12,653 nucleotides of DNA. It comes from Armatimonadota bacterium. Its GTDB lineage: Bacteria > Sysuimicrobiota > Sysuimicrobiia > Sysuimicrobiales > Humicultoraceae. The notes under the pieces were generated by a model. The model was not told the DNA's origin, did no database searches, and was given only the letters and a program-made list of their open reading frames with translations. The stretch covers positions 1 through 12,653 of the forward strand of contig JBQTJP010000101.1 in the NCBI GenBank assembly GCA_052386995.1, read 5' to 3'. Numbering within the stretch: the stretch's first letter is position 1; each line of letters opens with the position of its first letter. The translations under genes were made by a program, and so were the position numbers. Positions 1-12,653 of the stretch are shown here, piece after piece.

Positions 1-355
1 TGCACTTGATCGGATCGTTGTCCCCCGTCGCCCTGAAGCGGATGTCGTTGCTGTCGGCGGGCTGCACCAGGGTGTAGTCCCAGCAGCCAACCGAATCCGG
101 AGGCTCGACGAACCCGAACGTGCTCGACATGTTGGCCGCGTCGATCCCGTTCCATGTGTTGCGCTCGAGGTAGTAGCCCCACGCCAGTGATTTTAACTCA
201 GCGAGGACGCCGTCCGCCTCAGCGAAAAACGCGTCACGCCGCGCACCCAGATAGCGGGGAACCGCCAGGGCGATCAGGATGCCGAGAATCGCCAGGACGA
301 CGACGAGCTCAACGAGCGTAAAGGCCCGCTCCCCTTTGGGCTTCAGGCTGGTCAT
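1..355 (-). CDS. Type IV pilin paralogue (3' end beyond window edge)
   Basis: Hand translation from ATG at 355: MTSLKPKGERA|FTLVELVVVLAILGILIALAVPRYLGARRDAFFAEADGVLAELKSLAWGYYLERNTW...GCWDY...IKC. Class III signal peptide with F+1, E+5 and a hydrophobic helix; open to the window edge; closely similar to the pilin at 2123-2560. Not in the ORF track. Confidence 0.93.
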   Translation of the reverse strand, partial: MTSLKPKGERAFTLVELVVVLAILGILIALAVPRYLGARRDAFFAEADGVLAELKSLAWGYYLERNTWNGIDAANMSSTFGFVEPPDSVGCWDYTLVQPADSNDIRFRATGDNDPIKC

Positions 356-400
356 GTCGATACCCTGAACCGCGTTCCCCACTACCCGCGCGTTCACTTG

Positions 401-429
401 AATCTATGCCCCCGCGCGGAGCGGGTCAG
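401..429 (-). promoter_or_regulatory. Candidate sigma70-type promoter for the pilin at 355
   Basis: Minus strand CTGACC-N17-TAGATT in the short intergenic gap upstream of the pilin ATG. Confidence 0.35.
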
Positions 430-438
430 ACCCTAGGG

Positions 439-2049
439 TTAACGGCGGACGGTCTTGAGGACCCAGACGCCTTTGAAGTCCGCCAGGCCGTCGGGTTCGT
501 AGAGGTCCGTCAGCAGCTTCTTGAGCCGCTCCCATGCTGGGACCGGGAAGGGGCGCGTGAAGACGATCCAGATGACTCTGTGGCGGTCCGCGTAGGCCCG
601 GAACGCCGCCTTGTTGGCTTCGTCGGCGGCGGGATCGGGGCGGGCGGTCCCACCCGTGACATCCCAGAGCTCACGGGGCGTCATCTCCACGATACGCTGC
701 GTGCCTCTGTAATAGTAGGAGAACGGAATCGATCCTATGCCGGGGATAAGCAGAATGAGATCGTCCAGTGCAGCCCCCTCCGCGACCAGGGCCGCCGCGG
801 TGCGCCAGTTCCACACATCACCGCTGGCGTACACCCGCTCCAGGGCAGGAGCGGAGAACCCCAGGAGAGCCAGTACCAGCGCCAGGGCCACGGTGCGCCG
901 GAACGCCGGTGCTGCGCGGCCGCTGACCGCCGCAATGCCGCAGGCCGTGAGGATGGCGAAGGGAGGCACCAGATATGAGAAATACCGCGGGTAGAACACG
1001 TTGTGGCGAAGCGTGAAGACCAGGACGATGCCCAGCGGTACGACAAGGTAGCCGACAAGCAGCCACAGGGATCGAGGGGTCTTACGCAGGAACACCGCGC
1101 CGGCCAGCACGAGCGCCAGGAATGGAACCAGGATCGCGGCTTCAACGATGCCCGGCGTCGGCGGGGCCTGCCATCCGAAGTACCCGTCGAATCCAAGGAT
1201 GTGGCCGCCAAAGGCGAGGAGACCGAAGAGATTCAGGACCGTGTGCAGCGCGAATGGCGGGCGGACGTGGGGCCACGCGCGTCCGGACAAGACCGTCTCT
1301 ATCAGGAGGGGCAACCACGGGAGGTACCCTATCACGATGAGTAACTGGCTCACCACCCACGGGCGGCGGATATGGGGAGCCGCGGCCAGCACGAAGACGC
1401 CCTGACCCGCCAGCGTGAGGAACGCAAAATGATGCGTGTAGAGTGAGAGTACTGTGGCGGCGACGTAGGCCGGCCATGCCCACCACCGTTCCTCTGCGGC
1501 CAGCAGGAGGGCCGCCCACGAGGTGATCGTCAGAAGGCCGAGCAGAGGATACATCCTGGCCTCCTGCGCAGCGACGACGTGCAGCGGTGCGACTGCCGTG
1601 AGAAACGCGCCGAGGGCGCCTACGAGGGGACCGCCGAGCCGCCGGCCCAGCCACCAGGTCCCCCCGACCGTGAGGATGCTGGCCAGGGCGCCGACCGAGC
1701 GGAGCGCGGCTTCACCGATCCCGAACATCTTGATCCATCCCGAGAGGACCAGGTAATACAGCGGAGGATGCGGATCGCCCCACTTCGAGAAGGCGATCAC
1801 TTCTCCCAGCGACCGGTTTGCGGCGAACGCGGAAAACGCCTCGTCGAACCAGAGGCTGCGGTCGCCGATCGACGCAAACCGCAAGACCGCCGCCAGCGCC
1901 ATTAGACCCCCCACAATCGCGATCTGCACGAAGACGCCCGACCGCGCTACCGCCTGGCCGCCCGAGGCAGATGGGGACATCCCGCGACGCCCGAGTGAGG
2001 GCCACACAGTAGAAGGTATCGCGCGATCGAGGGGATCGTCACGCATCAT
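439..2049 (-). CDS. GT-C fold membrane glycosyltransferase (PMT/GT39/ArnT-like), candidate pilin glycosyltransferase
   Basis: Polytopic membrane protein with SLWFDEAFS (acidic DE motif after the first TM), DPHPPLYY, QEARMY, LYTHH and PRYF motifs typical of PMT_2/ArnT-like enzymes. Lies between two pilin genes. Start could instead be ATG 1980. Confidence 0.85.
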   Translation of the reverse strand: MMRDDPLDRAIPSTVWPSLGRRGMSPSASGGQAVARSGVFVQIAIVGGLMALAAVLRFASIGDRSLWFDEAFSAFAANRSLGEVIAFSKWGDPHPPLYYLVLSGWIKMFGIGEAALRSVGALASILTVGGTWWLGRRLGGPLVGALGAFLTAVAPLHVVAAQEARMYPLLGLLTITSWAALLLAAEERWWAWPAYVAATVLSLYTHHFAFLTLAGQGVFVLAAAPHIRRPWVVSQLLIVIGYLPWLPLLIETVLSGRAWPHVRPPFALHTVLNLFGLLAFGGHILGFDGYFGWQAPPTPGIVEAAILVPFLALVLAGAVFLRKTPRSLWLLVGYLVVPLGIVLVFTLRHNVFYPRYFSYLVPPFAILTACGIAAVSGRAAPAFRRTVALALVLALLGFSAPALERVYASGDVWNWRTAAALVAEGAALDDLILLIPGIGSIPFSYYYRGTQRIVEMTPRELWDVTGGTARPDPAADEANKAAFRAYADRHRVIWIVFTRPFPVPAWERLKKLLTDLYEPDGLADFKGVWVLKTVRR

Positions 2050-2059
2050 CAGCAGAGAC

Positions 2060-2088
2060 GGGAAGTGGCCCGCGCGGGGCCACTTCCC
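2060..2088 (-). terminator. Perfect 12-bp hairpin downstream of the major pilin (terminator, attenuator or stability element)
   Basis: GGGAAGTGGCCC (2060-2071), 5-nt loop, GGGCCACTTCCC (2077-2088), about 35 nt after the pilin stop. No true U-tract on the minus strand (GUCUCUG). Confidence 0.6.
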
Positions 2089-2122
2089 ATTATAACTCGA
2101 TGAGACGATTACAGACGATGGT

Positions 2123-2560
2123 CTACAGGCCGGCCTGCGTTCGCGCGGACGACCCGTTGCTCTGGAGTGTCAGGGTGACCACCGCAGCGCCGGGCAGCGG
2201 ACCGCACGCGCTTCGCCCGGCAGGCTCATCGTTGGCGGCGATGAGGATCGAAGCCGCCGCGGCGTTCGTGATGGTAAACGACCAACAGGCGCTTGCAGGC
2301 GCCGAGAAGCCCAGGCTGCTGACCAGGGCCGCGCTGTCGACTCCCGCCCATGTGTTGTACTGCTGGAAGTACGCCCACGCCAGGGTCTTGGCCTCCTGGA
2401 GCAGGTTGTCGCCTTCGGCGATCAGTGCGTTTCTGCGGGCGCCCAGGTACCGCGGCACCGCCAGTGCAACGAGAATGCCGAGGATCGCGAGCACGACGAC
2501 CAGCTCGATCAGCGTGAAGCCGCGCTCACTCCTCTTCGCTTTCCAGAAGAACCTCAACAC
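2123..2560 (-). CDS. pilA: Type IV major pilin (PilA-like)
   Basis: MLRFFWKAKRSERG|FTLIELVVVLAILGILVALAVPRY: canonical G|F...E5 prepilin cleavage/methylation site; two Cys in the C-terminal half; GTG start with a strong AAGGAGG SD; followed by a hairpin. Confidence 0.9.
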   Translation of the reverse strand: MLRFFWKAKRSERGFTLIELVVVLAILGILVALAVPRYLGARRNALIAEGDNLLQEAKTLAWAYFQQYNTWAGVDSAALVSSLGFSAPASACWSFTITNAAAASILIAANDEPAGRSACGPLPGAAVVTLTLQSNGSSARTQAGL

Positions 2561-2612
2561 CGCGAATCCCTCCTTGAATCATTCGTTGTGAATTCCACCG
2601 TCCCTAGCACTC

Positions 2613-2641
2613 ACCTTAATACCAGTCCATGAATGATGCAA
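2613..2641 (-). promoter_or_regulatory. Candidate sigma70-type promoter of pilA
   Basis: Minus strand TTGCAT-N17-TAAGGT in an AT-richer patch about 50 nt upstream of the GTG. Confidence 0.45.
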
Positions 2642-2839
2642 CGATCAGACCAGGGGTCTTCGTGTACTCCGGTCTCTCCCCGACAGTTCACCTCCCGCCT
2701 CCCGACGTCATCCCCATGTGACCGAGGACACGGCCCGCTCACGACGTAACCGCACGCCGGTCAACACCCTTTATGCCCATGCCCCAAGCGCTCTAGACAC
2801 ACGCGGAAACGAGCCCCGGACGCGTGGTTCGCGTGGCCG

Positions 2840-2858
2840 TGGTACTATGGCCGCGATG
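2840..2858 (+). promoter_or_regulatory. Candidate extended -10 promoter giving a leaderless mRNA
   Basis: TGgTACTAT (2840-2848) followed after 7 nt by ATG 2856; no SD is visible before either nearby ATG. Confidence 0.45.
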
Positions 2859-4145
2859 AATCGCGTGATCATCGTCGGGCTCGTCCTCTTCATCGCCGCT
2901 ATCCCGCTGCTGCCAACCATCGAGAGAAAGGTCGAAGCGACCCTGCTGACCTCGCTGCTCCTCGTCGTCGGACTCTATATCCACGCGCGGCGGGGCGGTC
3001 ACCCCGTTCGTACCCCGTTGGACGTCCCGGGAGTGACCCTCCTGCTGATTGCGACACTTGCCACGATTGCGTCCGTCGATCGCTTCGGGAGCCTGTTCCC
3101 ATCCTCGCTGCGGGGCGAGGGACTGCTGACGTTTGCCGGGTACATCATCGCGGCACTCGCCGCATCGCGGCTGGACCGGCGGGGCAGCAACGCCGTCGTG
3201 GCCGCCGCCCTGGCCGGAGGCAGCCTGGTGGGCGCCATCGCCCTGGCCCAGTTCTATGGATTACCCGTGAACGCGTGGCTGGGGATCGAAGGCATTCAGC
3301 GTGAAGGCCGAACGCCGGGGACACTCGGAAACGCGTTCTTCCTGGGCGGCTACGTCAGCCTCGTTCTCCCCGCGGCCGTCGCCCTTGCCGCTTTGGCGAG
3401 CGGAGAGAAGGCGCGCTGGCTGTACACCGCTGCCTCCACGCTCCTGTTTGCGGCGGCCGTCACATCTCAGACCCGCGCGGCGTGGGGCGCCCTGGCCGGC
3501 GCAGGGGTGCTGCTCTTCGTGCTGCTTCCACGGTCTCCCCAGATCCGTCGCCGTCTGATCACACTGGCGGCGATTGGCGTCGTCACGGCCCTCCTGCTGG
3601 ACGTCACCAATCCGTATGTGTCGTTTGGCCGGCGCGTGACGCTGACCTTCGACCCGAGCGACTCGTCGCTGGCGCAGCGACTCTATGTCTGGAAGCACAC
3701 CCTTCCGATGATCGTCAAGCGTCCTGTCCTGGGGTGGGGGTTTGGCGCGCTCCAGGGCCGGTTTCCCGATGCGGGATCACCGGAATGGCTGCGACTGTAT
3801 GGCTTCAGAATCGTTGGGATCGACACACCTCACACCGAGACGCTGCACTTCGCGTTCAGCATCGGCCTGGCCGGTCTGGCGGCCTATGTGTGGGTGTGGG
3901 CGGTGGTCGCATCTGCTCTTCGCGGCGCGTTGCGCCGCCGGGCCGGCTCATACGCGCTCGCGGCGGGACTTGCCGCCGCCATGGTCGGGTATGGGTTGTG
4001 GCTCCAGCTGGGCTGGAGCCACATGGGTCCCGCGAACGTCTTTTGGGTGCTTGCCGGTACGGCCGTCGCCCTGGGGCGGGAAGAGCGCCCTCTGCTTAGC
4101 GACCGCCCGTCGCCAGCTGGAAGATCGGCAGGTACAGCGAGATGA
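2856..4145 (+). CDS. O-antigen ligase-like (Wzy_C) membrane protein; candidate pilin O-oligosaccharyltransferase (PglL/TfpO-like)
   Basis: Many TM segments; RTPGTLGNAFFLGGY, SQTRAAW, SSLAQRLYVWKHTLPMIVKRPVLGWGFG and DTPHTETL match Wzy_C-family motifs with the conserved Arg and His. The track's start at 2718 adds an implausible hydrophilic N-terminus; 2856 (or 2847) is preferred. Divergent from pilA; 3' end overlaps the pilC 3' end by 50 bp. Confidence 0.8.
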   Translation: MNRVIIVGLVLFIAAIPLLPTIERKVEATLLTSLLLVVGLYIHARRGGHPVRTPLDVPGVTLLLIATLATIASVDRFGSLFPSSLRGEGLLTFAGYIIAALAASRLDRRGSNAVVAAALAGGSLVGAIALAQFYGLPVNAWLGIEGIQREGRTPGTLGNAFFLGGYVSLVLPAAVALAALASGEKARWLYTAASTLLFAAAVTSQTRAAWGALAGAGVLLFVLLPRSPQIRRRLITLAAIGVVTALLLDVTNPYVSFGRRVTLTFDPSDSSLAQRLYVWKHTLPMIVKRPVLGWGFGALQGRFPDAGSPEWLRLYGFRIVGIDTPHTETLHFAFSIGLAGLAAYVWVWAVVASALRGALRRRAGSYALAAGLAAAMVGYGLWLQLGWSHMGPANVFWVLAGTAVALGREERPLLSDRPSPAGRSAGTAR

Positions 4146-5313
4146 CCATCGCGCCGACGATCACGCCCATGACGATGATGAGGATCGGCTCCAGCAACGA
4201 GGTCAGGCTCGCGACCATCGTCTCGACTTCGACATCGTAGAAGTCGGCAACCTTCTCGAGCATCTGCTCGAGTGCACCGGTCTCTTCGCCCACCTTGGCC
4301 ATCTGCACGACCATCGGTGGGAAGACGCCCGAAAACTGCAGGGGGATCGCGATCGTCTGACCTTCGCGGATGCTGGCCCGGACCGCGTCCACCGCTTCGC
4401 CGATGACCACGTTGTCGATGGCCTTGGCCACGACCTCGAGCGACTGCATGATCGGCACGCCGCTACTGATCAGCGTCCCCAGCGTGCGTGTGAAGCGGGC
4501 CACGACGATCTTCCGGTTCAGTTCGCCCAGCACCGGCATCTTGAGCTTGAAGCGGTCGTAGCGCGCCCGGCCGCCGGGGGTCTGAAGATACCGGCGCAGG
4601 ACGTATACCGTGACCCCCATCACCGCCAAGATGATATACCAGTATCGCCGGATCGCCACGCTGCTCGCCATCGCGATCTGCGTCGGCAGCGGCAGCTGGC
4701 CCGACCCGCCGATCTCCCTGAACAGCGTCTCGAACTGCGGCAGGATCACGATCGTCATGAAGAACAGACCGCCCATGGCGGCCATGGTCAGCAGGATCGG
4801 GTAGACCATCGCCGAGCGGACCTTGCTGCGCAGTGCCTGCTCCTTTTCCATGTAGGTGGCGACGCGGTTGAGCACTTCGTCGAGCACGCCGCCCGTCTCG
4901 CCCGCCTTCACCATGTTGACGTAGAGGGACGAGAACGCTTTCGGATGGCGGCCCATGGAATCCGACAGGGGACGCCCGCCTTCGACGTCCACCCGCACCG
5001 CCGCGGTGATCTCCTTGAGCCGCTTGTTCGACGACTGCTGCTCGAGGATCGTCAGCGTCCGCACCAGCGACAATCCGGAGTTGACCATCGTGGCGAACTG
5101 CCGGCTGAAGATGGCCAGGTCCTTGAGGCCGATGCCCATCCATCCCTGCAGGCTCTGCAGGACGTCGGTCCGCTCGATCGTGCGCTCGAGCTTCGTGATG
5201 AAGAACCCCATGTCGCGCAGCCGGTCGACGACCATGGCGTCGCTGTCGGCTTCGATCACCCCGGCGATCATGCGGCCAGTGTTGTCTTTGGCGCTGTAGC
5301 GAAAGACGGCCAT
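4096..5313 (-). CDS. pilC: Type IV pilus platform protein PilC (GspF family)
   Basis: MAVFRYSAKD, FSRQFATMVNSGL, LYVNMVKAGETGGVLD, SAMVYP, VGEETGALEQML, LLEPILI, YLPIF; 405 aa; directly follows pilT. Confidence 0.96.
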   Translation of the reverse strand: MAVFRYSAKDNTGRMIAGVIEADSDAMVVDRLRDMGFFITKLERTIERTDVLQSLQGWMGIGLKDLAIFSRQFATMVNSGLSLVRTLTILEQQSSNKRLKEITAAVRVDVEGGRPLSDSMGRHPKAFSSLYVNMVKAGETGGVLDEVLNRVATYMEKEQALRSKVRSAMVYPILLTMAAMGGLFFMTIVILPQFETLFREIGGSGQLPLPTQIAMASSVAIRRYWYIILAVMGVTVYVLRRYLQTPGGRARYDRFKLKMPVLGELNRKIVVARFTRTLGTLISSGVPIMQSLEVVAKAIDNVVIGEAVDAVRASIREGQTIAIPLQFSGVFPPMVVQMAKVGEETGALEQMLEKVADFYDVEVETMVASLTSLLEPILIIVMGVIVGAMVISLYLPIFQLATGGR

Positions 5314-5319
5314 CTCCTC

Positions 5320-6495
5320 TTACCTCCTGGCAGCACGAGCAGGTTCGGCTTCACCGCCGGCTTCCCGAATCATCTTGCGGAGCTCCTCCGGATGGATCGC
5401 CCGGGACAGCGCGTCGTCGAGTGACACCATCTTCTGCAGCACGAGATCGCGCAGCGACTGGTCCATGGTCTGCATGCCGTACTGGCCGCCGGTCTGGATC
5501 GCGGTCTCGATCTGGTGGGTCTTCGCTTCCCGGATGAGGTTCTGGATCGCCGGAGTCGAGAACATGACCTCGACCGACGGCACCCGGCCCACTTCCTCGA
5601 TCGTCGGCCAGTTCCCCGTGGTCCCGCCGAGGCGCGAGCGCTGGGCGGTCCGGCTGTCCCGGGTACCCCGAAACCGCGCGTTGGGCAGCAGCTGCTGCGA
5701 GATGACCGCCTCGATCACGCTGGCCAGCTGGATACGGATCTGCTGCTGCTGATACGGCGGAAACACGTCGATGATGCGGTCGACCGACTGGGCGGCGTTC
5801 GCCGTGTGGAGCGTGGCGAACACCAGGTGACCGGTTTCGGCGATCGTCAGGGCGGCGCCGATAGTCTCGAGGTCGCGCATCTCGCCGATGAGGACGACAT
5901 TGGGGTCTTCGCGCAGCACGGCCCGCAGCGCGTTCGGGAAAGATTGCGTGTCAAACCCCAGCTCTCGCTGGTTGACGATGCTCTTCTTGTGCTGATGAAG
6001 GTATTCGATCGGATCTTCGACGGTCACAATGTGCCCGCTGCGCTCATTGTTGATGAAGTCGATCATCGACGCCAGCGACGTGGACTTGCCGTGCCCGGTC
6101 GGGCCGGTCACGAGGACGAGACCGCGGGGCTTGCGCGTGAGATCCTTCAGCGCCGGCGGCAGGTTCAGGGCCTCGATGGACGGGATGGTCATGGGCACCA
6201 CACGGGTGGCGATGCCGACGGCCCCCCGCTGCCGGTAGATGTTCACCCGGAAACGGCCCAGGCCCGGCACGCCGTAGGACAGATCGAGCTCCCAGAACTT
6301 CTCGAACTTCTGCTTCTGGAACGTGTTGAGCATGCTGTACCCGAGCTGGAACGTGTCCTCGGGCGACAGCACCTCGTACTGCTCCATGGGCTGCAGCCGG
6401 CCCCAGACGCGCATCGTGGGCTTGATGCCCGATGTCAGGTGCAGGTCCGATGCCGAGGCGGCCACGACCTCTCGTAGCAAGTCATCAATGTGCAT
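5320..6495 (-). CDS. pilT: Type IV pilus retraction ATPase PilT
   Basis: ASDLHL, Walker A GPTGHGKST, TVEDPIEY, LREDPNVVLIGEMRD (Walker B), AETGHLVFATLH (His box), AIRNLIRE-like AIQNLIRE, GMQTMDQSL. Confidence 0.96.
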   Translation of the reverse strand: MHIDDLLREVVAASASDLHLTSGIKPTMRVWGRLQPMEQYEVLSPEDTFQLGYSMLNTFQKQKFEKFWELDLSYGVPGLGRFRVNIYRQRGAVGIATRVVPMTIPSIEALNLPPALKDLTRKPRGLVLVTGPTGHGKSTSLASMIDFINNERSGHIVTVEDPIEYLHQHKKSIVNQRELGFDTQSFPNALRAVLREDPNVVLIGEMRDLETIGAALTIAETGHLVFATLHTANAAQSVDRIIDVFPPYQQQQIRIQLASVIEAVISQQLLPNARFRGTRDSRTAQRSRLGGTTGNWPTIEEVGRVPSVEVMFSTPAIQNLIREAKTHQIETAIQTGGQYGMQTMDQSLRDLVLQKMVSLDDALSRAIHPEELRKMIREAGGEAEPARAARR

Positions 6496-6508
6496 CCACG
6501 GATCCCTC

Positions 6509-8218
6509 CTACTCGACGAAAACCACGCGCAGCAACTCTTCGAGCGAGGTCATCCCCGCGAGAACTTTGGCGACCCCGTCCTGCTGCAGCGTCCGCATGC
6601 CCGCGTTCTGTGCGGCGCGCTTGAGGACATCCGAAGGCGCCTGTTTGGTCACCAGCGTCTTCGCTTCGTCGTCCATGATCAAGATCTCAAAGAGGCCGAT
6701 GCGCCCCTTGTAGCCGATGTGGCTGCAGTGCTCGCAGCCCTTGGCCTTGTAGATGACGATCTCTTCGCCTGCCGCACCCAGACCGTAGCGCGCCACGACC
6801 TCAGGCGGAGGCGTGTAGGGTTCCCGGCACTTCTGGCACAGCACGCGGACGAGCCGCTGCGCGACGACGCCGATCACGGATGACGAGACCAGAAATGGCT
6901 CGATCCCCATATCGGCCAGCCGCACGACCGCACCGGGCGCGTCGTTGGTGTGCAGTGTCGACAGCACCAGGTGGCCGGTCAGGGCGGCGTTGATGGCGAT
7001 GCGGGCCGTCTCCTCGTCGCGGATCTCGCCGACCATGATGATGTCGGGATCCTGGCGCAGGAACGACCGCAGGCCGGTCGCAAAGGTCAGCCCGGCCTTG
7101 GGGTTGATCTGCACCTGGGCGATGCCCGGCAGCTGGTACTCGACAGGGTCTTCGATCGTGATGATGTTGACCTCTGTCTTGTTGAGCCGATTGAGGATGG
7201 CGTAGAGGCTGGTCGTCTTCCCGCTGCCGGTCGGACCGGTAATCAGGATGATCCCGTACGGCTTGGTGACGAGCCCCTCAAATCGCGGAAGGTCGTAGGA
7301 GAGTAGGCCGAGCTTCTCGATGCCGACCAGCGCGGTCCGCTTGTCCAGGATCCGCATGACGACCTTCTCGCCGAAGGTCGTCGGGATGCTGGAGCAGCGC
7401 AGGTCGATCTCGCGCCCGTCGACGCGCAGCTCGATGCGGCCGTCCTGGGGCGCACGCCGCTCGGCGATGTTCATGTTCGCCATGATCTTGACGCGGCTGA
7501 CGGTCGCGGCCTGGACGTGCTTGGGCGCCATCTTGACGCTGTAGAGCGTGCCGTCGATCCGGTACCGGATCCGCACGTTGGTCTCTTGCGGCTCGACGTG
7601 GATGTCGCTGGCGCCCTGCCGGATCGCCTGCACCAGCATGAGGTTGACCAGGCGCACGACCGGGGCTTCCTCGGTGATCTGCCGGAGCTTGTCGATCCCG
7701 GCGTCATCGTCGATGGCGACGTCGCTCTGTCGGATCTCCTGGATCACCTGGTCGAGGGAGTTGTCCATCGCCGGATACTGGTTGACGGCGTACGTGAACC
7801 CCTCGGGGGTGATCGCGGCGGGGATGATCTCGCGCTCGACGACCCGCCGGATGTCGTCGAGCGCCAGCACGTCCAGCGGGTCGACCATGCCCAGCACCAG
7901 CGCGTCCCCGTCGGTCCGCAGCGGCACCACCTGGTAGCGGCGGATCAGCGCCTCGGGCAGCGACGTCAGCACGGCCTCGGGAATCGTCGTCCCTTGAATG
8001 TGCACGTACTCGATGCCGATCTGGTTGGCGATGGCCTTCGCGATCGCGTCCGGACTGGTGACCCCCAGCGCGACCAGCACCTTGCCCAGGCGGTCGCCGC
8101 TGGTCTGCTGGGCCTGGAGCGCCTGATCGAGCTGCGCCCGGGTGATGAGACCGGCCTCGACCAGGACTTCGCCCAGGCGGACGCGTCGCCGGGCGACCGG
8201 GCTCTTAGAGGGTCTCAT
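6509..8218 (-). CDS. pilB: Type IV pilus extension ATPase PilB with N-terminal MshEN c-di-GMP-binding domain
   Basis: Tandem MshEN motifs RLGEVLVEAGLITRAQLDQALQAQ and RLGKVLVALGVTSPDAIAKAIANQ (8021-8179); ASDIHVEP, GPTGSGKTT, LRQDPDIIMVGEIRD, TGHLVLSTLHTND; Zn-binding CQKC...CEHC. Confidence 0.96.
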   Translation of the reverse strand: MRPSKSPVARRRVRLGEVLVEAGLITRAQLDQALQAQQTSGDRLGKVLVALGVTSPDAIAKAIANQIGIEYVHIQGTTIPEAVLTSLPEALIRRYQVVPLRTDGDALVLGMVDPLDVLALDDIRRVVEREIIPAAITPEGFTYAVNQYPAMDNSLDQVIQEIRQSDVAIDDDAGIDKLRQITEEAPVVRLVNLMLVQAIRQGASDIHVEPQETNVRIRYRIDGTLYSVKMAPKHVQAATVSRVKIMANMNIAERRAPQDGRIELRVDGREIDLRCSSIPTTFGEKVVMRILDKRTALVGIEKLGLLSYDLPRFEGLVTKPYGIILITGPTGSGKTTSLYAILNRLNKTEVNIITIEDPVEYQLPGIAQVQINPKAGLTFATGLRSFLRQDPDIIMVGEIRDEETARIAINAALTGHLVLSTLHTNDAPGAVVRLADMGIEPFLVSSSVIGVVAQRLVRVLCQKCREPYTPPPEVVARYGLGAAGEEIVIYKAKGCEHCSHIGYKGRIGLFEILIMDDEAKTLVTKQAPSDVLKRAAQNAGMRTLQQDGVAKVLAGMTSLEELLRVVFVE

Positions 8219-8447
8219 GACGCTCCATGATCATCACGACGTGGGATTTGTGCACCATCACGACGTTCGTCTCGTAGAGCAACCGGCCGTCCAGGCTGAA
8301 CACGCGGGCCGTGGTGATGGGCAGAAAATCCTTGGCCTGGTTCAGACGGTCGGAGATGCGGGCCGTCGACGGCAGATGCAGATCGCCCTCGACCCGATGA
8401 TGAGGCGTGAACATGATCACCTGCTCGCGGTCCATCTCGACCTTCAT
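8205..8447 (-). CDS. 80-aa conserved-looking hypothetical protein (resembles DUF6812-type proteins; possible Sm-like fold)
   Basis: MKVEMDREQVIMFTPHHRVEGDLHLPSTARISDRLNQAKDFLPITTARVFSLDGRLLYETNVVMVHKSHVVMIMERHETL. ATG 8447 overlaps the MerR stop (ATGA) and the end overlaps the pilB start by 14 bp. The track's longer start at 8642 overlaps the MerR gene and is unlikely. Family label is from recollection and was not searched. Confidence 0.75.
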   Translation of the reverse strand: MKVEMDREQVIMFTPHHRVEGDLHLPSTARISDRLNQAKDFLPITTARVFSLDGRLLYETNVVMVHKSHVVMIMERHETL

Positions 8448-8725
8448 CGCCCCGAGCCCCGTCCCTCCGCGGCCAGTGACGCGGTCCGGGGGGTCTCGAC
8501 GAGACGCTGGATGCCCTTCAGGCTCATCCCGCGGTCGACCATGGCCTTGACCCAGCGGATCCGCTCGACATCTTCTTCGCTGTAGAGGCGGTGACCGCCT
8601 CCGGTCCGGGCCGGCGAGAGCAGATGGTACTGGTCTTCCCATGCCCGGATGCGCCGCGGGTTGACGCTGGTCAGCTGTGCGACGGTGCGGATGGGATAGA
8701 TGGGCGCGCGCTTGTCAACAATCAT
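8444..8725 (-). CDS. MerR-family HTH regulator, DNA-binding domain only (CarA/MlrA/HspR-like)
   Basis: YPIRTVAQLTSVNPRRIRAWEDQYHLLSPARTGGGHRLYSEEDVERIRWVKAMVDRGMSLKGI is a MerR winged HTH; 93 aa with no effector domain; ATGA overlaps at both ends. Confidence 0.9.
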   Translation of the reverse strand: MIVDKRAPIYPIRTVAQLTSVNPRRIRAWEDQYHLLSPARTGGGHRLYSEEDVERIRWVKAMVDRGMSLKGIQRLVETPRTASLAAEGRGSGR

Positions 8726-10293
8726 CGGAGACCTCCAGTGACTCCCGTACGCTGCGCCGTTGCGTAGTCGCGGGTCGGTCCGAACCCGTGCTCGCGCAGG
8801 TAACTGTAAATCTCCTGCAACTTCGAGAAGCCATGGAAATCGGGTCGGTACTCCTGGTCCGTCTTGTAGTCCAGCTCGACGAGCTTGTTCAGCGTGACGA
8901 AGAACGCGTACTGGACGATGTTGGACGCCGCCTCCGGCGCGTCGCGATTCTTGTCGATGAACATGTTGACGATATCGACGCGCGGCAGCTCATTCGTGGC
9001 GATGCCTTCGGACTTCGCGCGGGTCTCGATCAACTGCCGGAGATCGTGCGTGGCCTTCCAGTCCTTCGCCAGCACCATGGCGACGTCGAGGTCATATTCC
9101 AGGTCGCCGGAGCCCATGCTGTGATGCATCGTCGGGCGGTTGAACGGGTTGAAGATCTCTGACTCCTCCACGGGCCGCTCGTCCAGGCGGCAGCCCTCTT
9201 TGTCCAGCGGGGAGATCGCGAAGATCGGACAATTCAACTCCAGGCTCATCTCCGCCAACGCCGTCGAGATCCGGTCGGTGCGGGCCTTCCAGTCATCAAC
9301 GTATTCGTTCGACGGGATCTTTTGGAGGTAGTCGAAGAAGATCACGATGTCTTGCGTTTGAAACTCCTGCATCAGGTTGTGTGCGTGCGCCCGGATCCGG
9401 TCGAGCGTCTCCTTCCGCCCGGCCTCGACAAGGTGCAGGTAGGGACCGTAGCGGGCCAGCGAATCCCTTGCCGCGGCCACCTGCGGAGCCACCGCGTTGC
9501 CGGACCCATCCCACCCACCGAGGATCGCGGTGGGATTGATGCCGGTTTCCTTGGCGATCAAGCGCGCCGCGAGCACGCGCCGGGTCTGCTCCCAGGTGTA
9601 GTACAGCACCGGGACCCGATGATTGGTGGCGACGTACGCGGCGAGATCGAGCGCAAAGTTCGTCTTACCACGGCGCGGGGCGCCGGCGAGCCCGTAGTAG
9701 AAGCCGCGCCGGAGTCCCGAGAGCAGCATGTTCAGGCGATCGAACGGGCTGATCGAGAAGCCGAGGATCCCGTCTGTCATCTCCTCGCGCCCGGGCGTGG
9801 CCAGGCCTCCGAACGCCTCCGAGATCGGCGAGACCTGGCGCCGCACGCGGCGGCGCTGGATCTCGAGCAGCTGATGGATCGCCTCGGTCGTGAACTGCAC
9901 GATGTCAGCCTGCTGCGTGTCGCCCCTGTAGAGGTAGCCGCCGATGTTCTCGTGCACCGACGAGAGCAGCTCGCGGCTCTCGTGCGCCTTCAAGACCTCG
10001 ACCTGGGCGAGGAGATCGCCGGCGTTCAGTGGGGGGATCTGTGCCACCGCCTCCAGGTACCGGTCGAGTTCCGGAGAGATCAGGTTGCGGTCGGCGAGCT
10101 CCGCCCGCACCGTGCTCTCTTCGACCACGGCGCCCGGAGAAGCATAGAGCTCGAGGATGACCTTGGCCAGGCGGCGCGCCTGCGGCGAGCGCAGCAGGTC
10201 CACGTGAAAGCCTTCGTTGACGGCGAGCATGGCGAGATGGCGGTCGCGCAGCAGTCCACTGAGCAGGCGAGTCTCGGTCTGATAGAGATCCAC
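8722..10293 (-). CDS. Atypical DnaB-like (SF4/RecA-fold) ATPase/helicase paralogue
   Basis: N-terminus resembles the DnaB N-domain. C-domain has H1 GAPRRGKT, H1a VLYYTWEQ, H2 IFFDYLQ, H3 ELNCPIFAISPL, H4 GSGDLEYDLDVAM and a KNR finger. GTG start with a GGAGG SD. Confidence 0.85.
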   Translation of the reverse strand: MDLYQTETRLLSGLLRDRHLAMLAVNEGFHVDLLRSPQARRLAKVILELYASPGAVVEESTVRAELADRNLISPELDRYLEAVAQIPPLNAGDLLAQVEVLKAHESRELLSSVHENIGGYLYRGDTQQADIVQFTTEAIHQLLEIQRRRVRRQVSPISEAFGGLATPGREEMTDGILGFSISPFDRLNMLLSGLRRGFYYGLAGAPRRGKTNFALDLAAYVATNHRVPVLYYTWEQTRRVLAARLIAKETGINPTAILGGWDGSGNAVAPQVAAARDSLARYGPYLHLVEAGRKETLDRIRAHAHNLMQEFQTQDIVIFFDYLQKIPSNEYVDDWKARTDRISTALAEMSLELNCPIFAISPLDKEGCRLDERPVEESEIFNPFNRPTMHHSMGSGDLEYDLDVAMVLAKDWKATHDLRQLIETRAKSEGIATNELPRVDIVNMFIDKNRDAPEAASNIVQYAFFVTLNKLVELDYKTDQEYRPDFHGFSKLQEIYSYLREHGFGPTRDYATAQRTGVTGGLR

Positions 10294-10418
10294 CGTGCGG
10301 TTCCCTCCGATGTCGCGCGGCCAGACCGCGTGTGGCGGCCTCGCGCCGGCAACGCGAGAGTGGTCGCGATGTGGATATGCGTGCCCTGAACCTCCCGTGA
10401 ATCTCTTCGGACCTTGGC

Positions 10419-10447
10419 TTGCGCCGTGCCCAACCTTGTGCTATTGT
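10419..10447 (+). promoter_or_regulatory. Candidate sigma70 promoter for the riboswitch-pilB2 transcript
   Basis: TTGCGC (10419-10424)-N17-TATTGT (10442-10447) with extended TG at 10439-10440; predicted start near 10454, upstream of the riboswitch. Confidence 0.55.
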
Positions 10448-10488
10448 GTTCGCAATCTTCGGCGGGCAAGTCGAAATATGCCCAGAAG

Positions 10489-10516
10489 ATTGTAGCACTA
10501 GTCTCGAACGGGCAAA
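10489..10516 (-). promoter_or_regulatory. Candidate extended -10 promoter for the DnaB-like-pilBTC operon
   Basis: Minus strand TGcTACAAT (10497-10489), with TTTGCC/TTGCCC 15-16 nt upstream; predicted start near 10482. Confidence 0.5.
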
Positions 10517-10584
10517 CCCGAAGCGATTCGGGGACGCAAAGCCGAGGGACCGGCTCCTATGCCGGTCGGCCGGGTTGCTACGAG
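10503..10584 (+). ncRNA. c-di-GMP-I (GEMM) riboswitch aptamer
   Basis: GGGCAAACC-CGAA-GCGA-TTCG-GGGACGCAAAGCC matches the GEMM P2 consensus with a GNRA tetraloop. P3 is AGCC/GGTT plus GACCGGC/GCCGGTC; P1 is CTCG/CGAG. Ligand-contact equivalents of Vc2 G20 (10511), A47 (10538) and C92 (10578) are present. Located in the 5' leader of a pilB. Confidence 0.92.
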
Positions 10585-10589
10585 AAGCG

Positions 10590-10620
10590 CGGCGGCCTAC
10601 TCGGGGCCGCCGTTGTGATT
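10590..10620 (+). terminator. Putative intrinsic terminator, riboswitch expression platform
   Basis: CGGCGGCC (10590-10597), 7-nt loop, GGCCGCCG (10605-10612), then TTGTGATT (imperfect U-tract), immediately after the aptamer. Confidence 0.6.
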
Positions 10621-10690
10621 CGTGGGGAAATTCGAGCGGTCTTGGGCATATCCTTAGAGATCGACACCAACGATCACAGCCGGGGCCATC

Positions 10691-12653
10691 ATGCCTTCTT
10701 CCGACCACCGAGACGGCGCGCTGCATACCCTCAAGAACGCCGTTGGCCTGCCCGATGACAGCCTGACCCTCGAGCGCGCCTTTCGCTTCGCCGACGCGCG
10801 CGCGGCGGTTCGGGCCGGGCGCATGACAGAGGCGCGCGACGCGTACCTCCACCTGGCCGAGCTGGACGGGGACGAGCCCTGGGTTCATTGGGACCTGGCG
10901 ACGATTTTCCGGGCCCTCGAACTGCGGGGCGAGGCCGGACTTGCGTACCTGACCGCGGCCGACAAACATCTTGCGCGCGGCGAGACCGACCAGGTCTTTC
11001 AGGCGTATCAGCAGGCGGCGGCGGTGTCCCCGAATGATCCTCAAGTTCAGGCGAAGCTGGCGGAGCCGCCCACGCGGCCTGCGCCGCCAAACGGCGGCGG
11101 GCCCGGCGTGGCGGTGCGACAGCCCCCCGTCGCGCCGCCCTCCCCTCCAAAGCGACGTGAAAAGCCACCGGTCGAGCCGGCGGCGCCGCCCGCCGACGCG
11201 GCTGGCGCCGCCGACGGCGCCCCGCCGCCGGCTCGACCACCGCGTGCACGGGCCGGAAGTGAGGCGCTGGGGACGATCCTCGTCAGCATGGGCATTGTGA
11301 CCGAAGGCCAGCTGGCCGCGGCGCTGGAAGTCCAGGGCCGTACCGGCGAGCGCCTCGGCCATATACTGCGCGACATGGGCGTGGTCTCCGACGTCGATCT
11401 CGCGCGCGGCATGGCGGAGCAGTGGGGCTATCCGTACATCACCGTGGGCGAGCGCCGCGTCGACGCCGAGGTCGCCAAACTCATCCCGCAGGCCCTGGCC
11501 CGCCGTCACAAGTGCATCGCGGTCGAGAAGCGCAACGGTCGCGTCCTGGTCGCCATCGCCGACCCGCTGAACGTCATCGCGCTGGACGACGTACGGCTGA
11601 TCACCGGCATGGAAGTCGACGTGGCGGTGTCCACCGAAGATGAGATCGCCACCGCGCTCGCGCGCAGCTACCAGATCACCGACACGGATTTGATGGAACG
11701 CGTGTTGCGGGAGTCTTCGCCGGAGTTCGGCGCGGAGCTCGGCAGCGAGGACGATCCCACGCTCGAGCAGCTGAAAGCCCTCGTTGAGGAAGCGCCCGTC
11801 GTCAAGCTCGTCAACCTGATCATCGATGAAGCGGTCAAGCAGAGCGCCAGCGACATCCATATCGAGCCGCAGCGCGGCCAGGTCTGGATCCGCTACCGGG
11901 TGGACGGCGTGCTGCGGGACGTCATGAACCCACCCAAGCATCTCAAAGCGGCTCTGGTCTCGCGCATGAAGATCATGGCCGACATGGATATCGCCGAGCG
12001 CCGCAAACCGCAGGACGGCCGCATCCATCTCGTCGCCGATGGCCACAACATCGACCTGCGAGTCTCGACGCTGCCGACGATGTTTGGCGAGAAAGTCGTC
12101 ATGCGCATTCTCGATCAGTCCTCGACGATGATCGGCCTGACCAAACTGGGATTCCCCAGCGACACCCTCCGCCAATGGGAGAACGCGGCCGCCAAGCCCT
12201 ACGGGTTTCTCCTTGTCACGGGTCCCACGGGAAGCGGGAAGACCACGACCCTCTACGGCACGCTGAGCAAGCTGAACACGATGGACAAGAACATCGTGAC
12301 CGTTGAGGATCCGGTGGAATACCAGATCCCCCGGATCAATCAGGTCCAGGTCAACGCGAAAGCCGGCCTCACGTTCGCCAACGGTCTGCGCAGCATCCTC
12401 CGGCAGGACCCGGACATAGTGCTCGTGGGCGAGATCCGCGACCAGGAGACGGGCCAGATCGCCATCCAGGCCTCGCTGACCGGCCATCTCGTCCTCTCCA
12501 CCCTGCACACCAACGACGCCGCCGGCGCGATCACCAGGTTGGTCGACATGGGGATCGAGCCCTTCCTGATCAGCTCATCGCTGATCGGGGTGCTGGCGCA
12601 GCGCCTGGCCCGCGTGATCTGCACCAAATGCAAGGTGGCCTACTCGCCTCCAC
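10691..12653 (+). CDS. pilB: Second PilB/GspE-family ATPase with TPR-like N-terminus, Pro-rich linker and degenerate MshEN (3' truncated by window)
   Basis: Hand translation from ATG 10691 (in-frame stop upstream at 10655), open to the window end: MPSSDHRDG...YQQAAAVSPNDPQVQAKL-(Pro-rich)-ALGTILVSMGIVTEGQLAAALEVQGRTGERLGHILRDMG...ASDIHIEP...GPTGSGKTT...LRQDPDIVLVGEIRD...TGHLVLSTLHTND...CTKC. Missing from the ORF track because it has no stop in the window. Confidence 0.94.
   Translation, partial: MPSSDHRDGALHTLKNAVGLPDDSLTLERAFRFADARAAVRAGRMTEARDAYLHLAELDGDEPWVHWDLATIFRALELRGEAGLAYLTAADKHLARGETDQVFQAYQQAAAVSPNDPQVQAKLAEPPTRPAPPNGGGPGVAVRQPPVAPPSPPKRREKPPVEPAAPPADAAGAADGAPPPARPPRARAGSEALGTILVSMGIVTEGQLAAALEVQGRTGERLGHILRDMGVVSDVDLARGMAEQWGYPYITVGERRVDAEVAKLIPQALARRHKCIAVEKRNGRVLVAIADPLNVIALDDVRLITGMEVDVAVSTEDEIATALARSYQITDTDLMERVLRESSPEFGAELGSEDDPTLEQLKALVEEAPVVKLVNLIIDEAVKQSASDIHIEPQRGQVWIRYRVDGVLRDVMNPPKHLKAALVSRMKIMADMDIAERRKPQDGRIHLVADGHNIDLRVSTLPTMFGEKVVMRILDQSSTMIGLTKLGFPSDTLRQWENAAAKPYGFLLVTGPTGSGKTTTLYGTLSKLNTMDKNIVTVEDPVEYQIPRINQVQVNAKAGLTFANGLRSILRQDPDIVLVGEIRDQETGQIAIQASLTGHLVLSTLHTNDAAGAITRLVDMGIEPFLISSSLIGVLAQRLARVICTKCKVAYSPP

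Follow-up and report, generated by a model that had tools for sequence, protein, structure and literature searches.

A DnaB paralogue at the head of a type IV pilus motor operon in a c-di-GMP-controlled gene cluster

Background

DnaB is usually treated as a single-copy replication enzyme. In the 12,653-nucleotide stretch of DNA from an uncultured bacterium analysed here (the window), whose taxonomic setting is probably the one-order phylum Sysuimicrobiota, a gene for a DnaB-like protein (DnaBL) stands on the same strand as the genes of a type IV pilus (T4P) motor and in front of them. An initial annotation of the window had taken this as a possible sign of an undescribed T4P accessory system. 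Does DnaBL serve the pilus, or did its gene only come to rest in a pilus operon?

A six-gene operon headed by dnaBL

The features of the window are listed in Table 1. The six genes dnaBL, merR, DUF6812, pilB1, pilT and pilC follow one another in this order on the minus strand, joined by overlaps of 4, 4 and 14 bases and by gaps of 6–13 bases. The ATGA overlaps of dnaBL with merR (8722–8725) and of merR with the DUF6812 gene (8444–8447), and the 14-base overlap of the DUF6812 frame with pilB1 (8205–8218), were as the initial annotation gave them; pilB1 and pilT are 13 bases apart, and pilT and pilC 6 bases. This confirmed dnaBL as the head of an operon of six genes whose frames overlap or almost touch.

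Table 1. Features of the window, with positions counted from its first nucleotide
Feature	Position	Strand	Length and start	Matches
DnaBL, DnaB-family paralogue, first cistron	8722–10293	−	523 aa; GTG start, GGAGGG 8 nt upstream	PF03796
Short MerR-type HTH protein	8444–8725	−	93 aa	PF13411
DUF6812 protein	8205–8447	−	80 aa	PF20660
PilB1, pilus extension ATPase, MshEN-type c-di-GMP motif	6509–8218	−		PF00437 T2SSE, MshEN
PilT retraction ATPase	5320–6495	−		PF00437 T2SSE; TIGR01420
PilC platform protein	4096–5313	−		PF00482 T2SSF, 210.8 bits
c-di-GMP-I riboswitch-like aptamer, 5′ leader of divergent TPR-pilB2	10502–10583	+		RF03167
TPR-PilB2, a second and divergent extension-type ATPase, frame exits the window	10691–12652	+		T2SSE, MshEN, weak TPR matches
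Wzy_C (O-antigen-ligase-like) membrane protein, same supercluster	2718–4145	+		PF04932, 69.3 bits
Pilin-like protein, N-terminal methylation motif, frame exits the window's left edge	2–397	−		PF07963, 33.3 bits

No sigma-70-like promoter was found in 3900–10800, and the two terminator-like sites were weak and not intergenic. A sigma-54-like string (GG-N10-GC) about 120 nt upstream of dnaBL was dropped because relatives do not keep it. A strongly conserved block (GACTA...CTGGGCATAT), occurring once in the genome, adjoins the riboswitch at its 5′ edge and is on the other strand, indicating that it is part of the leader or promoter of pilB2 and not of dnaBL.

PilB1 matched T2SSE (472.5 bits) and MshEN (62.8 bits) and carried the c-di-GMP motif NF053729 (68.2 bits, cut-off 38); the corresponding scores of PilB2 were 414.9, 70.2 and 53.7 bits. 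PilT matched TIGR01420 (459.5 bits) in two stretches and contained an Arg-rich insertion of ~30 residues. The aptamer of the window scored 48.3 bits with RF03167 (E = 5e-9), below the gathering score of 59. At the equivalent position a riboswitch passed gathering in 3 of 5 related loci of the same family (f1); with RF01051/RF03167, relatives reached 58.9 and 49.4 bits (gathering score 35) and 59.3 bits (gathering score 59). In families f1, f4 and f5 the dnaBL gene is inside a T4P supercluster with c-di-GMP riboswitches and c-di-GMP-motif PilBs.

The genome encodes comEC, dprA and radA, all three of them competence genes. The RadA model TIGR00416 had four matches there, none on the contig of the window, and RadA itself (491.9 bits, above the cut-off) is encoded on another contig. 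DnaBL as a replacement for RadA was ruled out, since the genome has its own.

MerR and DUF6812 genes in the operon

MerR matched MerR_1 over residues 10–77 of 93 (77.1 bits, cut-off 21.6); the HTH match stops at residue 77, and there is no C-terminal effector-binding domain. Its best NCBIfam matches (MlrA and HspR) were far under their cut-offs. A MerR homologue was also found upstream of pilB in families f3 and f4, and the protein is probably a resident transcription factor of the cluster. The gene behind merR, initially annotated as a small beta-protein, encodes a DUF6812 protein (57.9 bits, gathering cut-off 27.1) confined to f1, apparently a lineage-specific add-on.

MerR follows DnaBL in 27 of the 29 f1 loci and DUF6812 in 26, the exceptions being two loci cut by a contig end and one genome that lacks DUF6812, indicating that the dnaBL/merR/DUF6812 arrangement is beyond chance. 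The three genes had been proposed as one module; since MerR has been in the cluster for longer and DUF6812 was added in f1 only, this proposal was abandoned. The predicted model of DUF6812 had a pLDDT of 70.2, the other four models being much lower, and no fold match was found for it among 48,161 chains (best Z 3.3). Co-folding of PilB1 with DUF6812 scored 0.00 in both runs, which says nothing either way.

DnaBL belongs to a discrete family of DnaB paralogues

DnaBL matched DnaB_C in Pfam (87.2 bits) and covered positions 7–418 of the 435 of the DnaB model TIGR00665, at 104 bits against a curated cut-off of 385.25. It has the two-domain build of DnaB (N-terminal domain, linker and RecA-type C-terminal domain), with a PDB profile match over residues 5–475, and its best Foldseek matches were all DnaB chains, over ~480 columns. 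A separate canonical dnaB, on which the initial annotation had made its idea depend, is present on another contig (TIGR00665, 550.7 bits, cut-off 385), and the gene of the window is a paralogue. Canonical DnaB also accompanies DnaBL in 5 of 5 other-phylum genomes carrying the latter.

Exhaustive phmmer searching gave 27 representatives at E ≤ 1e-30, followed by a sharp fall to 28% identity and 109 bits, and the tree of the DnaBL family matches the taxonomic families, indicating vertical inheritance. DnaBL is a discrete, old, vertically inherited DnaB paralogue family, coexisting with replicative DnaB. For the proteins of the locus, the ESM Atlas returned only DUF6812 clusters and phage DnaB-like hypotheticals.

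Active-site residues were mapped by alignment onto K216, D320 and R420 of Bst DnaB and compared in 120 DnaBL members (64 in the order and 56 outside). K210, T/S211, E235, D321, K448 and R450, representing the P-loop Lys/Thr, catalytic Glu, Walker B Asp and trans Lys/Arg finger, all as in DnaB, were invariant in 120/120. R450 aligns with R420, reported as the arginine finger of the Bst enzyme, in which R420A is inactive (PMC12214026, PMC3236778). The position of motif H3 Gln362 (Geobacillus/Bst DnaB) was occupied by Pro in 64/64 members in the order and by Ser, Ala or Gly in 56/56 outside, and that of pore-loop Arg381 by Met, Val, Thr, Lys, Ala or Ser, with Arg in none of the 120. The pore loop of DnaBL is longer than that of DnaB and acidic, with a mean net charge of −3.6 among the members in the order. 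We take Gln362 of DnaB to be the gamma-phosphate sensor and Arg381 to be an ssDNA contact. The acidic pore loop and the DNA-contact Arg that is never kept count against plain ssDNA tracking; DnaBL would form an ATP-hydrolysing hexameric ring and would not be an ordinary replicative ssDNA helicase.

Linkage of dnaBL to pilus genes across lineages

A pilus ATPase gene abuts dnaBL in 24/29 genomes of f1, 11/12 of f4 and 11/11 of f5 (46/52 direct), but dnaBL is linked to one in 0/20 genomes of f3. Thus, the dnaB-like/pil order whose conservation the initial annotation wished to see checked holds in three of the four sizeable families and fails in the fourth. Outside the order (Caldisericota, Cryosericum, Riflebacteria-type and other lineages), a pilus ATPase gene is near dnaBL in 2/69 loci, and the neighbours in the other 67 are housekeeping genes that differ by lineage. 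A lack of recurrent T4P linkage among homologues, which had been named in advance as speaking against a pilus system, was thus half borne out, by f3 and these 67 loci.

Within the linked families, the linkage outlasts inversion of pilB2 (f1), loss of pilB1 (f5) and insertion of merR and DUF6812 (f1); in f5 dnaBL is directly before pilT-pilC, and in one genome (G071) it has moved to Wzy/PilD, still inside the same cluster. The Wzy_C gene is within the cluster also in f3 and in G071. A TPR gene downstream of dnaBL in two loci (L099 and L110) was considered as a shared partner and rejected, being unrelated to the TPR region of PilB2.

Orthologues of pilT at no less than 62% identity were found in 69/94 genomes; 64 genomes have both DnaBL and orthologous pilT and 17 have neither. 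This co-absence may be one deletion or assembly gap, because the genes are neighbours. With PilT-family genes in 92/94 genomes, a phyletic test of DnaBL against PilT is uninformative, and PilB/PilC in 5 of 5 other-phylum genomes with DnaBL make an exclusion test impossible.

A single origin of the linkage

In the DnaBL tree, the linked members form a single clade (support 0.995) whose sister group is f3. The T4P linkage thus traces to one event. The f3 locus reads TPR-pilB2, pilB1, pilT and pilC, with only 47–185 nt between the pilBs and no dnaBL. In f3 and the nearest outgroup dnaBL is at a housekeeping site, and f3 shares a metallophosphoesterase neighbour with three outgroup loci. The linked clade has a stem branch of 0.154 substitutions per site, that of f3 being 0.50, and the root-to-tip lengths are ~0.86 and 0.84, respectively. 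There is no rate burst in the tree; function was probably unchanged at capture.

We suggest that DnaBL, a housekeeping ring ATPase, would have entered the pilus cluster once, between two pilB paralogues, and would be retained there for the benefit of producing it alongside the pilus motor; presumably it does the same molecular work as at unlinked sites.

As a general observation, a linkage that arose once and was then inherited says little about function, and an operon of overlapping frames is hard for a gene to leave.

Role of DnaBL

Overall, the reading we prefer, at a probability of about 0.5, is that a c-di-GMP-controlled pilus supercluster took in DnaBL on one occasion and kept it, and that a pilus-linked role is plausible. 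A built-in part of the motor is less likely than such a general role, and DnaBL would not be a structural part of it. Of specific mechanisms, the most likely one, though rather unlikely by itself, is that its ring would act beside the motor on a polymer passing the pilus machine; homology makes incoming DNA the default candidate. Less likely again is a pilus-coupled ring motor or switch, in which a hexamer would attach to the PilB/PilT/PilC platform, or more broadly to proteins with an MshEN domain, and would either pull a polymer (incoming DNA) through the pilus machine or gate the motor, doing the same job in all lineages, linked or not. If true, it would be a bacterial counterpart of archaeal ArlH-ArlI, built from a replication-type helicase.

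The alternative that survives best, a somewhat unlikely one, is that DnaBL is a housekeeping DnaB-family ATPase (for repair, restart or another DNA/RNA transaction) with no tie to the pilus, which landed once between two pilBs and is held by operon inertia. The single origin and the unchanged rate after capture agree with it, as do the differing housekeeping neighbourhoods of the gene in f3 and in seven further lineage groups, the position ~1–6 kb from dnaA-dnaN-recF-dciA in Cryosericum, and retention beside canonical DnaB in genomes of 1.4–2.1 Mb. However, the link outlasts four different rearrangements around the gene, one of which put it at a second position in the supercluster, and two unrelated lineages have MshEN or PilB genes at most three genes from dnaBL (in L108 pilB is three genes downstream; in the other an MshEN-domain gene is two genes downstream in 4/6 loci), for which the chance estimate is only a few percent.

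More doubtful than any of these is a built-in motor regulator, the ring docking on PilB, PilT or PilC and gating extension or retraction by nucleotide, as ArlH does for ArlI, the archaellum ATPase. Its first-cistron place in the motor operon with overlapping frames, the order in f5, the intact ATPase site and a pore loop unlike the DNA-binding one all point this way. But f3 runs an orthologous pilB-pilB-pilT-pilC locus with its dnaBL elsewhere, ten f4 genomes and G092 have no DnaBL yet have other PilT/PilB sets, most members from outside the order are unlinked, and DnaBL has a full DnaB N-terminal domain, which ArlH does not. A term search of a review of such cofactors (PMC11656802) also gave no DnaB-type PilB cofactor.

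That DnaBL is another replicative helicase, or one belonging to an integrated phage or plasmid, agrees with its full-length similarity to DnaB and to phage DnaB-like families (phrog_19, 119.9 bits; TIGR03600, 93 bits) but is hardly credible, every score being far under curated cut-offs, canonical DnaB being present, the tree indicating vertical inheritance, Gln362 and Arg381 being replaced in all members, and no phage or defence genes lying near. As for defence, PADLOC gave no match for DnaBL and only a weak one, MerR-like, at the locus.

The DnaBL family appears to be unstudied so far. A second, sharply delimited DnaB-family ATPase, its catalytic site intact and its pore remodelled, is conserved beside DnaB in several deep, mostly uncultured lineages, and its capture by a c-di-GMP-controlled pilus operon in one clade is a first testable lead to its role. 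If DnaBL works with the pilus machine, it is a new class of partner for a well-studied nanomachine and might bear on DNA handling in uptake; if it has no pilus role, it is a clean example of single-origin operon conservation misleading.

Comparison with known systems

No paper describing a DnaB paralogue in a pilus motor operon was found. The text of the PilB-cofactor review (PMC11656802) is without DnaB, helicase, KaiC or Hfq, and neither there nor in two papers on the phylum is a T4P operon headed by a DnaB paralogue mentioned, in agreement with the initial view that such an operon is undescribed. The known PilB cofactors (PilZ, FimX and c-di-GMP/MshEN control) resemble this locus in having small proteins and c-di-GMP inputs next to pilB, but DUF6812 matches no solved fold.

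ArlH/FlaH, the KaiC-like partner of ArlI, resembles DnaBL in being an ATPase of the RecA superfamily whose gene neighbours that of a PilB-family motor ATPase. ArlH is a single-domain protein of ~230 residues without the DnaB N-terminal domain, whereas DnaBL is a 523-aa two-domain DnaB homologue in which Pfam detected DnaB_C and AAA_25 only, and no KaiC-type family at E ≤ 0.01.

RadA/Sms is a DnaB-related RecA-fold ring helicase acting on DNA that enters by a pilus-dependent route, and its architecture includes a zinc finger and a Lon-like domain. DnaBL differs in having the DnaB N-terminal domain and neither of these two elements. Loss of radA is reported to impair transformation (PMC6755099).

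The closest relative is DnaB itself (TIGR00665; Geobacillus DnaB 2R6A/4ESV and E. coli DnaB), whose full-length two-domain build is common to DnaBL; the latter, with its 104 bits against 385, is not the replicative copy of the genome, and its gene is within a pilus operon.

Organization of the gene string

The window, an entire contig of 12,653 bases with ~65% G+C, contained six minus-strand ORFs lying head to tail, namely dnaB-like, merR, DUF6812, pilB, pilT and pilC (see the table). ATGA was common to both of the first junctions (dnaB-like/merR and merR/DUF6812), DUF6812 and pilB overlapped by 14 bases, and pilB-pilT and pilT-pilC were separated by 13 and 6 bases, respectively. By these overlaps the initial annotation had chained the first three genes into pilB-pilT-pilC, and this was borne out by the ORF coordinates and the Pfam and NCBIfam assignments. 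A search of the six-gene string gave no sigma-70-like promoter and no terminator between genes.

Genes for a pilin-like protein, a PMT_2 glycosyltransferase and a Wzy_C protein flanked the motor genes and may form a pilin glycosylation set; Wzy_C-type enzymes are able to glycosylate pilins. The operon PilT carried an Arg-rich insertion of ~30 residues (about residues 277–310) that split its TIGR01420 match, and PilT orthologues with the same break were found across the phylum. This insertion and the acidic pore loop in the DnaB-like protein carry charges of opposite sign.

Coordinates of genes, matches and aptamers in the window and in related loci
Feature	Location	Strand	Remarks
dnaB-like gene, 523 aa	8722-10293	minus	GTG start, GGAGGG 8 nt upstream
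MerR-type gene, 93 aa	8444-8725	minus	Pfam and NCBIfam
DUF6812 gene, 80 aa	8205-8447	minus	Pfam and NCBIfam
pilB (PilB1)	6509-8218	minus	Pfam and NCBIfam
pilT	5320-6495	minus	Pfam and NCBIfam
pilC	4096-5313	minus	Pfam and NCBIfam
Second pilB with TPR front end (PilB2)	from 10691	plus	divergent
Pilin-like gene	2-397	minus
PMT_2 glycosyltransferase	439-2049	minus
Wzy_C protein	2718-4145	plus
c-di-GMP-I-type aptamer	10502-10583	plus	divergent spacer, TPR-pilB2 leader; 48.3 bits, under gathering score 59
Aptamers of relatives	L036 10678-10766; L040 10674-10759; L037 8799-8884; L175 3144-3234; L176 3581-3663; L042 4262-4350; L155 15435-15522; L178 3467-3544
Canonical DnaB match, own genome	G000:C205:8482-10785		spans 2,304 bases (model, 435 positions); open frame of 797 aa
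RadA match, own genome	G000:C28:20105-22879		two parts ~1.5 kb apart, one 945-aa frame
DUF6812-pilB spacer	L039 7866-8456		~590 bases
accB/DnaBL/accC region	L103 9318-15557		uncultured lineage
DnaBL region of Cryosericum	L081 4080-11443
Riflebacteria-type member	L110 9302-11554

The DnaBL family and its relation to DnaB

A separate canonical dnaB, whose presence the initial annotation asked to have confirmed, was encoded on a different contig of this genome; it scored 550.7 bits with the DnaB model (cut-off 385), against 104 bits for the window gene. Canonical DnaB also exceeded the cut-off in five of five genomes of other phyla carrying a relative of the window gene. Judged by sequence, the DnaB-like gene is thus solidly placed as a paralogue. 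RadA, ComEC and DprA were encoded elsewhere in the genome, indicating that the DnaB-like protein is no stand-in for RadA. In this genome the canonical DnaB and RadA each seem to contain an intein, to judge by their matches (see the table).

In a word-indexed search, more than 120 clusters with at least 46% identity to the DnaB-like protein were retrieved, their source names being "Armatimonadota bacterium" or "replicative DNA helicase". Exhaustive phmmer comparison with 1.84 billion representatives yielded 27 matches at E <= 1e-30; full-length members extended down to 36% identity, after which came a steep fall to 28% identity and 109 bits, ordinary DnaBs scoring 60–90 bits. By these scores the protein and its relatives (DnaBL) form a discrete family. 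Scanning a genome collection with distant members as seeds yielded 243 relatives, and the 80 kept for analysis were labelled Caldisericota, Cryosericum, Riflebacteria, Acidiferrales/Sulfotelmatobacter/Limnocylindrales, "bacterium" or Armatimonadetes. A record of Ca. Calidihabitans tengchongensis, placed by NCBI in Ca. Sysuimicrobiota, was among the relatives. According to PMC11604079, which also describes enrichments containing these bacteria, CSP1-3/Sysuimicrobiota is a single class with one order and five families. Our phylum set consisted of 94 genomes of a single order, in keeping with that description, and the host is therefore probably a member of Sysuimicrobiota. Riflebacteria-type members (P0131 and P0132; locus L110) carried a Cys-rich, zinc-ribbon-like segment at the N terminus plus a low-complexity extension (200–280 residues) ahead of the DnaB-like body.

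Conserved and replaced residues of DnaBL

Residues 5–475 of DnaBL aligned with Geobacillus DnaB (Bst DnaB) in a profile alignment. An AlphaFold model had a pLDDT of 67.6 overall and 85–93 in the N-terminal domain, and with this model DnaB chains alone stood at the top of the Foldseek list. Residues were then tallied in 120 family members through the alignment to Bst DnaB, leaving out 11 duplicate loci and any HSP that had a stop or covered under 420 residues. Invariant in 120/120 were K210 and T/S211 (Bst P-loop, K216), E235 of WEQT (the catalytic Glu), D321 (Walker B, Bst D320), and K448 and R450 of DKNRDAP (Bst K418 and R420). Position 362, equivalent to Bst Gln362, the gamma-phosphate sensor, was Pro in 64/64 members within the order and Ser, Ala or Gly in 56/56 outside it; position 393, equivalent to Bst Arg381, an ssDNA contact, was Arg in none of the 120. 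The loop between them (362–393) was longer than in DnaB and acidic, with a mean net charge of -3.6 among members from the order and -1.9 among the others, against about +1 (hand count) for the corresponding Bst stretch. Bst R420 serves as the arginine finger, and the R420A enzyme is inactive (PMC12214026, PMC3236778).

Linkage of DnaBL to pilus genes

DnaBL was present in 72 of the 94 phylum genomes, and the surroundings of all 72 genes were examined by mapping the window proteins onto them. In the host's family (f1), a pilus ATPase gene abutted DnaBL in 24 of 29 genomes, with the usual order DnaBL-MerR-DUF6812-PilB1-PilT-PilC and a divergent TPR-PilB2; three of the five misses need a longer flank (in genome G014, pilB lay 590 nt further on) and two were at contig ends. 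MerR was found at 27/29 and DUF6812 at 26/29 of the f1 loci. Abutting genes were also found in 11/12 genomes of family f4 (PilB2-DnaBL-PilB1-PilT-PilC, on one strand) and 11/11 of f5 (divergent PilB2, then DnaBL-PilT-PilC). In the twelfth f4 genome, G071, DnaBL lay between Wzy_C and prepilin peptidase genes with pilin genes around it, and PilB1-PilT-PilC was 9–12 kb upstream on the same contig. In family f3, DnaBL was unlinked (0/20; flanks up to 8–9 kb, shorter at contig ends). The initial annotation had asked whether the dnaB-like/pil gene order is conserved; linkage held in f1, f4 and f5 but failed in f3 and at most loci outside the order. In some f1 genera (L039 and the g5/g6/g8 loci L028–L032), the spacer between DUF6812 and pilB, about 590 bases long, had room for one further small gene.

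The outside set comprised 69 loci, many with short flanks, after 11 order-member loci were removed. A PilB-family gene occurred in the flanks of two, 2.7 kb downstream of DnaBL on the same strand (L108) and 6.6 kb upstream on the opposite strand (L099), and at four the second gene downstream encoded a non-ATPase protein with an MshEN domain. The neighbours were otherwise housekeeping genes varying by lineage: genes for an amidohydrolase and a GerMN protein in Caldisericaceae; in Cryosericum a GerMN protein gene, with dnaA-dnaN-recF-dciA nearby; accB and accC in another group; and gltX at L108. All five outside genomes tested had pilB, pilT and pilC elsewhere. At L103, DnaBL lay between accB and accC; next came an unknown gene and one for an MshEN+SPOR protein, all with spacings of a few bases. 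The gene preceding DnaBL at L081 grouped in BLASTP comparisons with the GerMN-domain genes that precede DnaBL in Caldisericaceae, and dciA-recF-dnaN-dnaA lay 1–6 kb off on the opposite strand.

The presence of DnaBL was compared with that of orthologous PilT (at least 62% identity to the window PilT) in the 94 genomes. Both were present in 64 and neither in 17 (including high-quality G017, G057, G059–G062, G069, G072 and G092); eight had DnaBL only (in at least G006, G084 and G087 the contig ended inside the operon) and five PilT only (G023, G031, G034, G045 and G058). The unpublished genomes G025 and G017 are included, and the conclusions were the same without them. Since the two genes are neighbours in f1, f4 and f5, both can be lost through a single deletion or a single gap in the assembly, and in f3, where they lie apart, co-occurrence hardly varied; co-occurrence is therefore weak evidence for a functional tie.

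Origin of the linkage

In a FastTree phylogeny (LG model) of 120 DnaBL sequences, rooted arbitrarily on Caldisericaceae, the taxonomic families came out as clades. Families f1, f4 and f5 formed one clade (support 0.995) with f3 as sister (1.0), G071 fell at the base of the order without support (0.236), and the nearest outgroup was ten "Acidiferrales"-labelled sequences. The orthologous pilus locus of f3 contained a MerR homologue, TPR-PilB2, PilB1, PilT, PilC, pilin and Wzy_C, with DnaBL absent; the gap between the two pilBs was 47–185 nt in two of three loci. A metallophosphoesterase gene near DnaBL was common to f3 and three outgroup loci. The clusters of f3 and of G071 again included Wzy_C and pilin genes. 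The simplest reading is that DnaBL left its housekeeping site once, in the ancestor of f1+f4+f5, and entered the pilus cluster; local rearrangements would have followed, each leaving DnaBL inside the cluster.

In f3 and f4, TPR-PilB2 was preceded at a distance of ~1–2 kb by a MerR homologue (~59% identical), indicating that MerR is an old resident of the cluster and outside any DnaBL module. DUF6812 occurred in 35/94 genomes, including 28 of 33 f1 genomes, where it adjoined DnaBL-MerR whenever both were on one contig; a few non-f1 copies lay elsewhere. With a single origin of linkage, and the family elsewhere in most lineages, the dedicated three-gene pilus accessory module proposed at first goes beyond the evidence.

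Predicted control by c-di-GMP

At the position of the window's c-di-GMP-I-type aptamer, three of five f1 relatives had an aptamer over threshold. In f3 and f4 an aptamer headed the co-directional string, with the MerR homologue following after ~1 kb, and the f4 DnaBL lay inside this riboswitch-headed string. Such aptamers are a fixed feature of the pilus supercluster. Additional copies were seen 7–8 kb away in f1 loci. Both PilBs carried the MshEN c-di-GMP motif, and together with the aptamers this predicts control of the supercluster by c-di-GMP at two levels.

Possible role of DnaBL

The sequence facts of the DnaBL-pilus arrangement are solid, and capture into the pilus cluster and retention there are real. 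We put at about 0.5 the probability that the work of DnaBL is tied to a pilus-linked process; about half of this would fall to DnaBL acting beside the motor on incoming DNA or another polymer. That DnaBL is a hitch-hiker in the cluster seems rather unlikely. On the 120-sequence tree, the stem of the linked clade measured 0.154 substitutions per site versus 0.50 for f3 and root-to-tip lengths were equal; there was no rate burst on this stem, and hence nothing to suggest that the move brought DnaBL a new function. A true motor regulator is improbable.

A review of PilB cofactors gave no match for DnaB, helicase or KaiC, the main text of two papers on the phylum made no mention of pili or DnaB, and full-text literature searches for a DnaB paralogue with pili returned nothing relevant; as far as these searches go, the capture of DnaBL into a pilus cluster is undescribed. 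New here are a broader census of the family, a sister family in which DnaBL is unlinked and the orthologous site empty, the residue tally and the riboswitch context of the pilus cluster.

Bst DnaB and DnaBL have their catalytic residues in common, whereas in DnaBL both Gln362 and Arg381 are replaced and the loop is longer and acidic. DnaBL would accordingly resemble DnaB as a ring binding and hydrolysing ATP, but would probably lack the DnaB-style grip on ssDNA.

Follow-up and report, generated by a model that had tools for sequence, protein, structure and literature searches.

The window, that is, the whole stretch of 12,653 nt analysed here, carries a gene for a DnaB-like paralogue (DnaBL) among genes for the motor of a type IV pilus. 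The genes and the one upstream element discussed below are the following:

4096..5313, minus strand: PilC platform protein, two T2SSF domains (Pfam search)
5320..6495, minus strand: PilT-type retraction ATPase (Pfam search)
6509..8218, minus strand: PilB1, MshEN plus T2SSE ATPase (T2SSE 9.5e-142)
8205..8444, minus strand: DUF6812 gene, 79 aa (PF20660, 9.9e-16), found in 20 of 80 related loci
8444..8725, minus strand: MerR-type HTH gene, 93 aa (Pfam MerR_1, 1.1e-21)
8722..10293, minus strand: DnaBL, 523 aa, GTG start, TGA stop
10464..10487, minus strand: conserved 24-nt block upstream of DnaBL (from an alignment of 22 upstream regions)
10691..12652, plus strand: PilB2, with N-terminal TPR, Pro-rich linker, MshEN with c-di-GMP motif and T2SSE ATPase, divergent from DnaBL

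DnaBL is the first gene of a translationally coupled operon that continues with the MerR-like gene, the DUF6812 gene, pilB, pilT and pilC. GGAGGG precedes its GTG start, and ATGA overlaps connect the DnaBL stop to the MerR-like ATG and the MerR-like stop to the DUF6812 ATG; the DUF6812 gene overlaps the start of pilB1 by 14 nt, and the remaining gaps are 13 nt (pilB1 to pilT) and 6 nt (pilT to pilC). The PilB2 gene runs off the contig end. This operon context, missing from the original prediction made for this DNA, is the most informative fact about the locus. A search of 8100-10750 for sigma-70-like promoters gave none, and the single terminator-like site in that interval lies within the DnaBL gene on the opposite strand, against a chance expectation of 1.3 sites. 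The conserved 24-nt block is a possible promoter or operator; a fuzzy search of the organism’s own genome returned only the block itself and one site with 6 mismatches. A sigma-54 promoter upstream of DnaBL was considered and rejected, as the GG and GC elements of the conserved block are wrongly spaced.

The DnaBL reading frame contains no stops or frameshifts. The span that originally drew attention, 8940-9690, corresponds to residues 202-451 or thereabouts, and Pfam DnaB_C (PF03796) matches residues 183-455 with 87.2 bits (1.5e-24) against a gathering threshold of 27. TIGR00665, the replicative DnaB equivalog, aligns to residues 5-456 with 103.9 bits against a cut-off of 385.25, and none of the NCBIfam DnaB models scores above its own cut-off on DnaBL. 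The AF2 model of DnaBL has a pLDDT of 82.1, and its top Foldseek matches are full-length DnaB chains (7t22_A, E 8e-23; 4esv_I, TMq 0.59) aligned over 475-493 columns. The model predicts that DnaBL has the full DnaB architecture of N-terminal helical domain, linker helix and RecA-type C-terminal domain, with the following at its two ends:

9844..10293, minus strand: DnaB_N-like N-terminal helical domain, hairpin and linker helix (residues 1-150; TIGR00665, Foldseek and model helices 3-149)
8725..8859, minus strand: C-terminal extension (about residues 479-523), a conserved helix (489-501) plus a variable tail

The C-terminal extension reported originally is real, but it is shorter than it first appeared, since the DnaB C-terminus can be aligned with strands as far as about residue 478, which leaves about 45 residues (479-523) beyond.

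Motifs were placed with a residue-by-residue HMMER alignment of DnaBL to Geobacillus DnaB (2r6a; E 2e-13) and counted in 129 full-length family members (P0001 and P0002 being identical) and 90 DnaB-type proteins. Four of them belong to the ATPase site:

9661..9684, minus strand: Walker A / H1, GAPRRGKT, fitting GxxxxGK[TS] (residues 204-211; Lys in 129/129 family members)
9586..9597, minus strand: H1a, TWEQ (residue 233 on), with catalytic Glu235 (Glu in 129/129)
9322..9333, minus strand: Walker B / H2, DYLQ (residues 321-324; Asp in 129/129)
8944..8952, minus strand: K-x-R (KNR) at the arginine-finger position (residues 448-450; K448 and R450 each in 129/129)

The alignment pairs AGAPRRGKT with AARPSVGKT, TWEQ with SLEM, and DYLQ with an identical DYLQ, and the KNR forms part of DKNRD at 447. 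The claim that Walker A, the catalytic Glu, Walker B and K-x-R are all retained in DnaBL holds in full, each being invariant across the 129 members.

The picture is different for H3 and H4. Excerpts of PMC1950529 define the DnaB family (SF4) by motifs H1, H1a, H2, H3 and H4, give H3 as S-Q-L-[SN]-R, and describe H4, [RK]-E-S-G, as a DNA-binding element at the centre of the ring. By homology with the proteins in those excerpts (PMC1950529), the DnaBL H3-H4 loop would be located in the pore. The corresponding stretches of DnaBL are:

9199..9216, minus strand: H3 region, ISPLDK (residues 360-365), Gln to Pro and the next Arg to Lys
9139..9180, minus strand: acidic insert ERPVEESEIFNPFN (residues 372-385), inside the lengthened H3-H4 loop
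9103..9126, minus strand: H4 region, HHSMGSGD (residues 390-397), DnaB Arg-Glu to Met-Gly with Ser-Gly kept

Against Geobacillus DnaB, AISPLDK pairs with ALSQLSR and HHSMGSG with DIRESGS, and DnaBL has extra residues before H4. The H3 Ser is unchanged in 129/129 family members, the Gln position holds Pro in 117, Ser in nine and Val in three (DnaB-type: Gln 58, Ser 26, Ala 4), and the residue after Leu-x, an Arg in 88 of the DnaB-type proteins, is Lys in 129/129. The reported change of SQL to SPL is therefore confirmed, but it is weaker evidence than supposed: with Ser at this position in 26/90 DnaB-type proteins, absence of the H3 Gln is not diagnostic on its own. The acidic insert is borne out by the alignment: the family’s H3-H4 loop exceeds that of DnaB-type proteins by about 11 residues (36.2 versus 25.6), and its net charge is -4.84 (n=129, range -8 to -1) versus +0.87 (n=90). 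The replacement of DLRESG by HSMGSG in H4 likewise stands, and the loss of the Arg/Lys-Glu pair turns out to be family-wide. At the basic position the family has Val in 61, Met in 56, Thr in seven and Lys in two (versus Arg 54, Lys 34), so that the basic residue is gone in 127/129, and the acidic position is Gly in 129/129 (versus Glu 72, Asp 11). Two invariant His adjoin the Ser-Gly; given these and the Ser-Gly itself, DnaBL might retain some nucleic-acid binding. The low pLDDT at residues 390-396 is expected for a flexible loop.

These motif changes are fixed throughout a family of 129 full-length members drawn from several phyla. Its limits are clear, since just 27 of the 8731 representatives matching at E<=1e-3 reach 1e-30, and among full-length matches the score falls from 312 to 109 bits at the family edge. 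In a tree of 56 rows (LG+G4, ‘quick’ search, RadA from the same genome as single long outgroup), which sampled 18 of the 129 family members and every third DnaB-type representative (30 of 89), the 18 family rows are monophyletic (SH-aLRT 99), and so are the 31 DnaB rows, including the organism’s own DnaB (SH-aLRT 99). DnaBL does not nest among replicative DnaBs. That canonical DnaB is encoded on another contig (C205); it has the motifs SLET, DYLQ, ISQLSR, LRESG and KHRNG and carries a P-loop intein. The separate clade and the canonical copy elsewhere uphold the view of DnaBL as a paralogue apart from the replicative DnaBs. DnaBL matches occur in 72 of the 94 genomes of the order, with one intact copy each; the second match in three genomes is a contig-end fragment of the same gene. 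From these comparisons we regard the DnaBL family as distinct, non-replicative and DnaB-derived. Public JGI records name it ‘replicative DNA helicase’, which is probably wrong for this family, and the label could mislead counts of replication genes in these phyla.

When 80 related loci were compared, PilB, PilT or PilC adjoined DnaBL in 36, in three arrangements, all in families of the uncultured CSP1-3/Sysuimicrobiota (f1, f4 and f5), and at one further locus DnaBL lay between pilin-Wzy and PilD-pilin-PilM. On the other hand, 43 of the 80 had no pilus genes within about 8 kb. These comprise all loci of Acidobacteriota, Desulfomonilaceae, Limnocylindrales and Eisenbacteria, together with those of CSP1-3 family f3, so that the pilus link may be lineage-specific or derived. 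Their neighbours include a YfcE-like Metallophos_2 phosphoesterase, enolase, a HEAT protein and a dynamin-like GTPase in one set, and DUF6125, a small SMC-like ATPase and a PAS histidine kinase in another. Pilus clusters with DnaBL distant or missing altogether are seen in f3 and in genus g21.

DnaBL presence follows that of the TPR domain of PilB2. Among the 94 genomes of the order, which are related and hence not independent, 64 have both DnaBL and the TPR-PilB2 domain, 8 have DnaBL only, 1 has the TPR only and 21 have neither, the TPR being detected at a borderline 25-30% identity. At genus level, both are found in 25 genera and neither in 6, with no discordant genus. The two genes are adjacent in f1 and f5, and joint absence in fragmented assemblies therefore says little; in f3 they are unlinked, and there the two occur together in 17 genomes, DnaBL alone in 3 and neither of them in 2. 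A search with the TPR profile in five genomes from other phyla gave generic TPR matches only. PilC (T2SSF) was rejected as a discriminator, being present in 88 of the 94 genomes, including all 6 of a genus that lacks DnaBL.

We give about an even chance to the reading that DnaBL is a non-replicative, ATP-dependent accessory or regulator of the two-PilB pilus motor in CSP1-3/Sysuimicrobiota, a reading that follows from its position in the module and from its presence tracking the TPR-bearing PilB2. DnaBL would be built into a type IV pilus motor module made up of TPR-PilB2, DnaBL, the MerR-like protein, DUF6812, PilB1, PilT and PilC. It would most likely form a ring and bind and hydrolyse NTP, because the complete inter-subunit ATPase site is kept, and the conserved linker helix and the K-x-R element acting in trans point to a hexamer. 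At the same time, its loop would probably no longer thread ssDNA in the canonical way, because it lacks the basic-acidic pair, is longer by about 11 residues and has a net charge per subunit of about -4 to -5. The original suggestion that DnaBL may not be a processive helicase is supported in part: the putative ssDNA-contact residues of H4 are replaced family-wide, the loop is acidic and the clade is separate, but the loss of the H3 Gln carries less weight than was assumed; the switch or scaffold role that was also suggested is conjectural. The motifs, fold, clade, synteny and co-occurrence are observations; that DnaBL forms a ring, no longer threads DNA or touches any pilus protein is inferred.

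Three other roles have to be weighed. DnaBL could be a DNA motor, i.e. a RadA-like helicase or translocase acting on pilus-imported DNA in natural transformation or in recombination, which we consider unlikely. DNA uptake by pili is common in many bacteria and DnaBL sits in a pilus operon; its DnaB architecture is complete, its ATPase site and arginine finger are intact, and the H4 Ser-Gly and the two invariant His persist. Moreover, there is a precedent in RadA, which an excerpt of PMC5512693 describes as a DnaB-type helicase. Against this, the H4 basic residue is lost in nearly the whole family and the loop carries -4.8 per subunit, ComEA, ComEC and DprA are absent from the window and from the related loci examined, and the neighbours in other phyla are not DNA-related. 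ComEC and DprA are encoded elsewhere in the genome, but control genomes show them in most bacteria irrespective of competence. It is far less probable still, indeed hardly credible, that DnaBL is a decaying dnaB duplicate or serves as replicative helicase to an integrated phage, a plasmid or another kind of mobile element. PHROGs gives a match to a generic DnaB-like replicative helicase (phrog_19, 3.4e-34), and the closest cluster in the ESM Atlas (score 0.97) carries a mostly viral label, which is a lead only. But the frame is intact, the motifs do not vary among the 129 members, which come from several phyla, the gene is present as one intact copy per genome (72/94) in a chromosomal and syntenic position, and integrase, primase and phage genes are absent from the window; moreover, 2.9 million viral contigs hold no close member, yielding just 4 matches at 22-28% identity. 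PADLOC defence models gave no matches. A phage or defence helicase was accordingly rejected, the PADLOC result being zero, the viral matches reaching 22-28% identity only and the ESM Atlas label not being borne out.

The last role lies closer to an accessory or regulator of the motor and, with sequence as the guide, is hard to separate from it: DnaBL could be a KaiC-like signalling NTPase outside the pilus motor, an ATP switch acting on expression, on a second messenger or on phosphorylation through the MerR-like regulator in this genome or, in other phyla, through its phosphoesterase or histidine kinase neighbours. We think this improbable, about as much so as the DNA motor. It would fit with the translational coupling to the MerR-type HTH gene, whose copies (79-91% identical, directly after DnaBL in 21 of the 80 loci) are better conserved than DnaBL, with the c-di-GMP-binding MshEN motif in PilB2, with a Metallophos_2 gene (YfcE/ApaH/PrpA-like) directly downstream of DnaBL in Acidobacteriota, Limnocylindrales and Eisenbacteria and within about 4 kb of it in f3, and with the PAS histidine kinase near DnaBL in Desulfomonilaceae. 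However, the MerR-like gene directly follows DnaBL in f1 only, in f4 it lies upstream at a distance of 4-5 kb, and in f5 none was found; the neighbours vary between phyla, and a single conserved partner is therefore absent; and an autokinase site cannot be named from the sequence. The Metallophos_2 homologue of the organism itself is on another contig, in the same block of phosphoesterase, S9 peptidase and cobalamin adenosyltransferase as is found near DnaBL in f3, an arrangement that suggests relocation in either direction.

Returning to an accessory or regulator of the motor, the operon position suggests a pilus-related job for DnaBL. As far as is known, PilB/PilT-type ATPases alone drive the type IV pilus motors of bacteria, and ArlH of the archaeal archaellum is the one known case of an additional, unrelated ring ATPase. 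If DnaBL is such an ATPase, derived from DnaB and fixed in a pilus motor operon, it would be a new accessory or control element of a very widespread machine, and would clearly exemplify re-use of the replication helicase fold beyond DNA unwinding. In the archaellum, the RecA-type ATPase ArlH partners the PilB-like ArlI. By analogy, a DnaBL ring might be a bacterial counterpart of ArlH that docks on the extension motor (e.g. through the C-terminal helix and the PilB2 TPR), with its ATP state gating or switching the PilBs and PilT and its acidic loops engaging a protein or cation instead of DNA; we hold this specific version to be doubtful. Full-text literature searches found no published description of the DnaBL family, and the main texts of the CSP1-3 papers PMC11604079 and PMC11962464 do not mention pili, DnaB or a helicase.

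Among known systems, DnaBL shares with DnaB (SF4; TIGR00665; PDB 2r6a, 4esv, 7t22) the two-domain architecture, RecA-type core, linker helix, H1, H1a, H2 and K-x-R. It differs in its low equivalog score (103.9 versus 385.25 bits), in the replaced H3 Gln and Arg and H4 pair, in the longer (by about 11) and acidic loop, and in having a conserved C-terminal helix, its own clade and a pilus operon. RadA/Sms, a recombination helicase, is likewise a non-replicative DnaB relative, and a K-N-R-type element is present in it; however, it carries a zinc finger at the N-terminus and a Lon-like domain at the C-terminus, the N-terminal domain of DnaB is missing from it, and DnaBL groups apart from it in the tree. 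Short DnaB_C-like proteins of about 390-400 aa (P0150, P0151, P0154, P0166 and P0183) are among the nearest relatives outside the family (E 1e-25 to 1e-15) and resemble DnaBL in a lengthened loop with an E-G-x-x-I/V-D element and in a C-terminal helix, but they have no N-terminal domain and, in those read, a degenerate Walker A; in one organism (two near-identical metagenome contigs) their locus has polysaccharide and cell-wall genes and no pilus genes. Like DnaBL, ArlH/FlaH belongs to the RecA-superfamily NTPases and is encoded together with the motor ATPase of a type IV filament, and in function it comes closest as a precedent for such a machine having a second ATPase besides PilB. It is archaeal and consists of one KaiC-like domain, with no counterpart of the DnaB N-terminal domain, and the relation seen between it and DnaBL goes no closer than the superfamily. 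An excerpt of PMC13705601 mentions ArlH homologues and also a RecA-like ATPase linked to archaeal type IV filament clusters.

The DnaB-like paralogue, hereafter DnaBL, is read from a GTG start preceded by a GGAGGG Shine-Dalgarno sequence (8722-10293, minus strand, 523 aa); this ORF contains the originally described span, 8940-9690. Its residues 183-455 match Pfam DnaB_C (1.5e-24), and the NCBIfam replicative DnaB equivalog TIGR00665 scores 103.9 bits over residues 5-456 against a cut-off of 385.25; no other NCBIfam DnaB model exceeded its own cut-off on the protein. The original prediction was of a retained ATPase core with altered H3 and H4 motifs, and a residue-by-residue alignment to Geobacillus DnaB (2r6a, E 2e-13) agrees: Walker A (AGAPRRGKT opposite AARPSVGKT), the H1a Glu (TWEQ opposite SLEM), Walker B (DYLQ in both) and the K-x-R finger (KNR, residues 448-450) are kept, while H3 reads AISPLDK opposite ALSQLSR, H4 reads HHSMGSG opposite DIRESGS, and an insert lies upstream of H4. 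The C-terminal extension also proposed there is genuine, spans about 45 residues and includes a conserved helix (489-501), but two strands reaching to about residue 478 align with the DnaB C-terminus and are not part of it. An AlphaFold2 model built on a 56-row alignment has a mean pLDDT of 82.1; its only low-confidence stretches are the interdomain linker (153-172), the loop at 365-367 and at 390-396, and the last 15 residues. Its top Foldseek matches in the PDB are all full-length DnaB chains (for example 7t22_A, E 8e-23 over 493 aligned columns, and 4esv_I, TMq 0.59), showing that the N-terminal domain and linker helix are retained.

A word-indexed search found 439 relatives at E<=1e-3, the best 120 at 46-100% identity, and a full scan of 1.84 billion representatives gave 8731 matches at E<=1e-3 with only 27 at 1e-30. 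Scores of full-length matches step from 312 to 109 bits, which gives the family a sharp boundary. Its members are named 'replicative DNA helicase' by JGI and 'DnaB-like helicase C-terminal domain-containing protein' or 'AAA family ATPase' by NCBI. We set 129 full-length members against 90 DnaB-type proteins, made up of the DnaB of the same genome and 89 unnamed representatives 420-535 aa long.

Residues at motif positions in the DnaBL family (n=129) and in DnaB-type proteins (n=90)
Walker A Lys, catalytic Glu, Walker B Asp, K448, R450: family 129/129 each; DnaB-type conserved
H3 Gln position: family P117/S9/V3; DnaB-type Q58/S26/A4
Residue after H3: family K129; DnaB-type R88
H4 basic residue: family V61/M56/T7/K2; DnaB-type R54/K34
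H4 acidic residue: family G129; DnaB-type E72/D11

DnaBL has the DnaB fold, its inter-subunit ATPase site is invariant, and its H4 loop is replaced throughout the family. From the residue counts, the substitutions are characters fixed in the family under selection. The H3 Gln is indeed replaced, as had been proposed, but its loss is weak evidence by itself, since Ser occupies that position in 26 of the 90 DnaB-type proteins. By homology, the segment from the H3 Ser to the H4 Gly-Asp lies at the ring centre, where it is proposed to bind DNA (PMC1950529). In the DnaBL family this segment averages 36.2 residues with a net charge of -4.84 (range -8 to -1), compared with averages of 25.6 residues and +0.87 in the DnaB-type proteins.

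In two distant members, P0132 (728 aa) and P0133 (793 aa), a zinc-ribbon-like CxxC...CxxC segment at the N-terminus is joined to the DnaB-like part by a long Pro/Gln-rich linker. A short sister group (P0150 and P0154, with relatives P0151, P0166 and P0183; ~390-400 aa) has no N-terminal domain; its Walker A is degenerate, and its C-terminal tail is basic and conserved (K-I-K-x-S-[IL]-K-L). The sole locus recovered for it (L143, 8001-9194) lies between polysaccharide-synthesis genes and an mraW-ftsI-murE cluster.

Elsewhere in this genome, contig C205 carries the gene for a canonical DnaB, with the motifs SLET, DYLQ, ISQLSR, LRESG and KHRNG. Both this DnaB (C205, 8422-10812; GK|C...HN|T) and RadA (contig C28, 20087-22921) carry P-loop inteins, and DnaBL has none. 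Nesting among replicative DnaBs would have spoken against the original prediction, and we examined it in a maximum-likelihood tree (IQ-TREE quick search, LG+G4, 465 columns) of 56 rows: 18 of the 129 family members, six short or intermediate relatives, 30 of the 89 DnaB-type representatives, and the DnaB and RadA (outgroup) of the same genome. The DnaBL family forms one clade (SH-aLRT 99) apart from replicative DnaB, whose 31 rows, including the DnaB from C205, form a second (SH-aLRT 99), within the limits of a quick search with a single long outgroup and of a long-branch join of P0149 with RadA, which IQ-TREE flagged. The nearest ESM Atlas cluster is labelled 'mostly viral', but a viral-contig scan did not bear this out, returning only matches of 22-28% identity. 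PHROGs gave generic DnaB-like families only, and PADLOC did not match DnaBL.

Features of the window around DnaBL
439-2049, minus: PMT_2/GT39-type glycosyltransferase (Pfam)
2123-2560, minus: prepilin gene, between the Wzy_C and PMT_2 genes
2718-4145, plus: Wzy_C (O-antigen-ligase-like) membrane protein (Pfam)
4096-5313, minus: pilC, 6-nt gap from pilT
5320-6495, minus: pilT, 13-nt gap from pilB1
6509-8218, minus: pilB1, downstream of the DUF6812 gene
8205-8444, minus: DUF6812 gene, 79 aa, 14-nt overlap with the pilB1 start
8444-8725, minus: MerR-type HTH gene, 93 aa (Pfam MerR_1, 1.1e-21)
8722-10293, minus: DnaBL
10464-10487, minus: 24-nt block TTCTGGGCATATTTCGACTTGCCC, conserved 5' of DnaBL in 22 aligned loci of family f1
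10691-12652, plus: pilB2, upstream of and divergent from DnaBL, cut by the contig end

All minus-strand genes downstream of DnaBL are tightly packed: the ATG of the MerR-like gene overlaps the DnaBL stop (ATGA) and its own stop overlaps the DUF6812 ATG (again ATGA), placing DnaBL in a translationally coupled pilus-motor operon in the CSP1-3 lineage. The MerR-like gene, whose nearest NCBIfam models are the N-termini of MlrA, HspR and CarH, fills an apparent gap between DnaBL and DUF6812; neither this gene nor the pilus setting formed part of the original observation. The DUF6812 product may be a small PilB-associated protein. PilB2 has an N-terminal TPR domain, followed by a Pro/Ala-rich linker and an MshEN domain that bears a c-di-GMP-binding motif (NF053729, residues 193-244), so that two PilB paralogues flank the operon head. 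The Wzy_C, prepilin and PMT_2 genes, a trio seen again in related loci, jointly suggest pilin O-glycosylation. A sigma-54 element was considered for the 24-nt block and rejected on spacing, and no second copy of the block was found in the genome. Between 8100 and 10750 we found no sigma-70-like promoter and one terminator-like site, which falls within the DnaBL gene but on the plus strand (chance expectation 1.3 sites).

Synteny was assessed by tblastn of the window proteins against 80 loci, the best of 259 relatives, with one genome scanned per species. Their record titles include Candidatus Fervidifonticultor, Sysuimicrobium and Sysuimicrobiota from the CSP1-3 phylum (often labelled Armatimonadota), as well as Acidobacteriota, Desulfomonilaceae/Thermodesulfobacteriota, one Limnocylindrales and one Eisenbacteria. 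PilB, PilT or PilC adjoins DnaBL in 36 of these best 80, all with at least 53% identity to the query, in three arrangements: TPR-PilB2 divergent from DnaBL, MerR, DUF6812, PilB1, PilT and PilC; PilB, DnaBL, PilB, PilT and PilC on a single strand; or TPR-PilB2 divergent from DnaBL, PilT and PilC. One more locus reads pilin-Wzy, DnaBL, PilD-pilin-PilM (Pfam). The MerR-like gene lies directly 3' of DnaBL in 21/80 loci, and its 79-91% identity across f1 loci exceeds the conservation of DnaBL itself; a 50-60% homologue sits 4-5 kb upstream of DnaBL in three loci on two distinct contigs (the third row is a repeat contig). DUF6812 was found in 20/80.

In the other 43 loci no pilus gene occurs within ~8 kb of DnaBL (one contig spans only 1.8 kb); among them are family f3 of CSP1-3 and every locus from other phyla. 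The link to pili is confined to a single lineage. A YfcE/ApaH/PrpA-like Metallophos_2 phosphoesterase directly follows DnaBL in Acidobacteriota, Limnocylindrales and Eisenbacteria (232-310 aa, ~1.3-2.9 kb past the DnaBL start in L100, L101, L102, L104, L106, L107 and L108), followed by enolase, a HEAT-repeat protein and a dynamin-like GTPase, and in Desulfomonilaceae the gene is found near DUF6125, a small SMC-like ATPase and a PAS histidine kinase. The phosphoesterase also occurs in f3, 3-4 kb downstream of DnaBL, and the f3 pilus cluster (MerR, TPR-PilB2, PilB1, PilT, PilC, pilins, Wzy) lacks DnaBL; another contig of the window's own genome holds a block of phosphoesterase, S9 peptidase and cobalamin adenosyltransferase without DnaBL, suggesting that the gene moved between the two contexts, in one direction or the other, in CSP1-3 evolution. 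With no pilus neighbours in other phyla, DnaBL may have a broader core activity, such as that of a KaiC-like NTP-driven switch paired with a phosphoesterase, and its recruitment to pili may have happened only in CSP1-3.

The distribution of the gene within the order points to one specific pilus subsystem. DnaBL occurs in 72/94 genomes (43/54 of high quality), as one intact copy per matching genome, a second match in three genomes being a contig-end fragment of the same gene. PilC is present in 88/94, including all six of genus g21, which lacks DnaBL and whose pilus-cluster PilB has no TPR domain. The TPR domain of PilB2 was detected in 65/94, and DnaBL co-occurs with it: 64 genomes carry the pair, 8 have DnaBL alone, 1 has the TPR domain alone and 21 lack the two; by genus, 25 carry both, 6 carry neither and no genus is discordant. 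These counts come from related genomes, with TPR detection borderline at 25-30% identity, and in f1 and f5 DnaBL and PilB2 are adjacent, making joint absence from fragmented assemblies trivial; in f3 the two genes are not linked, and there 17 genomes carry both, 3 DnaBL only and 2 neither. The tallies include two unpublished genomes (G025 and G017), and dropping both shifts counts by one or two with the same conclusions; row L046 of the TPR-domain alignment A4, a public record, may be the same organism as G025.

DnaBL may alternatively have a role in DNA uptake, with which the gene content is compatible, as ComEC and DprA are encoded elsewhere in the genome. Full-text literature searches found no description of a DnaB-like gene in a pilus operon and no paper on DUF6812 (PF20660), and the terms pili, DnaB and helicase do not occur in the main texts of PMC11604079 and PMC11962464, which deal with CSP1-3. 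At archaeal type IV filament loci, ArlH homologues and RecA-like ATPases are noted in PMC13705601.

The reading we prefer is that DnaBL would be an ATP-dependent accessory or regulator acting on or with the two-PilB pilus motor. It would still form a ring and hydrolyse NTP, and its acidic, lengthened central loops would probably have lost the ability to thread ssDNA. An attractive candidate contact is between its conserved C-terminal helix and the PilB2 TPR domain. The nearest precedent for this reading is ArlH of the archaellum, the RecA-type partner ATPase of the PilB-like ArlI.
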